Below, piece after piece: positions 1 to 64,000 of a DNA stretch of 64,000 bases; position 1 is the first letter of the stretch; each line of letters opens with the position of its first letter. Position numbers and translations under genes: made by a program. This stretch comes from Puniceicoccaceae bacterium (GTDB taxonomy: Bacteria; Verrucomicrobiota; Verrucomicrobiia; Opitutales; Oceanipulchritudinaceae): positions 313,542-377,541 of the forward strand of contig JBFOMH010000017.1 in NCBI GenBank assembly GCA_040830765.1, written 5' to 3'. The notes beneath the pieces are model-generated. The model searched no databases. It saw nothing but the letters and a program-made list of their open reading frames with translations, and was not told the origin of the DNA.

Positions 1-437
1 CGCCGATGGTCAAGTCCCTCAACTACCTGAACAACATCCTTGCCAAGGCGGATGCCAACCAGGCCGACTGCCTCGAAGCCATCATGTTGAACGACCAGGG
101 CTATGTTGCCGAATGCACCGGGGACAACATTTTCATCCGGCACAAGGACAAGTGGTTTACGCCCCCGACGGCTGCCGGTGCCCTCCGGGGGATTACCCGC
201 GGTGCCGTTCTCGAGCTGATGGAGGACCTTGGCTACACCTGTCAGGAGGCCAATTTGACCCGCTATGACATCTGGACCGCTGATGAAATGTTCCTCACCG
301 GCACGGCTGCCGAGGTCATTCCTGTGGTTGACGTGGACAGCCGGACCATTGGGGACGGAAAGCCCGGTGCCTTGACCCACAAGTTGCTTGAGGCCTTCCA
401 TGACAAGGTGAAAACGGATGGCCGGATGATTCGGTGA
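1..437 (+). CDS. ilvE: Branched-chain amino acid aminotransferase (class IV PLP enzyme), 5'-truncated by window edge
   Basis: KSLNYLNN (PLP lysine), ECTGDNIF, LRGITR and EMFLTGTAAEVIPV class IV motifs. Confidence 0.9.
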   Translation, partial: PMVKSLNYLNNILAKADANQADCLEAIMLNDQGYVAECTGDNIFIRHKDKWFTPPTAAGALRGITRGAVLELMEDLGYTCQEANLTRYDIWTADEMFLTGTAAEVIPVVDVDSRTIGDGKPGALTHKLLEAFHDKVKTDGRMIR

Positions 438-485
438 ACCGCCCTTTCGACTGGAAAATGGGCCGAATGCGATTAAGATAGAAAC

Positions 486-980
486 ATGGCAAAACCCGAA
501 CAGTGCAGCCAATGTTCCAAGCCGGCAACGATCCACCTTACCCAGATTATCGATAACAAGATTCACAAGGTGGATTTGTGCGAGGATTGCCCCTTCAAGA
601 AAGGGGTGACCGATCCGGAAGGCTTCTCCCTGGCCGATTTTCTCCTCAAGCCTCCCGCTTCGCTCGTTTCGGATCAGTCCCTGCAGTGCGAGGCCTGTGG
701 GTTCTCTCCCGCGGACTTCAAGAAGACCGGGCGTTTCGGATGTCCCCAGTGCTATGAGACCTTCAAGGAAATCCTCCAGCCGATGCTGAAGAACATGCAC
801 AAGGACACCGTTCACCGGGGAAAGGTGCCTGAAAAAGCCCTGGCCCGTATGAGCCGCAAGCGGCGTCTGGACCAACTCGAGTCCGACCTCGATGAAGCGG
901 TCAAGGAAGAGAATTACGAAGAGGCGGCCCGCTTGCGGGATTTGATTTCCCAAGCCAGGGAAGCCCTTAATTTTTCCTGA
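486..980 (+). CDS. mcsA: Protein-arginine kinase activator McsA (4x CxxC, C-terminal UVR domain)
   Basis: CSQC, LCEDC, CEACG, GRFGCPQCY; ENYEEAARLRD UVR motif; directly upstream of mcsB. Confidence 0.9.
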   Translation: MAKPEQCSQCSKPATIHLTQIIDNKIHKVDLCEDCPFKKGVTDPEGFSLADFLLKPPASLVSDQSLQCEACGFSPADFKKTGRFGCPQCYETFKEILQPMLKNMHKDTVHRGKVPEKALARMSRKRRLDQLESDLDEAVKEENYEEAARLRDLISQAREALNFS

Positions 981-985
981 TAACA

Positions 986-2110
986 ATGCTGATAACTCCC
1001 CTAATTGAAGCTAAGGCTGAATTGACGGATGGAGGATTGGCAGCTGAGCCAATCGTCCTTTCGACTCGTATCCGGCTTGCCCGCAACCTGGCCGGTGAAG
1101 CTTTTCCGGGATGGGCAGACGGACCGCAGCGGACAGCGGTCTTTGACCGTTGTTTTGAGCAGCTCAGTCCGTTGTCAGCTTTCAAGGAGGGGGTATTCCT
1201 GCAGATGTCCGATCTGACCGACCTTGAAAAACAGGTGTTGGTGGAACGGCGTCTGGTCAGCCGCGAACTTATCGAGGCCCCCGATTCGACCGGGGTACTG
1301 GTTTCACCAGCCCAGAACCTGGCCATTATGATTAATGAAGAGGACCACTTGCGGATCCAGGCCCTGCACAGCGGATTCAATCTCCGCAAGACCTGGGATG
1401 AAGTGGACAGCCTCGACAACCAGATCGAGGAACATCTCGATTATGCGTTTTCCGATGATTACGGTTACCTCACTGCCTGTCCGACAAACGTCGGGACGGG
1501 TCTCCGGGCCTCCGCGATGCTCCACTTGCCCGGTCTTGTCATGCGGGACCACATGGAGAAGGTCATCCGGATGGTCAACCAGTTGGGATTGGCGGTCCGG
1601 GGAAGCCTCGGTGAGGGCAGCGAGGCCACCGGGAGCATTTTCCAAATCAGCAACCAGCAGACGCTGGGGGAGTCCGAGGAGCAGATTCTCAAACGCCTCA
1701 TCAACATCCTTCATGCCATCATTGAGCAGGAGAATAATGCCCGCGGGGTCATGCTCGAAAAGCAGCCTGCTGTGATTCTGGACAAAATTGGACGCGCCTA
1801 CGGTGTTTTGCGAAATGGGCACCTTTTAAGCTCCGCAGAAGCGGTAAATCTATTGAGTTTGATGCGACTGGCAGTGGACATCGGCATGTTGCCGCAGGAA
1901 AAACGGGCCCAAATCGACCGTCTGACGATGGAGGTTCAGCCCGGTCATGTCCAGTGCACCGCCAATGCCAACATCGATCCGGAAGAGCGCGACGAGATGC
2001 GGGCAACCAGAATTAGGGAACAATTTGCTTCTTTTCCTACTCTTGATTTTAGTAACATCCATTGGACGCCCAACCTGAAACCACAAGATAACGATGGAAC
2101 CCATGAATAA
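986..2110 (+). CDS. mcsB: Protein arginine kinase McsB
   Basis: STRIRLARN, INEEDHLR, YLTACPTNVGTGLRAS and FQISNQQTLG guanidino-kinase motifs; between mcsA and clpC. Confidence 0.92.
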   Translation: MLITPLIEAKAELTDGGLAAEPIVLSTRIRLARNLAGEAFPGWADGPQRTAVFDRCFEQLSPLSAFKEGVFLQMSDLTDLEKQVLVERRLVSRELIEAPDSTGVLVSPAQNLAIMINEEDHLRIQALHSGFNLRKTWDEVDSLDNQIEEHLDYAFSDDYGYLTACPTNVGTGLRASAMLHLPGLVMRDHMEKVIRMVNQLGLAVRGSLGEGSEATGSIFQISNQQTLGESEEQILKRLINILHAIIEQENNARGVMLEKQPAVILDKIGRAYGVLRNGHLLSSAEAVNLLSLMRLAVDIGMLPQEKRAQIDRLTMEVQPGHVQCTANANIDPEERDEMRATRIREQFASFPTLDFSNIHWTPNLKPQDNDGTHE

Positions 2111-4595
2111 TTTTACGCCCCGGGCCCAGCAAGTGCTGGCATTGGCCCGTAAGGAGGCTGACCGCTTTCACCACAATTATGTCGGTACAGAGCACCTGCT
2201 GCTTGGATTGATTAATCTCGGGCAGGGAGTTGCTGTTAATGTGCTGCAGAAAATGGGACTGGACCTCGATACTGTGCGGACCGCTGTTGAGAAGCAGGTC
2301 GGCAAGGGGCCAGCCGCGAAGCCGATTGGAAACATCTCCTACACCCCCCGGGTAAAAAAGGTCCTCGCCCTGGCGGGCAAGGAAGCCAAGTCGTTGAACC
2401 ACAGCTATGTAGGGACGGAGCATATCCTTTTGGGCCTCCTTCGGGAAGGCGATGGCGTCGCTGCCCGGGTGCTGAAGAGCCTCGAGGTGGATATTGAGCG
2501 CTGCCGGGACGAAATCCTCAGCGAACTGGATCCCAATTTTGCCGGTGAAGGGGGCGAACCTACGGGTGCTGCCCCGGGTGGCGTCGGTCCCATGGGCGGC
2601 GGTCCGGAAGACAAGCGCGAATTGAAGACGCCGGCCCTGAAGGCATTCGGACGGGATCTTACCGAACTGGCCCGCAACGGGGAACTGGACCCGGTCATCG
2701 GCCGCAAGGACGAAATACGCCGGGTCGTCCAGGTGCTTTGCCGGCGGACCAAGAACAATCCCGTGTTGATTGGTGAGGCCGGCGTCGGCAAAACGGCCAT
2801 TGTCGAAGGACTGGCCCTCGAGATTGCAAGTGGGGTTGTTCCGGAAATCCTTGCTGAAAAACGACTTATAACGCTCGACCTCGCCCTTATGGTGGCTGGG
2901 ACAAAGTACCGCGGCCAGTTCGAGGAGCGCATCAAGGCGGTCATGGACGAGATTCGCCGGGCCAAGAACGTCATTATCTTCATCGATGAACTGCACACCA
3001 TTGTTGGTGCGGGTGCCGCTGAAGGAGCGATGGACGCTTCCAACATCTTCAAGCCAGCCTTAAGCCGGGGTGAATTGCAGTGCATTGGAGCGACCACCTT
3101 GGCCGAGTACCGCAAGTACATAGAGAAGGATAGTGCCCTTGATCGGCGCTTCCAGAGTGTCATGGTGGACGCTCCGAGCGTCGAGGACTCCATTGCCATC
3201 CTCAAGGGCATCGCCCCGAAGTACGAGGAGCACCACAAAGTCAGCTACACGGATAAAGCCCTTGAATCGGCTGTCCACCTGTCCGAACGCTACATCACTT
3301 CCCGCTTCCTGCCGGACAAAGCCATCGATGTGCTCGATGAAACTGGTGCCCGCTCGCGGATCAATTCCCTTAATCGTCCACCGGAAATCGAGGACATGGC
3401 CAAGAAGATCGAAGAGGTCTGTGCCCAAAAGGAAGATTGCATCAGCAAGCAGAAGTTTGAGGATGCCGCCAAGTTCCGGGACGAGGAAAAGAAGCTCCGG
3501 GCCCAGCGGGAAGAAATGATTGAGGAATGGAAGAAGTCCCGTGCCGAGACCAAGATTACTGTCGATGAGGAGGATATGCTCCAGGTCGTCAGCGACTGGA
3601 CCGGTATTCCGCTGCGCCGGATGGAGCAGAAGGAATCCGAGAAGCTTCTCAATCTGGAGAATGAGCTTCAGGATACGGTTATCGGGCAGGATGAGGCCAC
3701 AGTGGCCATTGCCAAAGCCTTGCGCCGCAGCCGGGCCGATTTGAAAGACCCCAGCCGTCCGATTGGGTCCTTCCTCTTCATGGGCCCGACTGGCGTCGGC
3801 AAGACCCACCTCGCCAAGACCCTCGCCGAGTCCATTTTCGGAAACAAGGATTCCATCGTCCAGATCGACATGTCGGAGTACATGGAGAAGTTTTCTGTCA
3901 GCCGCCTGATTGGTTCGCCTCCGGGTTACGTTGGCTACGAGGAAGGGGGTCAGTTGACCGAGACAGTCCGCCGCAAGCCTTACTGCGTGGTCCTCTTTGA
4001 CGAAATTGAGAAGGCCCACCCGGATGTCGTGCAGATTCTTCTTCAGGTCCTCGAAGAGGGCCGCTTGACGGATAGCCTCGGCCGGACGGTCGATTTCCGG
4101 AACACGATCATTATCATGACATCCAATGTCGGGGCCCATATCCTGCAGAAGGGACAAGGGCTCGGGTTCGGGAACGACGATGCAGAGGACAACTTCGAGA
4201 AGATCAAATCCAAGATCATGGATGAGGCCAAGCGGGTCTTCAAACCGGAGTTCCTTAACCGGATCAACAGTATCATTGTCTTCCACCAGCTGCTTCGCCA
4301 GCACCTGCGCAAGATTGTCGATATTGAAATCCGTGGCATCACCGGGCGCCTTGCCGAGCGCCATATGCCGCTGGAGATTTCCGAGGCTGCCAAGGATTTC
4401 CTCATTGACCAGGGATATGATGAGAAGTTCGGAGCCCGGCCCTTGCGGAGGGCGGTCGAGCAACATCTGGAGGATCCCCTGGCCGAGAATCTCCTGCGGG
4501 GTGACCTCAAGGAGGGTGAGCCGGTCCAGGTGGATGTTTCCGAAGATGGCAAGGTGCTGACCTTCGTCCAGAAGGCGGCAGCTCCCGGGGTCTGA
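2094..4595 (+). CDS. clpC: ATP-dependent Clp protease ATP-binding subunit ClpC
   Basis: Two Clp-N repeats (GTEH), Walker A GEAGVGKT and GPTGVGKT, short UVR-type middle domain, LGF ClpP-docking loop. Confidence 0.95.
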
Positions 4596-4620
4596 TTCGA
4601 CTTCCCGCCGGCGATTTCCA

Positions 4621-4649
4621 TTGCCAATCGGGCAGGCCCTTTCTAAGCT
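4621..4649 (+). promoter_or_regulatory. Putative sigma70 promoter of the ACT-domain gene
   Basis: TTGCCA-N17-TAAGCT, followed by AGGAGG at 4661-4666. Confidence 0.55.
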
Positions 4650-4672
4650 TCATGCTGGAAAGGAGGCACCTG

Positions 4673-5092
4673 ATGTTAAACGTGTCACAAGGTAAGGAAA
4701 TCGTCCTTCGTGTGAAGAACGACATGGGTGTCCTTGGTGAAATAGCCCGTTTGGTTTCCGAGAGGGGGGTAAGTATCGAAGCGGTCTCCGGCACGGCCGA
4801 AGCCGACATGTGTACGCTGAGGCTGGTCACGGATGACAATCTGCGCACCTGTGATCTTCTTCAGGAGCATGCCTATTCTCCGGTTGAGGAATCCGTTGTC
4901 CTTCTCGAAGTTCCCCATAAGCCGGGAATGTTGAGGAATCTGACGTTGCGGCTGGGAGAAGAAGCGATCGATATCCGCTCACTCTATGCTTCCGCGAGTA
5001 CCAGGGATGCCTATTGCCTGATGGTATTGCGGACGACGAATGATGCTAGGGCGCTCGTCGCCCTGAGTGAATTCGTCACCGAATATGCATGA
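4673..5092 (+). CDS. Tandem ACT-domain protein
   Basis: NDMGVLGEI and HKPGMLRNL ACT loops; start placed at ATG 4673 because of the AGGAGG RBS. Confidence 0.8.
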   Translation: MLNVSQGKEIVLRVKNDMGVLGEIARLVSERGVSIEAVSGTAEADMCTLRLVTDDNLRTCDLLQEHAYSPVEESVVLLEVPHKPGMLRNLTLRLGEEAIDIRSLYASASTRDAYCLMVLRTTNDARALVALSEFVTEYA

Positions 5093-5126
5093 GGCATCTT
5101 GAAGCACTGAGAGCCAGTGCTTTATG

Positions 5127-5160
5127 GCAGGCCGGTTGCTTATATCGGCCTGCTTTTTTT
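5127..5160 (+). terminator. Rho-independent terminator
   Basis: GCAGGCCG...CGGCCTGC stem followed by a T run, between convergent genes. Confidence 0.85.
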
Positions 5161-5179
5161 ATTTGCCTGTGGAGCTCGG

Positions 5180-7249
5180 CTACTTGGTGTTGAGCCGTTC
5201 GACGGTCTTTTTCTCAAGGTCCCTCGGCATCTCCTCGTAGTGGGAGAAGGATTCCGAGTGGAAGCCGCGTCCACCAGTGATGGACCGCAGTGAGGTACTG
5301 TAGCGATACAGCTCCATCATCGGTACCGATGCCCGGATAACCTGGAATTTACCGTCTGTGTCCATCCCCTGGATGCGCCCGCGGCGACTGGAAATGTCGC
5401 CCATGACGTCGCCCATGAAATCTTCCGGAACCTTGACCTCAATGGACATGATAGGCTCCAGCAGACAGGGAGAAGCATCCATGAAAGCCTGCTTGAAGGC
5501 CTCCTTGCCGGCAATCTGGAAGGCAATGTCCTTGGAATCGACTGGGTGCATCTTGCCGTCATAAAAGTCGATTTTGACGTCAGTGACGTGGCAATGGGCC
5601 ATGATACCCTCGCTGCAGGCGGATTGGACACCCTTTTCCACCGAGGGAACAAAGACGCGGTCCACATTCTGGCCCACGAGGGACTGATTGAAGTCCACAC
5701 CCGAGTCCCTGGGCAGGGGCTCGATGCGCATCCAGACCTCTGCGAACTGTCCCGCGCCACCAGTCTGCTTCTTGTGCCGGTACTTGGACTCAGCCTTTTT
5801 GCGGATTGTCTCCCGGAAGGGGACTTTCGGCTCGCGCAAGGTGATCTCGACATTGAAGCGCCGCTTGAGGCGGCTCTTGATTACTTCCAGATGCAGTTCT
5901 CCTTGTCCGGAAAGGACCATTTCCGCGGTCTCCATGTTGTTGACATAGAGGAAGGTCGGGTCCTCCTCGTGCAGCGTGGCCAGACCTTCGGCGAGTTTGT
6001 CTTCATCGCCTTTGGCTTCAACTTCCAGGGCACCATGGATGTTTGGCTTGGGATACTCGACCGCCGGCAGCTTAACCTTCCGGTCGGGACTGCAGAGTGT
6101 ATTCCCGGTATGCGTGTCCCGCAGTTTGACCATGACGCCAATGTCGCCTGCGGTCAGCTTGTCGATCGATTCGCGCTCATGTCCCTGCAGGGTGTAGAGC
6201 TGGCCAATTTTCTCCGGACAATCCCGGTCCGTATTGTAGAGTTCCATACCGGGCTTGATCTCGCCCGAATAGAGTCGGCAGAAGGAAAGCTCGCCCACAT
6301 GTGGCTCGCTGATGGTCTTGAAAATATAGCAGGCCGATGACTTGTCGGAGAGCGAGATTTCCACCTCTTCGCCTTTGGAATCAAGTGCCGGTACCGTCTT
6401 GCGGTCAACCGGACTGCTGCCGTACTTGGCGATGAAATCCATCAGCCGGACAACGCCGACATTTGTTGCCGCGGAGGTGACGAAAACCGGTATGAAGCTT
6501 TGCGACTGGATGGCGGCATGGACACCCTCCCGGAGCTGTTCCTCGCTCAGGCTGCCCTGTTCGAAGAAGGTTTCGAGGAGGCTGTCATCAGCCTCAGCAA
6601 CAAATTCGATTAGTTCCCGGTGAAGCGCCTTGACGCGCTCCAAGGCGTCGCCTTCCGCGGGCTTCTCAGTGAATTTGCCACTGCCGTCGCTGGCGTAATC
6701 GATTTCCTCGGAACGCATCACATCGAGGACCTGATTGAAGCCAGGGCCGGCATTGAGTGGCAGGGTCATCGGGAAGACCTGGCTGCCGAAATGGTCCCGC
6801 AGGTCATTCAGAACATCGTCAAAATCGACATTCTCACGGTCTGCCCCGTTGACGACAATCATCTTGGGAATGCCGTACTGGGTGGCATATTCCCAGACCT
6901 GGTCAGTACCGAGTTCAGCTCCGCTGCTGGCATTGACCACCACCATGGCGAAGTCGCCCACACGCAGGGCGCCCAGACCTTCGCTGATGAAGTCGAGGTA
7001 TCCGGGAGTGTCGATGATGTTGAATTTGCGGCCTTCCCACTCGGTGTGGAGCAGGGAAGCGTGGACGGAAATCTGACGCTCCTTCTCACTGGCGTGGTAG
7101 TCGGAAACGGTTGTTCCGGCCTCAATGGAGCCAAGGCGCTGGATCTTGCCGGCACAGCGCAGCATGGCCTCTGTTAACATTGTCTTGCCGGAGGCCTGGT
7201 GGCCCACGACGGCAAAGTTCCGTATGTTATCGGGGGTATAGGATTTCAT
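5180..7249 (-). CDS. Elongation factor G paralog (EF-G2-like)
   Basis: GHQASGKT, DTPGY, HKKQTGGAGQF; full five-domain length; not in an rpsL-rpsG-fusA-tuf operon. Confidence 0.88.
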   Translation of the reverse strand: MKSYTPDNIRNFAVVGHQASGKTMLTEAMLRCAGKIQRLGSIEAGTTVSDYHASEKERQISVHASLLHTEWEGRKFNIIDTPGYLDFISEGLGALRVGDFAMVVVNASSGAELGTDQVWEYATQYGIPKMIVVNGADRENVDFDDVLNDLRDHFGSQVFPMTLPLNAGPGFNQVLDVMRSEEIDYASDGSGKFTEKPAEGDALERVKALHRELIEFVAEADDSLLETFFEQGSLSEEQLREGVHAAIQSQSFIPVFVTSAATNVGVVRLMDFIAKYGSSPVDRKTVPALDSKGEEVEISLSDKSSACYIFKTISEPHVGELSFCRLYSGEIKPGMELYNTDRDCPEKIGQLYTLQGHERESIDKLTAGDIGVMVKLRDTHTGNTLCSPDRKVKLPAVEYPKPNIHGALEVEAKGDEDKLAEGLATLHEEDPTFLYVNNMETAEMVLSGQGELHLEVIKSRLKRRFNVEITLREPKVPFRETIRKKAESKYRHKKQTGGAGQFAEVWMRIEPLPRDSGVDFNQSLVGQNVDRVFVPSVEKGVQSACSEGIMAHCHVTDVKIDFYDGKMHPVDSKDIAFQIAGKEAFKQAFMDASPCLLEPIMSIEVKVPEDFMGDVMGDISSRRGRIQGMDTDGKFQVIRASVPMMELYRYSTSLRSITGGRGFHSESFSHYEEMPRDLEKKTVERLNTK

Positions 7250-7359
7250 TTAATTTGCTTAAAAACAGGGGGATATAGCACCGCTTGCGGCACTGGTGCG
7301 AACCATACGGGCCCATTGAGCATTGCCAAGAGGAAAACGCTCCCAATGGGAACAATCTT

Positions 7360-8160
7360 CTACTCCGATTCAACCGGATTGGACAGACGGCCAATTCCCT
7401 CGATCTCAACCGTGTATTCGTCTCCCGGTTGGAGAAAGCGTGGGGGAGTTCGGGCAGCTCCCACGCCGGAAGGGGTGCCGGTCAAAATAACTGTCCCGGC
7501 CGGTAAAGTGGTGCTGCCGCTGAGGAAGGCGATGAGGTCAGGAACGGAAAAAATGAGGTCGGACGTATGGCCATCCTGCATCAGATCCCCGTTGAGGAAG
7601 CCGCGAATGCTAAGAGCGCCCGGGTCCGGGATGTCTTCCCGGGTAACGAGGTGGGGCCCGAGCGGACAAAATGTATCAAATCCCTTTCCCCGGCAGAATT
7701 GGCCGCCTCCCCAATCCTTTTGCCAGTCGCGGGCGCTGACGTCATTTGCCGCTGTGTAGCCGAGGACATGGTCGAGGGCATCCTCCGGGGCCACATTTTG
7801 GCAGGTGCGTCCAATGATAACCGCCAGTTCGGCCTCAAAGTCGACCTTGTCGCTGCGCAGGTGTCTCGGCAGCCGGATCGCTTTGCCTGGGCCCTGGAGG
7901 GTCCCCGGCATCTTGATGAAAAACACGGGATGCTGGGGCAGTTCGCCGCCCATTTCTAGCGCATGGGCCCGATAGTTCTGGGCAATGCCAATGATCAGCG
8001 ACGGCCGTAGCGGAGCCAGCCTTTCCCTGATGGGAAGCCGCTTGGAACTGACTTCATACTCCCCGAAGAGATCGCCCTCAATGAGGTTGCCTTCGTCTTC
8101 TCCGGTTTGGTTCAAATGAACAATGCAGCCGGACTCATCACGCGTTCTAATAATCTTCAT
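7360..8160 (-). CDS. Fumarylacetoacetate hydrolase family protein
   Basis: NYRAH, DFEAELAV, NDVSARD, GKGFDTFCPLGP, TGTPSGVG; start at ATG 8160. Confidence 0.9.
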   Translation of the reverse strand: MKIIRTRDESGCIVHLNQTGEDEGNLIEGDLFGEYEVSSKRLPIRERLAPLRPSLIIGIAQNYRAHALEMGGELPQHPVFFIKMPGTLQGPGKAIRLPRHLRSDKVDFEAELAVIIGRTCQNVAPEDALDHVLGYTAANDVSARDWQKDWGGGQFCRGKGFDTFCPLGPHLVTREDIPDPGALSIRGFLNGDLMQDGHTSDLIFSVPDLIAFLSGSTTLPAGTVILTGTPSGVGAARTPPRFLQPGDEYTVEIEGIGRLSNPVESE

Positions 8161-8269
8161 GGGGCTTTCCTGGGTTTGAGGGGAATTTTTCCTCGACAAA
8201 ACGTTCCCTAATGGTCTATTGCCTAGAGGTTTACGAATATTAAAAGACTGGGACCAGCAATTTTATCGA

Positions 8270-9610
8270 ATGAGGAAAAAAATCGTATCGCCAAGGAAGT
8301 TCGTCAAGCCGTCATTCGCCTATCTTATTGAAAAGAAGCGCGATGGTGGAGAGTTCACGCAGGAGGAGATCCGCTACATCGTGGATTCCATTATCGACAA
8401 GGACATGCCGCCCCATCAGCTGGCAGCACTGTGCACGGTCATTTATTTCCAGGGCATGAGTGCCCAGGAAACAGCTGTCCTGTCCGAGGAAATGATGCTT
8501 TCGGGGGAGGTCATTGACCTCTCGCGGATCACCCGGCCAAAGATTGACAAGTATTCAACCGGAGGGGTTGGTGACAAGACCACCCTCGTCCTTGTTCCGC
8601 TGGCAGCCGCCTGCGGGGTGGTGATGCCGAACATGAACGGTGTCGACGAGGAATTTGTCATCAGCAGTCTCGACAAGCTCAGTGCCATTCCCGGATTCAG
8701 TCCGAAAATGGACCTCGATGGATTTGTGGAGCAGCTGAAGGGCGTCGGTTGCGCGATCTCCGAGCAGTCCAAGGAGATTGCCCCGGTGGACGATATCATT
8801 TACAACATGCGGCAGCAGACGGCCACTATCCCGAGCCTACCGCTGATCACCGGTTCGGTCCTGAGTCGCAAGCTCGCTCAGGGATCCGAAGGCCTTGTGG
8901 TCGATGTCAAGTGGGGCAACGGGTCCTTTATTCGCGATGTTGAGCAAGCTCGCCAGCTGGCGCGTTCGATCACTCGCGTGGGCCGCTCCATGAAGCGTCG
9001 TTGCGTGGCCCTGGTCACGGACATGAACCAGCCGCTGGGAGACACCGTCGGCACTGGGCTTGAGCTGCAGGAAGCGATTCAGCTCCTGAAGGGTGAAGGT
9101 CCGGAGGATTTGCAGGAATTGGTCCTCAAGCTGGGAATGGAGATTGTCCGTCTGGCGGGTGTCGCCGGTTCCACCCTTTCCGCGAAACAGACGGTCCAGC
9201 GGGCCCTCAAGGAAGGGACCGCCTTTGAAAAGTTCAAGGAAATGGTCGCTGCCCAAGGTGGCAAGACGGCCTGCCTGGATGACTTGGAGAAGTTCCCCAA
9301 GGCCAAGTATGTGCGCAAGCTTCCGGCTCCCAAGCGTGGTTACGTCCATACCATCAATGCGGGCATGATTGCCCGTGGGGTCCAGTTGCTGGGCATGGCC
9401 TCCGGAAAGTCGAAGAAGCTGGACCCGGCGGTCGGGGTATCGGAAATCAAGAAGGTCGGTACGCAGGTCAAGCAGGGTGAACCGCTGATGATGATTCATT
9501 ATAATGATGAATCCAAGCTGGACAGTGCTCTCGAGTACTTGAAGGCCGCCTACCGGTTAGCCCCGAAGCGTCCAAATACGCCGGAATTGATCGTCGAGCG
9601 GGTGGCTTGA
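8270..9610 (+). CDS. Thymidine/pyrimidine-nucleoside phosphorylase homolog with degenerate active site
   Basis: KKRDG, STGGVGDK, LDKLSAIPG, DVKWGNGSF, DMNQPLG; full length; DKH changed to DKY and phosphate loop altered. Confidence 0.85.
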   Translation: MRKKIVSPRKFVKPSFAYLIEKKRDGGEFTQEEIRYIVDSIIDKDMPPHQLAALCTVIYFQGMSAQETAVLSEEMMLSGEVIDLSRITRPKIDKYSTGGVGDKTTLVLVPLAAACGVVMPNMNGVDEEFVISSLDKLSAIPGFSPKMDLDGFVEQLKGVGCAISEQSKEIAPVDDIIYNMRQQTATIPSLPLITGSVLSRKLAQGSEGLVVDVKWGNGSFIRDVEQARQLARSITRVGRSMKRRCVALVTDMNQPLGDTVGTGLELQEAIQLLKGEGPEDLQELVLKLGMEIVRLAGVAGSTLSAKQTVQRALKEGTAFEKFKEMVAAQGGKTACLDDLEKFPKAKYVRKLPAPKRGYVHTINAGMIARGVQLLGMASGKSKKLDPAVGVSEIKKVGTQVKQGEPLMMIHYNDESKLDSALEYLKAAYRLAPKRPNTPELIVERVA

Positions 9611-9757
9611 GTGCGGCGTGTCCCTTGGAGTGCGGCAACTTGTTGCCGCCTTGGAAGGGCGCGACGTGTCGCGCCTGAATGAAAGCTGCGTCAAGCCGCA
9701 GCACTCCACGAGGAGCGCCTGAATGAAGGCTGCGTCAAGCCGCAGCACTCCATGGAG
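9607..9757. repeat. Left REP cluster (GGAG-tagged palindromes, 2 tandem 44-bp units)
   Basis: GGAGT-GCGGCAAC-TT-GTTGCCGC, GGCGCGAC-GT-GTCGCGCC and 2x GCTGCGTCAAGCCGCAGCACTCC; direct repeat of 10356-10501. Confidence 0.9.
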
Positions 9758-9819
9758 TAGTCAAATTTGACGGCAATACTGGCTTTTATGGGCCACGACA
9801 TTTCTGCCAGAATTGACTT

Positions 9820-10359
9820 ATGCAGCAGAAGGTCAGTTGGCACCATGCGCCGCCGCATTGGATTGAAGAAAAGGGCATTTACATGGTGACAGGGGCAACT
9901 CTGCACAAGAGGCACCTATTCAAGGATCCTGAAAGCCTCACGATGCTCCAGTCACTCTTCTTTGAACTTTGCAGTGAATTCAAATGGTCGCCCCATGCCT
10001 GGTCTTTTTTCTCCAACCATTATCATTTCATTGGTGAGTCACCTCCCGAGGCGGAAACCCTGCGACCGATGCTTTCGAAGTTGCATATGCAATCAGCTAA
10101 ATGGGCAAATAAGAGAGCCGGAACTCAGGGGAGGAAAGTCTGGTATCAATTTTGGGATAGTCGGATAACCTGGGAGCGCTCCTATTGGCCGAGATTGCGC
10201 TATGTAAACGAAAATCCGGTCAAGCATGGCCTCGTATCCAATGCTGCCCTGTATCCATGGTGTTCCGCATCATGGATTGAGAACAACGCCCGGCGTTCCC
10301 ACCTTCGCAAGATGTTGTCCTTTCATACCGACAAGCTGAAGATTTTCGATGATTTTTGA
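9820..10359 (+). mobile_element. REP-associated tyrosine transposase (RAYT/TnpA-REP, Y1 HUH family)
   Basis: HAPPH, YMVTGAT, NHYH (HUH), FWD, YVNENPVKHGLV (catalytic Tyr), YPWCS; flanked by REPs on both sides. Confidence 0.88.
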
Positions 10360-10550
10360 GTGCGGCGTGTCCCTTGGAGTGCGGCAACTTGTTGCCGCCT
10401 TGGAAGGGCGCGACGTGTCGCGCCTGAATGAAGGCTGCGTCAAGCCGCAGCACTCCACGAGGAGCGCCTGAATGAAGGCTGCGTCAAGCCGCAGCATTCC
10501 ACGGGGAGCGCCCAATCAAAGGCTGCGTCATGCCGCAGCACTCCATGGAG
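10356..10550. repeat. Right REP cluster (3 tandem 44-bp units)
   Basis: First 146 bp match the left cluster with 2 mismatches; units start at 10420, 10464 and 10508. Confidence 0.9.
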
Positions 10551-10556
10551 GCGTTG

Positions 10557-12068
10557 CTACCGCAGGTTGTCGGCCATGGCGATGGCCTTGAGCATGCCGG
10601 CGGCCTTGTTGATGGTCTCCTGATATTCTGCTTCTGGTTTGGAATCAGCAACCAAACCGGCGCCACTCTGGACATAGATGGCTTCGTCCTTGATGGTGGC
10701 GGTACGGATGGCGATGCAGGAATCGAGGTTGCCGTCATAGGAGAAATAGCACACGGCACCGGCATACGGGCCTCTTTGTTCCTTTTCCTGCTCAGCGATA
10801 ATCTGCATGGCGCGGACCTTGGGTGCACCACTGACCGTACCGGCGGGAAAGGTGGCGCGCATCAGGTCATAGGCGGTTCGATTTCCGGCAATATGTCCCT
10901 CCACCTGGGAGACGATGTGCATCACGTGGGAATAGCGCTCAATGACCATGTACTCCGGCACTTTGACCGAGCCATATTCACAAACCCGACCGAGATCATT
11001 ACGGGCCAGGTCAACCAGCATCAGGTGCTCTGCCCGTTCCTTTTCGTCAGCCAGCAATTCCTTCTCAAAAGCGATATCGGCCTCATAGGTCTTTCCCCGG
11101 GGCCGGGTGCCGGCAATGGGCCGCAGCTCGGCCAGTCCGTCGGTCAGACGGACGTGGACTTCCGGCGAAGCCCCGACTATAGAATAGGGCCCGGCATCGA
11201 GCAGAACCATGTAAGGGGATGGATTGACGATCCTCAGGACCCGGTAGAGATCCAGCGGTGAACGAGTGTATGGCTTCTCAAAACGCTGGCTGCAAACTAC
11301 CTGGATGACGTCACCGGCGCGGATGTACTCCTTGCAGGTTTCGACCATCTCCTCGAAACGCTCCTGTGTGAAGTTTCCTTCAGGAATAGCTACATCCCCG
11401 GACTGCGGTACCGGCAGGGTGGGGATCTCCCGGCCCTTATGGAGGCGTTCCGCCAGTTCCTTGACGGCCTGTACGGCAGCTTCGTAACTCTCCCCGGCCT
11501 CAGACGGATTCTCGACATGGGCATTGACGAGGAGACGGATGGTCTGCCGGGCCCGGTCGAAAATGACCAGGGTATCGGTAACCAGGAAATGGGCCACCGG
11601 CATATCGAGGATATCTTTTTCCGCCATGGGGACGGATGGCTCGACGCTGTGGATATATTCGTAACTCAGGAATCCAACGGCTCCGCCGATGAAGCGAGGC
11701 ATGTCGGGTAGCCGGACCGGCTTGTACTGGTTCATTTCCTGCTCTAGAACCGTCAATGGATCCGGTGGGCAGGGGAAACGTTCTTCACCACCATCGCGGG
11801 TGCGGACGATGGCCTCCCCACCAAGGTGCATTTCGAAGGTCTTGCGCGGCTGGAACCCGATGAAGGAATAGCGGTTGAGGTTGGCCCCTCCCTCGATGGA
11901 TTCGAGCAGGAACGCTGGTTCCCCTTCATCCTTCAATTTGGAGTAGACCGAGACGGGAGTCTCGAAATCCGCCATCAGGTCGGTGTAGACCGGAATCAGG
12001 TTTCCCTGCCCGGCCAGCTTTTCGAACTCGTCACGGCTGGGCGAAATCTGCAAGGGACGGTTTTCCAT
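10557..12068 (-). CDS. trpE: Anthranilate synthase component I
   Basis: LLESIEGG, NPSPYM, PIAGT (TrpE type, not PabB PIKGT), AEHLMLVDLARND, GAPKVRAM; ATG overlaps the glmS TAA. Confidence 0.92.
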   Translation of the reverse strand: MENRPLQISPSRDEFEKLAGQGNLIPVYTDLMADFETPVSVYSKLKDEGEPAFLLESIEGGANLNRYSFIGFQPRKTFEMHLGGEAIVRTRDGGEERFPCPPDPLTVLEQEMNQYKPVRLPDMPRFIGGAVGFLSYEYIHSVEPSVPMAEKDILDMPVAHFLVTDTLVIFDRARQTIRLLVNAHVENPSEAGESYEAAVQAVKELAERLHKGREIPTLPVPQSGDVAIPEGNFTQERFEEMVETCKEYIRAGDVIQVVCSQRFEKPYTRSPLDLYRVLRIVNPSPYMVLLDAGPYSIVGASPEVHVRLTDGLAELRPIAGTRPRGKTYEADIAFEKELLADEKERAEHLMLVDLARNDLGRVCEYGSVKVPEYMVIERYSHVMHIVSQVEGHIAGNRTAYDLMRATFPAGTVSGAPKVRAMQIIAEQEKEQRGPYAGAVCYFSYDGNLDSCIAIRTATIKDEAIYVQSGAGLVADSKPEAEYQETINKAAGMLKAIAMADNLR

Positions 12069-13927
12069 TATTCGACCGTAACGCTCTTGGCGAGATTGCG
12101 AGGCTTGTCGACATCGCACTTCCGTTCCACCGCTATGTAGTAGGAGAGCAGTTGCATTGGAATCGAAACCAGCGTCGCATGATTGACCTCATGAGTTTCC
12201 GGCAGCTGGATAACATCATCTGCCAAATCCTCCGGGAACTCCTTGCCGGCATCCGTGATGGCGATGACCTGCCCCTTGCGGGCCTTGATCTCCTGGATGT
12301 TGGCAAGGGACTTCTTGAAAATTTCCCCCTTCAGGGCGATGGCCACAGTTGGGCACTCGGGACTTACGAGGGCAATCGGGCCATGCTTCATCTCCGCGGC
12401 TGGATAACCTTCCGCATGGATATAGGAAATCTCCTTCAACTTGAGCGCACCTTCTAGGGCGATGGGGAACATCAGCTGGCGGCCAAGGAAGAGGAAGTCG
12501 TTGTGATGCGCATACTTCTTGGCGATTTCCTCGATCTGGTCTGCCCGCGACAGCGCTTGGGCGACCAGACCCGGCGCATTCTTGAGGGCATTGACGATTT
12601 CCTTGCCGTCGGTGAAGCTCATATCCCGCATGCGGGCGAAATAAAGGCTCAGCATGGCGACGATATGGCATTGCGAAGTGAAGGCCTTGGTTGAAGCAAC
12701 GCCAATCTCCGGGCCGCTGTGCTGGTAGATGCCACCGTCGTTTTCGCGGGCGATGGTCGAGCCAACGACATTGGTGATTCCAAGCACCCGGTAGCCTTTG
12801 CGTTGCGCTTCCCGCTGCGCTTCCAGCGTGTCAATGGTCTCGCCGCTCTGGCTGACCGTGAAAACAAGGGTATTCTTGTCAAGGGGAGCATTGCGGTAGC
12901 GGAATTCACTCGCGTATTCCACCTCAACCGGGATCCGGGCATATTTCTCAATGAGATATTCCGCGACAAGGCAGGCGTGCCAGGCCGTTCCACAGCCCAG
13001 AAAGACAATCCGGTCAATTTGCCGCAGTTCTCGAGGGGCGATATTGAGGCCGCCGAATTGCGCCGTGCTGTTGTCCTGGGAGAAACGGCCCCGCATGGCA
13101 TTCTCTATCCCAATCGGCTGCTCGAAAATCTCCTTCAGCATATAATGCGGGTAGCTGCCCAATTCCGCATCCTCAATATCCCAGCTGATGGTGTCGATGA
13201 CCGGCGAGATAGCGACTTCCTCCATGGTGGAAATGGAGAAATCATCCTTGCGGACAGTAACCATCTGGCCGTCATCCAGATAAACGACATTTTGCGTCCG
13301 TCCGGCAAATGCGGTGACATCCGAAGCGAGGAAGTTTTCCCCGTTTCCAACACCGATGACCAGCGGGCTCCCCTTTCGGGCCCCAATCATGACATCCGGA
13401 ATATCAAGGCACGTCAGGACGATGCCATAGGTCCCTTCAACTTGGGACAATGCTGCCCGGAGGGCTTTCAGAAGGGCTTCCTCGCCGTTGCTGCGCTCGC
13501 GGTCGACCTCAGCTTCATAAAGGAAGGCGATGAGGTTGAGGAGGACCTCTGAGTCTGTTTCGCTGGCAAAAGTGACGTCTTTGGCCTCCAGTTCCCGCTT
13601 GATGACCCCGTAGTTCTCAATGACTCCATTGTGGACCATGGAGATCTTGCCATTCCAGGAGACGTGCGGGTGGGCGTTTTCATCGGTGACACCTCCGTGG
13701 GTGGCCCACCGGGTGTGGGAAATGCCCAATTTCCCGGATTGACGTGTCTTCAGGGATTCCTTGCGGAGGCCGTCGACCCTGCCGGTTTGCTTGAGCACAT
13801 GAAAATTATCATTCTCAAGAAGGCACAATCCGGCCGAATCGTAACCGCGGTATTCGAGCCGTCGCAAGCCGTCCAGAAGGATTGGGGTTGCCTGATGTTT
13901 GCCAATATAGCCAACTATACCACACAT
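12068..13927 (-). CDS. glmS: Glutamine--fructose-6-phosphate aminotransferase
   Basis: MCGIVG start, LEYRGYDSAG, HTRWATHG, C-terminal PRNLAKSVTVE. Confidence 0.97.
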   Translation of the reverse strand: MCGIVGYIGKHQATPILLDGLRRLEYRGYDSAGLCLLENDNFHVLKQTGRVDGLRKESLKTRQSGKLGISHTRWATHGGVTDENAHPHVSWNGKISMVHNGVIENYGVIKRELEAKDVTFASETDSEVLLNLIAFLYEAEVDRERSNGEEALLKALRAALSQVEGTYGIVLTCLDIPDVMIGARKGSPLVIGVGNGENFLASDVTAFAGRTQNVVYLDDGQMVTVRKDDFSISTMEEVAISPVIDTISWDIEDAELGSYPHYMLKEIFEQPIGIENAMRGRFSQDNSTAQFGGLNIAPRELRQIDRIVFLGCGTAWHACLVAEYLIEKYARIPVEVEYASEFRYRNAPLDKNTLVFTVSQSGETIDTLEAQREAQRKGYRVLGITNVVGSTIARENDGGIYQHSGPEIGVASTKAFTSQCHIVAMLSLYFARMRDMSFTDGKEIVNALKNAPGLVAQALSRADQIEEIAKKYAHHNDFLFLGRQLMFPIALEGALKLKEISYIHAEGYPAAEMKHGPIALVSPECPTVAIALKGEIFKKSLANIQEIKARKGQVIAITDAGKEFPEDLADDVIQLPETHEVNHATLVSIPMQLLSYYIAVERKCDVDKPRNLAKSVTVE

Positions 13928-14002
13928 AATTGGTTTGCATAACAAGGCGAGCCGAACCATATAGCAAGCTCAGAACCGTAACCCGTTCTCCTTCAATTAC
14001 CG

Positions 14003-15283
14003 ATGAAATCCAAAGTTGTTTGTGTCGTTATGGGCGGTGGCCGAGGCACTCGTCTGCACCCCCTTACCTCAGAACGCTGTAAGCCAGCAGTTCCCCTCGC
14101 CGGAAAGTATCGCCTTGTTGATATTCCCATCAGCAATTGTCTCCATTCCGGCCTGAATCAGATTTTTGTCCTCACGCAGTTCAACACGGCCTCACTGCAC
14201 CGGCATATCCAGGAAACCTACAAGTTTGACCCGTTCGGCGGAGGATTTGTGGACATCCTTTCCGCAGAGCAGACGCAAAAGGGTGACAGTTGGTACCAAG
14301 GGACAGCGGACGCCGTTCGGCAGAACCTGCACCATCTGGATGTTGCCGATAACGACCTTGTCCTGATCCTTTCCGGGGACCAACTCTACCAGATGGACTT
14401 TGAGGCGCTGATTGAGAAACACCGCAGGACTGAGGCCGCGGTTACCATCGCGGCCAAGGCAATGCCGGTTTCCGAAGTCCACGGACTGGGCCTGATGCGG
14501 GTCGGGGATGACCTCTCGATTAAGGAATTTGTCGAAAAGCCGACCGATCCCAAGGTAATCGAGGGACTTGCCCTTAGTGAGGCGGTCACTTCCCACCTCC
14601 ACGGGTCAAAATCCGAAAAGTACGTCCTCGCCAATATGGGTATCTACTGTTTCGAGATGCGCGTCCTGCGGGAGAGCCTCGACAATACCAATACGGATTT
14701 CGGCAAGGAGGTAATCCCGCACCTCCTGGGCAAAGTGAACCTCATGAGCTATGTCTTCGAAGGCTACTGGGAAGATATCGGAACCGTGCATTCCTTCTTC
14801 GAAGCCAACCTCAGCCTGACGGATCCGGTTCCTCCGTTCAACTTCTTCGATCAGGATGGCTTGATTTATACCCGGGCGCGTTTCCTTCCCGCTTCCAAAA
14901 TCAACGGCATGAAGGTCAAAAATGGGATCATGGCCGGAGGATGCATCATCAGCGACTCGGACTTTGAACGGACGGTGATCGGCGTCCGCTCGGTTATTGG
15001 CTCAGGCAACACGCTCAAAAACGTTGTCATGATGGGAGCCGACTATTTCGAAACGGATGCTGAACGTGAGGAAAACAAGCGTTTGCAACGACCGAATATC
15101 GGGGTTGGCGAGAACTGCCATATTGAAAACGCCATTATCGACAAGAACGCCCGAATCGGCAACAACGTGCGGCTTTCTCCGGAAGGCAAACCCGACATGT
15201 TCGAGCAAGGCGATATCATTGTCCGGGACGGTGTCCTGCTCGTCCTCAAGGGAGGCATCGTGCCCGACGGGACCGTTATTTGA
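14003..15283 (+). CDS. glgC: Glucose-1-phosphate adenylyltransferase
   Basis: GGGRGTRL, KPAVP, WYQGTADAV, FVEKP, YWEDIGT. Confidence 0.95.
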   Translation: MKSKVVCVVMGGGRGTRLHPLTSERCKPAVPLAGKYRLVDIPISNCLHSGLNQIFVLTQFNTASLHRHIQETYKFDPFGGGFVDILSAEQTQKGDSWYQGTADAVRQNLHHLDVADNDLVLILSGDQLYQMDFEALIEKHRRTEAAVTIAAKAMPVSEVHGLGLMRVGDDLSIKEFVEKPTDPKVIEGLALSEAVTSHLHGSKSEKYVLANMGIYCFEMRVLRESLDNTNTDFGKEVIPHLLGKVNLMSYVFEGYWEDIGTVHSFFEANLSLTDPVPPFNFFDQDGLIYTRARFLPASKINGMKVKNGIMAGGCIISDSDFERTVIGVRSVIGSGNTLKNVVMMGADYFETDAEREENKRLQRPNIGVGENCHIENAIIDKNARIGNNVRLSPEGKPDMFEQGDIIVRDGVLLVLKGGIVPDGTVI

Positions 15284-15374
15284 GCCGGGGCTCCCCCTGC
15301 CTTGACCCTCTCCCGGAGTTACCCAAGGGGGATTGGGATTGAGATCAGGATTTGGATGGGGATGAATTTAGTAG

Positions 15375-16418
15375 ATGCGCAAGATCATCCATATCGACAT
15401 GGATTTCTTCTATGCGGCAATCGAATGCCGCGATGATCCATCGATTGCGGACAAACCGGTTGGGGTTGGAGGACGCACCAGCAGGGGCGTATTGACGACC
15501 TGCAACTACGTGGCCCGGGAATTTGGCTGCCGGTCGGGGATGCCGGTCTTCAAGGCATTGGAGTTGTGCCCCGACCTAATTATCAAACCTGTGCGATTCG
15601 ATGTCTACCGTCGCGAGTCGCGGCGCATCCGGGCGATATTCTCTGAATACACGGAGCTTATCGAGCCGTTGTCCCTTGATGAGGCGTATCTCGATGTCAG
15701 TCACCAGCGCCGGTACGCCTATCAGATTGCGAAGGAAATCCGCCGCAAGATTTACCGGGAAACCCAACTGACGGCCAGTGCGGGAATCGCCCCCAACAAG
15801 ATGCTGGCCAAGATCGCCAGCGACTGGAAAAAGCCCAACGGCCAGTTTGCCATTCTCCCCGAAGACGTGGAATCCTTCATGAAGGAATTGCCGGTGCGGC
15901 GCATCCCGGGAGTCGGGCCCCGGGCGGAGGAATTGTTCAAGAGCAAAGGGATTGAAACCTGTGGCCAGTTACAGGAAGTCCCTGTCAATGAAATGGAGGC
16001 CTGGTTGGGTCCCAGCAGGGCGGCGGAACTGCACGCGCGTTGCCGGGGAGAGGACGATCGCCCGGTGGAGGCTCACCGTGAGCGCAAGAGCCTCAGTGTG
16101 GAACGGACCTTTTCCCATGATATTGCCACGGTCGATGGCTGCCTGCAGGAACTGCCCGCCCTGTTGACGGAATTGGAAGAGGACATTTCCAAGATGAAGG
16201 AGCCCCGACCCTTCAACAAGATCTTCGTCAAGTTGAAGTTCTCCAATTTCCAGCAAACAACACGGGAACAGGCGGGGATCGCACTGCTCCCGGAAGCATT
16301 CCAGTCCCTGGTGGGAGAGGCGTTTGACCGCAGCCCTCATGCGGTCCGGCTTCTGGGTGTTGGTGTCCGGTTCCCTGAAAAGGCGGATGACAGCCAATTG
16401 GAATTGGACCTCGCTTAA
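15375..16418 (+). CDS. dinB: DNA polymerase IV
   Basis: IIHIDMD, SLDEAYLD, LAKIASDWKKPNG, VRLLGV. Confidence 0.95.
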   Translation: MRKIIHIDMDFFYAAIECRDDPSIADKPVGVGGRTSRGVLTTCNYVAREFGCRSGMPVFKALELCPDLIIKPVRFDVYRRESRRIRAIFSEYTELIEPLSLDEAYLDVSHQRRYAYQIAKEIRRKIYRETQLTASAGIAPNKMLAKIASDWKKPNGQFAILPEDVESFMKELPVRRIPGVGPRAEELFKSKGIETCGQLQEVPVNEMEAWLGPSRAAELHARCRGEDDRPVEAHRERKSLSVERTFSHDIATVDGCLQELPALLTELEEDISKMKEPRPFNKIFVKLKFSNFQQTTREQAGIALLPEAFQSLVGEAFDRSPHAVRLLGVGVRFPEKADDSQLELDLA

Positions 16419-18583
16419 CCGCCTGGCAGGTGGATCGACGGATCTGTCCATTCAAAGAGGACAATCTCGAAGTGCGGCTGGTGATTCGAGTCAACGGACT
16501 TGAGCAACCAGACCCGCGCACTCTTAAGCAGGGGAAAGTCAGCCCGCCCTGCCTTGATGGCCAGATGAAGGACCCAGGCGGAGCCGTGACGGACCAGTGG
16601 CGACCCCTCGCGCAGCCATCCCTTCAGGGGAAGGCGTGAGAGCAGGGGATCCGTACTATCGCCACCGGCAAAAGCCCTCGGGAGGATTCCCCGGTTGAAA
16701 AAGTCAGCTATGGAATGGCAGGGAGTCTCCCGCAACTGTTTCTCAATCCGTTGAACTGCAGTGGCCACGAAAGCGGTGTCCCAGCTCCGGTAGTCGACTG
16801 AGTCGACTGGATTCGCGAACTGTGGATAGGAAGGAAATTCCACCACCGATTCCTGAAGGCGGGCCAGCCATGTTTCCCCTGTGAGACAATTGACCGGAAT
16901 CGCGGGAACATACGCCTGATCATGTCCATTGCGATTCTGTCGTTTCGTGACCCCCTCTCCTTCAGGCGACCGGGACCACCAGTGACCATTCTCCAGAAGC
17001 GCATTGACTTCAAGCGCTCCGGGTGAACCGACGCCGGACCCTCCATTCCAGGCTGTCAGGTCGCTGGCCGCCAGCAGGGTTTCCGGCATTCTCGAGGGCC
17101 AGGAGAAGAGGGGGCCGGATGGATGTAGTGATTTATCCGTGACAAGATCATTTTCACTATGTCCGGCTTTGGTGATGACAATGTCTGTTACTGGAAAGGT
17201 GCGTCCACCCGCGTCCTTCAGGTCCCGCTCAGCGTCAAGAAGCCGTTGCCGGGGATCCAGCAATCCGGTAAGGCTCTCCCGGGGGCGAACGAAGGAGATG
17301 GAGACCTGGGAATTCTCCTTTCGAAAGGAAAGGCTTCCTCCAGTGAGATGAAAAGGGGAGGGCATGTCGTCAGCTCGATCGAACCCTATGGACTCAACGG
17401 TGATGGGCCAATTCTCCAGGCGAAACCATCCTTTACCGGACCGGGCAGTGGCCAGGGGGTCCGAGGCGCTGGCATCCAGCAAGGCAACCTGCAAACCATC
17501 CGGGTGGGGGTTGAACTCAAGGGTCACCGCATCGGCCGGGCCCACCATGAATCCAGGGTGCAGGGTTCGCGCAAGGCCCTCCGGTTGCTGCTTCGAATCC
17601 GGTTCGGAGAAGACAAGGCTGGCTCCGGATTCCAGAAGACCGGACGTGCGAATCCATGCGTGAATACCCCGTGCGCCCGTCGAGGAATTGGCCGCTGCAT
17701 CGAGGTCAATCCAGCCGGAGGAAATGCCTTTGGAGTGGTTTATGATGCGAATCCGTGGAAGGTTCCAGAAAACTGCTTGGAAAGCAGCCTCCAGACCGGA
17801 TCCAGGATGCATTTGCAGCGGACGATTGTAAGGATTCCAGATCCCCGCATCGATGTAGTAACGGATACGGATCACCTTCTCCCGTTGGCCACTGATACCA
17901 CTGGCGAATATGCCAAACCGAAGGGCAATGAAGTAAGGCACCGGTACCAGTGAAGGGCCAAGTTCAGGGAAGAAGGGCAAGGGTTCACTATTTGGGATGT
18001 ACGGCAATTGAGTCAGCTCCCGCTCAGGTATCAAGCCAGCCAATACAGTTGTCTCATTGGAACCGGTAATTGGTGAGTGCCGCCAGGATGGCAATGGCCA
18101 AAAGGTCCGGGGTTTTTCTTCACTGCCGAGGAGGGATAGATCCTCGGCGGTCCAGGATAATTCGAGGATGTGATCGGCGTTTTCCGGAGACAGCCTTCTC
18201 CATTCAGACTGCAAAGAGTTGTCCGAAACTGCGGACGTGAATCTAGCGGAAATAGCACCTTCCTGTCCTTGCCGCGTGTAGAGGGGATGCGGAACACCTT
18301 CTTCTTCAGAATAGCAAACGGACATCCAATGGAAACCTGATGGATCTGCCTGGAGAAGCGCACTGGTCCCGCTTGAATTGAATATGGTCTGCTCCAGATA
18401 TCTGACCAGTGGAGCTACCTGTTCCTTGAGGGATTGCCTGGCCCGCAGGTGCTCAAGGTCAACCCGTGATTTCCGCAGCACATGCTGGTTATCCTTGAGG
18501 ATGAAGAGGCTCAGGATGACAATGCTGGAGGCCAGCATCAGGGTGAAGGGGAGAACAAATCCTTCTCTGGGACTTTCCGGCAT
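16415..18583 (-). CDS. Hypothetical protein with PilX/pseudopilin-like N-terminal hydrophobic segment
   Basis: 722-aa ORF filling the gap; N-terminal REGFVLPFTLMLASSIVIL; IWNPYNRPL motif. Confidence 0.6.
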   Translation of the reverse strand: MPESPREGFVLPFTLMLASSIVILSLFILKDNQHVLRKSRVDLEHLRARQSLKEQVAPLVRYLEQTIFNSSGTSALLQADPSGFHWMSVCYSEEEGVPHPLYTRQGQEGAISARFTSAVSDNSLQSEWRRLSPENADHILELSWTAEDLSLLGSEEKPRTFWPLPSWRHSPITGSNETTVLAGLIPERELTQLPYIPNSEPLPFFPELGPSLVPVPYFIALRFGIFASGISGQREKVIRIRYYIDAGIWNPYNRPLQMHPGSGLEAAFQAVFWNLPRIRIINHSKGISSGWIDLDAAANSSTGARGIHAWIRTSGLLESGASLVFSEPDSKQQPEGLARTLHPGFMVGPADAVTLEFNPHPDGLQVALLDASASDPLATARSGKGWFRLENWPITVESIGFDRADDMPSPFHLTGGSLSFRKENSQVSISFVRPRESLTGLLDPRQRLLDAERDLKDAGGRTFPVTDIVITKAGHSENDLVTDKSLHPSGPLFSWPSRMPETLLAASDLTAWNGGSGVGSPGALEVNALLENGHWWSRSPEGEGVTKRQNRNGHDQAYVPAIPVNCLTGETWLARLQESVVEFPSYPQFANPVDSVDYRSWDTAFVATAVQRIEKQLRETPCHSIADFFNRGILPRAFAGGDSTDPLLSRLPLKGWLREGSPLVRHGSAWVLHLAIKAGRADFPLLKSARVWLLKSVDSNHQPHFEIVLFEWTDPSIHLPGG

Positions 18584-18633
18584 ACCCCCAAGGCTGCGCC
18601 TTGAGCTGCAGGCTCTTCAAGTGCAGTCTCTGG

Positions 18634-21189
18634 TCAATTTGGACTAACCGTCAGGCGCAGGCGCTTGTCTGTGTTGAGCACCTCCCGGGCAAATGCAGCC
18701 ACATCCTCGGCATTGACCGCCTCCAGCCTGTCCTCGTAGTCCAACCAGTCCATGACGGGTTTCTTGAAGAGGGCATTCAGTGCCACAATTGAGGCCCGTG
18801 TACCCGGGCTCTGCAGTGAGAAGCGCTTGCTGACTTTCATCCGGGTTTTGGCCGCCTGCAGTTCCTCATCGGAAACATGGCCTCCGCGAATGCGGTCCAT
18901 TTCGCGGTCAAAGCACTCGAAGACATCCGAGGCGGTGGAAGGGTGTGTTCCCGCGTAAAGATAGAAGCAGCCATGCTCCAGTCCCAGCAGGCGGGATGCT
19001 CCGACGTAATAGGCCAGCGATCGTTCCTCACGGACGGCGGTGAACAGCGGTCCTGACATGTCGGACAGCAATTCATTGAGCAGGTCCCCAACCAGGGATG
19101 TCTCCGGCTTCACGCCGACGTCCGGATAGGCCTCAAAAACAACCGATTGCTCCCGGTCCATGGTCTCATGGATTTCGCCGAGGGTCGCCGGCCCTGGGAA
19201 GCCGGGGGGGCTCCCTTCAGGCAGGGAATCCGGCAGTTGAAGGAGCAATTGCTCCAGCTCTGGGATGATGACGTCGGGATCGAAATCCCCGGTGACAACA
19301 ATGACCGCATTGGGGCCGACAAGAAGATTGTCCCTCAGGGCCCGGAGATCAGATGCCGTGATGCATTCCGCAGTCGCAATTTGACCGCAGGGGTGGTCTG
19401 CAAAGGGGTGCTCTCCAAAGAAGCGCTGGCGGAGGAGCAGCTTGCCATAATCGAGGATTTCGTCCTCCAAAGATTTCAGGTGGGCCACTTGGGCATCGCG
19501 TTCACGATTGATCGTATCCTCATTAAAGGCCGGATGCAGGAGGGCATTGCGCAAGGCATCCATGCCCTTGTCGATGCTTTGTGGCATGACCTCGACTGCG
19601 AGGGCGAAGGTGTTGTTGCCGGAGGTGTCGGAAACAAAGCAGCCTTCTGTCTCCAGTTCGTCGGCGATTTCAAAAGCGGTCTTGAACTCAGTGTCCCGGT
19701 TGAGGACGGTAGCGAGTAGGGAAGTGGCTCCCCGGACGGACTCGGGTTCGTGCGAAGGCCCGCCGAGGCCAGCGAAACGAATCCATGCCCGGGGCAGGCT
19801 GGCATCCTTCTGCCAGTAGATACGGGCTCCGTTTGAGAGCGTCTTTTCTGAAAAGGCGGGAAGCTCTTTCTCAGCCATGCTGCCGGAGTACGCTGCGCGC
19901 CCTGAATCAGGAAGAAGAGTCGCTACGGAGAGTTTGATCGTGTGGAACGTGTCAGTAGCCAATTGCCTCAGGTCTTCCGTTGTCAGCGCGTGAATCTTCT
20001 CAAAATACCGCTTCGGATAATGCAAATCCCCGACAAGGGCAGCGACCAGACCCAACCGCGAGGCCATCCCGGAGGAGGTTTGGCGTGAATGAATCTCACT
20101 CACGAAAGCAAAATTACGGGCCTTGTCCAATTCAGCCTGGCTGAAGCCGGTAGTGGCCAGTTCACGGCAGGTCTCGAGAATGGCCGCCTCAGCTGCCTCG
20201 GCCTTGTCGCCGTCGCAACTGTACTGGATGAAAAACAGGCCGGGATTGGCCGGATTCCAGGTGGAGGCGGAAATGCCGTGAACCAGATGCAGTTCCTCAC
20301 GCAGCTTTTGCCGCAGGCGGCCGCTGTGACCGGAACCGATGATCGCCGCCAGGATGTCAAGACCGGGCGAATCCACATTCCGCATCGAAGGCACCTTGAA
20401 TCCCATCAGGCCGCGCCCAATCCGGTAGTCGCCATAGAGGCGTGATTCCCGGAAGGCTAGCTGGGTTTCTTCCTGGGGAACAACGACCGGAGCCAGGCAT
20501 CCCCGGGGAAATCTGGAAAAGGTTGCCTCCAGCTCCTTCAGCAAGGTCTTCTTTTCAAAGCACCCGGCGACCGTAACAACCATGTTCTCCGGCTGGTAGC
20601 GGGAATTGTAATAGGCCTCGAGAACGGAGCGGTCAACCTGCTCAAAAAGCGGTCGCAGCCCAATGACCGGATACTTGAAAGGGTGCTGGTTGTAAGCAGT
20701 GGTGAAGAGGCTCCTTCCGAGGATCCGGTCAGGATCATCCAGGGTCATGTCGATCTCCCGCAAGATGACATCCCTTTCTCTGGCCACTTCCTCTTCCGGC
20801 AAGGAAGCGTTCAGGACCTGGTCCGAGAGCAGTTCGAGGATCTGCCCCAAGGCTTCCGATGGACCGTCGATGTAGTAGACGGTACGATCAAAGGCGGTGT
20901 AGGCATTGATGTTTCCTCCAAGCGCCTGCACTTCGGAAGCCAGTTGCCCGGGCCCCCGCTTGTGGGTGCCCTTGAAAAGCATATGCTCCAGAAAATGGGA
21001 GAGTCCCGACCCGAGATGATCCCCCTCATGGATACTTCCGCTTTTGATCCAGACCTGGACGCTGATCACCGGATGGGCGGATTGTTGCTGGAAGATGACC
21101 TTGAGGCCGTTGTCGAGGACGACCGTCTCGGGTGATTTGGCGAAAAGCGATTCCAGCGAAGGGGGTAAACCGGAGTTGTGGGAAGTCAT
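18634..21189 (-). CDS. M16 family zinc metallopeptidase (fused two-half pitrilysin type)
   Basis: HFLEHMLFKGT inverted zinc motif, NAYT; second half lacks HxxEH and carries the R..LAY motif. Confidence 0.92.
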   Translation of the reverse strand: MTSHNSGLPPSLESLFAKSPETVVLDNGLKVIFQQQSAHPVISVQVWIKSGSIHEGDHLGSGLSHFLEHMLFKGTHKRGPGQLASEVQALGGNINAYTAFDRTVYYIDGPSEALGQILELLSDQVLNASLPEEEVARERDVILREIDMTLDDPDRILGRSLFTTAYNQHPFKYPVIGLRPLFEQVDRSVLEAYYNSRYQPENMVVTVAGCFEKKTLLKELEATFSRFPRGCLAPVVVPQEETQLAFRESRLYGDYRIGRGLMGFKVPSMRNVDSPGLDILAAIIGSGHSGRLRQKLREELHLVHGISASTWNPANPGLFFIQYSCDGDKAEAAEAAILETCRELATTGFSQAELDKARNFAFVSEIHSRQTSSGMASRLGLVAALVGDLHYPKRYFEKIHALTTEDLRQLATDTFHTIKLSVATLLPDSGRAAYSGSMAEKELPAFSEKTLSNGARIYWQKDASLPRAWIRFAGLGGPSHEPESVRGATSLLATVLNRDTEFKTAFEIADELETEGCFVSDTSGNNTFALAVEVMPQSIDKGMDALRNALLHPAFNEDTINRERDAQVAHLKSLEDEILDYGKLLLRQRFFGEHPFADHPCGQIATAECITASDLRALRDNLLVGPNAVIVVTGDFDPDVIIPELEQLLLQLPDSLPEGSPPGFPGPATLGEIHETMDREQSVVFEAYPDVGVKPETSLVGDLLNELLSDMSGPLFTAVREERSLAYYVGASRLLGLEHGCFYLYAGTHPSTASDVFECFDREMDRIRGGHVSDEELQAAKTRMKVSKRFSLQSPGTRASIVALNALFKKPVMDWLDYEDRLEAVNAEDVAAFAREVLNTDKRLRLTVSPN

Positions 21190-21194
21190 TTCTT

Positions 21195-21626
21195 TCAGCT
21201 TTGGTCCTGAAGGCTGGCCGCAATCTCGGGGAAACTGGTCTTACTGGGCCGGAACGGGGTCTCGAACACATCCTCGAAGTTGTAGACTTGGTTAAAGTCC
21301 TCGATGGAGTCCGTGTCCGTCTTTCCGAAGATGCCGAACTCGACCAGGTTGAAAACAATTTGCCCGAAGTCCTCGGTCTGGTTGATGCCCCAAGATTCAA
21401 GAAGCATCCGGGCCATCGGGCCGTACTGCTCAAGGGCAAAATCGCGAATGCCTTCGCAGAGTTCCTGGCCGCTGACGTGGCGATGGTTGCCGGACTTTTC
21501 GCGCTCCTTGATTCCCGTCAGGGTATGGTCAAGCGCTTGCCGCATAAAAACATAGGCCCCGGCGTCGTAGCGGGGGTCGTCCTTGCGGATCAATTGAACA
21601 ACTTCATGGAAGTTTTTTCCCGACAT
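21195..21626 (-). CDS. PVC-conserved hypothetical protein (Minf_1886-like)
   Basis: DPRY..AY.F...AL, HVSGQELC, A...YG.MA, WGI..TEDFG.IVFNLV pattern. Confidence 0.7.
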   Translation of the reverse strand: MSGKNFHEVVQLIRKDDPRYDAGAYVFMRQALDHTLTGIKEREKSGNHRHVSGQELCEGIRDFALEQYGPMARMLLESWGINQTEDFGQIVFNLVEFGIFGKTDTDSIEDFNQVYNFEDVFETPFRPSKTSFPEIAASLQDQS

Positions 21627-21690
21627 GCTCCTTAATGAATTCCTTCACTCTTCCAATGCAAACGGAAATGTGAATCTTGCCGGCCGGATC

Positions 21691-24246
21691 TCAAAACAGC
21701 TCCAGCTGGGGGAAATCCTCGCCAGGCTTGGCCTTTTTACGGGCCTTCATCCGCTGGCGAAGGATGTTGTGGCTGGAATCGTCATCTTCCAGGCGGCTGA
21801 GGATGACCTTGGCCCGGTTGATGACCGTGTCCGGCAAGCCGGCCAGCCGCGCCACTTGGATTCCGTAGGAGCGGTCTGCGGCCCCGCGCTGAACCTGGCG
21901 AACGAAGATGATGGCATCGTTCCACTCCTTGACCGCGACACAGAAGTTCCGCACCCGGGACAATTCGCCTTCAATCTGGGTCAGCTCGTGATAGTGGGTG
22001 GCAAAGAGGGTGCGCGGTCCTTTCTCACCCGTCCCGTGGAGGTGTTCGACGACCGCCCAGGCGATGCTGAGACCATCGTAGGTGCTCGTTCCCCGGCCAA
22101 TCTCGTCAAGAATGATGAGGCTGCGGTCGGTGGCGTTGTTGAGGATGTTGGCAGTCTCGTTCATCTCCACCATGAAGGTGGAATTACCCTGGGCCAGCTC
22201 GTCGCTGGCTCCAACGCGCGAGAAGATCTTGTCCACGAGGCCGATGCGGCACCTGTTTGCAGGGACCCATGAACCGACCTGGGCCATCAGGGTGATGAGA
22301 GCGACCTGGCGGATGTAGGTGCTCTTACCGGCCATATTGGGACCGGTGATAATGGCCATCTGGGCCTCTTCAGAACTGAGGAAGGTGTCGTTGGGGACAA
22401 AATCATGTTCGCCCGGCATCCCCTGCAGGCGCTGTTCCCGCATCATCTGCTCCACAACCGGATGCCGGCCACCTTCGACTTCGATGGTGTTGCTGCTGTC
22501 CAGTTCCGGGCAGGTGTAGTTCCATTCACGGGCAATCTGGGCCCAGCCGACAAAGAGGTCGATTTCCGCCAGGCAATGGGCGGTCTGCTCAAGAGCGTCC
22601 GCCTGAGCAAGGATTTCACCAACAAGTTCCAGGAACAGCTGTTCCTCCCGGGCAATGGCCTTTTCCTCGGCGCTGAGGATCTCCCGTTCTTTTTCCTTGA
22701 GGTCCGGGGTGTAGAAGCGTTCCGCATTGGTCATGGTCTGCTTGCGGATGTAGTCATCCGGGACATTGGCCAGATTGGATTTCCGGACCTCGATGAAATA
22801 CCCGAAGGCGTTGTTGAATTTGACCTTCAGGGACTTGATCCCGGTGCGCTCAATCTCCGTTGCCTCGAAGGCGGCAATCCATTCGCGGGAATTACGGGTC
22901 AGGCCGCGGAGCCGGTCCAGTTCCTCATCAAAGCCGTCGGCAATGAACCCTCCCTCCTGAATCTGGTTGGGGAGGTTGTCGTTGAGGGCGCGATCAAGCA
23001 GATCCAGCAACTCGGGAAACAGGAGAAGATTCTGGCCAAGGTCGTTCAGTGAGGGGCTTTCGAAGGACTCGATGACCGAGCGGATGTGCGGAAGCTGGTG
23101 CAGGGTCTGCCGGATCGCTCCTGGTTCGCGGGGATTGCGGAGGCCGTTGCGGAGACGCCCGATAATCCGCGGCAAGTCGCGGACCCCCCGCAAGTATTCC
23201 TGCAACTCGGAGGCCAGCCCCGGGGCACTTAGGAATTCACCCACGGAGCGCTGACGACGCTGTAACTCCCCAAGGTCCAGTGGCGGCTCGGTGAGGCTGT
23301 GCTCGAGCAGGCGGGCTCCAGGCGCCGTGGTTGTCTTGTCCATCGCATGCAGCAGGGATCCTTTACGGACGCCCTGGCTGGAGCGAAAAATCTCGAGATT
23401 ACGCAGGGTCGCTGGATCAATCTGCAAGGTATCGCTGGAGCGGTATTCACGGATACGTCGGACATTCTCGGGCTGGGCACAGAGATTCTCCGTGGCATAG
23501 GCGAGGAGGGCCCCCGCTGGCCCAAGGCCCGGATGATCCACCGGGATGCCAAAGCCGTCGAGATTCATGACCCCAAGGGTCTGCATGACGACCTTGGCCC
23601 CTTCTCGAGGATCGAATTGCCATGGCATGAGGGTGGAATGGGTCCGACCCTCGATGAGGCGGCTGATTTCGTCGGACCAGCCTTCCAGTTCGTCATCCGC
23701 CCGCCACTTTTCCAGCGCTTCCTCGGGGAGGATGATTTCGCGGGGATCGAGGGCATGGAAGACGTTGATCAAATTGCTGAAGCCCGGGCTGGCGGCGATC
23801 TGGAACTCCCCGGTGGTAAGGTCCAGCCAGGCCGCGGCGAGGCCGGACTTGCCCCAGTTGCAGGCGAGTAGGAACTGGTTGCGACCGGCCTCGATGTGGT
23901 GATCCTCAAGGGTTGTTCCGGGCGTCAGGATGCGGGTCAGGGAGCGTTTGACGAGCTGGCCCGGCTTGGGGGCCTCCATTTGCTCGCAAATGGCCACCTT
24001 CTTACCGGCCTTGAGGCACTTCTGGATGTAGGCGTCGGCGGCGTGGTAAGGAATGCCGGCCATCGGTTGGCCATTCCGCTGGGTTAAGGTGATGCCGAGG
24101 ATGTCCGACCCCATGCGGGCGTCCTCATCGAACATCTCGTAAAAGTCACCGAGACGGAAGAGCAGCAGGGTGTTGGTGGGCAATTTTGCCTTCACCTCCA
24201 TATACTGCTGCATCATGGGGGTTAACTTTCGGGAAGAGGACGACAT
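21691..24246 (-). CDS. mutS: DNA mismatch repair protein MutS
   Basis: TPMMQQY, GDFYE, TGPNMAGKST, DEIGRGT, FATHYHE; start trimmed to ATG 24246. Confidence 0.97.
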   Translation of the reverse strand: MSSSSRKLTPMMQQYMEVKAKLPTNTLLLFRLGDFYEMFDEDARMGSDILGITLTQRNGQPMAGIPYHAADAYIQKCLKAGKKVAICEQMEAPKPGQLVKRSLTRILTPGTTLEDHHIEAGRNQFLLACNWGKSGLAAAWLDLTTGEFQIAASPGFSNLINVFHALDPREIILPEEALEKWRADDELEGWSDEISRLIEGRTHSTLMPWQFDPREGAKVVMQTLGVMNLDGFGIPVDHPGLGPAGALLAYATENLCAQPENVRRIREYRSSDTLQIDPATLRNLEIFRSSQGVRKGSLLHAMDKTTTAPGARLLEHSLTEPPLDLGELQRRQRSVGEFLSAPGLASELQEYLRGVRDLPRIIGRLRNGLRNPREPGAIRQTLHQLPHIRSVIESFESPSLNDLGQNLLLFPELLDLLDRALNDNLPNQIQEGGFIADGFDEELDRLRGLTRNSREWIAAFEATEIERTGIKSLKVKFNNAFGYFIEVRKSNLANVPDDYIRKQTMTNAERFYTPDLKEKEREILSAEEKAIAREEQLFLELVGEILAQADALEQTAHCLAEIDLFVGWAQIAREWNYTCPELDSSNTIEVEGGRHPVVEQMMREQRLQGMPGEHDFVPNDTFLSSEEAQMAIITGPNMAGKSTYIRQVALITLMAQVGSWVPANRCRIGLVDKIFSRVGASDELAQGNSTFMVEMNETANILNNATDRSLIILDEIGRGTSTYDGLSIAWAVVEHLHGTGEKGPRTLFATHYHELTQIEGELSRVRNFCVAVKEWNDAIIFVRQVQRGAADRSYGIQVARLAGLPDTVINRAKVILSRLEDDDSSHNILRQRMKARKKAKPGEDFPQLELF

Positions 24247-24354
24247 CCGGAACAGGCAGTCTTCAGGAAGGCTGGACAGAATCAATGAAAATTCCTGCCT
24301 CAAGAGTGGGAATTTAGGTTGTGCGGGGGCACCGGAACGCTTGAGACTTGGAGA

Positions 24355-25149
24355 ATGCAGACTGTGGAGCTTAAGCATCGCTTCCTGGGAGGAGAGGCTG
24401 ATCAATCAGCACTTGTCCTCTTGCACGGCTTGCTGGGTTCCGCGCGCAACTGGCAAACGGCCGGTCGCGCCCTTGCCGATTCCCACAGGGTCTTTGTGCC
24501 GGATTTGCGCAACCATGGGGAAAGCCAGCATGCCCAGGAAATGGACTATTCTAACCTGGCTGCGGACGTGCTCGCCTGGATGGACCGGGAGGGAATCGGC
24601 AAAGCCAATATCGTTGGCCACAGCATGGGAGGGAAGGTGGCGATGTATCTGGCTTGCCGCTACAAGGAACGCTTCTCCTCCCTGACGGTTGTCGATATCG
24701 CCTGCCGGGCCTATCCGCCCCGATGGGAGAAGGAGTTCGCGGTCATGCAGGCGATGCCGGTAAAATCTTTCAGCCGCCGTCTGGAAGCCGAGGAATGGCT
24801 GGAGAAGGACATCCGTGATTGGGCCTTCCGGAAATTCCTGGTCAGCAACCTGGACCGGGACCCTGAGGGTGGATTCCGCTGGATTGTTAACCTCGATATC
24901 CTCGAGGCGGCTTTGCCCAACCTCTTCCGGCAGGTACCGTCCGATGACCAGTCGTGGGAGGGGCCCGTCCTCTTCCTGCGCGGTGAGCAATCCCGCTTTT
25001 TCCTCGATGAGGATCTGGCGATGGCGCGGCGGTTTTTCCCTGCGGCAACCTTGCAAACGATTGCCGATGCGGGGCATAATGTGCATTTCGACCAGCCTGC
25101 GGCCTTTGTGAAAGCCGTCCTGGAGCACGTTGGGAAGGCGGAAGGATGA
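24355..25149 (+). CDS. Alpha/beta hydrolase (YbfF-like esterase)
   Basis: LHGLLGS, DLRNHG, GHSMGG nucleophile, AGHNVH. Confidence 0.88.
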   Translation: MQTVELKHRFLGGEADQSALVLLHGLLGSARNWQTAGRALADSHRVFVPDLRNHGESQHAQEMDYSNLAADVLAWMDREGIGKANIVGHSMGGKVAMYLACRYKERFSSLTVVDIACRAYPPRWEKEFAVMQAMPVKSFSRRLEAEEWLEKDIRDWAFRKFLVSNLDRDPEGGFRWIVNLDILEAALPNLFRQVPSDDQSWEGPVLFLRGEQSRFFLDEDLAMARRFFPAATLQTIADAGHNVHFDQPAAFVKAVLEHVGKAEG

Positions 25150-26168
25150 TTATCGGCATCGAGAGTTCCTGTGATGAATCGGCCCTGGCCCTTTTTGATC
25201 CCGAGAGCGGATTCAAGGGCGAATGGGTCCATTCGCAGATCCTCAAACATCAGGCCTATGGCGGGATTGTCCCGGATTTGGCCAGCCGGGAACATCTCGA
25301 TAACTTCCCGATCCTGTTGAAGGAGCTGCTGCAAAAATATGAACCGGCTGAAGGAGACACCTTGGCGGTGACCTCCGGTCCGGGGCTGGCAGGATGCCTC
25401 GCCCTTGGCATGACCGTTTCCCGGAGTCTTTCGCTGGCCTATGGATTGGAAATCCTCGGCGTTAACCACCTGAGGGGACACGCCTTTTCACCCTTCATCG
25501 AATTGCATGCCGAAGATCCGCAAGCCTTCGGGGAGCGGTTCAAGGAGCAGTTGCCACACCTCGGGCTGATTGTCTCGGGGGGGAATACGGTGCTGTTCGG
25601 GATTGATGAGTCTGGTCACCTCTCAGTTCTGGCAAACACGGTTGATGATGCGGCTGGTGAAGCACTCGACAAGGGAGCCAAGCTGCTGGGGATGCCTTAC
25701 CCGGGCGGTCCCCTGATCGAGGAAAAGGCAAGTGGAGGCAATACCAGGGCCTTTGACTTTCCACGCGCCTTTCCAAGTTCCACCGATTCCCGCTTTTCCT
25801 TTTCCGGACTCAAGACCAGCCTGCGCTATCTGCTGGAGAAATTGGATGATGCCGAACTGGAAGAGAGCCTGTCCGACATTTGTGCCAGTTACCAGCAGGC
25901 AGTCGTGGATGCCCTTATCCGCAAGACCGGCCACTTGCTGAAGCGGGGCGGGTGGAGGAGCTTGGGGCTGTCCGGGGGAGTTGCCAATAATACCTGCCTC
26001 CGGGAAGCATTCCGGAAACTGGGCCACTCCCATCGTCTGCCGGTATATATTGCCCGGCCTGCCCATACCGGGGATAACGCCGCGATGATTGCCTTTGCGG
26101 CCTATATCGACCGAACGGGATGCCTTCACGATCCACCGGCCTTCGATCCATCTTGGGAACTTGCTTGA
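25146..26168 (+). CDS. tsaD: tRNA N6-adenosine threonylcarbamoyltransferase
   Basis: GIESSCDE, GGIVPDLASREH, NHLRGH, DDAAGEA.DK, FSFSGLKT, DNAAMIA. Confidence 0.93.
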   Translation: MIIGIESSCDESALALFDPESGFKGEWVHSQILKHQAYGGIVPDLASREHLDNFPILLKELLQKYEPAEGDTLAVTSGPGLAGCLALGMTVSRSLSLAYGLEILGVNHLRGHAFSPFIELHAEDPQAFGERFKEQLPHLGLIVSGGNTVLFGIDESGHLSVLANTVDDAAGEALDKGAKLLGMPYPGGPLIEEKASGGNTRAFDFPRAFPSSTDSRFSFSGLKTSLRYLLEKLDDAELEESLSDICASYQQAVVDALIRKTGHLLKRGGWRSLGLSGGVANNTCLREAFRKLGHSHRLPVYIARPAHTGDNAAMIAFAAYIDRTGCLHDPPAFDPSWELA

Positions 26169-26200
26169 TCGGGCATCTGATTTCACCAAGCTGAAACCCT

Positions 26201-26626
26201 ATGGGTCAGGACTTGGAAGAGGGCACCTCGCTGGAACTTGATTTTGACAAGCTGCGAAAGGTTGTCGCCACGGCACCGGATGTCATCCCGGCCGTTGCCC
26301 AGGATGTGGATTCCGGGCGGGTGCTGATCATCGGATATGTCAACGAGGAGGCATTGCAGACTGCCCTCGAGAAGAAGGTGGCCGTTTTCTGGAGTACCAG
26401 CCGTAATGCCTTGTGGATAAAGGGTGCAACCAGTGGGGACTTTCTGGAGTTGGTGGAGACGCGTGTGAATTGCGAACAGAACTCCATCCTTTACCGTGTC
26501 CGTCCCAAGGGAACGGGCGCCTGCCACACCCGCGATGAGTCAGGGAAAAGCCGTTCTTCCTGCTATTACCGGGTAATCGAGAACGGGCAGCTGCGGCATG
26601 TCCCCTATGCATCCAGTGAAAAGTGA
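26201..26626 (+). CDS. hisI: Phosphoribosyl-AMP cyclohydrolase
   Basis: FWSTSR..LW.KG.TSG, GACHT, SCYYR. Confidence 0.85.
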   Translation: MGQDLEEGTSLELDFDKLRKVVATAPDVIPAVAQDVDSGRVLIIGYVNEEALQTALEKKVAVFWSTSRNALWIKGATSGDFLELVETRVNCEQNSILYRVRPKGTGACHTRDESGKSRSSCYYRVIENGQLRHVPYASSEK

Positions 26627-26648
26627 GAAAGGTTCCAGGCGGTAGGGC

Positions 26649-27791
26649 ATGGGTTCCTCCGACAAGAAAAGTGGCCGGCAGCCCATAGACTGGGCGGATC
26701 CAGGCTATTTCTCCGGTGATTCCCGTGTCGGCAACACAGTCCGGGTGCTGGTGCAACTGATCCGTCCACCGAAGGGACACCGGACTTTGCCAACCCGCAC
26801 CGGGGGAATGCTGATCGCCGTGACCATTGGCGTCGGCACGGCCGCATTCAATACGGGACAAAATATTCTCTATCTCGCCCTCTCGATGCTGCTGAGCACG
26901 CTTCTGGTCAGTGGCATTCTCAGTTGGATGAATTTCAAGGGCTGCCGCTGGCGCTTGGAGACCGGTCGGCATTTCCGGGTTGGTGAGACCAGCCCGGTCT
27001 ATCTGGAGTTGGAAAACACCAAGAAGCGTCTGCCGAGCTACTCGCTGACATTCATGGTTGCTGCCAGCCGGAGCGGCTTGAGCGAGAACCTCTCCTTGCG
27101 GGAGCGCCTCGATCCCGGGAAGTCGATCCGCCTGCAATGGGATTTCAAGCCTGAGCGACGGGGCCGGGAAACTCTCAACCTGGTGGGACTGGTGTCGCGA
27201 TATCCCTTTGGGTTCTTGAAGAAGTCCATCAGCGACAGTTTTTCAAAGGACATCATTGTCTGGCCTGCCCGCTTAGCTTATCAATTCGGTGGAGACAAGT
27301 CCGGCCGTCGCTGGCTTTATGGCCAACACCGGAGACGGGGTGAAGGCGTCGACCTGGTTCATGTGCGCGGGTACCGCAGTGGAGACCCATTGAAGAAGAT
27401 CCACTGGAAAGCCTCCGCCCGGATGGGAAACCTGCAGGTCAGGGAAACGGAACAGGAGCATCATCAGGCCTTTAAATTATTCATCGATCCATCGCCCCAC
27501 CTGTGGAAAGAAGAAGCTGCATTCGAGCGCATGTGCGCCTTCGCGGCCAGTCTGGCGGAAGACCTTTACCAGCGGGACCAGCTGCGCTCCGGTCAGGTGG
27601 CCGGTTGCGAACCGGTCTCCGTCGGGGCCATCGAGGATTTGTACAGTTTCCTGGATGAGCTGGGAAGTTTGGAACGGAAACCAGTGGAAGGTGACCAGCG
27701 CCCGGCAGCAGGGACAGCAATCCAATTCATTCCCGGTCCGGCTGGGACGGTACTCGCAAAACTGGGGGAGGTAACCGTTGGCCAAGCTTGA
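26649..27791 (+). CDS. DUF58 domain membrane protein
   Basis: Two N-terminal TM segments, YPFGF, VRGYRSGD...IHWKASAR. Confidence 0.85.
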   Translation: MGSSDKKSGRQPIDWADPGYFSGDSRVGNTVRVLVQLIRPPKGHRTLPTRTGGMLIAVTIGVGTAAFNTGQNILYLALSMLLSTLLVSGILSWMNFKGCRWRLETGRHFRVGETSPVYLELENTKKRLPSYSLTFMVAASRSGLSENLSLRERLDPGKSIRLQWDFKPERRGRETLNLVGLVSRYPFGFLKKSISDSFSKDIIVWPARLAYQFGGDKSGRRWLYGQHRRRGEGVDLVHVRGYRSGDPLKKIHWKASARMGNLQVRETEQEHHQAFKLFIDPSPHLWKEEAAFERMCAFAASLAEDLYQRDQLRSGQVAGCEPVSVGAIEDLYSFLDELGSLERKPVEGDQRPAAGTAIQFIPGPAGTVLAKLGEVTVGQA

Positions 27792-29952
27792 AAGCAGGGA
27801 ACTGGCGGCCATTCGTTGGCTGATGGGGCAATTACTGGTCCTGATCAGTTTGTCGGGGAGTTATTCCCTCGACCTGGGTGCTGACTTTCTCATTACGGCG
27901 GGAATCGGACTGACAGTAATGGCCTGTCTTTTTCCGCGAGTTGCGGAGCGCATACCATCCCTGTTCTGGAACATTTCCCCCTTCATCCTCCTGATCCTGA
28001 TCATCAGTGATTTCGTCCTTGGAGGAGGGGACATCCTGCCGCCACTTTTCCGCATGGTGCTGGTGCTGACGCTTTACCGGACTCTGCAGATCAGGACCCC
28101 GAGGGAGGACTTGCAGCTCCTCCTGCTGGCGCTGTTCCTGCTCATCCTGACGGGTGTACTGAGCCAGGAAATCACCTTTGGCCTGCAAATGTTGCTCTTT
28201 GCCCCATTGGCCATGGGGCAGCTCTTTGTCGTCAACCTCTCAACGGACCAATCCGGCAAGGGCCCGACTCCAAAGCGCGTACCGGTATTTGAGAATTTCA
28301 GTTGGCGGCAACTGTTCCGTCATGTCTGGGAACGGTTTGATCGACGTACCCTGGCCGCCGGGTGCCTGCTTTTCCTCCTGACAACCGGAATGGCCCTTCT
28401 GCTGTTCATTTTGTTGCCCCGTTTTGATCTCGGGGCAGCCCTGCCGTTTCCTCGCCTGCAGACCGGCCAAAGCCTTTCCGGTTTCACGGACAACGTCAGT
28501 TACGGTGACGTGGTCAGCATCCTTGATGATGATTCCATCGCCATGCGGGTTGACGTCCAGGCCGAGCAACCACCAGCCCGTCCCTACTGGCGTATGGTGG
28601 TACTCGATGCCTACCATGCCGGAGGTTTCATGGTCTCACCAGCGGTGGCCCGCGATCGGCGCCAGGTACAAAACTATCGTTTCTCCTTCGAATTACCCTC
28701 GGGAAGAACGCGGTCACCTTCCACATGGACCCTTTACCTTGAGGGAGGCATCAGCGCTTATCTTCCCGCAGGAGACTCCTTCAGCTCACTTCGGTTCCGG
28801 AACCGAACGAGTCTGGAGATCCACGACTTGACCCGGGTCTACAAGACGATCCGGACCAATGCCAATACCTTGTCCTTACGCTATGAGAACATGGGATTCG
28901 AAGGGGTCCTTCCACCGGGTGCCGAAGACTGGCGACTCCCCGGCATGCAACGCCTGATTACGGACACATCGTCCCCGGATTACCTCAGTGATGTCACCTA
29001 TCCGCAAACACTGCTGACCTTTCCGGAAGGCGAGGCGAATGTGCGCATCATGCGCAAGATCCTCCGGGCAACAGGATTTGAACGGGGAATGCCGGTGACA
29101 GAGTTTGCGCAGCGGGTGGCCGCGTATCTTCAGCAGGAGCACGACTATGGACTGCAGAGCACCATCCCGGGAGGGGAAGCAGACCGGTTGCTCCGCTGGG
29201 TCGATTCGGATGGCCCGGGTCATTGTGAACTTTTCGCCGGGGCCTTTGTCCTCATTGCCCGCTACGCCGGATACCCGTCCCGCCTCGTTACGGGTTTTGC
29301 CGGCGGGGACTGGAACGGATTCGAGAACTACTACATGGTCCGGAACCGGCATGCCCATGCCTGGTGCGAAGTCTATGATCCAGAGGCTGGCTGGTTGCGT
29401 ATCGATCCGACGCCCGGCAGTGGATCGGCTGAGGGTTCCGTTGCCTCGGCCCTCTCGGGAGGGCGCCTTTTTGCCGATCGAACCTGGCAAGCCTATCTGG
29501 ACAGTTTGCGCATCCTCTGGTTCCGGCGGGTCATTCAGTTCGACAGTGATGACCAGGCGGAGATGGCGGATGTAGTCAAGGGGGCCGGTGCCCGGGGACT
29601 GGATTGGGTAACCCAGCAATTCAAGTATTGGAGGGAGCGGTTTCGCTCAGATGTGGAAGCCTTCTCCAGCCGGGGTGAAATTTCCGGCCTGCTTAGGGAC
29701 GTGGCCATGCCGCTGGCGATGGTGGTCCTGGTCGTGGTGCTTTTACTGATGCTGCGCCGCCGTTCCCGTCGACTGGGATTCGAACAAATCATGAGAAGGA
29801 AGGCGGGTCGCGTGTTGCAGCAGCGGCAGTTGCGGCAGCTGCCGGTTGACAGGCCTGAGCACCGGGAAGTGCAATTGATTCGCTTTGGTCCGGTTACCGA
29901 GTGGCCGGAGGATCCCGGCAAGCGACTGGCGCAAATTTCCCGCCAGCGATGA
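27778..29952 (+). CDS. DUF3488/transglutaminase-like membrane protein (TgpA-like)
   Basis: Multi-TM N-terminus, PYWR, GHCELFA, HAW, RIDPTP catalytic triad. Confidence 0.88.
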   Translation: MAKLESRELAAIRWLMGQLLVLISLSGSYSLDLGADFLITAGIGLTVMACLFPRVAERIPSLFWNISPFILLILIISDFVLGGGDILPPLFRMVLVLTLYRTLQIRTPREDLQLLLLALFLLILTGVLSQEITFGLQMLLFAPLAMGQLFVVNLSTDQSGKGPTPKRVPVFENFSWRQLFRHVWERFDRRTLAAGCLLFLLTTGMALLLFILLPRFDLGAALPFPRLQTGQSLSGFTDNVSYGDVVSILDDDSIAMRVDVQAEQPPARPYWRMVVLDAYHAGGFMVSPAVARDRRQVQNYRFSFELPSGRTRSPSTWTLYLEGGISAYLPAGDSFSSLRFRNRTSLEIHDLTRVYKTIRTNANTLSLRYENMGFEGVLPPGAEDWRLPGMQRLITDTSSPDYLSDVTYPQTLLTFPEGEANVRIMRKILRATGFERGMPVTEFAQRVAAYLQQEHDYGLQSTIPGGEADRLLRWVDSDGPGHCELFAGAFVLIARYAGYPSRLVTGFAGGDWNGFENYYMVRNRHAHAWCEVYDPEAGWLRIDPTPGSGSAEGSVASALSGGRLFADRTWQAYLDSLRILWFRRVIQFDSDDQAEMADVVKGAGARGLDWVTQQFKYWRERFRSDVEAFSSRGEISGLLRDVAMPLAMVVLVVVLLLMLRRRSRRLGFEQIMRRKAGRVLQQRQLRQLPVDRPEHREVQLIRFGPVTEWPEDPGKRLAQISRQR

Positions 29953-29956
29953 GCTG

Positions 29957-31840
29957 CTAGAAACCCAGGAATTCCTGGAATACCGCCTTGGCAATCGGGG
30001 CGGCTGTTGAACCACCGCCATACTCAATCTCCTGCTCGGGAACCCCTTCGATCATGACCGCGACAGCAATGCGTGGGTTCTCCACCGGGGCATAACCGAC
30101 AAACCAGGCCAGTGTTGTTGGCCGACCATCCTTGCGAACCTGGGCCGTGCCGGTCTTTCCGGCGACCGGCATCCCCGGTTTGCCCGCCAGCCGGGCGGTT
30201 CCCCGCTCCCCGGCCAGTCTCATGCCTTCCTTGATCAAGGCCAGTTGATCCGCATAAAGGCTGATCGGACCTTCAACCTGCGCGGGGCCCTGGTCATGGA
30301 GTAGGGTGGGTTGCAGGAATGTTGTTTGCCGGGCCAGGGATGCGGCGAAGGTAGCCATTTGCATGGGAGTGAGAAGCAGAAAACCCTGTCCTATGGACAT
30401 GTTTGCGGTGTCACCGGCAAACCAGCCCTCGCCGTAAAACCGGCCGGCTTTCCACTCCGGGTCAGGGACCAGCATGCGGCGGGTTTCAGCGGGCAATTCG
30501 ATTCCCGTCGGCTGATCCAGATGAAACCGCCTTGCTTCGTTGGCAATGGACCAGACCCCGGCTTCAGTTCCGGTATTGTAGAAGAATACATTGCAACTGT
30601 CGCGGATGGCCCCAATGAGGTTCTCATCCCCATGGCCGTTAAGGCGGTGACACTTGAAAACCCGTTTGCCCACAAGGTGGTATCCGGGACAGAAGATTTC
30701 CGTTTCTGCGTCGACGACGCCTTCGCGCAGCACGGCCATCGCCGTGATCAGCTTGAATGTCGATCCGGGCGGGTAGAGGCCCTGAATAGCCCGGTTGAGC
30801 CAGGCACCCTTTTCGCGAATTTCCTCATCGACGGCAAAACTGATGTAGGGGGAGAGATCGTTGAGGTCGTAAGCCGGACGACTGGCCAGGGCCAGGACTT
30901 CTCCGGTCTCGATTTCAATGGCCACGAGGGCACCTGTCTTGTCCCGCATCGCCTGTTCGGCAGCCAGTTGAATGTCGATATCAAGGGAAACGGAGAGATC
31001 CTTTCCCTTGCCCGGTTGCTCGTGGAGGACCCGCTCGTATTGGAATCCGCTTGGATCGACAGTCCAGATTTCACCTCCAGTCTGCCCCTGGAGGTGATCA
31101 TTAAAGGCTTTCTCAAGGCCACTGCGGCCAATTTGACCTGAATTCCGGAAGGTCAACAAGGTGTCACCGGGAAGGCTGCCTTCCGGGAATTCGGTACTGT
31201 CTGAGACAAACCCGAGGGTATGGGCCGCGGCCTCGGAATAGGGATACCAACGAGCGGTTCCGGAAATGATTTGGATGGGGGAGTCGACCGGGATCTGCTC
31301 AATCAACTGCGCATAGTCCTCCGGAGAGAGGTCCTTGATAAGCGGGAAGGGAAGCAGGAGCGACTGGGAGAAGTGGCGTTCAATGTCCTTGGATTCAACT
31401 TCCACTTCCTCACCCAGAAGCAGGTTGAGGCGGTTCAGGTACCGCTGGACAACATTCTTCCGGGCGGTGGTATTCATGGTATAGCGGTCCGGATTGAGGC
31501 CCAGATCCCGCTGGCGGCGGACGAGTGTGTAATACTCCTCCCGGAATTCCGCCCGCAGCTCGTTGAGGTAGACGACGGCTGAAAAGAGGGGCCGGTTGCC
31601 CACCAGAACCTTGCCATTGCGGTCGTAGATGATCCCTCTCGGACCTGGCATGAGGATACGCCGGTAATTCTGCCGTTCCGCCGCAGCGGCAAATGCTTCC
31701 CGCTGGATCAACTGGCGGTAGCCCAATCCCGCCAGCAAGGCGATCATGCAGATACCGATGACAAGATAGAGCAGATAAAGCCGCGTATTGACATTTGGGT
31801 CCGGCCGGTCGGAAGACTTCCTGTATACCTTTTGTATCAT
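29957..31840 (-). CDS. mrdA: Penicillin-binding protein 2
   Basis: PGSTFK (SxxK), SCN, KTGTAQ; follows mreBCD. Confidence 0.92.
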   Translation of the reverse strand: MIQKVYRKSSDRPDPNVNTRLYLLYLVIGICMIALLAGLGYRQLIQREAFAAAAERQNYRRILMPGPRGIIYDRNGKVLVGNRPLFSAVVYLNELRAEFREEYYTLVRRQRDLGLNPDRYTMNTTARKNVVQRYLNRLNLLLGEEVEVESKDIERHFSQSLLLPFPLIKDLSPEDYAQLIEQIPVDSPIQIISGTARWYPYSEAAAHTLGFVSDSTEFPEGSLPGDTLLTFRNSGQIGRSGLEKAFNDHLQGQTGGEIWTVDPSGFQYERVLHEQPGKGKDLSVSLDIDIQLAAEQAMRDKTGALVAIEIETGEVLALASRPAYDLNDLSPYISFAVDEEIREKGAWLNRAIQGLYPPGSTFKLITAMAVLREGVVDAETEIFCPGYHLVGKRVFKCHRLNGHGDENLIGAIRDSCNVFFYNTGTEAGVWSIANEARRFHLDQPTGIELPAETRRMLVPDPEWKAGRFYGEGWFAGDTANMSIGQGFLLLTPMQMATFAASLARQTTFLQPTLLHDQGPAQVEGPISLYADQLALIKEGMRLAGERGTARLAGKPGMPVAGKTGTAQVRKDGRPTTLAWFVGYAPVENPRIAVAVMIEGVPEQEIEYGGGSTAAPIAKAVFQEFLGF

Positions 31841-31849
31841 GCCAGGTAA

Positions 31850-32377
31850 CTACATTCTTGAAATTTCAGACTCCAGATCCCAGCCGAGGTTGTAGAGGAA
31901 CTGTTTCTGGAAAAAGCACCACGGCCAGGCAAGGGCGTAGACAATGGCCGCACTGAAGAGCATGTCGATCAGGATGCGCTGCCAGTAATTCCATTGATCC
32001 CATTGCTGGAATCCCAGCAACATGGCCATGGCGAGTACCCAGAATGCCTGGACACCAGCGGCCACCGCACGAACGTGCGTCCGGTTCTGTCGCCGGATCC
32101 GGCGCTGGAAGTTGACGTAGATCAACCAGAGGAGGAGATAACCGGCAACGTAGGTACCGTCCGGTGCCGGGTGAATGGAGTCGGCCAGGAATCCCAGGAT
32201 GGCCGTGTAGACCAGACTCGAAATCCGGTTCAGGTGCAGTCCGAAAAAGAGGATCAGAAGCGCGTCCAGATGCAGGTGAAGGGACCATGCTCCCAGCAGG
32301 AAGTTAATTTCCCCGGCAATAAAATAGAGCAGCAGGTTAAGCAGGAATACCAGTGATATCCGCCCGTTGTCGCTCAT
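31850..32377 (-). CDS. mreD: Rod shape-determining protein MreD-like
   Basis: Polytopic membrane protein with a G..AD motif between mreC and mrdA. Confidence 0.65.
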   Translation of the reverse strand: MSDNGRISLVFLLNLLLYFIAGEINFLLGAWSLHLHLDALLILFFGLHLNRISSLVYTAILGFLADSIHPAPDGTYVAGYLLLWLIYVNFQRRIRRQNRTHVRAVAAGVQAFWVLAMAMLLGFQQWDQWNYWQRILIDMLFSAAIVYALAWPWCFFQKQFLYNLGWDLESEISRM

Positions 32378-33219
32378 TGTGAATTCCCTCCACGCGATTC
32401 CAGCGGAATCAGGACGGCCACTTCCCTCAGGCTTTGAAGGCGGGGATCGAGCATCACTTTGCCGCTCTGGAACAATCCGTCCGGCGAGGCTTCGAGGACG
32501 TAGACCCAGCCCAGGGTCAGGCCGTCAGGGAAGATTCCGCCGAGTCGGGAGGAAGTCAATCTGACGGGATCCTTGAGACTGGTCTCGATATCGGCCGGAA
32601 CAGTGGAAACGGTTCCATAGGCTGGCTGGAGGCCGGGATTGATACCACCCCGGAATTCCACCGGGCGGTTGTCCCCGTCGACATGGGCGGCGGTCCGGAA
32701 GAGGGGACTGCTGATCAGTTCAACTGTCGAGGTGTAGGCACCGACCTTGGAAACGCGCCCGACAACTCCCCCTGAGAATATGACGGCCTGGCCCGGTTCG
32801 ATTCCATAATTGATGCCTTTCCGAATAACCAGGGACTGCCACCATGCCGTCAGGTCACGATGAATGACCCGGGCCACTTCATACCGATATTCAGGAAAGG
32901 ACGGGAGGTCGAAAAACTCCTCAAGGCGGCGGATCTCCGTTTCCAGGTCGTCGGCCTGTTGGTTGCGAAGGGCATAGGCGGCATTGAGGCGGGCCAGGTC
33001 AACCCCGACCTCGATGAGCTCGCTCTTGCTGTGGCTGCGGGTAGTCCAGTAGGAACGGAGATCGCGGATGTAACTGAGGGCGGTCCACGCTGGAGCCTGG
33101 AACTCCTGGAAGACGACGCCTGTCCAGCGCTTGAAGAGACTCGGGGTAAACCACCAGAGCAGGAGGAGAAGAAGGACCAGCAGGAGGGACTTTGCCTGGT
33201 AGGTGAAGTTCCGTGGCAT
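32374..33219 (-). CDS. mreC: Rod shape-determining protein MreC
   Basis: N-terminal TM, coiled coil, GVVGRV, GGIFPDGL. Confidence 0.88.
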   Translation of the reverse strand: MPRNFTYQAKSLLLVLLLLLLWWFTPSLFKRWTGVVFQEFQAPAWTALSYIRDLRSYWTTRSHSKSELIEVGVDLARLNAAYALRNQQADDLETEIRRLEEFFDLPSFPEYRYEVARVIHRDLTAWWQSLVIRKGINYGIEPGQAVIFSGGVVGRVSKVGAYTSTVELISSPLFRTAAHVDGDNRPVEFRGGINPGLQPAYGTVSTVPADIETSLKDPVRLTSSRLGGIFPDGLTLGWVYVLEASPDGLFQSGKVMLDPRLQSLREVAVLIPLESRGGNSQ

Positions 33220-33223
33220 TCCC

Positions 33224-34243
33224 TTAGGCCCGCGTCTTCATGAGCCAGTGCAAGTTCTGCAGGACGACGCCGGTTCCGTTGGCCACCGCTGAGAGGGGAT
33301 CTTCAGCCACGAATACGGGCAATCCGGTAGCATCGCTGAGCAACCGGTCGAGATTGCGGATCATGGCCCCGCCACCGGCGAGGATAAAGCCCCTGTCAAC
33401 GAGGTCTGCGGAAAGTTCAGGCGGGCATCGTTCCAAGGCGTTGCGCACCAGTTCGGTTATGGAATTGATGGTATCGGCCAGGGCCTCACGGATTTCCTGG
33501 GATGAAATATGCAGGGTCTTGGGCAGGCCGGCAACGGAATCACGGCCCTTGACCTCCATCGTCAACTCCTCGTCCAGCGGAGATGCCGAGCCTATGCGCA
33601 TTTTGATTTCCTCGGCACTGCGATCACCGATCATGAGATTGTAGGCGCGCTTCATGTAGTTGACGATAGCAGCGTCCAGTTCATCTCCGCCGACTCGGAT
33701 GGATTTGGAATAAACAACTCCGGAGAGGGAGATAATGGCGACTTCGGTGGTCCCGCCGCCGATGTCGACAATCATGTTGGCGGTCGGTTCATCGATCGGA
33801 AGCCCAACCCCAATGGCGGCTGCTACCGGCTCCTGAAGCAGGCGTACCTCGCGGGCACCGGCATGGATGGCGCTTTCCTTGACCGCCCGCCGCTCCACCT
33901 CGGTAATGCCCGAGGGAACAGCCACCACGACCCGCGGGGGGACAAAGCGCATGGTGTTGTTCACTTTCTGGATGAAGTACCGGAGCATCGCCTCGGTGAT
34001 TTCAAAATCCGCAATGACGCCATCCTTCATGGGGCGGAGCGCACTGATGTTCATGGGGGTTCGACCGAGCATACGCTTGGCCTCGTCACCGACTGCAATT
34101 ACCTCGCGCGTCTCGTTGTTGATGGCAACGACCGAGGGTTCCCGGAGGACGACCCCCTTGTCGCGGGCGTAAACCAGCGTGTTGGCTGTTCCGAGGTCGA
34201 TTCCGATGTCGTTTGAAAAAATTCCGAGTGCCTTGCCGATCAT
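33224..34243 (-). CDS. mreB: Actin-like rod shape protein MreB
   Basis: IDLGTANT, DGVIADF, DIGGGTTE, GGGA; start at ATG 34243. Confidence 0.97.
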   Translation of the reverse strand: MIGKALGIFSNDIGIDLGTANTLVYARDKGVVLREPSVVAINNETREVIAVGDEAKRMLGRTPMNISALRPMKDGVIADFEITEAMLRYFIQKVNNTMRFVPPRVVVAVPSGITEVERRAVKESAIHAGAREVRLLQEPVAAAIGVGLPIDEPTANMIVDIGGGTTEVAIISLSGVVYSKSIRVGGDELDAAIVNYMKRAYNLMIGDRSAEEIKMRIGSASPLDEELTMEVKGRDSVAGLPKTLHISSQEIREALADTINSITELVRNALERCPPELSADLVDRGFILAGGGAMIRNLDRLLSDATGLPVFVAEDPLSAVANGTGVVLQNLHWLMKTRA

Positions 34244-34283
34244 GAAAGAGCTTTCCGTTGTGGCGTGATCTATTTCACTGCAA

Positions 34284-34311
34284 TTTTGACATATTTTAGG
34301 AGATGTCAAAA
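34284..34311. promoter_or_regulatory. Perfect inverted repeat TTTTGACAT-N10-ATGTCAAAA in the divergent mreB/antiporter intergenic region
   Basis: 9-bp arms, each containing TTGACA. Confidence 0.5.
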
Positions 34312-34427
34312 CGGAAAAGGCTTGAAGCAGAGGGAGAAAGAAAAACGCCCGCCGATAATTGGGGACCGGGTGGGGAAAATCTGCAAGTGGATGTTGCCGG
34401 TGGGCAGGATATCCCTACAACAAAAGC

Positions 34428-36827
34428 ATGGTAACGTTAAGCCAGTTTGTGGCCGGGGTCGGGGATGGAATGTTTTTCTTTGCCGCTGGTGATCCCGCTT
34501 CCGTGGACTGGCTGAGTGACTTTGGTCTGGTTATCGCCGCAGCCGGGATTGCGGTGGCGGTCTTCCACCTGCTCCGCTTGCCGGTCATATTTGGATATAT
34601 TCTCGCCGGGGTGTTGATTGGGCCGCATCTCTTCAGCGAGTCACTGGTCAAGGATACCGCCTCGGTCCAGCAGATCAGCGAGCTGGGGATTATTTTCCTC
34701 CTCTTCTTCATTGGGATGGAGTTTGACCTGAAGCGCCTCCAGCGGGTTCTTGGTCCGGCCTTGATCAGCCTTCTGCTGCAGACGATATTCATGCTCTACC
34801 TGGCCCGGATGCTGGCCCCGTTTCTGGGCTGGAATCCCACCAGCACCCTCTTTTTCGGAAGCCTGCTGGCGATCAGTTCCTCGATGGTGACCGTCCGGGT
34901 GTTGCGGGACACGAAACAGATGCAGGCAGCTCCGGCTCAGTTCACCATCGGGATTCTCATTCTTGAGGATGTGTTGGCCGTCATCCTGCTGGTTATCCTT
35001 ACCGGTGTGACCGTTACAAAAACGTTCGACTGGGATGCAGCCTGGCTGGTCACCTTCCTGATGGGGATATTCGTCATCATGGTCTTTGTCATTGGCCGGG
35101 CATTGGTCCCGCGGGTCCTGATGGCGATCTGTGGCGAGGAGACGGACCAGGAAGTGATGACCCTGGTCAGTACGGGCCTTGTCATGGCGGTCAGCCTGCT
35201 GGCTTTGCGCCTGAATTTCAGCCCCGCCCTGGGGGCCTTTGTTGCCGGGACATTGCTTTCCCAGACCCAGGTGGCCCAGACGGTGGAACGGATGAACAGG
35301 AGCCTCCATGATGTCTTTTCCGCCGTTTTCTTCGTTTCCATTGGGATGCAGATAGATCCGGCTCTGCTGTTGGGCAGCTTGCCCTGGATTCTCGCAATTT
35401 CCATTTTTGTTATTTGTGCCAAACTCCTTGCCTGCTGGGCCGGGCTGGTCCTCGCGGGCCAGACGGGACGAACGGCTTTCATGGCCGCCATGCCCAAAGC
35501 CCAGATCGGCGAGTTCAGCTTTATTATCGCCGGCTTGGGCAGTTCCCTTGGCGTGCTGGATGATGAACTGACCCGGATTGCCTTTGGTGTGGCATTGGTG
35601 ACGATACTTTTGACGCCGCCACTGACCAGCAGGGGGGAATCCATCTACCGGTTGTTTTTGAAGCTGGTCCCGCGGGGACTTCTGACCCTCTTCCAGACCT
35701 ACCAGAAGTTCCTTGAAGGATTGCTTGTCGGTCTCGGGAGGAGTGTTGTCCTGAAACTGATACGCCGGCCGGTAATTCAGATTTTCATCTATTTCTTCAT
35801 CATCAACGGTCTGCTGATCACGGCCTCCTTCCTGGCTCCGTGGTATCTCCGCCTGATCAATGATCTTCCCTGGCCCTGGGCCTTGCAGCTGGCCTATTGG
35901 CTGGTCATGGCGATTGTCGTATCGCCTTTCCTCATCGCTGTCCTGCGCAACCTCAATGCGATGTCGTATATCCTCTCGGATGCGCTCTTCAGTGGACCCC
36001 GGAGCAGCAACAAGTACTACCGCAAGCGGTTGCGTCAGATGTTGAGCACAGCCATTCTCGGCATCATTATGATCCCGCTGGTCCTTGTTTTCCTGGTGGT
36101 TGCAGCTCCCTACCTTCCGGATTCGACCCTTGCCGGGATGGCTTTCCTGATTGCCACGGCGGTGGTGTTCCTCGCCCGCAGCCGCCTCATCCACGTCAAC
36201 AGCCAGATGGAGTATCTCTTTATCGAGTCCTTCCGGGCGGAGGTGGAGAACAAGGAGGAGCAACGCCGGGTTGAAATCCTCGACCTTATCCAGCAGCAGG
36301 CACCGTGGCCGGTGGAAATCGTCGATCTGACCCTGCCCCAGCATGCTGCCTGGTCAGGCAAGTTGATCCGGGACCTTGATTTGCGGTCGCGGTTCAAGGT
36401 GAACATCCTCGCACTTGGCCGGCGCTACTCAGTTGTCTATGATCCCTCTCCGGAAGCGGTTGTCTTTTCGGGTGACCGGCTGGTCCTTTCTGGAACACCG
36501 GAGGATATTGAGGCCGTCCGGGAAGCGATGCAGGCCCAGGTCAATCCGGAGGACAGGCCGGCACCGGCACCGGATCAGTTCCGCATGGAGCAAGTGTACC
36601 TGGGACCGCAGAGCGAGCTGGCCGGCCAGACTCTGGCGGGCGGGCGCATCCGGCAGCGGTTTGGCGTGACCGTTATTGGCATTCAACGCGGCGACGAGCG
36701 AATCGGTAATCCCGCTCCGGACTTCCTGCTGGCCGCCGGGGATGTCATCGTCGTCGCTGGATTGCCCTCGAAGATCGAGACCTTCGCCGGATCATGCGGC
36801 GAAAAACCGTTGCCAGTTGAGGCATAA
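34428..36827 (+). CDS. CPA2-family cation:proton antiporter with two C-terminal RCK_C (TrkA-C) domains
   Basis: LLFFIGMEF, ISSS, ILILED, GAFVAG, QIGEFSF; two G..L.....R..F.V.I...I.R repeats; start could be 34471. Confidence 0.88.
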   Translation: MVTLSQFVAGVGDGMFFFAAGDPASVDWLSDFGLVIAAAGIAVAVFHLLRLPVIFGYILAGVLIGPHLFSESLVKDTASVQQISELGIIFLLFFIGMEFDLKRLQRVLGPALISLLLQTIFMLYLARMLAPFLGWNPTSTLFFGSLLAISSSMVTVRVLRDTKQMQAAPAQFTIGILILEDVLAVILLVILTGVTVTKTFDWDAAWLVTFLMGIFVIMVFVIGRALVPRVLMAICGEETDQEVMTLVSTGLVMAVSLLALRLNFSPALGAFVAGTLLSQTQVAQTVERMNRSLHDVFSAVFFVSIGMQIDPALLLGSLPWILAISIFVICAKLLACWAGLVLAGQTGRTAFMAAMPKAQIGEFSFIIAGLGSSLGVLDDELTRIAFGVALVTILLTPPLTSRGESIYRLFLKLVPRGLLTLFQTYQKFLEGLLVGLGRSVVLKLIRRPVIQIFIYFFIINGLLITASFLAPWYLRLINDLPWPWALQLAYWLVMAIVVSPFLIAVLRNLNAMSYILSDALFSGPRSSNKYYRKRLRQMLSTAILGIIMIPLVLVFLVVAAPYLPDSTLAGMAFLIATAVVFLARSRLIHVNSQMEYLFIESFRAEVENKEEQRRVEILDLIQQQAPWPVEIVDLTLPQHAAWSGKLIRDLDLRSRFKVNILALGRRYSVVYDPSPEAVVFSGDRLVLSGTPEDIEAVREAMQAQVNPEDRPAPAPDQFRMEQVYLGPQSELAGQTLAGGRIRQRFGVTVIGIQRGDERIGNPAPDFLLAAGDVIVVAGLPSKIETFAGSCGEKPLPVEA

Positions 36828-36844
36828 CGTGCCAAAATTCAACC

Positions 36845-37504
36845 ATGGTACCACTAACACTAGCCGAACAACTACTGTTACTTGCTCTTGATGATGATAC
36901 CGGGAAATTGCTCCCTTTGCCGGACCGGGCCCTGGACTTTGCCCTGGCAGGAGCTATCGTGGCCGACTTGACGCGGGTCGGCCGCCTTGAGGTGACCCTG
37001 GATGCCGTGAGGATACTTGACTCCAGTCCGGTCGAATCCGTACCGGAGGACCTCGGTCTCCTTGACTTGGGACAGGCCGATGTCAGCAGCTTACGGGGCG
37101 CCTTGTCCCATCTGGCCGGGGATGCCCATGGTCTGCGAAAACGACTGATTGAGCAACTTGTCCGGAAGGGCGTATTGCGGGAGGAAGATCAGGAATTCCT
37201 CTGGGTTTTCCACTTCAGTCGCTATCCACTGGCGGACCCTAGCACCGAGGCAGCGGTGAAGCAGCGGCTGCGCAACAGGATTCGGGATAGTGAAATTCCG
37301 ATATCCGACAGCGATCATGTATTGATAGCCTTGGTACATGCCTGCGAACTGGAGGACTTGCTGCTCTCCAAGGAAGAGCAGGAGCGTTGTCGCGAGCGCA
37401 TCGAGGCGATTACCAACAGTGACCGCATAGGCCATGCAGTCGTCCAGTGCCTGGAGGAAATCCAAAAGGCAATCCTCGAGATCCGCACCTATTCCGGAAT
37501 GTAG
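36845..37504 (+). CDS. GPP34/GOLPH3-family protein
   Basis: LTLAEQLLLLALDD..G, LAGAI.ADL...GR, L...G.L.......LW.F...RYP. Confidence 0.8.
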   Translation: MVPLTLAEQLLLLALDDDTGKLLPLPDRALDFALAGAIVADLTRVGRLEVTLDAVRILDSSPVESVPEDLGLLDLGQADVSSLRGALSHLAGDAHGLRKRLIEQLVRKGVLREEDQEFLWVFHFSRYPLADPSTEAAVKQRLRNRIRDSEIPISDSDHVLIALVHACELEDLLLSKEEQERCRERIEAITNSDRIGHAVVQCLEEIQKAILEIRTYSGM

Positions 37505-37522
37505 TTCCGGAAAAGAGCTTGT

Positions 37523-38338
37523 TCAGCGACTAATCTTCAACCACCGCTCATGTGTGGGTGGCTCGGTAAATGTGTCGTCTGCCAATGCCCCGGCAGGCGT
37601 AATCAAGCTGAAGGAAATTTTCCTAAAGGCCTTGCCGCGGAAGCGGTAGACATAGCCTTTCTCCCACCATGTTTCCCCGACCCGGGTCAGACCCGCAGGG
37701 GCCCGGTCAATCTGAACGGTTTTCCCGCCAATACTGTAAGGCTGGCGATAATTGATAATATGAAAGGACTGGGAGTCGAAAAGCACTTCGAGTTCCAAGT
37801 CATTGGACAGCCAGCCATGCAGGACATAGACGTCCCGCTTGGCGAAGGTGTCTTTCCCGCGATAGGCAAAGACATGACCGTTCTGGTCCATGTTGGTGAA
37901 AAGGAACGGGAGCATCGCGTCCAACTCCACCAATTGCTTTTCCAGACCGGTAAGTCGTCTCGGATTCTTCCTTTCCGGGAGCGCTTCCTGACGCCAGACA
38001 TTCGGACCGTCGGTGGCGGTCAGGGTCACATAGTCATCACCCAGGTGGCGGATGGTGGACTCATGGCGGATGCGGTTCGGCGCCTGAAGCAGTATCTTCA
38101 AGCTGTATTCCTTGATATTTTCGACAAGGTCCCCCTCAACGTGGAGAATCGACAGGGCCTGCAGCTTTGCCTCGCCTCCCCGGGCCTTCAAGTGAAGGTC
38201 AATGATTCGCTTGCTGGTCTTGTCCGTGGCGGAAGGCTTGTCCCCATCCACGGAGTCGGTGTCCCCCTGGCCGGAAAGGCCGGGAACAACAAGGGTCATT
38301 GTCACAAAGAGAATCAATAAATGGGACAGCTTCAGCAT
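37523..38338 (-). CDS. Secreted hypothetical protein (possible LolA-like fold)
   Basis: Signal peptide; II..HL.A.GG...L, APNRIR and DG...W pattern. Confidence 0.6.
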   Translation of the reverse strand: MLKLSHLLILFVTMTLVVPGLSGQGDTDSVDGDKPSATDKTSKRIIDLHLKARGGEAKLQALSILHVEGDLVENIKEYSLKILLQAPNRIRHESTIRHLGDDYVTLTATDGPNVWRQEALPERKNPRRLTGLEKQLVELDAMLPFLFTNMDQNGHVFAYRGKDTFAKRDVYVLHGWLSNDLELEVLFDSQSFHIINYRQPYSIGGKTVQIDRAPAGLTRVGETWWEKGYVYRFRGKAFRKISFSLITPAGALADDTFTEPPTHERWLKISR

Positions 38339-38399
38339 GACAGGTGGCAATCTGAGGCAATCACCGACTGGATGCAAATGCTTTCCGATGGGGGAGTCC

Positions 38400-39011
38400 C
38401 TAAGCAGGTGGAAGAAGATCGGTTTCCTGTTGGAAGTACTTGAAAAGGTCGTTGATACAATCCTCGAGCAATTTGGGCTCTATGGTAGCCTCGTTGACGG
38501 GTTGCTGGAGGACTTTAAGGAGAGGATCCTGAAGATGGGGCCTTTTCCTTTGGAGCCACTGGGCCTTGACCGGATATCCTTCCAGTTTGGCGAACAAATA
38601 GAGGGCCTTGAACAAGGTGACTTGAGGCTGACGCTGGACGGCAAAACTTTCCAGGGACTTGAGAAGCAATTCCCAGGCACCATTGAAGTGCTCCATATGA
38701 ATCAGGTTTTTTTCGTAAAACCGGGTTAATTGTGCCGCCGAAGCGAATGCCTGGTATTGCCGCGCTATTCCGGGGAAACGCGAAAGGGGAGTATACTCCA
38801 TGAGGAAGGCCGGTTTGGAGTCATCCTTCTGTTGCAGGTAGACCTCGCCCGTTTCAAAGAGATCGGGCAGGGCGCTGCCTGCCTGCGGCTTGGCCCGCCG
38901 CCGGGCGAGGACGTACCGGAGTCCGGACTCCCGGAGGAAAAAGACCAGCAGCGTATGGCTCTCCCCGGAATCCGCCTTGCGCAACAGGCACCCCTCTTCA
39001 GTCAGGTACAC
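38400..39011 (-). CDS. Divergent RecO-like DNA repair protein
   Basis: G.LLRK..SGE....L.FF....G OB-fold start, D.F, EGY; position downstream of phoH-ybeY; GTG start inferred. Confidence 0.6.
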   Translation of the reverse strand: MYLTEEGCLLRKADSGESHTLLVFFLRESGLRYVLARRRAKPQAGSALPDLFETGEVYLQQKDDSKPAFLMEYTPLSRFPGIARQYQAFASAAQLTRFYEKNLIHMEHFNGAWELLLKSLESFAVQRQPQVTLFKALYLFAKLEGYPVKAQWLQRKRPHLQDPLLKVLQQPVNEATIEPKLLEDCINDLFKYFQQETDLLPPA

Positions 39012-39013
39012 AG

Positions 39014-39703
39014 CTAACCTTGAGCCTTGTCCGCGGTGTCCGCGGGCGGGAGTTTCTCCGGAGCGGCTGATCCCTCGACCCCCTTTTGCCACGGTGGCAC
39101 CACTGCGCCCCCGGAAATGATCACCTTCATGGCATCCGGGATCGACATGTCCAGTTCCACCACTTCCTCCCTGGGGACCATGAGTAGGAATCCGCTGGTC
39201 GGGTTGGGAGTAGTCGGCACGAAAATGTTAATCAGGTCAGCATCTGTCCGGTGCTGGATTTCACCTTTCCCTCTTCCGGTAAGGAATCCGAGCACCCAGA
39301 CCCCCTTGCGCGGATATTCGAGAAGGACCGCCTTCTGGAAGACGGCCTTCTCCTGCTGGACAAAGGTGTCCCGGATCTGCTTGACGGTATTGTAGACGCT
39401 GCGAACAACCGGAACTGTATCGACGATGCGCTCGAACAAGTTGACCAGGGCGCGTCCGATGAGGCGTTTTGACAACCAGCCCAGCAGAGTAATGAACACT
39501 ACTACAATCAGGACCGCGGCGATGTAGAGAGCATACTCCACCCAGATGTTGTTGGACTGGTCGCGGGGTATGAAGAAGAAGAATACCTGGCGCGTTGGAA
39601 CGCCGATCTTTTGTATCAGGAAGTTGACGACAAAGATGGTGACACCGACGGGTGCGAGGAGGAGGAGACCTGATACGAATGCATTGCGGAGATTGCGTAG
39701 CAT
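39014..39703 (-). CDS. DUF502 domain protein
   Basis: P.VRSVY...KQ, EYPRKG, FVPTTPNPTSGF, IISGG. Confidence 0.9.
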   Translation of the reverse strand: MLRNLRNAFVSGLLLLAPVGVTIFVVNFLIQKIGVPTRQVFFFFIPRDQSNNIWVEYALYIAAVLIVVVFITLLGWLSKRLIGRALVNLFERIVDTVPVVRSVYNTVKQIRDTFVQQEKAVFQKAVLLEYPRKGVWVLGFLTGRGKGEIQHRTDADLINIFVPTTPNPTSGFLLMVPREEVVELDMSIPDAMKVIISGGAVVPPWQKGVEGSAAPEKLPPADTADKAQG

Positions 39704-39759
39704 GATGGGTGTAGTTTATGGCCTCGCTCGTTCCGGGAGGCAAGATTAAGTGAAGCTGC

Positions 39760-40221
39760 TCAGGCCTTCCAGGTGGCCTTCAGGAGTGTTCCTGTTTTCC
39801 GGAGCTGCTCCAGCATTTGGGCCTCTGCCCGTCGCATTGTCTTGCGCTGGTCCTCCTCACCGTCTTTGAGCCCTGCCAGGTGAAGCCATGCATGAACCAG
39901 GTAAAGCGTCAGTTCTTCCTCGAATGGCAAATTCTCACGAGTGGCCGAAGCGGCAGCGATAGATGGGCAAATGGCGATGTCGCCCGCGTGCTGGTCCGCA
40001 GGGTCACCCGGAAAGGTCATGACATCCGTGGGATCCGGATCATCAAAGAAATCCCGGTGCAACTGGCCCGACTCCTCCGGAGTGACAAAGGCGACGTCAA
40101 TGGAGCCCGGCGCCACGAGGTACTGTTCAAAGCAGTCCAGTTCGAGGAGGCAGTTTTCGACCGATTCCGCTGCGATTTGCAGCCGGCTGTCCCCGACCAC
40201 CAATCCAATGCTGCGCATCAT
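39760..40221 (-). CDS. ybeY: rRNA maturation endoribonuclease YbeY
   Basis: PTDVMTF, GDIAI, HAWLHLAG.KD. Confidence 0.88.
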   Translation of the reverse strand: MMRSIGLVVGDSRLQIAAESVENCLLELDCFEQYLVAPGSIDVAFVTPEESGQLHRDFFDDPDPTDVMTFPGDPADQHAGDIAICPSIAAASATRENLPFEEELTLYLVHAWLHLAGLKDGEEDQRKTMRRAEAQMLEQLRKTGTLLKATWKA

Positions 40222-42644
40222 TGCTTGTTCTCGGAAGCCGTTTCCTTCTTCCCGCCGTTGCCATTTTTATTCCGGCCATTGCCACCGTTTTTCTCCGGCT
40301 TGCCCTGGGGATATTCAATCCGGGCATGGAGCATGTTGAGGAGGGTAAACCCGAAGCTCTCCTTGACCTTCTGGAGCTGGCTCAGGGTCAGCGGGGTGGC
40401 GTCCAGTTGACCGTCCTGCATCCGTGCCATGACAATCTTGTCGACCAGATCGCTGATGCTCTGCGGGGTGGCCTTCTTGAGGCTGCGACTGGCGGCCTCG
40501 ACACAGTCGGCCAGCATGATCAAGGCGCTTTCCGTGAATTGCGGAATGGGACCCTCGTAGCGATAGGTATCCTCATTGACATCATTGAGCTCAATCTTGG
40601 GAGCATTGGGGTAAATGGATTCGATGACGCCCTCATCCCGTTGTTTTTCGAGTGCCTTGTAATAGAAATACTGGATCAGGGAGGTCCCATGGTGCTGCTT
40701 GATGACATCGATGATGATGCGCGGCAAGCGGTGTTCCCGGGCCATTTGCACGCCTTCCTTGACATGGCTCTTGATGACCAGGGCGCTCATGGAAGGATTT
40801 CTTTCGAAGTGCGGATTTTCCCCGGCCCTTTGATTTTCCACGAAATAATCCGGCTTGGTCATTTTGCCAATGTCATGGAAGAGCGAACAGACACGGCAGA
40901 TCAGCGGATTCGCTCCAATGACTGCGGCGGCATTTTCGGAGAGGTTGGCCACCATCAGGCTATGATGGTAGGAGCCCGGTGCTTCAATCTGCATTTTCCG
41001 CAAGAGCGGGTGGTTATAATCTGTCAGCTCGAGCAGGGTGATATCGGTGGTATACTTGAAAACCTGTTCCAGGACGGGAAGCAGGCCGACAATGAGCATA
41101 CCGGAAATCACACCCGTGCCGAGGCAGGTCAGGACCTGGAACAAGACGGTTGTCAGGGCAAGGCTGTCCCGGATGGCAAAGAGCAGGGCGCCGATGGCCA
41201 TTAATCCGCCTGCGATAAGACCGGCCCGGACCAGGGAGGCCCGCAACTGGATGTTCCGGCAATAGGAAATGGCGACGAGGCAGACCAGTTGGGAGAGCAG
41301 GAAGACTGAGAGGGAATTGCCTTGCATCATGGCGTTGAAGGCACTGACGAGGATCGCCGAAAGGATGCCAGGACCCGTTCCGACCAGAATCGTTATGACC
41401 ATCGGGCCGAGAATTACCGGAACCAGGTAAGGTATCAGGTTAATGAAGACCGGCGTGGATTCCACGATGACGCTGTCACCGAGCTCAATAACAAGACGAA
41501 TGAGGACAATATTGGAAAGGATTATGGCTCCCGAGAGGCTGAAAATGCGGTAATCCCGCTGCATGGCATGACGGGAACTGCGCAGGAAGAAGACCGCACC
41601 GAGGACCAGGATCAATGTCAGCATGGCCCGTTCCAGGAAGAGTGAGTTAATTCCGAATTCCTTCGACTCTGAAGCTTTCAATTTCTCCCTGTAGGCTTCT
41701 AATTGCTCGTACTGCAAGGCGGTGACCCTCGAGTTAGGCTCGATGATGGTTTCCCCTTCCTGAACCTCAATGACGGTAGGTTCGACTGAATCCTGGGCCT
41801 TGGCTACCTGGTCATTGGTGCGCGTGGCGTCAAAGACAAGATTCGGGATCAGGGCCGCCCGGAGAATACGGAAGAGGGCGACCGTGCTTTCCCGTGGAAT
41901 ATCGAGGGCGGTCAACTGGATGCGCAGGGTGCGGAGGCCTTCCTCCTCAGAAAGGATTTGCACATCCTGGACATTCCCCTGTTCATCCTCGACGCTAAAC
42001 AAGGTCAGCCGCTGACCGGAACTGAGGTTGAAGGCATTGTCCTCCTGGTAGACACCCTTTTGGAATATTTCCCCGATAATGATCAGGCCCTCGTCAGCGA
42101 CCGCTTGGCAGCGCTCAATCCCCAGTTGATTGAACAGGGTGGCGATGTCGGAAGGGCGCAAGTTATAGGGATTGCCCGGGGCATACTGGCGCAGGAATTC
42201 CTGAATTTCGGATTCCTCCAGTCGGGCCAGCTCTTCGGGGGTGTTTTCCGGGACTTCGGCAAAGCTGCCGATATCCAACACCAGTTGTTCCAGATAGGTC
42301 CGGAATGACCGGTAGGGTTCCATGTCCAGGCGAAAGACCGGTGGGACCCGCTGCTGAACGGCTTCCAGTTGGCGATCCGTTTCAATCTGGCTGACATAAC
42401 TGAAGGGGATTTCAGCCGTGATGCGTATCCGGGAGACCTGGTCCTTTTGCACCAGGGGACTGGCGGCGGACAAGCCGAAAAAGGCGAAGAGGGTGGCTGC
42501 TGCCCCAAATCCGAGGAAGAGGAAAGACCGGATAAAGGCATCCCTCGTCAAGGCTTCCTTGACAGCAGAGCCTCTCTGGGTTCCTCGGCGCCTTTGCCGA
42601 TCCGCCTCGGCCTTTTGCTTTTTGGACTTTCTGAGGAGATTCAT
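40218..42644 (-). CDS. 7TM-HD phosphohydrolase (PgpH/YqfF-like)
   Basis: Extracytoplasmic domain, about 7 TMs, APGSYHHS, HDIGK, HHGT, YRY.GP.P, LAD..EAA. Confidence 0.88.
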   Translation of the reverse strand: MNLLRKSKKQKAEADRQRRRGTQRGSAVKEALTRDAFIRSFLFLGFGAAATLFAFFGLSAASPLVQKDQVSRIRITAEIPFSYVSQIETDRQLEAVQQRVPPVFRLDMEPYRSFRTYLEQLVLDIGSFAEVPENTPEELARLEESEIQEFLRQYAPGNPYNLRPSDIATLFNQLGIERCQAVADEGLIIIGEIFQKGVYQEDNAFNLSSGQRLTLFSVEDEQGNVQDVQILSEEEGLRTLRIQLTALDIPRESTVALFRILRAALIPNLVFDATRTNDQVAKAQDSVEPTVIEVQEGETIIEPNSRVTALQYEQLEAYREKLKASESKEFGINSLFLERAMLTLILVLGAVFFLRSSRHAMQRDYRIFSLSGAIILSNIVLIRLVIELGDSVIVESTPVFINLIPYLVPVILGPMVITILVGTGPGILSAILVSAFNAMMQGNSLSVFLLSQLVCLVAISYCRNIQLRASLVRAGLIAGGLMAIGALLFAIRDSLALTTVLFQVLTCLGTGVISGMLIVGLLPVLEQVFKYTTDITLLELTDYNHPLLRKMQIEAPGSYHHSLMVANLSENAAAVIGANPLICRVCSLFHDIGKMTKPDYFVENQRAGENPHFERNPSMSALVIKSHVKEGVQMAREHRLPRIIIDVIKQHHGTSLIQYFYYKALEKQRDEGVIESIYPNAPKIELNDVNEDTYRYEGPIPQFTESALIMLADCVEAASRSLKKATPQSISDLVDKIVMARMQDGQLDATPLTLSQLQKVKESFGFTLLNMLHARIEYPQGKPEKNGGNGRNKNGNGGKKETASENKQ

Positions 42645-42681
42645 ATGATGGTGTTACCGGTCACGAAGCGTCTTGTTCCGA

Positions 42682-43698
42682 TCAGTCCGGGCTTACTTCG
42701 CGTGGCTGGTGAGCGCCTGTCTTTGCTTCGTAACGGGCATAGGCATCAATGATTTGCTGCACGATTGGATTCCGCACAACATCCTTACCTTCGAAGTAAT
42801 GGAACGCTACCTCAGGGATGTTGACAAGGACCTTTTCGGCTTCCTTGAGTCCCGAGTACTTGTGTCGCGGCAGGTCGATCTGGGTCTTGTCCCCGGTGAT
42901 CACCATGCGGGAACCGTCGCCGAGGCGGGTCAGGAACATCATCATTTGCTCAGGCGTTGTATTTTGGGCCTCGTCAAGGATGACAAATGCATTGGCCAGG
43001 GTCCGGCCCCTCATGTAGGCCAGGGGAGCGATCTCGATGCGGGTGTTCCGTTCCTCCTTGCGGTCGCCATCAAGACCGATCAGGCGGCGTCCCTCAACCC
43101 GGCCGACCATGTCGTAAATGGCATCATAGAGCGGAAGAAGGTAGGGCTGGATCTTTTCCGTCAAATCGCCGGGGAGAAATCCCAGGGCCTCCCCGGCCTC
43201 CACGGCGGGACGGGTGAGGATGACGCGTTCCACCTTTTCCTCCATGAGGGCGCGGAGGGCGGCTGCCACGGCAAGGTAGGTTTTGCCGGTACCGGCCGGG
43301 CCGATACCGAAGACGACGTCGCGTTGTTCGATGGATTGCAGGTAACGCTTCTGGTTGAGGGATTTGGGGACGACGCTTTTCGCCCGCAGCTCAATCTTAA
43401 TCGGATTGTTGAAAAGCTCCTTCATTTCGTCGAGGCCGTCGGCCTCAACCAGTTCCAGCATGTTGCTGAAATCGCTGTTGGTGATGCGCATGCCCTGGCG
43501 CTTGGCTTTCTCCAGAAGCTGGAAGAAGGTCTTGGCGCGTCCGACAACGCCGTTTTCCCCTGAGATCTTGAGCCAGTCATCACGGGAGACGATCTGTGCC
43601 TGCAGGGCTTTTTCAGCCTTGGCCAGATTGCTTTCCTTTCCGCAATAGAGCTCCGAGAGAAACCGGGGGCTTTGGAAGAAGATGGTTTCTTCAGTCAT
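42682..43698 (-). CDS. phoH: PhoH-like ATPase
   Basis: GPAGTGKT, RPAVEAGE.LGFLPG, YMRGRTL, DEAQN, GD..QIDL. Confidence 0.92.
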   Translation of the reverse strand: MTEETIFFQSPRFLSELYCGKESNLAKAEKALQAQIVSRDDWLKISGENGVVGRAKTFFQLLEKAKRQGMRITNSDFSNMLELVEADGLDEMKELFNNPIKIELRAKSVVPKSLNQKRYLQSIEQRDVVFGIGPAGTGKTYLAVAAALRALMEEKVERVILTRPAVEAGEALGFLPGDLTEKIQPYLLPLYDAIYDMVGRVEGRRLIGLDGDRKEERNTRIEIAPLAYMRGRTLANAFVILDEAQNTTPEQMMMFLTRLGDGSRMVITGDKTQIDLPRHKYSGLKEAEKVLVNIPEVAFHYFEGKDVVRNPIVQQIIDAYARYEAKTGAHQPREVSPD

Positions 43699-44185
43699 TC
43701 GATAAAGTGTTGCGCAGGACCTCCCAGGTCTGGTCAAGGGCCTGAGGGAGGGTCCGGGTTTGCCCGATAACGGGCAGGAAATTGGAATCCCCGTTCCAGC
43801 GGGGCACGACATGGCAATGGAGGTGGCTTGGTATGCCGGCCCCACTGGTCCGGCCCATGTTGTAGCCTATATTGAAGCCGTCCGGATTGAGGGCTTCCTT
43901 GAGCATTGCCTGGCTGAAGACGATCATGTCCATCATTTCCAGTCGTTCCTCGGGGCTGAGGTCCTCCAGTTCAGCGACCTCGCGGAATGGCACGACCAGC
44001 AGGTGCCCGGGATTATAGGGAAACCGGTTCAACAGAAGGTAATGGTGTTCGGCACGGTGGACAATGAGGGCTTTGCGGTCGTCGCCCAGTTCAGGCAATT
44101 CCTTGAACGGGCTTTCAATTCCAGCCACCGGATCCTTCGCGGAGGTGACATAGTCCATGCGCCAGTATGCGTGTAAAATATCCAT
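43691..44185 (-). CDS. HIT family hydrolase (Ap4A phosphorylase-like)
   Basis: AYWR..Y, LNRFPYNPGH, HLHCHVVPRW. Confidence 0.9.
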   Translation of the reverse strand: MDILHAYWRMDYVTSAKDPVAGIESPFKELPELGDDRKALIVHRAEHHYLLLNRFPYNPGHLLVVPFREVAELEDLSPEERLEMMDMIVFSQAMLKEALNPDGFNIGYNMGRTSGAGIPSHLHCHVVPRWNGDSNFLPVIGQTRTLPQALDQTWEVLRNTLSND

Positions 44186-44323
44186 CCGGATGAGAATACT
44201 ATCCTTCTCCCAAGGATGTTCCGTGCCCTTGGGGTGTAAAGCATGGAATTTCCCCCATTTGGGTTGAGTTTACCAGTCCCGGATTGTAAATTTGTAGCCT
44301 AAGCAAATGGAAAAGGAGAGAAA

Positions 44324-44980
44324 ATGAAAAAGGTAGGTGTTATTTTATCGGGCTGTGGTGTGTTTGACGGGGCTGAGATCCACGAATCGGTACTGACCCT
44401 GCTGGCTTTGGAAAAGGCCGGCGTGGAGGCGGTTTGTATGGCCCCGGACAAGGAGCAACTGCATGTTATCAACCACCTGACGGGTGAGGAAATGAAGGAG
44501 AGCCGCAATGTTCTCGTTGAATCCGCGCGGATCGCCAGGGGGCAGGTCGAGGATCTGGCCAAAGTGGATCCCGCTAACCTGGATGCCCTGGTTTTGCCGG
44601 GTGGCTTTGGGGCGGCCAAGAACCTGAGCCGTTTTGCCGTCGATGGACCCGAGGGGGAAGTGGACGCGGATGTTCGCCGTCTCGTCGAGGCCATGTTTGC
44701 GGCCGACAAACCGATTGGATTTGTCTGTATTTCGCCGGCTGTAGGCGCGCAAATTCTTGGCCGGACCGGTCTGGAGGTGACCATCGGCAACGATGCCGGA
44801 ACGGCAGAAGCGATCGAGTCCTGTGGGGCCCGGCACATCGTATGCGGGGTAACGGAGGCACATGCCGACGGGGAACGCAAGGTGGTGTCCACGCCAGCCT
44901 ACATGCTCGGACAAAATGTCCTCGAGGTGAGTAAAGGTATTGAAAAGCTAGTCCAAACTCTGGTTGAGTGGATGGACTAA
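44324..44980 (+). CDS. elbB: Glyoxalase ElbB (DJ-1/PfpI family)
   Basis: LSGCGVFDGAEIHE, ESARIARG, PGGFGAAKNL, CISP, TPAYM. Confidence 0.93.
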   Translation: MKKVGVILSGCGVFDGAEIHESVLTLLALEKAGVEAVCMAPDKEQLHVINHLTGEEMKESRNVLVESARIARGQVEDLAKVDPANLDALVLPGGFGAAKNLSRFAVDGPEGEVDADVRRLVEAMFAADKPIGFVCISPAVGAQILGRTGLEVTIGNDAGTAEAIESCGARHIVCGVTEAHADGERKVVSTPAYMLGQNVLEVSKGIEKLVQTLVEWMD

Positions 44981-45435
44981 TGTCATCCCTTTGTAGAAAG
45001 CTGCCTTTCCGACTCACCTGTCTCGCCCTGTTATTGCTTCCGGTGGGCCCCATGGGAATGCACGGGCAGATGGTACCGGATGCGCCGATCCAGCATTTCC
45101 GCCTGCCCATGTTTGGGGAGAACGGCTACAAGAAGTGGGAACTGCGTGGGCTCAAGGGACATTACCAGAGCGAGGAGGCTGCTCTTGTGGAAGGATTGGA
45201 ATTGCTCGTGTTTTCCGGTGATGAGGATCTTTGGGTGGAAAACCGTATTCGCAGTCCCAGAGCCCTGATCAACTTGCAGGCCTCGACCGCGGAAGGGGAC
45301 TCGTCCCTGTTCGTTATCGGGCCCGGCTACGAAATCCAAGGCCGGGACTGGACGTGGGATGGCAAGGCAAGAAAAATTGTTGTCAGGGATGCCGTTCGCG
45401 TATCCTTTGCAGGTTCCCTGGACATACTTGATTAA
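44980..45435 (+). CDS. LptC-like LPS transport protein
   Basis: N-terminal hydrophobic segment and beta-rich body; upstream of lptA-like and lptB; ATG overlaps the elbB stop. Confidence 0.6.
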   Translation: MSSLCRKLPFRLTCLALLLLPVGPMGMHGQMVPDAPIQHFRLPMFGENGYKKWELRGLKGHYQSEEAALVEGLELLVFSGDEDLWVENRIRSPRALINLQASTAEGDSSLFVIGPGYEIQGRDWTWDGKARKIVVRDAVRVSFAGSLDILD

Positions 45436-45437
45436 CG

Positions 45438-46085
45438 ATGAGCTCCAATTTTCGAAAAGTTTATTTATCCATTTTCCTGGTCATGCTGGTCCTTGCCGGG
45501 GCCATTTCCCTTTCCGCCCAGCAAGAGGGAGTAAAAAACACGGTCATCACGAGCCAGAACCTGGAGATGCAGGGAACGGCGGATAAGAACTTCTTTTACT
45601 TCAGCGGTGATGTCGAGGTCAGGGGAACCAACCTCGAGATCAACTGTGAGGAACTGACGGTGGTCTCCCTTCGGGAAGGACCTGAAGGGGCTACGGTTGG
45701 CAGCATCGGGGCCATCGAGGAAATTATCGCCAGCGGTTCTGTGGAGATCCATCAGGCCGGACGGAGTGCCTTTGCAGGGCTTGCCGAAGTTAATCCGCAA
45801 TCCGGCACGGTTGTGTTGTCCGAACAACCGAGGATTGTCGATGATGAGGTCGAGGTGACCGGCTACCAGTTTGTCCTGCACAAGGGTGAGAAGAAATTCA
45901 CCTCCGTTCCCGATCCCAATGCCCCGGCCGAGGAACCCAGTCGTTCCGTCGTCCGCCTTGGAGCACTGCCGGATCTCGGCTTTGACCAGGATGAGGAGTC
46001 CATTTCGGTTGATGATGCCATCGAGGAATCGACAGTCCCTGATTCTGATATCACGGAAGGAGGCCCGGATGTCCCAAGCCCCTGA
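45438..46085 (+). CDS. lptA: LptA/OstA family protein
   Basis: Signal peptide, T.ITS..L, FSGDV.V, A.GSV.I.Q. Confidence 0.75.
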   Translation: MSSNFRKVYLSIFLVMLVLAGAISLSAQQEGVKNTVITSQNLEMQGTADKNFFYFSGDVEVRGTNLEINCEELTVVSLREGPEGATVGSIGAIEEIIASGSVEIHQAGRSAFAGLAEVNPQSGTVVLSEQPRIVDDEVEVTGYQFVLHKGEKKFTSVPDPNAPAEEPSRSVVRLGALPDLGFDQDEESISVDDAIEESTVPDSDITEGGPDVPSP

Positions 46086-46815
46086 TGACGAACGGCACTT
46101 CATCGCGACCGAGGGATTGGTCAAGCGATATGGCAAACGGGAGGTGGTTCGTGGAGTCGATCTGAAGGTGTTTGCCGGCGAGATTGTCGGTCTGCTGGGA
46201 CCCAACGGAGCCGGAAAGACCACTTCCTTCTACATAATCGTTGGACTCATTCCGGCAACCAAGGGAAGGGTCTTTATCAATGGACAATCGGTCACCCGCC
46301 TGCCGATGTACCGTCGGGCCCGCTTGGGAATTGGATACCTGCCGCAGGAACCCTCGGTCTTCCGCAAACTCAGTGTCCGCAACAACTTGGCCAGTATTGC
46401 TGAATCACTCCCACTTTCACGGCAGCAACGGAAGACAAGGGTTAATGAACTTCTGGACGAGCTTGGCCTCGCCGCCATATCCACTCAACCGGCCTACACC
46501 CTCAGCGGTGGGGAACGCCGTCGCCTTGAGATAGCCCGGGCGTTGCTGACAGAACCCCGATTCCTCCTCATGGACGAACCCTTCAGTGGTGTCGACCCGA
46601 TCAGTGTCAGCGAGGTGCAGAAGATCGTCCTGGCCCTCAAGGAAAAGGGTATTGGCGTTTTAATTACCGATCACAACGTCCGGGAAACCCTGCGGATCGT
46701 CGATCGGGCCTACCTCCTGCACGATGGAAAAGTGCTGGCCGAGGGTAACAGCGAGAGCCTGATTCAGGACAGCAACAGCCGGCGATTTTATCTTGGCGAG
46801 GATTTTGCGCTTTAA
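46069..46815 (+). CDS. lptB: LPS export ABC transporter ATP-binding protein
   Basis: GPNGAGKTT, YLPQE.SVF, LSGGERRRLE, DEPF, TDHNVRETL, YLGE. Confidence 0.95.
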   Translation: MSQAPDDERHFIATEGLVKRYGKREVVRGVDLKVFAGEIVGLLGPNGAGKTTSFYIIVGLIPATKGRVFINGQSVTRLPMYRRARLGIGYLPQEPSVFRKLSVRNNLASIAESLPLSRQQRKTRVNELLDELGLAAISTQPAYTLSGGERRRLEIARALLTEPRFLLMDEPFSGVDPISVSEVQKIVLALKEKGIGVLITDHNVRETLRIVDRAYLLHDGKVLAEGNSESLIQDSNSRRFYLGEDFAL

Positions 46816-46848
46816 ACCGGGCTTTGTTTGTCCCATGATGGCTCGCCT

Positions 46849-47814
46849 ATGCCCCTGAAAGCACATCCAAAGCTTGTCGAAAATATTTCGGTCCAGAAAC
46901 TTCTGGATGCATCGGAGGGGGAGCTGCACCTGATCCTTGTGGGAGGTGAGAAAGGTTTGAGCCGCTTGATTCGCGACAAGTCGATCAATCGCCCAGCCCT
47001 TGCCCTGACGGGATATTTCAAGAATTTCGGGGCCAAGCGGATCCAGCTTTTCGGCGCCGGTGAAATGTCCTACATGCGTGAGCTTCCGGAAAAGCGGCAG
47101 GTTGAGGTCATGAAGAAAATGACGGACAAGCACATTCCCTGCATCGTCGTTTCCCGGAACCTCCTTCCCACTCCGGCCATGGAGATGATAGCCGAGGAAA
47201 GCGGGACGCCTCTGTTCCGCACCAACCTGACGACGAAGGACTTCTCAGCCCAGGTCATGCTGCTGCTGGAGGAGCTTTATGCCCCCAAGGTGGCTGAACA
47301 TGGAACCCTCATGGATGTAAAGGGGATTGGAACCCTCATCCGGGGTGCCAGCGGGGTTGGCAAAAGTGAATGTGCCTTGGCGCTTATTGAGCGGGGCCAC
47401 AGCCTCGTTGCCGATGACCTCGTTTACATCACCTTGCACAGTGAGCGCCACCTCGTCGGACGCAGCAGCGATCTGAATCGTGGTTACATGGAATGCCGCG
47501 GGCTGGGCATCGTCAATATCAGCGAGTTGTTCGGCATCCGCTCTGTTCGCCTGGAGAAGGAGATCAATCTGGTCATTACCTTTGAGGAATGGAAGCACGG
47601 GATGGATGAGGAACGTACCGGGCTGGAGCATGACATCTATGAGATACTCGGCATCCGGGTCCCCCATATCATCCTTCCGGTCCGTCCAGGAAGGGACCTT
47701 GCCCGTCTGGTTGAGGTTGCAGCCATGGTGGAAGCCCTGAAGCAGATAGGTCACGATTCAGCCAAGGAGTTCAATGACCGCTTGATCGCCTTCATGGCAG
47801 GAGGTGACCAATGA
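46849..47814 (+). CDS. hprK: HPr kinase/phosphorylase
   Basis: [29 protein letters not shown]. Confidence 0.93.
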
Positions 47815-47859
47815 GGATATCCCCCGATCTCCGCTTCTTTAGCGACGGGACAGGTCGTC

Positions 47860-48236
47860 ACTTTTTTTCAATGATTTTGTTACAAAAGTTATTGGCTCAG
47901 GCGGTGTTAATAACTTGTGTAGAAGTATGGCTTGAAAAGATAACCCCGCTGCAAAAAACTTTCCCCATGGCAGAAATACCCCTTCTGCCTCTTCTGTTCA
48001 CTCCTCAACAACCTGTAATTCTTAGCGGAAGCGGGGATTCCAGGGCTAAATTTTTAACCAATTGCTAGATAAAGACTTATGAATTTCAAACGATGGCACG
48101 CCCGTGATTATGCCTGCGGGAACGCGGATTCACAGATAATTGATTATAAAGCAGTTATCGAGGCTCGCAAAGAGGCAGCGCCATCGCCAGAGTTGATGGG
48201 TTCGTCGATGTGAATAAAACAGGGTAAGCGAGCAAG
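47860..48236. other. AT-richer dnaA upstream region with DnaA boxes (candidate oriC or dnaA autoregulatory region)
   Basis: TGTGAATAA 48209-48217 (consensus), TGTTAATAA 47905-47913 and TGTGTAGAA 47916-47924 (1 mismatch each), GGATTCACA 48126-48134 (2 mismatches). Confidence 0.5.
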
Positions 48237-49631
48237 ATGACAAATCCGTCTGTAACACAATCACTTTGGAACTCCGTCCTGGATGAGCTCAGGAACACCC
48301 TCTCGAGGGATATCTACCATACATGGTTTGAATCAATCGAGGCCAGTGTCGATGAAACGGGTACCTTGGAGCTGCGCATGGCGAACGAGTTTTCGCGTAT
48401 CTGGCTGGAGGATAACTACCTGGATCTGATCCGGGAAAAGACCTCGAGCCTCGCGGGCGAGGAAGTCATGGTGCGGGTGACTGCCAGCGACAACATTGTA
48501 CGCCAGGAACCCCGCGTTGAGCAGGAAACCTCTCCTGCACCCCATGCATCCCGAACAGGTGACCGCCAGGCAGGGCGTATCCGCCGCACGGGACCTGTTC
48601 CTTATCTCAATGCCCGGAATACATTTGATAATTTCATTGTCGGGCCGAGCAACCAGCTGGCCCATGCGGCAGCGACAGCTGTCGCCGTATCGCCCGGTAG
48701 TGCCTACAATCCCCTTTTCGTCTATGGTGACACGGGACTAGGGAAGACTCACCTGATGCATGCTATCGCTCATGCCATCCAGTCGGCCAACCCGGAGGCG
48801 AAGGTGGTTTATCTTTCCTGTGAAAAGTTCACCAACAATTTCCTTCGGGCCATTCGGGAGAATTCACTGGATGCCTTCCGCCGCTTCTACCGGAAGGTGG
48901 ATGTCCTCCTAATTGACGACATCCAGTTCCTTGAAGGAAAAGAGCGGACCCAGGAGGAGTTTTTCCATACCTTCAACGAACTTTTTGAAAGCCAGCGCCA
49001 GCTGTGCCTTTCCAGCGATCGACCCGCCGGCGAGATCAACAAGTTGGAGAGTCGGCTCGTCAGCCGATTCCAGTGGGGCATGGTGACGGATATTCAACCG
49101 CCGGATCTGGAAACCCGGACCGCCATCCTGAAGAAGAAGGCGATTTCCATGGGATTCGATCAGGTACCGGAGGAAGTTCTTGAGTTTCTGGCCAGTCGCA
49201 TTACCCGCAACGTGCGGCGACTGGAGGGCGCGCTGATCAAGGTCGGGACATTTGCCCGTCTGATGCCGCAACAAATCAGCATGCGCAAGGCAGAGGAGCT
49301 GATTCATGATATCCTGCAGGAGGAGATTCAGAATCAGATCACGATCGAGCGCATCCAGCGCAAGGTGACGGAAATGTACGACCTGCGCATGAGCGACATG
49401 CAAAACCGGCGTCGCCCGAGCCACATTGCCTTTCCGCGGCAGGTGGCGATGTACCTCAGTCGGCTTCTGACGCATCATCCACTGAAGGAAATCGGCGAAG
49501 CCTTCGGGGGACGGGATCACGGCACCGTCATCCACGCCGTCAAGACGGTGGAGAACATGATGGAGCAGGACGAAAAGGTTCGGAACACGATCGATTACCT
49601 GGTCCGGCATTTGCGGGGCAACCGTTCATAA
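48237..49631 (+). CDS. dnaA: Chromosomal replication initiator DnaA
   Basis: YNPLFVYG.TGLGKTHL, IDDIQF, RL.SRF.WG, PRQVAMYL, FGGRDHGTVIHA. Confidence 0.97.
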   Translation: MTNPSVTQSLWNSVLDELRNTLSRDIYHTWFESIEASVDETGTLELRMANEFSRIWLEDNYLDLIREKTSSLAGEEVMVRVTASDNIVRQEPRVEQETSPAPHASRTGDRQAGRIRRTGPVPYLNARNTFDNFIVGPSNQLAHAAATAVAVSPGSAYNPLFVYGDTGLGKTHLMHAIAHAIQSANPEAKVVYLSCEKFTNNFLRAIRENSLDAFRRFYRKVDVLLIDDIQFLEGKERTQEEFFHTFNELFESQRQLCLSSDRPAGEINKLESRLVSRFQWGMVTDIQPPDLETRTAILKKKAISMGFDQVPEEVLEFLASRITRNVRRLEGALIKVGTFARLMPQQISMRKAEELIHDILQEEIQNQITIERIQRKVTEMYDLRMSDMQNRRRPSHIAFPRQVAMYLSRLLTHHPLKEIGEAFGGRDHGTVIHAVKTVENMMEQDEKVRNTIDYLVRHLRGNRS

Positions 49632-49681
49632 TCTGCAATCTTCGGTTGCCAGTATTCGGTGATTGATCCACTTTTCTGATC

Positions 49682-50122
49682 ATGAGCTTGAACCAGGAGC
49701 AAACGGAAGCCCTGAGGGCATGGGTGCAGGAAGGCCACACCCTTGCTGATATCCAGAAGCGCCTGGAGACGGAATTTGATTTGCGGATCACATACATGGA
49801 TCTTCGTTTCATGGTAGACGATCTCGATCTGGAGGTAGCGGCGACAGGCCCCAAGTTTGATGATCCAAAGCCAGCTGCAGCAGGCGGCCTTGATTCGGCT
49901 CCGGGTAAAGTATCTGTCGCCCTGGACAAGATTTCCCGCCCGGATGCCCTGGTCAGCGGTCAAGTCACCTTCAGTGATGGAATGACCGCCCAATGGTCGC
50001 TGGATCAGGCAGGCCGCCTGTCCCTCGATCCCAAGCAACCGGATTATCGTCCATCGCAAGAGGATTTGCAAAGCTTCCAAACCGAACTCAGTGAAGCAGT
50101 ACGCAAGTCCGGCCTTTTTTAA
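49682..50122 (+). CDS. Conserved hypothetical protein
   Basis: Clean ORF with genome-like codon usage; TYMDLRF..DDL, SG.VTFSDG..A.W.LDQ.GRL. Confidence 0.75.
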   Translation: MSLNQEQTEALRAWVQEGHTLADIQKRLETEFDLRITYMDLRFMVDDLDLEVAATGPKFDDPKPAAAGGLDSAPGKVSVALDKISRPDALVSGQVTFSDGMTAQWSLDQAGRLSLDPKQPDYRPSQEDLQSFQTELSEAVRKSGLF

Positions 50123-50141
50123 TCTTCAACCAGGAGAAACC

Positions 50142-50525
50142 ATGGCAACCCGATTCCTTCACACCCGTATCCGTGTCAGCGACCTTGAGCGTTCCATTGA
50201 ATGGTACGGCAAGACCTGTGGCTTCGAAGTCCTCAAGCGCAGCGATAAGAGTCCGGCCGGCAACCAGATCGTTCATTTGCGCATGCCCGGCAATGAACAT
50301 ACGCTGGAACTGACATACTCACCCGACTACAAGGTCGAATTTCCCGAGGACCTGATGCACACCTGCATTGGTGTGGATGACATCAGTGCCTACTGTGCTG
50401 AGATGGAATCGGCCGGCTTCGAAATCTGGCCCGGCGACTGGAAGGAAAAGTTCTCTTCCGGCGGGCTGAAGATGGCTTTCCTCACGGACCCTGACGGGTA
50501 CGAGCTTGAGATTCTTGAAAACTGA
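50142..50525 (+). CDS. VOC family protein (lactoylglutathione lyase-like)
   Basis: LHTRIRV.DL, LELTY, DPDGYELE; AGGAG RBS. Confidence 0.88.
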   Translation: MATRFLHTRIRVSDLERSIEWYGKTCGFEVLKRSDKSPAGNQIVHLRMPGNEHTLELTYSPDYKVEFPEDLMHTCIGVDDISAYCAEMESAGFEIWPGDWKEKFSSGGLKMAFLTDPDGYELEILEN

Positions 50526-50553
50526 CAGTTGACCAATGTTCGTCCGGGTTCTC

Positions 50554-53500
50554 CTACGGGAACCTGACCGTAATCCGGTTGATTCGCCCGGTGCGGAGGA
50601 ACAGTTCACGGCTGAGGGAATCCGGCAACTTGAGGCCTTCAATGGACTCTGACGAGCCATCGCTGTATTTGATTTCCAAGCTCTTCTCGCCTTGCCCCTT
50701 CTGGTAAATGACCGGGACCCGGCAGAAAGAAAATGCCAGTGAACCAGCTTCCAGCTCGATGGCTTTTGATTCGTTGCCCGAAGTTGGAAGGACGAACGTC
50801 CTTGCTTCACCAAGGTATTCGGAATCCTCGACCATATCCGGTGCGAAGGTGACGCAACCCCCGTCCATGTGAACACCCAATTCCAGCAGACGGATAAGGA
50901 TATCCTCCTTGACTTGGCCTGTCATTCCCGGTTGCTGGGCGCCGGCGTGGGCAGGCGTATGGGAGTAGGCATCCGTTGGGAATGCACCATAAAGCGAGGG
51001 ATTCTTGCCCACCCCGAGACCATCCCGGAACTGCCTGAAATAGCCCAGCAGGGATTCCGCCTGTTCAGGGGTACAGCTGTCCTTCAGCGAGCAGAAATTT
51101 TCCTGCACAGCGAGGACGAGTTTGGAAACCATGTGCCAATAGATACTCCCCAGTCCTTCATAGGCGAAGAAGGTACCGGAGCGTCCGGTGAAGGCATGGT
51201 GATTGAAAGTCGATTCAAACAATTCCATGACCGCTGACTTCTCCTCGTCGGAAGCATCGAGCCCATTCAAGGTGGCCTTCAGATCGCCAACATTATTGTA
51301 GTCCCCGTTGAAGGCGACCTCTGAATCACCCAAAGGATTGATGACCGTGGCACAGCCATCCTGCAGATGCCGGGCGAGTAGCGGAATTTTTTCCGCTTCG
51401 GCCCTGGGAACCCGGTTCTTTTCGAGGAATGCCGGCATGTACTTGTTGGGGTAGAGAAGGAAACTGTCCTGATCCTCCCGGTAAAGGTCGCTCTTCTGCA
51501 GGCTGTTCAGCAAGGCCAGGACCTCATCCGCGTCGAGGACTCCGGCACTGAGAATGGAGACCTGTCCCTCGAGCATGACGACAAGGTGCCCGATGCCGGC
51601 TGATCCGTCATCCGGACGGAGCAGGTTGTAGGAATGCCACAGGGCGTCCGGTCGCTTGTTCTCCCGGAGCGATGCGTCAGCGTGAGCCAAGGCATTTTCC
51701 AGAAAGGTGAGGATGCTTGAACCCTCCATGCTGCGCTTTTGACCGGAAAGGCTGGCCTCGTAAAGGCTATTGCGGAAGGCCGTCGCGGGCTCTCCCAGTT
51801 CCTGCATGAATGCATAGCGTTCCTTGCCGGAAAGTTGCGCCGGCTCCTGTTCAAAGACCGCGCTCTGCTTGTCCAGCCAATCCGCCAGTTCTGTCGACAG
51901 TTGGAAGGATTCACGCTTGAGGTCATCACCAAAGCGGTCGATGAGGAAACGGAGGTAGCGGGCCACATAACCCAGGGTAACCACGGAAATTCCATACCCG
52001 ACAAGGGCGTTGTTGGCATCGTTCCACTCAGGGCGTTGCGTGTTCATCCAGATCCCGCCACCCGGGATGAAGTTGGACAGCTTGGACAGGAGGGGATTGA
52101 GCAGCTTCTCAAGCAGCGTCACGTGGATCATGTCCCCATCGCGGGTGTGGTGAACCTTGCCGTCGGCTCCGATGTGCTTGACCCGCTCCTCTATCCGCTC
52201 TTCGGCTTCCGTATCGTAGTCGACCGTCTCACGGGGATTGCGATAGGTTTCCTCAAAGGAGCGGATGCGGTAAGGGACCTCGGCGTAAACAAAGGTGTCT
52301 TCCTTGAGCAGCTTGTTCAGCCGGCCGGGGTGGAACTTCAGGGACGTTTCCAGAAGGCGTAGCAGGTAAATGATCTGGTGGTCTCCCCAGTATCCGATAT
52401 TGGCCCAGGGATCACTGGGTTCGAGAACCTCCCAGTCAAAGCCATCCTTGGTCACCCGGTAAGGATTGTATCCATCGGCTGTACTGGCGTTGAGAAACCG
52501 GCAAATACCAGCTTCCGTGTACTCGGGATAAGCATGCATCAGGGCTTCCCAATTCTGGAAAATATCCCGCCAGTTGCCCTGATAATAAAAACGCGGAGAG
52601 CCATCAGCTTCCTTGATTTCAATACTGAACCGGTTCCACGGGCGGCTGGGATCCCCGTGTCGGCGACTGAAGCTGAGAGGAAGGTATTCGCGCAGCAGAC
52701 GCAGCAGGTCGGGACTGCCATTGGCCAGCGGGTGCTCGTTGTCCCATGGATCGTAGCAGGTCAATCCGTCCGTGTCCTGCAAAAGGGATTCCAACTCCGC
52801 TGCTGCCTCCTTGTTGAAATGCTTCACATTGGCCAGGACATCATGAACTGGAAGGGTATAGCCTGTGGGGAAGGCTCCGCCGCGCATCAGGTTGAAAAGG
52901 GTGTTTGAGGTGTGCCGCATGGCACGACTGGCATCAGCTGTCATTTGCAGGCCATCCGCATTGGCCAGCATCTGCGACAAGCGTTCGCCGGTTCCCCGGC
53001 AGTCCGCTTCAATCGCCGCGATGACATCTTCTTCTGCGGATAGAAATGCCTGCAGGGCTTCGATACGGGCGCTGTTGAAGTCTACATCAGCACAGATGTA
53101 CCAGCTTTTGCTTTCCCCAGGCTGGAGCTGGATGCGAGTCGCACAAAGATAAGCCCCACGCAGCCCCCGAATGGAGGATTCACCGCTTACCTTTCCAGTA
53201 CGGTAAAAGTTGGTCACCTGGGTTTCCGAGAGAAGCTGCGTCGTTCCTTCAAGACCCACCTGCCAGGCAACGGATGCCTTCAACGCCTCCATCGGACTAG
53301 CGAGGTCCGTCGGAACAGAACTCAAGTGGTAAACCCCGATACCCGCGGGTGTTGCCAGTTCGGTTTGTTTGTAGGCATCACCGAGAATACTGAACTCATT
53401 CTGGAAACGCTGGTTCAGGCCGGAAGGCATGATGTTGCGCAATCCGTCCAGGAGCTCCAGTTCAACAGCTGCCGTGCCTGAATTGACGATCTCCACCTTG

Positions 53501-54012
53501 CGGACAAATCCAAAGCGTTCGCTGGGCCGCCAGCTGACCCGGCAGATGAGGCTTTTTTCCGTATGGACTTCCTCAAGGACGATGTGGTTGCCATACAAAT
53601 TCTTGCGCACGTTCCGATGCAGGGCGTCATCCCGGGAAGCCTGCTCGGAAAAGGGTGCCCAGACAGGTGCCCCGTCCCCACTGGCCAGCCGGAGAAGGGT
53701 GGTGCTGCCGGATTGTCCGGCCAAATCCTTCATCTTGTCCTGCGTGTAGTAAGGCAGGAGGGCATGATCCGGGTTGATCCGGCCCGCTGTCAGCCCCCCG
53801 TTGCTCAGCAGGAACAGCCAGTGGTCACTGTCGCTGGCCAGCGTCATGAGGAATGGATCCATGCAGTCAACGCGCTTGATTTCATACCAAAGCTCGCCAT
53901 CAAGGTCCAAAACTTGACCCGAAATGCTCGGGGATGTTTTGGTTAACGTGCTATCTGATGCGACCGCAGCGTCGCTGCGGGGAGTTTGGGATTTGGATTC
54001 GACAATATTCAT
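50554..54012 (-). CDS. Beta-1,3-glucan phosphorylase, GH149-type
   Basis: 1152 aa; SNGGLTAGR, FSRRHGDPSRPWN.F, GNWRDIFQNWE, GYWGDHQIIY, QRPEWNDANN, YEGLGSIYWHMVSKL, QPGMTGQVKE; next to GH16. Confidence 0.82.
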   Translation of the reverse strand: MNIVESKSQTPRSDAAVASDSTLTKTSPSISGQVLDLDGELWYEIKRVDCMDPFLMTLASDSDHWLFLLSNGGLTAGRINPDHALLPYYTQDKMKDLAGQSGSTTLLRLASGDGAPVWAPFSEQASRDDALHRNVRKNLYGNHIVLEEVHTEKSLICRVSWRPSERFGFVRKVEIVNSGTAAVELELLDGLRNIMPSGLNQRFQNEFSILGDAYKQTELATPAGIGVYHLSSVPTDLASPMEALKASVAWQVGLEGTTQLLSETQVTNFYRTGKVSGESSIRGLRGAYLCATRIQLQPGESKSWYICADVDFNSARIEALQAFLSAEEDVIAAIEADCRGTGERLSQMLANADGLQMTADASRAMRHTSNTLFNLMRGGAFPTGYTLPVHDVLANVKHFNKEAAAELESLLQDTDGLTCYDPWDNEHPLANGSPDLLRLLREYLPLSFSRRHGDPSRPWNRFSIEIKEADGSPRFYYQGNWRDIFQNWEALMHAYPEYTEAGICRFLNASTADGYNPYRVTKDGFDWEVLEPSDPWANIGYWGDHQIIYLLRLLETSLKFHPGRLNKLLKEDTFVYAEVPYRIRSFEETYRNPRETVDYDTEAEERIEERVKHIGADGKVHHTRDGDMIHVTLLEKLLNPLLSKLSNFIPGGGIWMNTQRPEWNDANNALVGYGISVVTLGYVARYLRFLIDRFGDDLKRESFQLSTELADWLDKQSAVFEQEPAQLSGKERYAFMQELGEPATAFRNSLYEASLSGQKRSMEGSSILTFLENALAHADASLRENKRPDALWHSYNLLRPDDGSAGIGHLVVMLEGQVSILSAGVLDADEVLALLNSLQKSDLYREDQDSFLLYPNKYMPAFLEKNRVPRAEAEKIPLLARHLQDGCATVINPLGDSEVAFNGDYNNVGDLKATLNGLDASDEEKSAVMELFESTFNHHAFTGRSGTFFAYEGLGSIYWHMVSKLVLAVQENFCSLKDSCTPEQAESLLGYFRQFRDGLGVGKNPSLYGAFPTDAYSHTPAHAGAQQPGMTGQVKEDILIRLLELGVHMDGGCVTFAPDMVEDSEYLGEARTFVLPTSGNESKAIELEAGSLAFSFCRVPVIYQKGQGEKSLEIKYSDGSSESIEGLKLPDSLSRELFLRTGRINRITVRFP

Positions 54013-54031
54013 GATTAATCTCCGCCTGAAC

Positions 54032-55066
54032 TCAGGAGGCGGGATGGGTTAGGGTTTGACCGAGCAGCAATTCGCCGTCCACCAGGGTATGGCGGCGGGG
54101 GGCAGTCGGTTGTTCAATGCGGCGCAACAGTTGATGGACGGCTGAGCGCCCCAGTTCCTCATAGGGTACCTTGATCGTCGCCAATTGCTTTGCTCCGAGG
54201 GGGGGAGGGATGCCATCAAAACCGGAGACCGAGACATCCTCCGGGACGCGGAGGCCCAATTTGGAGAGGTCTGCCACGAGACGATATCCCTGATGGTCTG
54301 CCGGGCAGACGATGGCTGTTACGCCCTGGCGCACAAGTTCGGCAGCCCGCCTCGCACACTCCTCGGTTTCCGCCTGGTCGTCGGGCCGGACGTTGATGAC
54401 CCAGTCGGGATTGAACTCCAGATTGTTCTGGTACAGACCCTCGACATAGCTGCCGAAGCGATGCAACACCCACGGGGTGGGTACCCGGTAGCGCCACGAG
54501 AGAAAGCCGATTCGCTTGTGCCCTTGCAGGTGCAGGTTCTGGATCAGGGAAATGATTCCGTCGGCTTGGTCGACATCGACACTGTCGATGAGATCGTGAC
54601 GGTAATTCTCCACGATGGAGACACAGGCAGTCTGGTTCGCAATCTCGTGCGCCAGCATCGGTTCTATCGGGTAAATGAGGATCACCCCCGCCCATTTTGC
54701 TGTTTTTATGCGGCGCATCAGCTGGGCCGGTTCCGTCGCCTCCGGATCGTTGTAAACAACATCCAGAATGGAGTCGTGGAAGGAGCTTTTGTCGGCGATT
54801 CCCTTCAAGACCTGCTGGAATGTCTCCGATGCCCCCATGGCCCCCTTGGGCATGCTGATGAGGACCCCACAAACAATCGGATGTTGTTCCGCCAAACCGG
54901 GCTGGGACCGCTTGATACGCTGGCTGTAGCCCATTTTTGCCGCCGTTTCCAGCACCAGCGCCTTGGTTTCTGCATTGATGGCAGGATGGTTCGCCAATGA
55001 CCGCGAAATGGTCGTTTGAGATAAATTCAGCTGTCGGGCCAGCTCCTGTTGATTGATCCTCCCCAT
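54032..55066 (-). CDS. LacI-family transcriptional regulator (paralog 1)
   Basis: N-terminal HTH, VPEDVSVSGFDG. Confidence 0.9.
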   Translation of the reverse strand: MGRINQQELARQLNLSQTTISRSLANHPAINAETKALVLETAAKMGYSQRIKRSQPGLAEQHPIVCGVLISMPKGAMGASETFQQVLKGIADKSSFHDSILDVVYNDPEATEPAQLMRRIKTAKWAGVILIYPIEPMLAHEIANQTACVSIVENYRHDLIDSVDVDQADGIISLIQNLHLQGHKRIGFLSWRYRVPTPWVLHRFGSYVEGLYQNNLEFNPDWVINVRPDDQAETEECARRAAELVRQGVTAIVCPADHQGYRLVADLSKLGLRVPEDVSVSGFDGIPPPLGAKQLATIKVPYEELGRSAVHQLLRRIEQPTAPRRHTLVDGELLLGQTLTHPAS

Positions 55067-55100
55067 TGTTTTTGAAGTACCTTTTTAGTCAGCCTCATGC

Positions 55101-55131
55101 TGCAATATAATGCAATAATATTTTGCATAAT
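55101..55131. promoter_or_regulatory. Putative operator (TGCA repeats) upstream of lacI-1/GH149
   Basis: TGCAATATAATGCAA is the reverse complement of TTGCATTAAATTGCA with 1 mismatch; further TTGCAT follows. Confidence 0.6.
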
Positions 55132-55202
55132 TTTGTCCTTCCACATTGCTTGCAGATGAGGCAGGAAGAGGGATAGAGGGAGAAATTGGGCTTTCCGGTA
55201 AG

Positions 55203-55229
55203 ATGCAATTTTAAGCGATTGCATTGACA
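55203..55229 (+). promoter_or_regulatory. Putative operator plus -35 of lacI-2
   Basis: ATGCAAT-N8-ATTGCAT palindrome overlapping TTGACA at 55224-55229. Confidence 0.55.
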
Positions 55230-55313
55230 TGGGTGCATTTGCCCAATGATATGCCCACCGTTACGGAGTCAGAGAGGGATTCCGGAGGGAACGATTAAAT
55301 TTACAGAAACTAG

Positions 55314-56351
55314 ATGAGTCAAAAAGAGATAGCCGAGCGGTTAAAACTGTCCCGAACGACAGTATCAAGGTGTTTTACGAATCACCCGAAAATCAATCCG
55401 GAGACACGGGCGCGGGTATTTGAGCTGGCGGCTGAGCTGGGGTACAGCTACACACCTCCGCGCAACATCAACAGCGAGCGGCCGAAGGAGGCTGATTCGG
55501 TGACGGTACTGGTGGGACGGCCTTCCAACGCGGGGGAGAATCTGGAAACAGCGCGGCGTATCCTTGCAGGAATCAGTAGCCGGCTGGCGAACGACAAATT
55601 GAACCTGAAGGTCTACTATCTGGATCCGGCGGAATTTGAATTGGCTCCGCGGGCGCGGCGGATTGTCCCGGGTATGCGCAATGCGGAGGTCATGGGATTT
55701 ATCCTCATTTACCCATTCAAGGAGGAGACGGTGAGCAATCTTTCGTCCAAGTTTCCAACGGTCTGTGCCTTGGATGACTACGAGAATGTCGACGTTGACT
55801 GCGTGGATGTTGACCAGACCCGGGGTATTAACCGGCTGGTGGATGGTCTGGTCGAGCTGGGGCACCGGGACATCGCTTTCATCAGCTGGAAGTATGCGGT
55901 CCCGACGACCTGGGTGGAGCGCAGGTTCGGGGCTTTTGTGGAAGCCTTGTACCGGCATCACTTGCCCTTCCGCGAAGACCGTATTATCAACGTTCACCGC
56001 CAGGGCCAGATTGAACCCGATGAGGTGGCGAGCCGGGTATTGCAATTGATCAAGCAGGGGGTGACCGGAATTGTCTGCGCTGCGGACCACCAGGCCTATC
56101 CGCTGATTAAATCGCTCCAGGAAGCGGGAATCAGGGTTCCTGAAGATGTCTCCATAACTGGATTTGATGGTGAGGAGCCACCCCCGGGCTTGCCTCAGCT
56201 GACCACAATCCACACCCCGTTCCGGGATATTGGCGTTTCCAGTGTGGTTTCCCTCTTGCGAAGAGTGGGCCTTCCCTCGGCTCCTCGCCGGCACATACTG
56301 GTTTCAGGCCGGCCCACCGAAGGCGGTACCAGTGGGGTTCCGAAAAGGTAG
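55314..56351 (+). CDS. LacI-family transcriptional regulator (paralog 2)
   Basis: N-terminal HTH, VPEDVSITGFDG; clearly similar to paralog 1. Confidence 0.9.
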   Translation: MSQKEIAERLKLSRTTVSRCFTNHPKINPETRARVFELAAELGYSYTPPRNINSERPKEADSVTVLVGRPSNAGENLETARRILAGISSRLANDKLNLKVYYLDPAEFELAPRARRIVPGMRNAEVMGFILIYPFKEETVSNLSSKFPTVCALDDYENVDVDCVDVDQTRGINRLVDGLVELGHRDIAFISWKYAVPTTWVERRFGAFVEALYRHHLPFREDRIINVHRQGQIEPDEVASRVLQLIKQGVTGIVCAADHQAYPLIKSLQEAGIRVPEDVSITGFDGEEPPPGLPQLTTIHTPFRDIGVSSVVSLLRRVGLPSAPRRHILVSGRPTEGGTSGVPKR

Positions 56352-56415
56352 GATCGGCCAGGGCCATGGTTCGTTCAGGGCTGAGCTGAAACAGCGATCG
56401 CCGTCTCGGTTGAGC

Positions 56416-56446
56416 AAAAAAAAAGCGGAACCGAAGTTCCGCTTTT
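56416..56446. terminator. Bidirectional Rho-independent terminator
   Basis: A9-GCGGAAC-CGAA-GTTCCGC-TTTT between convergent genes. Confidence 0.88.
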
Positions 56447-56470
56447 GAATTGGATGAAATTCTGAATGAC

Positions 56471-59400
56471 TTAGAAGGTCATGCCGAAGTTAATCTTCCA
56501 GGAAATGCCGGGAGCATAGGAGAGCCCGTACTGGTCCTTGTCGTTGAGGAGGTTGTCCACATTGACCTGGACGAAGGAATCGTACTTGTCCATGAAGATC
56601 CAGTCGTAGCGAACCATGGCGTTGATGGTCAGCCTTGCTTGTGTCCTGGCCTTGATGGACGAGCCACCCTCGACCCGGTCGTCAACTTGCTTGCGCTGAC
56701 CGGCAGTGGTAAAGGCTGAAGCATACTCCCGACCGGACTCCCATCCGCCCCCGAGGGCGACATCGAGTCCAGTGAAGCGGCTGTCATCAGCAAAGCTGTA
56801 CTTGGCCCATGCCGAGACTGTGTCGGACGGGGAGTCATCGAGGGACTCACCCTTACCGAAGCCGATCCCTGTCCAGGTAGAGGTATCCTGGTTCGGAAGA
56901 CCTTCCGGACCTCCCGGATAAACCAGGGAGGGATCCACGCCAGCGAGACCCCAGTTGGTGTTAGGGAGGTACCACATGGCCCAACGGTCCCAGTTTCCAT
57001 CCTCGTAGGGATACTGGACAAAGTTCCCCGGGTTGGTCACCTCACGCTCCACATGGGAGTAATTGAGGATCATCTGGAATTGATCCGTTGGTGAGAAGAT
57101 GAACTGTGCTTCATAACCCTCGGACTGGTCGCTGATGGATTGGAAGAAGTCACCCTCCGTCCAGTCTTCAGCGGCACTGTTCACCCGTGGGTCACCAGCT
57201 TCCTGACCTTCATAGAGCCATCCCGGCCATGGGTCATTATCCGTCCGCTGGTCGCGCGGCAGGGCAAACTCTGCATTGAGGGCGGCGAACACGGCGTCCA
57301 TGAAGGCAGCACCCTGCGGGGTGGAAGCATTGAGATACCAGAACTGGCCACGGCCTCCCGGGCCGGGCATCCGCTCGGCGGCGTAGGTCATGCCATGGTC
57401 CCCTTTTGGATTCTCAATGACCGCCTGGGTCGCTGCTTCCCACTCAGCGGTAGCTGCGGCAAGGTAGCGATTAGCGAAAGTCTCATCTCCAGTTCCGGAA
57501 GGGGCCCACTCATCGAGGCGGTAAATGATGTCATCGCTCCGGCGGAAATTGCCTTTGATGGGGGATGGTGCCCACCAGTAGCCGAAAGGCAGACCTTCGC
57601 GCTTAATCTGGAATACGGAAATGGTACCGGAGACCTTTCCTTCGAAAAGGTTCAGTTTAAGGCCGATTTCCTTGGCGTCAGCCAAAGTTGCTTCCAGAGC
57701 TTTGCCGTTGCCGTCCCGTTTACCACCGAAGTTGGGCTCAACACCCTCGGCGCGCAGGGCGAAGAGGCTGATCTTGTGCTTGGAATTATTCAGCAGATCG
57801 ATGCTGACCCCGAATTGCGAGGTTTGCTGGGTGATAACGGAATCCTCGAAGTCGGTCCGGACGAAGTCACGACCGGTGTCTTCAGCAAAAAATGCATCCC
57901 TGCTGGTGGTCTTGTCTTCGCGGAGACCGCCAACGAGGAACAAGCGGTCGTTGAAAAAGCGACCGGTGTAAACAAGGTATTTGCCTTCATTCTCAGTGGT
58001 GGAACCGGACATTTCAGCGAGTAACATTTCCGGATCGGGATCGCCTGCGGCGTTCATGCCAAATCGAATAAGGCTGCTATCAGTTGGATTCTTGTAGATG
58101 AAGGGGTCACCATCGACAGGGGAGGCGGAGGTCCGGTCCAGTGAGCGGCGGTACTTCTCTTCTTCGTGGGAATAGCCGATAAGGAAGTTGTGCTCGGATT
58201 CGAGCCAGCGGTTCCCCTGGAAAATCCGCTTGTTGTAGGTCAGTTCGTGCCTGACTTGCCTCCAGTGGATGTCTTCGTGCGTCTTGTTCCAGTTGTATTG
58301 CAGGACGGCATTGTCGACATCAACGATAAGGTCGTTGGATTGGCCATCAATGATCTGGCGAGCCTGGATGGTCGCTGTCTCAGCTTGGGCCCTCGGCAGG
58401 GCTGGGTCGGTTGTGATACCGCCGAAAATATCAAGCGAATCAAAGAGTACCCGTGAAACGTTTAAACCGCCACTGTAATAGAGATTATCTGTAAAGCCAA
58501 CGTCGGCGGCCAGGTTGATGTTTTCGGATTCAGTGTCGAGGTAGGTGTCGGGACCGGACCAGCGGAAGGTCCTCACATCCTGATCCTCAAACTCAAGCAA
58601 GCCATAAGTTTCCAATCGGTCAGCCTGGAAAATCGGTATGCCTTCGAGTGTCGGTGTACGTACACTCGTAAAGCCGATGCCATCCTCGTCCTGACGTCCA
58701 TATTCGTAGTCAGCGGTAACGGTGACGCGCTGGAACGGCTTCCATTGGAAAACCGGGGAGACAAACCAGTGTTCGGTGGTATTGATATCGGTCCAGTCGT
58801 CCTTGTCCTCATAGGCTGCCGTGACGCGGTAGGAAAAGGTATCCCCAATCAAGGGTCCTGTGGAATCGAGGGTCGCCCGCTTGAAGTTGTCTGAACCGAT
58901 GGAAAGGTTCACTTCCTGCCGAGGGGTGCTCAACGGCTTCTTGGTCAGGTAGTTGACAATACCACCGAAGTTGCCAACCCCGTAGAGCAGGGCACTTGGA
59001 CCGCGGATGAATTCAATACGGTCGATATTGATACTGTCCGTGGCATGCTTGCGGCGGAAGCCATTGCGAAGGGTGTTATTGAGAACAAATCCGCGAACCT
59101 TGAAGGAAGTCTCACCCTTGTCTCCCGTCGCACCTTCCGGATTGTTGACGCCACCAAAGTTGTCGAACTTGCCAAAGGCATCATTCTGCGAAAAGAGCAG
59201 CAGGCCGGCACTGTACTTCAACGAGTCCCGCAAGTCGGTCGCTCCGGTGTCTTCAATGAACTCGGACGTAATGACCTCGATGCTCAGCGGAATGTCCTGG
59301 ATCGGAACACTGATGCGGGAACCGGAAATCGTGTTGGAGGCATAATAGCCCCGGTCCCCTGAGGTCGAAACTTCAAAGGGAGATAGCTCAAAAATCTCGC

Positions 59401-59512
59401 CCTCGCCGGTGTTGTCGTCGTCAGTTTGACCATGTGATGTGGCTGAAAATGCTGCCAGCAGGCCAGCAAGTAACCAGGTTTTGAGTCGTTTAGTCATCGC
59501 TAGGGTTTTCAT
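56471..59512 (-). CDS. TonB-dependent receptor
   Basis: Signal peptide, ELSPFEV, plug motif IDRIEFIRGPSALLYG..N.GG, C-terminal VDNLLN...F; start 59512 or 59497. Confidence 0.92.
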   Translation of the reverse strand: MKTLAMTKRLKTWLLAGLLAAFSATSHGQTDDDNTGEGEIFELSPFEVSTSGDRGYYASNTISGSRISVPIQDIPLSIEVITSEFIEDTGATDLRDSLKYSAGLLLFSQNDAFGKFDNFGGVNNPEGATGDKGETSFKVRGFVLNNTLRNGFRRKHATDSINIDRIEFIRGPSALLYGVGNFGGIVNYLTKKPLSTPRQEVNLSIGSDNFKRATLDSTGPLIGDTFSYRVTAAYEDKDDWTDINTTEHWFVSPVFQWKPFQRVTVTADYEYGRQDEDGIGFTSVRTPTLEGIPIFQADRLETYGLLEFEDQDVRTFRWSGPDTYLDTESENINLAADVGFTDNLYYSGGLNVSRVLFDSLDIFGGITTDPALPRAQAETATIQARQIIDGQSNDLIVDVDNAVLQYNWNKTHEDIHWRQVRHELTYNKRIFQGNRWLESEHNFLIGYSHEEEKYRRSLDRTSASPVDGDPFIYKNPTDSSLIRFGMNAAGDPDPEMLLAEMSGSTTENEGKYLVYTGRFFNDRLFLVGGLREDKTTSRDAFFAEDTGRDFVRTDFEDSVITQQTSQFGVSIDLLNNSKHKISLFALRAEGVEPNFGGKRDGNGKALEATLADAKEIGLKLNLFEGKVSGTISVFQIKREGLPFGYWWAPSPIKGNFRRSDDIIYRLDEWAPSGTGDETFANRYLAAATAEWEAATQAVIENPKGDHGMTYAAERMPGPGGRGQFWYLNASTPQGAAFMDAVFAALNAEFALPRDQRTDNDPWPGWLYEGQEAGDPRVNSAAEDWTEGDFFQSISDQSEGYEAQFIFSPTDQFQMILNYSHVEREVTNPGNFVQYPYEDGNWDRWAMWYLPNTNWGLAGVDPSLVYPGGPEGLPNQDTSTWTGIGFGKGESLDDSPSDTVSAWAKYSFADDSRFTGLDVALGGGWESGREYASAFTTAGQRKQVDDRVEGGSSIKARTQARLTINAMVRYDWIFMDKYDSFVQVNVDNLLNDKDQYGLSYAPGISWKINFGMTF

Positions 59513-59565
59513 AAGGGTTATTTCGGATGTTGATTGATCTCTAAATTCGGGAACCGGAAGAGGTT

Positions 59566-59614
59566 TGTCAATGCATAATTGCATTAAATTGCATAATAAA
59601 ATGCAATAATTTGC
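59566..59614 (-). promoter_or_regulatory. TonB receptor promoter: -35 abutting an array of TGCA repeats
   Basis: TTGACA on the minus strand at 59566-59571; TTGCATTAAATTGCATA at 59579-59595 is identical to 62378-62394. Confidence 0.65.
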
Positions 59615-59636
59615 GGGTGATGGAGCTTAGGGGAGG

Positions 59637-59675
59637 CAAAAGGCCGGATCCCCACGGGGAGGAACCGGCCTTTTG
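59637..59675 (-). terminator. Terminator after the GH16/secreted-protein unit
   Basis: CAAAAGGCCGG...CCGGCCTTTTG hairpin. Confidence 0.75.
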
Positions 59676-59714
59676 GAAAAAGGATGACAGGAAAGGGGAA
59701 TTCCCGTTTTCCGA

Positions 59715-60794
59715 TTAGTGGAAGTCGCTCCAGCAGTCAGCTTCGCAATTCAGGTAGTAGAAGAAACCGCCATAGGACTCGGTAATCCAGGCCCACTTGT
59801 CGGTGCTGGCGAAGTAGATGTAGTTATCACCGGAGATATCGTCACCGCTCATGTACCACCAGCCATGCTTGGGGCTGTAGACCCAGGGGAAGCTGGAGAG
59901 CTCGGCAAAGCCGATGGTGTAGTTCCAGACCCACTGGGCGCTGTAGCGGTAAGTCCAGCTGAAGACAGGATGCTCTTCCCAGCCCCCGAGGGAGCGGTTG
60001 ATAATGACGGCATCAAGGTCTTCGAAGTAGATGGTGGCATCGTCCATCGCCTTGGCAGTGGAATCGTAGCGGGTGGTGATGCCCAATCCGATCTGGATTC
60101 TCTGGAGGGCGGCATCCGGCAATTCACCACCCCAGTTTTCACTGTCGGGCAGGACGGTGCGGACTTCAAAGTAGGCTAATTCGTTTTCCCCGCGGCCGTA
60201 GGTGGCATCTTCCCGGAGGTCGAGGATGCGGGTCCATTCGCGATTCTGGTTATCCCAGCCAATGGAGTTGTAGCCCATAACCTTGATGTAGGCTTCAATA
60301 CCGATATCGCTCGGGTTGGCTGCGATGAGGTCGTAACTGGCATATCCGGAAAAGACGACTTCGTCGCCTTCAACGAAGAGGGAATTCGGTGTAGCCCCGC
60401 CTTCGTCCCCGATCCAGAATTCCTGGAAGAGGAAATTGTCGAGGCGGTATTCCTTTTCATCGTCCCAGCGGTTGTAGACGAATCCATTGCCTTCGGGGGC
60501 AACCCGGTCAGTGAGGTCGTAGACGGGTGCCAGGGGACCATTGAAATTACCTTCAATGTTTCCGCGGAATCCCTTCCACTGGTTGAATTGGGTGAAGGAA
60601 TTGGTACCGGCGATCCAGTCGGAGCCTTCAGCACCCATCTCGTGTGGGACGTCCACCCCTTCAACATAATTAGGGGAATCCGGGCTGACCGGGAAATAAT
60701 CGAAGTTGTTGTTTTGATAGAGTTGAATGGCAGAAAAAGCCAGGGAGCCCGTCATCAGGGTCATGGCTGAGGTGAGGAGGATATGGTTTTTCAT
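59715..60794 (-). CDS. Secreted hypothetical protein with Trp/Tyr-rich C-terminal module
   Basis: Sec signal ending AFSA; acidic beta-rich body ending IYFEDL; tail FPWVYSPKHGWWY. Confidence 0.8.
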   Translation of the reverse strand: MKNHILLTSAMTLMTGSLAFSAIQLYQNNNFDYFPVSPDSPNYVEGVDVPHEMGAEGSDWIAGTNSFTQFNQWKGFRGNIEGNFNGPLAPVYDLTDRVAPEGNGFVYNRWDDEKEYRLDNFLFQEFWIGDEGGATPNSLFVEGDEVVFSGYASYDLIAANPSDIGIEAYIKVMGYNSIGWDNQNREWTRILDLREDATYGRGENELAYFEVRTVLPDSENWGGELPDAALQRIQIGLGITTRYDSTAKAMDDATIYFEDLDAVIINRSLGGWEEHPVFSWTYRYSAQWVWNYTIGFAELSSFPWVYSPKHGWWYMSGDDISGDNYIYFASTDKWAWITESYGGFFYYLNCEADCWSDFH

Positions 60795-60833
60795 CTTATG
60801 TGTTCTATTGGGTTAATTTAATGAGTAAATTGA

Positions 60834-62333
60834 TCATTTAGGAATGTAGATCCACTGGCTGTCGGTGTGGAAAATTTCTTCCTCCACGGCCAGGGGGTAG
60901 ATGTATTTGTTTAACGAGTAGGAGTAAATCCAAGGATCGAGCTGAACATTAATCCAGCCCAGCCAGGATTGGGTATCGGCATTGCCAAATCCGTCAATTG
61001 GAAGGCCTTTCCACATGGCGCCCTCGCTGGCCAAGTCAAACCAGGCCAGGCTGTAGGTGCTGGAATTGGCATACATCCGAAGTGTGTTCAGGCCTGCCTG
61101 GAGCTCCAGGGTTCCAAGCTCGAGCGTGGTGTAGGTCTGGGATCCGTTGGTATCGGGAACAACGATATTGTCGATACTTGAACCGGTCTCCATCACTTCG
61201 AGGCTGAAGTTACCTCCAGGATTCAAGGCTGCGACGGAAGTCGAGATGGTGTATGTTCCACCAACGGCGGCATCGAGGACATACTCGGCCCAATCCCCCC
61301 GGTCGATAGCCGTCAGGTTGGTGGGAGAGACATCGTTGCGGGAAATGCGAACAAGAACGCCCTGCGAATCATCCATTTCATCAGCCAATACTAGTCCGGG
61401 GACGGAAGTCGGGGTCGTCACCGGCGGTTCACCCCAGACGCGTACCCAGTCTACCTCCATGCGCTGGGGCCAGTTGCCATCATGGTCGATGCCACTGGCG
61501 CCATACGGGCTGGTGGGGAAGAAATTGGAATTGAAGACACCACCCCAATTGCCCCCGATGGCGATATTGAGAATCAGGAAGAATCGCTGCGTAAAGGGCC
61601 ATGAGGACCAGAGCTCGTCCGGCGAGGGAATGCCGCGAGGGAAGAGCTGGTCGACGCTGACGGAAAAATAAGTAACGTCATCCACTTGGAACTCGATCAT
61701 GTCCGCGGTCCAATTGACGGCGTAGACGTGATACTCGGTCGAGGAATCTGAAATGAAGGTCTTTCCTCCAAGACTGCTGCCAGCAAAATAATCAGCTGTA
61801 TGAAGGGTCCCGTGAATGTTGGGGAGCTCCTGGTTGCCCACCAGCTCCCTGTAAAGGGGATCTTCTTCGTAGCCAACCGCTTCCATGATGTCGATCTCAC
61901 CATTGTTCGGCCAGAAAATCTCACTGTGGAGGGTGTCGGCGGCCAGTAGCCAGATAGCCGGCCAGGTCCCGGTTTCACTCGGCAGCTTGGCCCGAACCTC
62001 GATCCGGCCGTATTTCCATTGTGCCTTCTCCTTCGTCGTGAGCCGTGCTGAGGTGTATCGGGGTGCGCCGTTGACGATTGTCTGGTGAGCCTCGATGATC
62101 AACTTCCCATCCTCTACCCGGCTGTTGGTAGGGGAGTTGGTGTAGGTTTGTACCTCGTTGTTGCCCCAGCCTCCAGCACCGAGCCTATAGTTCCACTTCG
62201 TCGGGTCCGGAGCGCCAGTGTAATCAAATTCGTCCGACCACAAGAGTACATAACCCTCGGGAATCTGCGCCCAGAGAGCGCTCGTTGAGAGCATTAACGC
62301 CAGTAGGAGGTACTTTATCTTGGTGGGTAACAT
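60834..62333 (-). CDS. GH16 endo-1,3-beta-glucanase (laminarinase) with CBM6-like module and Trp/Tyr-rich tail
   Basis: WSDEF, YTSARL, WPAIW, GEIDIME, FFLILNIAIGG; GDWAEY carbohydrate-binding module; signal peptide. Confidence 0.9.
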   Translation of the reverse strand: MLPTKIKYLLLALMLSTSALWAQIPEGYVLLWSDEFDYTGAPDPTKWNYRLGAGGWGNNEVQTYTNSPTNSRVEDGKLIIEAHQTIVNGAPRYTSARLTTKEKAQWKYGRIEVRAKLPSETGTWPAIWLLAADTLHSEIFWPNNGEIDIMEAVGYEEDPLYRELVGNQELPNIHGTLHTADYFAGSSLGGKTFISDSSTEYHVYAVNWTADMIEFQVDDVTYFSVSVDQLFPRGIPSPDELWSSWPFTQRFFLILNIAIGGNWGGVFNSNFFPTSPYGASGIDHDGNWPQRMEVDWVRVWGEPPVTTPTSVPGLVLADEMDDSQGVLVRISRNDVSPTNLTAIDRGDWAEYVLDAAVGGTYTISTSVAALNPGGNFSLEVMETGSSIDNIVVPDTNGSQTYTTLELGTLELQAGLNTLRMYANSSTYSLAWFDLASEGAMWKGLPIDGFGNADTQSWLGWINVQLDPWIYSYSLNKYIYPLAVEEEIFHTDSQWIYIPK

Positions 62334-62377
62334 TTTATCTAAGGCAGACGCCTGTGACGCCTTATGCAGGTTTATTC

Positions 62378-62412
62378 TTGCATTAAATTGCATATTAAAA
62401 ATTTGTAGTCAA
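62378..62412 (-). promoter_or_regulatory. GH16 promoter/operator
   Basis: TTGACT on the minus strand at 62407-62412; the 17-bp shared motif overlaps the expected -10. Confidence 0.6.
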
Positions 62413-62572
62413 CTAATTTTGTCGATCTTTTTTGCGATGAAATCCCCCGGTGGGAGGGGGGATAGCGATGTGGACAGGGGAATATTGAAATTGTTCGCCC
62501 GGAGGGGAAAAATTCTAGCACCAACTGGAAAATCCGCAACCCGAGGGCGGGAGATCTGCGCCTTCCGGTGAA

Positions 62573-62626
62573 AATGGGAACCAGTCTCAATAAGGGGTTG
62601 ACGGGTGGGAAAAGTTGGCTGATGTT
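62573..62626 (+). promoter_or_regulatory. Fur-like box and promoter of feoAB
   Basis: AATGGGAACCAGTCTCAAT (imperfect 7-1-7), then TTGACG-N17-GATGTT. Confidence 0.5.
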
Positions 62627-62634
62627 GCAGGGAA

Positions 62635-62871
62635 ATGGGACAAGTGGTGCAGTTAAGAGAGATGGAGCCGGGTCAGACGGGGACAGTATCGCAATTTTCG
62701 GGTGAAGACGGGCAACGCCTGCGCTTGATGGAAATGGGATTACTGCCGGGGACGGAAGTCCGCTTTGTCCGGCGGGCACCACTGGGTGGACCATTGGAGC
62801 TGGAGGTTCGCGGCTTTCATTTATCGCTTCGACAAAGCGAGGCGGATTGCATTGAAGTAAAGTTGGACTGA
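62635..62871 (+). CDS. feoA: Ferrous iron transport protein A
   Basis: RLMEMGLLPGT, RAPLGGP, LSLR..EA. Confidence 0.93.
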   Translation: MGQVVQLREMEPGQTGTVSQFSGEDGQRLRLMEMGLLPGTEVRFVRRAPLGGPLELEVRGFHLSLRQSEADCIEVKLD

Positions 62872-62875
62872 GGCA

Positions 62876-64000
62876 TTGAAGACGGAACCTCCATTTGTGG
62901 CGCTGGTGGGAAACCCGAATTCGGGCAAGACGACGCTTTTTAATGCGCTGACGGGACTGCGACAGAAGGTGGGCAATTACCCGGGGGTGACGGTTGAATG
63001 GAAGGAAGGGATTTTCTATTCCCAGCACGGCCACCCGGTACGGATGCTGGACTTGCCGGGCAGCTACAGCCTCAACGCCCGTTCACCGGACGAGAAGATC
63101 CTGGTGGAGGCCCTTCTGGGCCGGATCCCGATTCTCCCGGAACCGACAGCAGTCGTCTGCTGCGTGGATGCGAGCAATCTGGAGAGGAATTTATATATGG
63201 CGACCCAGGTCATCGAGTTGGGATTGCCGACGGTGATTGCCCTGAACATGATGGACGTCGCGAGGAGCCGGGGTATCAAGATCGATGTCGAGCACCTCGA
63301 AAAACGGCTGGGGGTACCCGTGGTGGCCTGTGAGGCTTCCCATGGCATTGGCATCATGGAATTGCGACTGGCCTTAAGTCAGCACCCGTTGCCGGAACCG
63401 ACCTTGAAAATGGAAAAACCGGCCTTGATACACGAGGCGGTTGATGAATTACTTCCGGTCTTGCCGGCCCGTGAGAACCGGCAGTCGGTCCTGGCGCGGG
63501 GGGAAGCGAGGCTTTTGCTGTCCTGCGATGAGGATCCGGGGCTGGGCGGTCCGGTGTGGACACGGGTCCGCCTGTGGCAGCAGCGCTTTGACCGGGAAAT
63601 GCCGGGATGGCGCAGCGAGTGGATCACTTCGCGCTATGCCTGGATCGGTGAGCTGATGCGGGAATCCGTGAAGCGCTTCAATCCCAACCGGACGACAATG
63701 ACCGAACGGGTGGACAATCTCCTCCTGCATCCGTGGATTGGTTTCCCGGTTCTGGCCCTGGTGATGGGCATCTTGTTCTACAGCATCTTTACCCTTGCCG
63801 TACCCTTCATGGATGGGCTGGACGGGTTCATTGCCTGGCTGGGCAACACGGTGGGTGGATACTTGCCGGAGGGCCAACTGCAGAACCTGGTCGTCAACGG
63901 GATATTTGGTGGCGTCGGCGGGGGGGGGGTTTTTCTCCCGCAGATCCTTTTACTGTTCTTCTTCATCGCCTTGCTGGAATCGACGGGATACATGGCTCGG
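62876..64000 (+). CDS. feoB: Ferrous iron transport protein B, 3'-truncated by window edge (absent from the ORF track)
   Basis: Manual translation from TTG 62876: GNPNSGKTT, VGNYPGVTVE, DLPGSYSL, LERNL, NMMD, FLPQI...LESTGYMAR. Confidence 0.93.
   Translation, partial: MKTEPPFVALVGNPNSGKTTLFNALTGLRQKVGNYPGVTVEWKEGIFYSQHGHPVRMLDLPGSYSLNARSPDEKILVEALLGRIPILPEPTAVVCCVDASNLERNLYMATQVIELGLPTVIALNMMDVARSRGIKIDVEHLEKRLGVPVVACEASHGIGIMELRLALSQHPLPEPTLKMEKPALIHEAVDELLPVLPARENRQSVLARGEARLLLSCDEDPGLGGPVWTRVRLWQQRFDREMPGWRSEWITSRYAWIGELMRESVKRFNPNRTTMTERVDNLLLHPWIGFPVLALVMGILFYSIFTLAVPFMDGLDGFIAWLGNTVGGYLPEGQLQNLVVNGIFGGVGGGGVFLPQILLLFFFIALLESTGYMAR

Follow-up and report, generated by a model that had tools for sequence, protein, structure and literature searches.

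Introduction

For proteins built on the nucleoside-phosphorylase fold, three described systems stand closest to the one considered here. Firstly, there are the pyrimidine-nucleoside and thymidine phosphorylases (PyNP/TP; NP-II, including Pdp and DeoA, with 1brw as structure). Human thymidine phosphorylase is inactive once its His116 has been replaced by Phe or Lys (PMC2719695). In the same source the base is hydrogen-bonded by both His116 and Lys221 (Lys221 at base O2), and phosphate binding by the Gly-rich loop is a proposal, as yet unproven. A modelling study has His82 as the catalytic residue and Lys81, Lys108 and Lys188 as phosphate anchors (PMC13629066), and PMC5238616 names the E. coli equivalents of these active-site residues. 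Secondly, YbiB/TrpD2 retains the superfamily fold, has lost catalysis and presents a positive surface on a head-to-head dimer (PMC10123104 and PMC9835598); YbiB binds DNA and the acidic tail of ObgE (PMC10123104). TrpD2 is a two-domain, TrpD-like form, LexA-regulated in E. coli, that has lost the phosphate/PRPP-binding motif. Thirdly, archaeal AMP phosphorylase (NP-II; 4ga4/4ga5) is catalytically active, has an additional N-terminal domain, and offers a precedent both for changed function and for multimers formed through the C-terminal domain (PMC8376864).

The window (the whole stretch of DNA that was analysed, 64,000 nucleotides of a Puniceicoccaceae contig) holds, at 8270..9610 on the + strand, an open reading frame that resembles PyNP/TP in its three domains, its 43% identity and TM score of 0.93 to 1brw, and its modelled N-terminal dimer. 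It differs from these enzymes in carrying Tyr for His82 and an acidic loop, in a basic N-terminal tail and 61 newly fixed positions, in a median isoelectric point of 8.7 against 5.6, and in being a near-universal single copy unlinked to nucleoside catabolism genes. Judged by its sequence, this variant ought not to be classed among the phosphorylases: the catalytic His and the Gly-rich loop fail, despite two NCBIfam cut-offs being passed. A likeness to YbiB/TrpD2, raised in the first-pass annotation, holds as an analogy and no further. Fold, lost catalysis and positive dimer surface recur in the variant as predictions, and its loss of a phosphate-binding motif is analogous and independently derived; unlike TrpD2, however, the variant keeps the PYNP_C hammerhead, sits among PyNPs on trees in which TrpD2 rows were not included, and would carry most of its basic surface in a domain absent from the TrpD-like form. 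YbiB has been shown to bind nucleic acid; for the variant, such binding is inferred. The variant would work like YbiB/TrpD2 in principle but is not a member. No description of the subfamily was found in literature searches that lay within reach of few subscription papers or bioRxiv supplements and included term searches of PMC3444138 and PMC8204192; a term search finds no mention of 'phosphorylase' in the latter, which concerns verrucomicrobial symbionts of 158-163 kb. What emerges is a pseudoenzyme that is real, under selection, present across the order and core-gene-like in its behaviour.

Fold and predicted assembly

The open reading frame encodes 446 residues with no stops or frameshifts, as previously annotated, and contains Glycos_trans_3N, Glycos_transf_3 and PYNP_C (the last matched over residues 358-430), as in pyrimidine-nucleoside phosphorylases. 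Its predicted structure is a confident PyNP fold (pLDDT 92.5), for which the best Foldseek match is 1brw, the G. stearothermophilus PyNP, and the ESM Atlas returned PyNP clusters only; 4ga4/4ga5 share the fold at a TM score of 0.84-0.85 and 29% identity. Curated profiles place it less simply, with the cut-offs of TIGR02644 (423.8 vs 409.05) and NF004490 (420.6 vs 269) exceeded and those of NF004747 (391.6 vs 559) and TIGR02643 (358.9 vs 570.7) missed. The AMP phosphorylase profile TIGR03327 is far from satisfied (212.1 vs a cut-off of 535, the match beginning at model position 77), and no YbiB model appears among the nine NCBIfam matches. A contig from an independent run covers 7972-8683, spanning both altered motifs described below with 0 differences, and assembly error is therefore excluded.

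The basic N-terminal extension that the first-pass annotation had pointed out occupies residues 1-16 (8270..8317, +; residues 1-8 modelled with low confidence), is lacking in canonical enzymes and has a median net charge of +5.5 across 52 orthologs. A two-copy model gave, in three runs, the canonical head-to-head dimer, with residues 16-24 and 47-60 of the N-terminal helical domain (part at 8318..8449, +) and residues 180-186 at the interface. It scored 0.73 against 0.00 for the best control, with 100% contact agreement between runs and pLDDT of at least 89; the mark used is passed by 20 of 30 solved pairs and 1 of 23 single chains, and the score may profit from likeness to solved PyNP dimers. 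The interface, as predicted, is free of the subfamily's new motifs.

The altered active site

Counts below refer to 52 aligned orthologs of the variant and to 143 canonical controls, the latter drawn from the 150 best profile matches by taking the rows that bear the catalytic His, and so chosen by that residue. Those 150 were read from 12,979 matches, among which other independent losses of the His are possible. The variant aligns to 1brw without gaps over the active site at an offset of 13, giving the equivalences Y95=His82, Y178=Tyr165, R181=Arg168, S196=Ser183, Arg200=Lys187 and K201=Lys188. Both the motif DKYSTGGVGD (8546..8575, +) and the loss of its catalytic His stand as first annotated: Tyr95 (8552-8554) takes the place of His82, with K94, S96 and TGGVGD retained. 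Position 95 is Tyr in 46 orthologs, Val in three, Phe in two and Cys in one; His occurs in 0/52, against 143/143 of the controls selected by it.

The former Gly-rich phosphate loop likewise reads as reported, NMNGVDEEFVISS (8630..8668, +). Its 11 residues (123-133) have become NGVDEEFVISS, acidic and hydrophobic and of unchanged length, with SGRGLGxTGGT gone and D126-E127-E128 at 8645-8653; this is the model's least confident core block (pLDDT 75). Two or three acids occur at 126-128 in 51/52 orthologs (D or E at 126 itself also in 51/52) and none in 141/143 canonical sequences, and the acidic loop is therefore no chance feature. His82, Ser110, Thr120, Asp169 and the loop glycines, conserved at 86-100% in the controls, are lost in the variants, and Thr at position 133 is left in just 16 of 52. 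Ser110 and Thr120 are, together with Ser83 and Thr92, what we take to be phosphate contacts. The loss of Lys108 (here N121) carries no evidence, since Met occupies that position in 76/143 canonical sequences.

It had been claimed that the phosphate site was replaced and the base-binding site kept, and both statements need qualification. Of the phosphate site, only the half formed by the loop is gone, while K94, S96, T105, TGGVGD and K201 remain; the equivalents of K81, S83, T92, Q153, D161, Y165, R168, S183 and K188 are all present. In the base-side pocket (8801..8872, +), Y178 (equivalent to the lid residue Tyr165), R181, S196 and K201 are retained, with Asp169 changed to Gln182 and Lys187 to Arg200. 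The pyrimidine contact annotated as 'S...K' was off by one: the Lys counted is K201, whereas the Lys187 position is Arg200 (Arg in 30, Lys in 21 and Ser in one of the orthologs, vs Lys in 142/143 canonical sequences). R181, K201, TGGVGD and K or R at 94 are each found in 52/52 orthologs, and S196 in 50/52; the old pocket is, on these counts, still under some constraint. Phosphorolysis itself has very probably been lost.

In intact PyNPs of other Verrucomicrobiota (loci L094-L106, L111, L112 and L176-L185), the loop His116 is mostly Ile, Pro or Leu (SGRGLG[I/P/L]TGGT), which may represent an early stage on the way to loop loss.

Distribution, origin and selection

Across an entire order the variant is a core gene with near-universal presence, a point that the first-pass annotation missed. 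At a variant-profile threshold of E 1e-140 or better (no canonical copy in the class sample scores better than 1e-131), exactly one match occurs in 292/301 genomes of the order, each at least 90% complete, and by hand count the gene is present in 35/37 order genomes of at most 1.1 Mb. Nine of the 301 are without a full match, among them G595 with a 43-residue match at the locus end, G307 with a partial match and G508 with no candidate. That the order is Opitutales follows from the names of homologs (Opitutales, Puniceicoccaceae, Cerasicoccus, Rubellicoccus). In many genomes the variant is the sole family member; in this one, the search proposed earlier for a second canonical pdp/deoA yielded an intact pdp on contig C2, 935-2185.

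Beyond the order, a variant-level score was reached in two of 210 class genomes, G338 and G345, and the His and Gly loop are intact in all 33 other outside-order sequences read (15 + 18). These two genomes (L174 and L175; 1.3-1.8 Mb, family f79) carry the variant motifs and nest in the Opitutales clade, either as a misplaced lineage or through transfer. A metagenome-assembled genome labelled Spirochaetes, P0119, carries the variant at 81% and is probably mis-binned. The sole copy seen with an in-frame TAG is G017:C98:41155-42492 (L062), from a genome 74% complete, and represents either an error, a real break or readthrough.

A quick tree places the variants (19 of 87 rows) in one clade with an SH-aLRT of 100, a long stem and short inner branches, and a second tree recovers them (8 of 49 rows) at 100/100, its bootstrap not having settled. 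In the second tree, a 100/99 branch separates the variants and the intact PyNPs of other Verrucomicrobiota from the canonical copies of Opitutales. This suggests that the Verrucomicrobiota's own PyNP lineage was repurposed, the tree being unrooted and the sister group not fixed. The unrooted topology does not favour a recent duplication of the canonical Opitutales gene as the variant's source.

Across 63 of 66 same-genus pairs (those with dS below 0.05 or saturated being left out), median dN/dS is 0.040, with a range of 0.004-0.077. Identity of the variant exceeds that of ArgS in 171/171 pairs, EF-P in 76/78, LpxC-FabZ in 36/36, LpxA in 28/28 and RlmI in 15/15, and that of the canonical paralog in 10/10 (72-94% vs 48-69%). 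It falls in the range of RecA, uL2 and uS2, being above uS2 in 10/10 pairs, uL2 in 6/10 and RecA in only 3/10, with the uL2 and uS2 identities taken from stop-to-stop frames with variable tails and possibly low. In the 0.88 Mb genome G027, the variant is 65.5% identical to this copy against a median of 43.6% over 357 pieces (at least 200 aa aligned); 22 others lie above it, among them EF-Tu, GroEL, RpoBC, gyrase and DnaK, names given partly by sequence reading. Strong purifying selection on the variant is the plain reading of these comparisons. The selected, non-catalytic protein put forward at first pass is supported by order-wide substitutions, a dN/dS of about 0.04 and the intact second pdp; the changes are neither unique to this strain nor accompanied by relaxed selection.

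New constraint and a proposed function

The 61 newly fixed positions, defined by a residue that at least 94% of variants share and canonical enzymes seldom have, fall mostly in residues 226-309 and 346-442, with one in the old loop. They include a basic helix end and strand at residues 232-245 (8963..9004, +) identified by conservation comparison, and a signature helix-loop-helix, GVAGSTLSAK, at residues 287-309 (9128..9196, +), found in 50/52 orthologs and 0/143 canonical sequences and almost intact as a region in the four most diverged members. The C-terminal hammerhead domain (PYNP_C; 9305..9607, +) has gained the invariant basic motifs KRGYxH (355-360), QVKQG (399-403) and RLAPKRP (429-435) and an ERVA end, the KRGYxH and RLAPKRP patterns each occurring in 52/52 variants vs 0/143 canonical sequences. 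Mean column conservation is 0.88 in variants vs 0.53 in canonical enzymes over residues 206-345, and 0.86 vs 0.41 over 346-446, where the median net charge is +8 vs -1. The rise in isoelectric point has exceptions on both sides, with members G510 at 7.1 and G338 at 6.1, and two intact relatives that are basic (8.4 and 8.6). The newly fixed residues would lie mostly on a putative basic surface of the alpha/beta and C-terminal domains, which lends indirect support to the nucleic-acid binding first raised as one option; whether the variant has a nucleic-acid- or RNP-binding role is, in our judgement, an even call.

The account that we tentatively put forward begins with a single event near the Opitutales ancestor, in which a Verrucomicrobiota PyNP would have given up phosphorolysis and become fixed in a new housekeeping job. 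The fold and, as modelled, the head-to-head dimer would have been retained, the elongated dimer displaying basic surfaces with which it may bind a polyanion. The most likely target would be RNA in a core machine (the ribosome or transcription complex), or chromosomal DNA, and the protein would act as a constitutive factor at about the level of RecA or RNA polymerase; secondarily, the remnant pocket may take a terminal or flipped-out pyrimidine. A salvage enzyme would, then, have been recruited once into the order's essential machinery, either as a stoichiometric subunit that accompanies the ribosome or RNA polymerase or as a chromosome organiser, and conserved like a ribosomal protein even in genomes of 0.7-1 Mb. 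We regard this as possible, and short of probable.

Protein-level information comes from one replicate of the proteome of the Opitutales isolate Verruconatronum alginivorum (supplementary Table S3 of PMC13274419). The sole 'thymidine phosphorylase' there, pgaptmp_001287, accounts for 0.121 and 0.168% of length-corrected counts in conditions 1 and 3 and for 0 in the shallow second condition. In the same table, RecA stands at 0.16/0.15%, RpoB at 0.26/0.23% and L11 at 0.11/0.11%, with DeoC at 0.04/0.05% and TrpD and ObgE each at 0.03/0.04%. From its listed length of 448 and the order-wide presence of the gene, we infer that pgaptmp_001287 is the variant; a comparison through locus L093 found it not syntenic with the variant. 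The independent-run contigs give no proof of transcription at the present locus, since intergenic DNA is covered too, and a promoter scan returned a single sigma-70-like site, on the opposite strand and at chance level.

Alternative explanations

An unlikely alternative is that the pocket has been re-tooled. The acidic loop would then bind Mg2+ or provide a nucleophilic carboxylate, and a pyrimidine nucleotide or RNA base would be bound by the Arg, Ser, Tyr and Lys residues that remain. The protein would be either an enzyme of new chemistry (a transferase, a hydrolase or one that modifies RNA) or a regulator that senses nucleotides, its basic surface docking the macromolecular substrate. The near-constant acids at 126-128 speak for it, as do invariant R181, K201 and TGGVGD, the retained half of the phosphate site and the existence in the superfamily of a Mg-PRPP transferase, TrpD (PMC9835598). 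Against it, pocket residues have been lost from intact genes: G031 lacks acids 126-128 and has Ser at 200, P0122, G582 and G658 lack Y178 and R181, and P0125 lacks TGGVGD and the acidic loop. The new surface motifs persist in P0122, P0124, P0125, G582 and G658 despite the decaying pocket. Furthermore, R181 lies next to residues 180 and 182-186 of the modelled dimer interface and may be structural, and the likely level of the variant in the one proteome is 3-5x that of TrpD, PyrE, DeoC and ObgE. The same observations weaken, as core functions, two proposals of the first-pass annotation: a nucleobase sensor fits poorly with a base Lys that is mostly Arg and with diverged members that lose the pocket and keep the surface motifs, and phosphate mimicry by DEE with a triplet that varies (DEE, DED, DEN, EHD) and is lost in G031.

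We consider it improbable that the variant is instead a structural polymer or protein scaffold, in which acidic N-terminal and basic C-terminal domains pair, or an acidic protein partner is bound as YbiB binds the ObgE tail. The charge distribution fits, the N-terminal helical domain (residues 17-80) carrying -8 in variants vs -3 in canonical enzymes opposite the +8 of residues 346-446, and so does conservation along the whole chain. Such conservation is typical of polymers and hubs. Archaeal AMP phosphorylase, of the same fold, forms >40-mers via its C-terminal domain (PMC8376864). All three runs of the two-copy model, however, gave the canonical N-terminal interface alone, in a model that cannot reveal a second contact, and no co-conserved unannotated partner came to light among 52 proteins hand-picked from the 180 G027 open reading frames at 50% identity or more to this genome. 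Ranking these by shared conservation gave no partner: 50 belong to ordinary Pfam families and two are short and without any.

That the variant still phosphorolyses nucleosides, its active-site losses being compensated, has very little probability, even though it passes the TIGR02644 and NF004490 cut-offs, retains the fold, dimer and most base contacts, and is the sole family member in many genomes. Besides the residues lost and the three carboxylates placed beside the anion site, the human H116F enzyme is dead (PMC2719695), and the metabolic company kept by the two genes differs. In 30 hand-chosen genomes, seven variant carriers had neither deoC nor PNP_UDP_1 found, and five of the seven no upp either, whereas 10/10 genomes with a confirmed canonical copy have deoC, PNP_UDP_1 and upp. 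As a pattern, among kin that are not independent, the canonical copy follows nucleoside metabolism and the variant does not. The canonical pdp on contig C2, moreover, lies between rho and a purine nucleoside phosphorylase, and the variant is not so linked.

The internal stop in G017 might be cited for a sequencing artefact, or for a pseudogene that is decaying or confined to this strain, but this reading is already refuted by dN/dS values of 0.004-0.077, order-wide retention and the independent contig with 0 differences.

Implications

Core-gene behaviour is rare among bacterial pseudoenzymes, and rarer still is the late addition of a component to the core machinery of an entire lineage. If the proposed account is true, the Opitutales (marine, soil, gut and genome-reduced alike) rely on an undescribed housekeeping factor derived from a salvage enzyme, and catalysis has been lost a second, independent time in the superfamily, after TrpD2. 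Where the variant is the sole copy, 'thymidine phosphorylase' annotations and pyrimidine-salvage reconstructions are probably in error across the order. The order also gains a clean single-copy marker in the signatures GVAGSTLSAK and RLAPKRP. Cultured members exist for testing, homologs being named from Cerasicoccus and Rubellicoccus.

Genomic surroundings

Across 40 larger loci no conserved operon was found, reduced genomes and this window having other neighbours; argS recurs divergently in 19 of the 40 and efp convergently in 13, and neither adjoins the variant here. The canonical copy, G000:C2:935-2185 (L072), has the order rho - pdp - PNP, and similar-sized open reading frames flank the intact pdp of family f81 (L177-L181), which suggests an old arrangement, resting on the f81 side on ORF sizes.

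That the variant replaces a lost ribosome-assembly factor was considered and rejected, the absences of RimM, RimP and Era not being specific to carriers: RimM and RimP occur in 0/28 genomes, carriers and non-carriers alike, and Era in 0/11 carriers and 7/17 non-carriers. As an observation in its own right, searches that recovered RimM and RimP from 10 control bacteria found them in 0/28 Verrucomicrobiota genomes, with Era in 7/28, and Verrucomicrobiota seem to mature their 30S subunits without RimM, RimP or Era, or with unrecognised forms of them.

Within the window, a second-type elongation factor G (5180-7249, -; NF009381, below the TIGR00484 cut-off) is encoded two genes upstream of the variant and adjoins a fumarylacetoacetate-hydrolase-family gene that is divergent from it. 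Downstream, GGAG-headed, REP-like palindromic repeats (9620-9755 and 9820-10359) lie between the variant and a REP-associated tyrosine transposase (NF047646, 78.7 bits against a cut-off of 80). The GGAG repeat pattern has 18 matches in the genome, against 0 for the reversed control, and extra copies lie just beyond the transposase.
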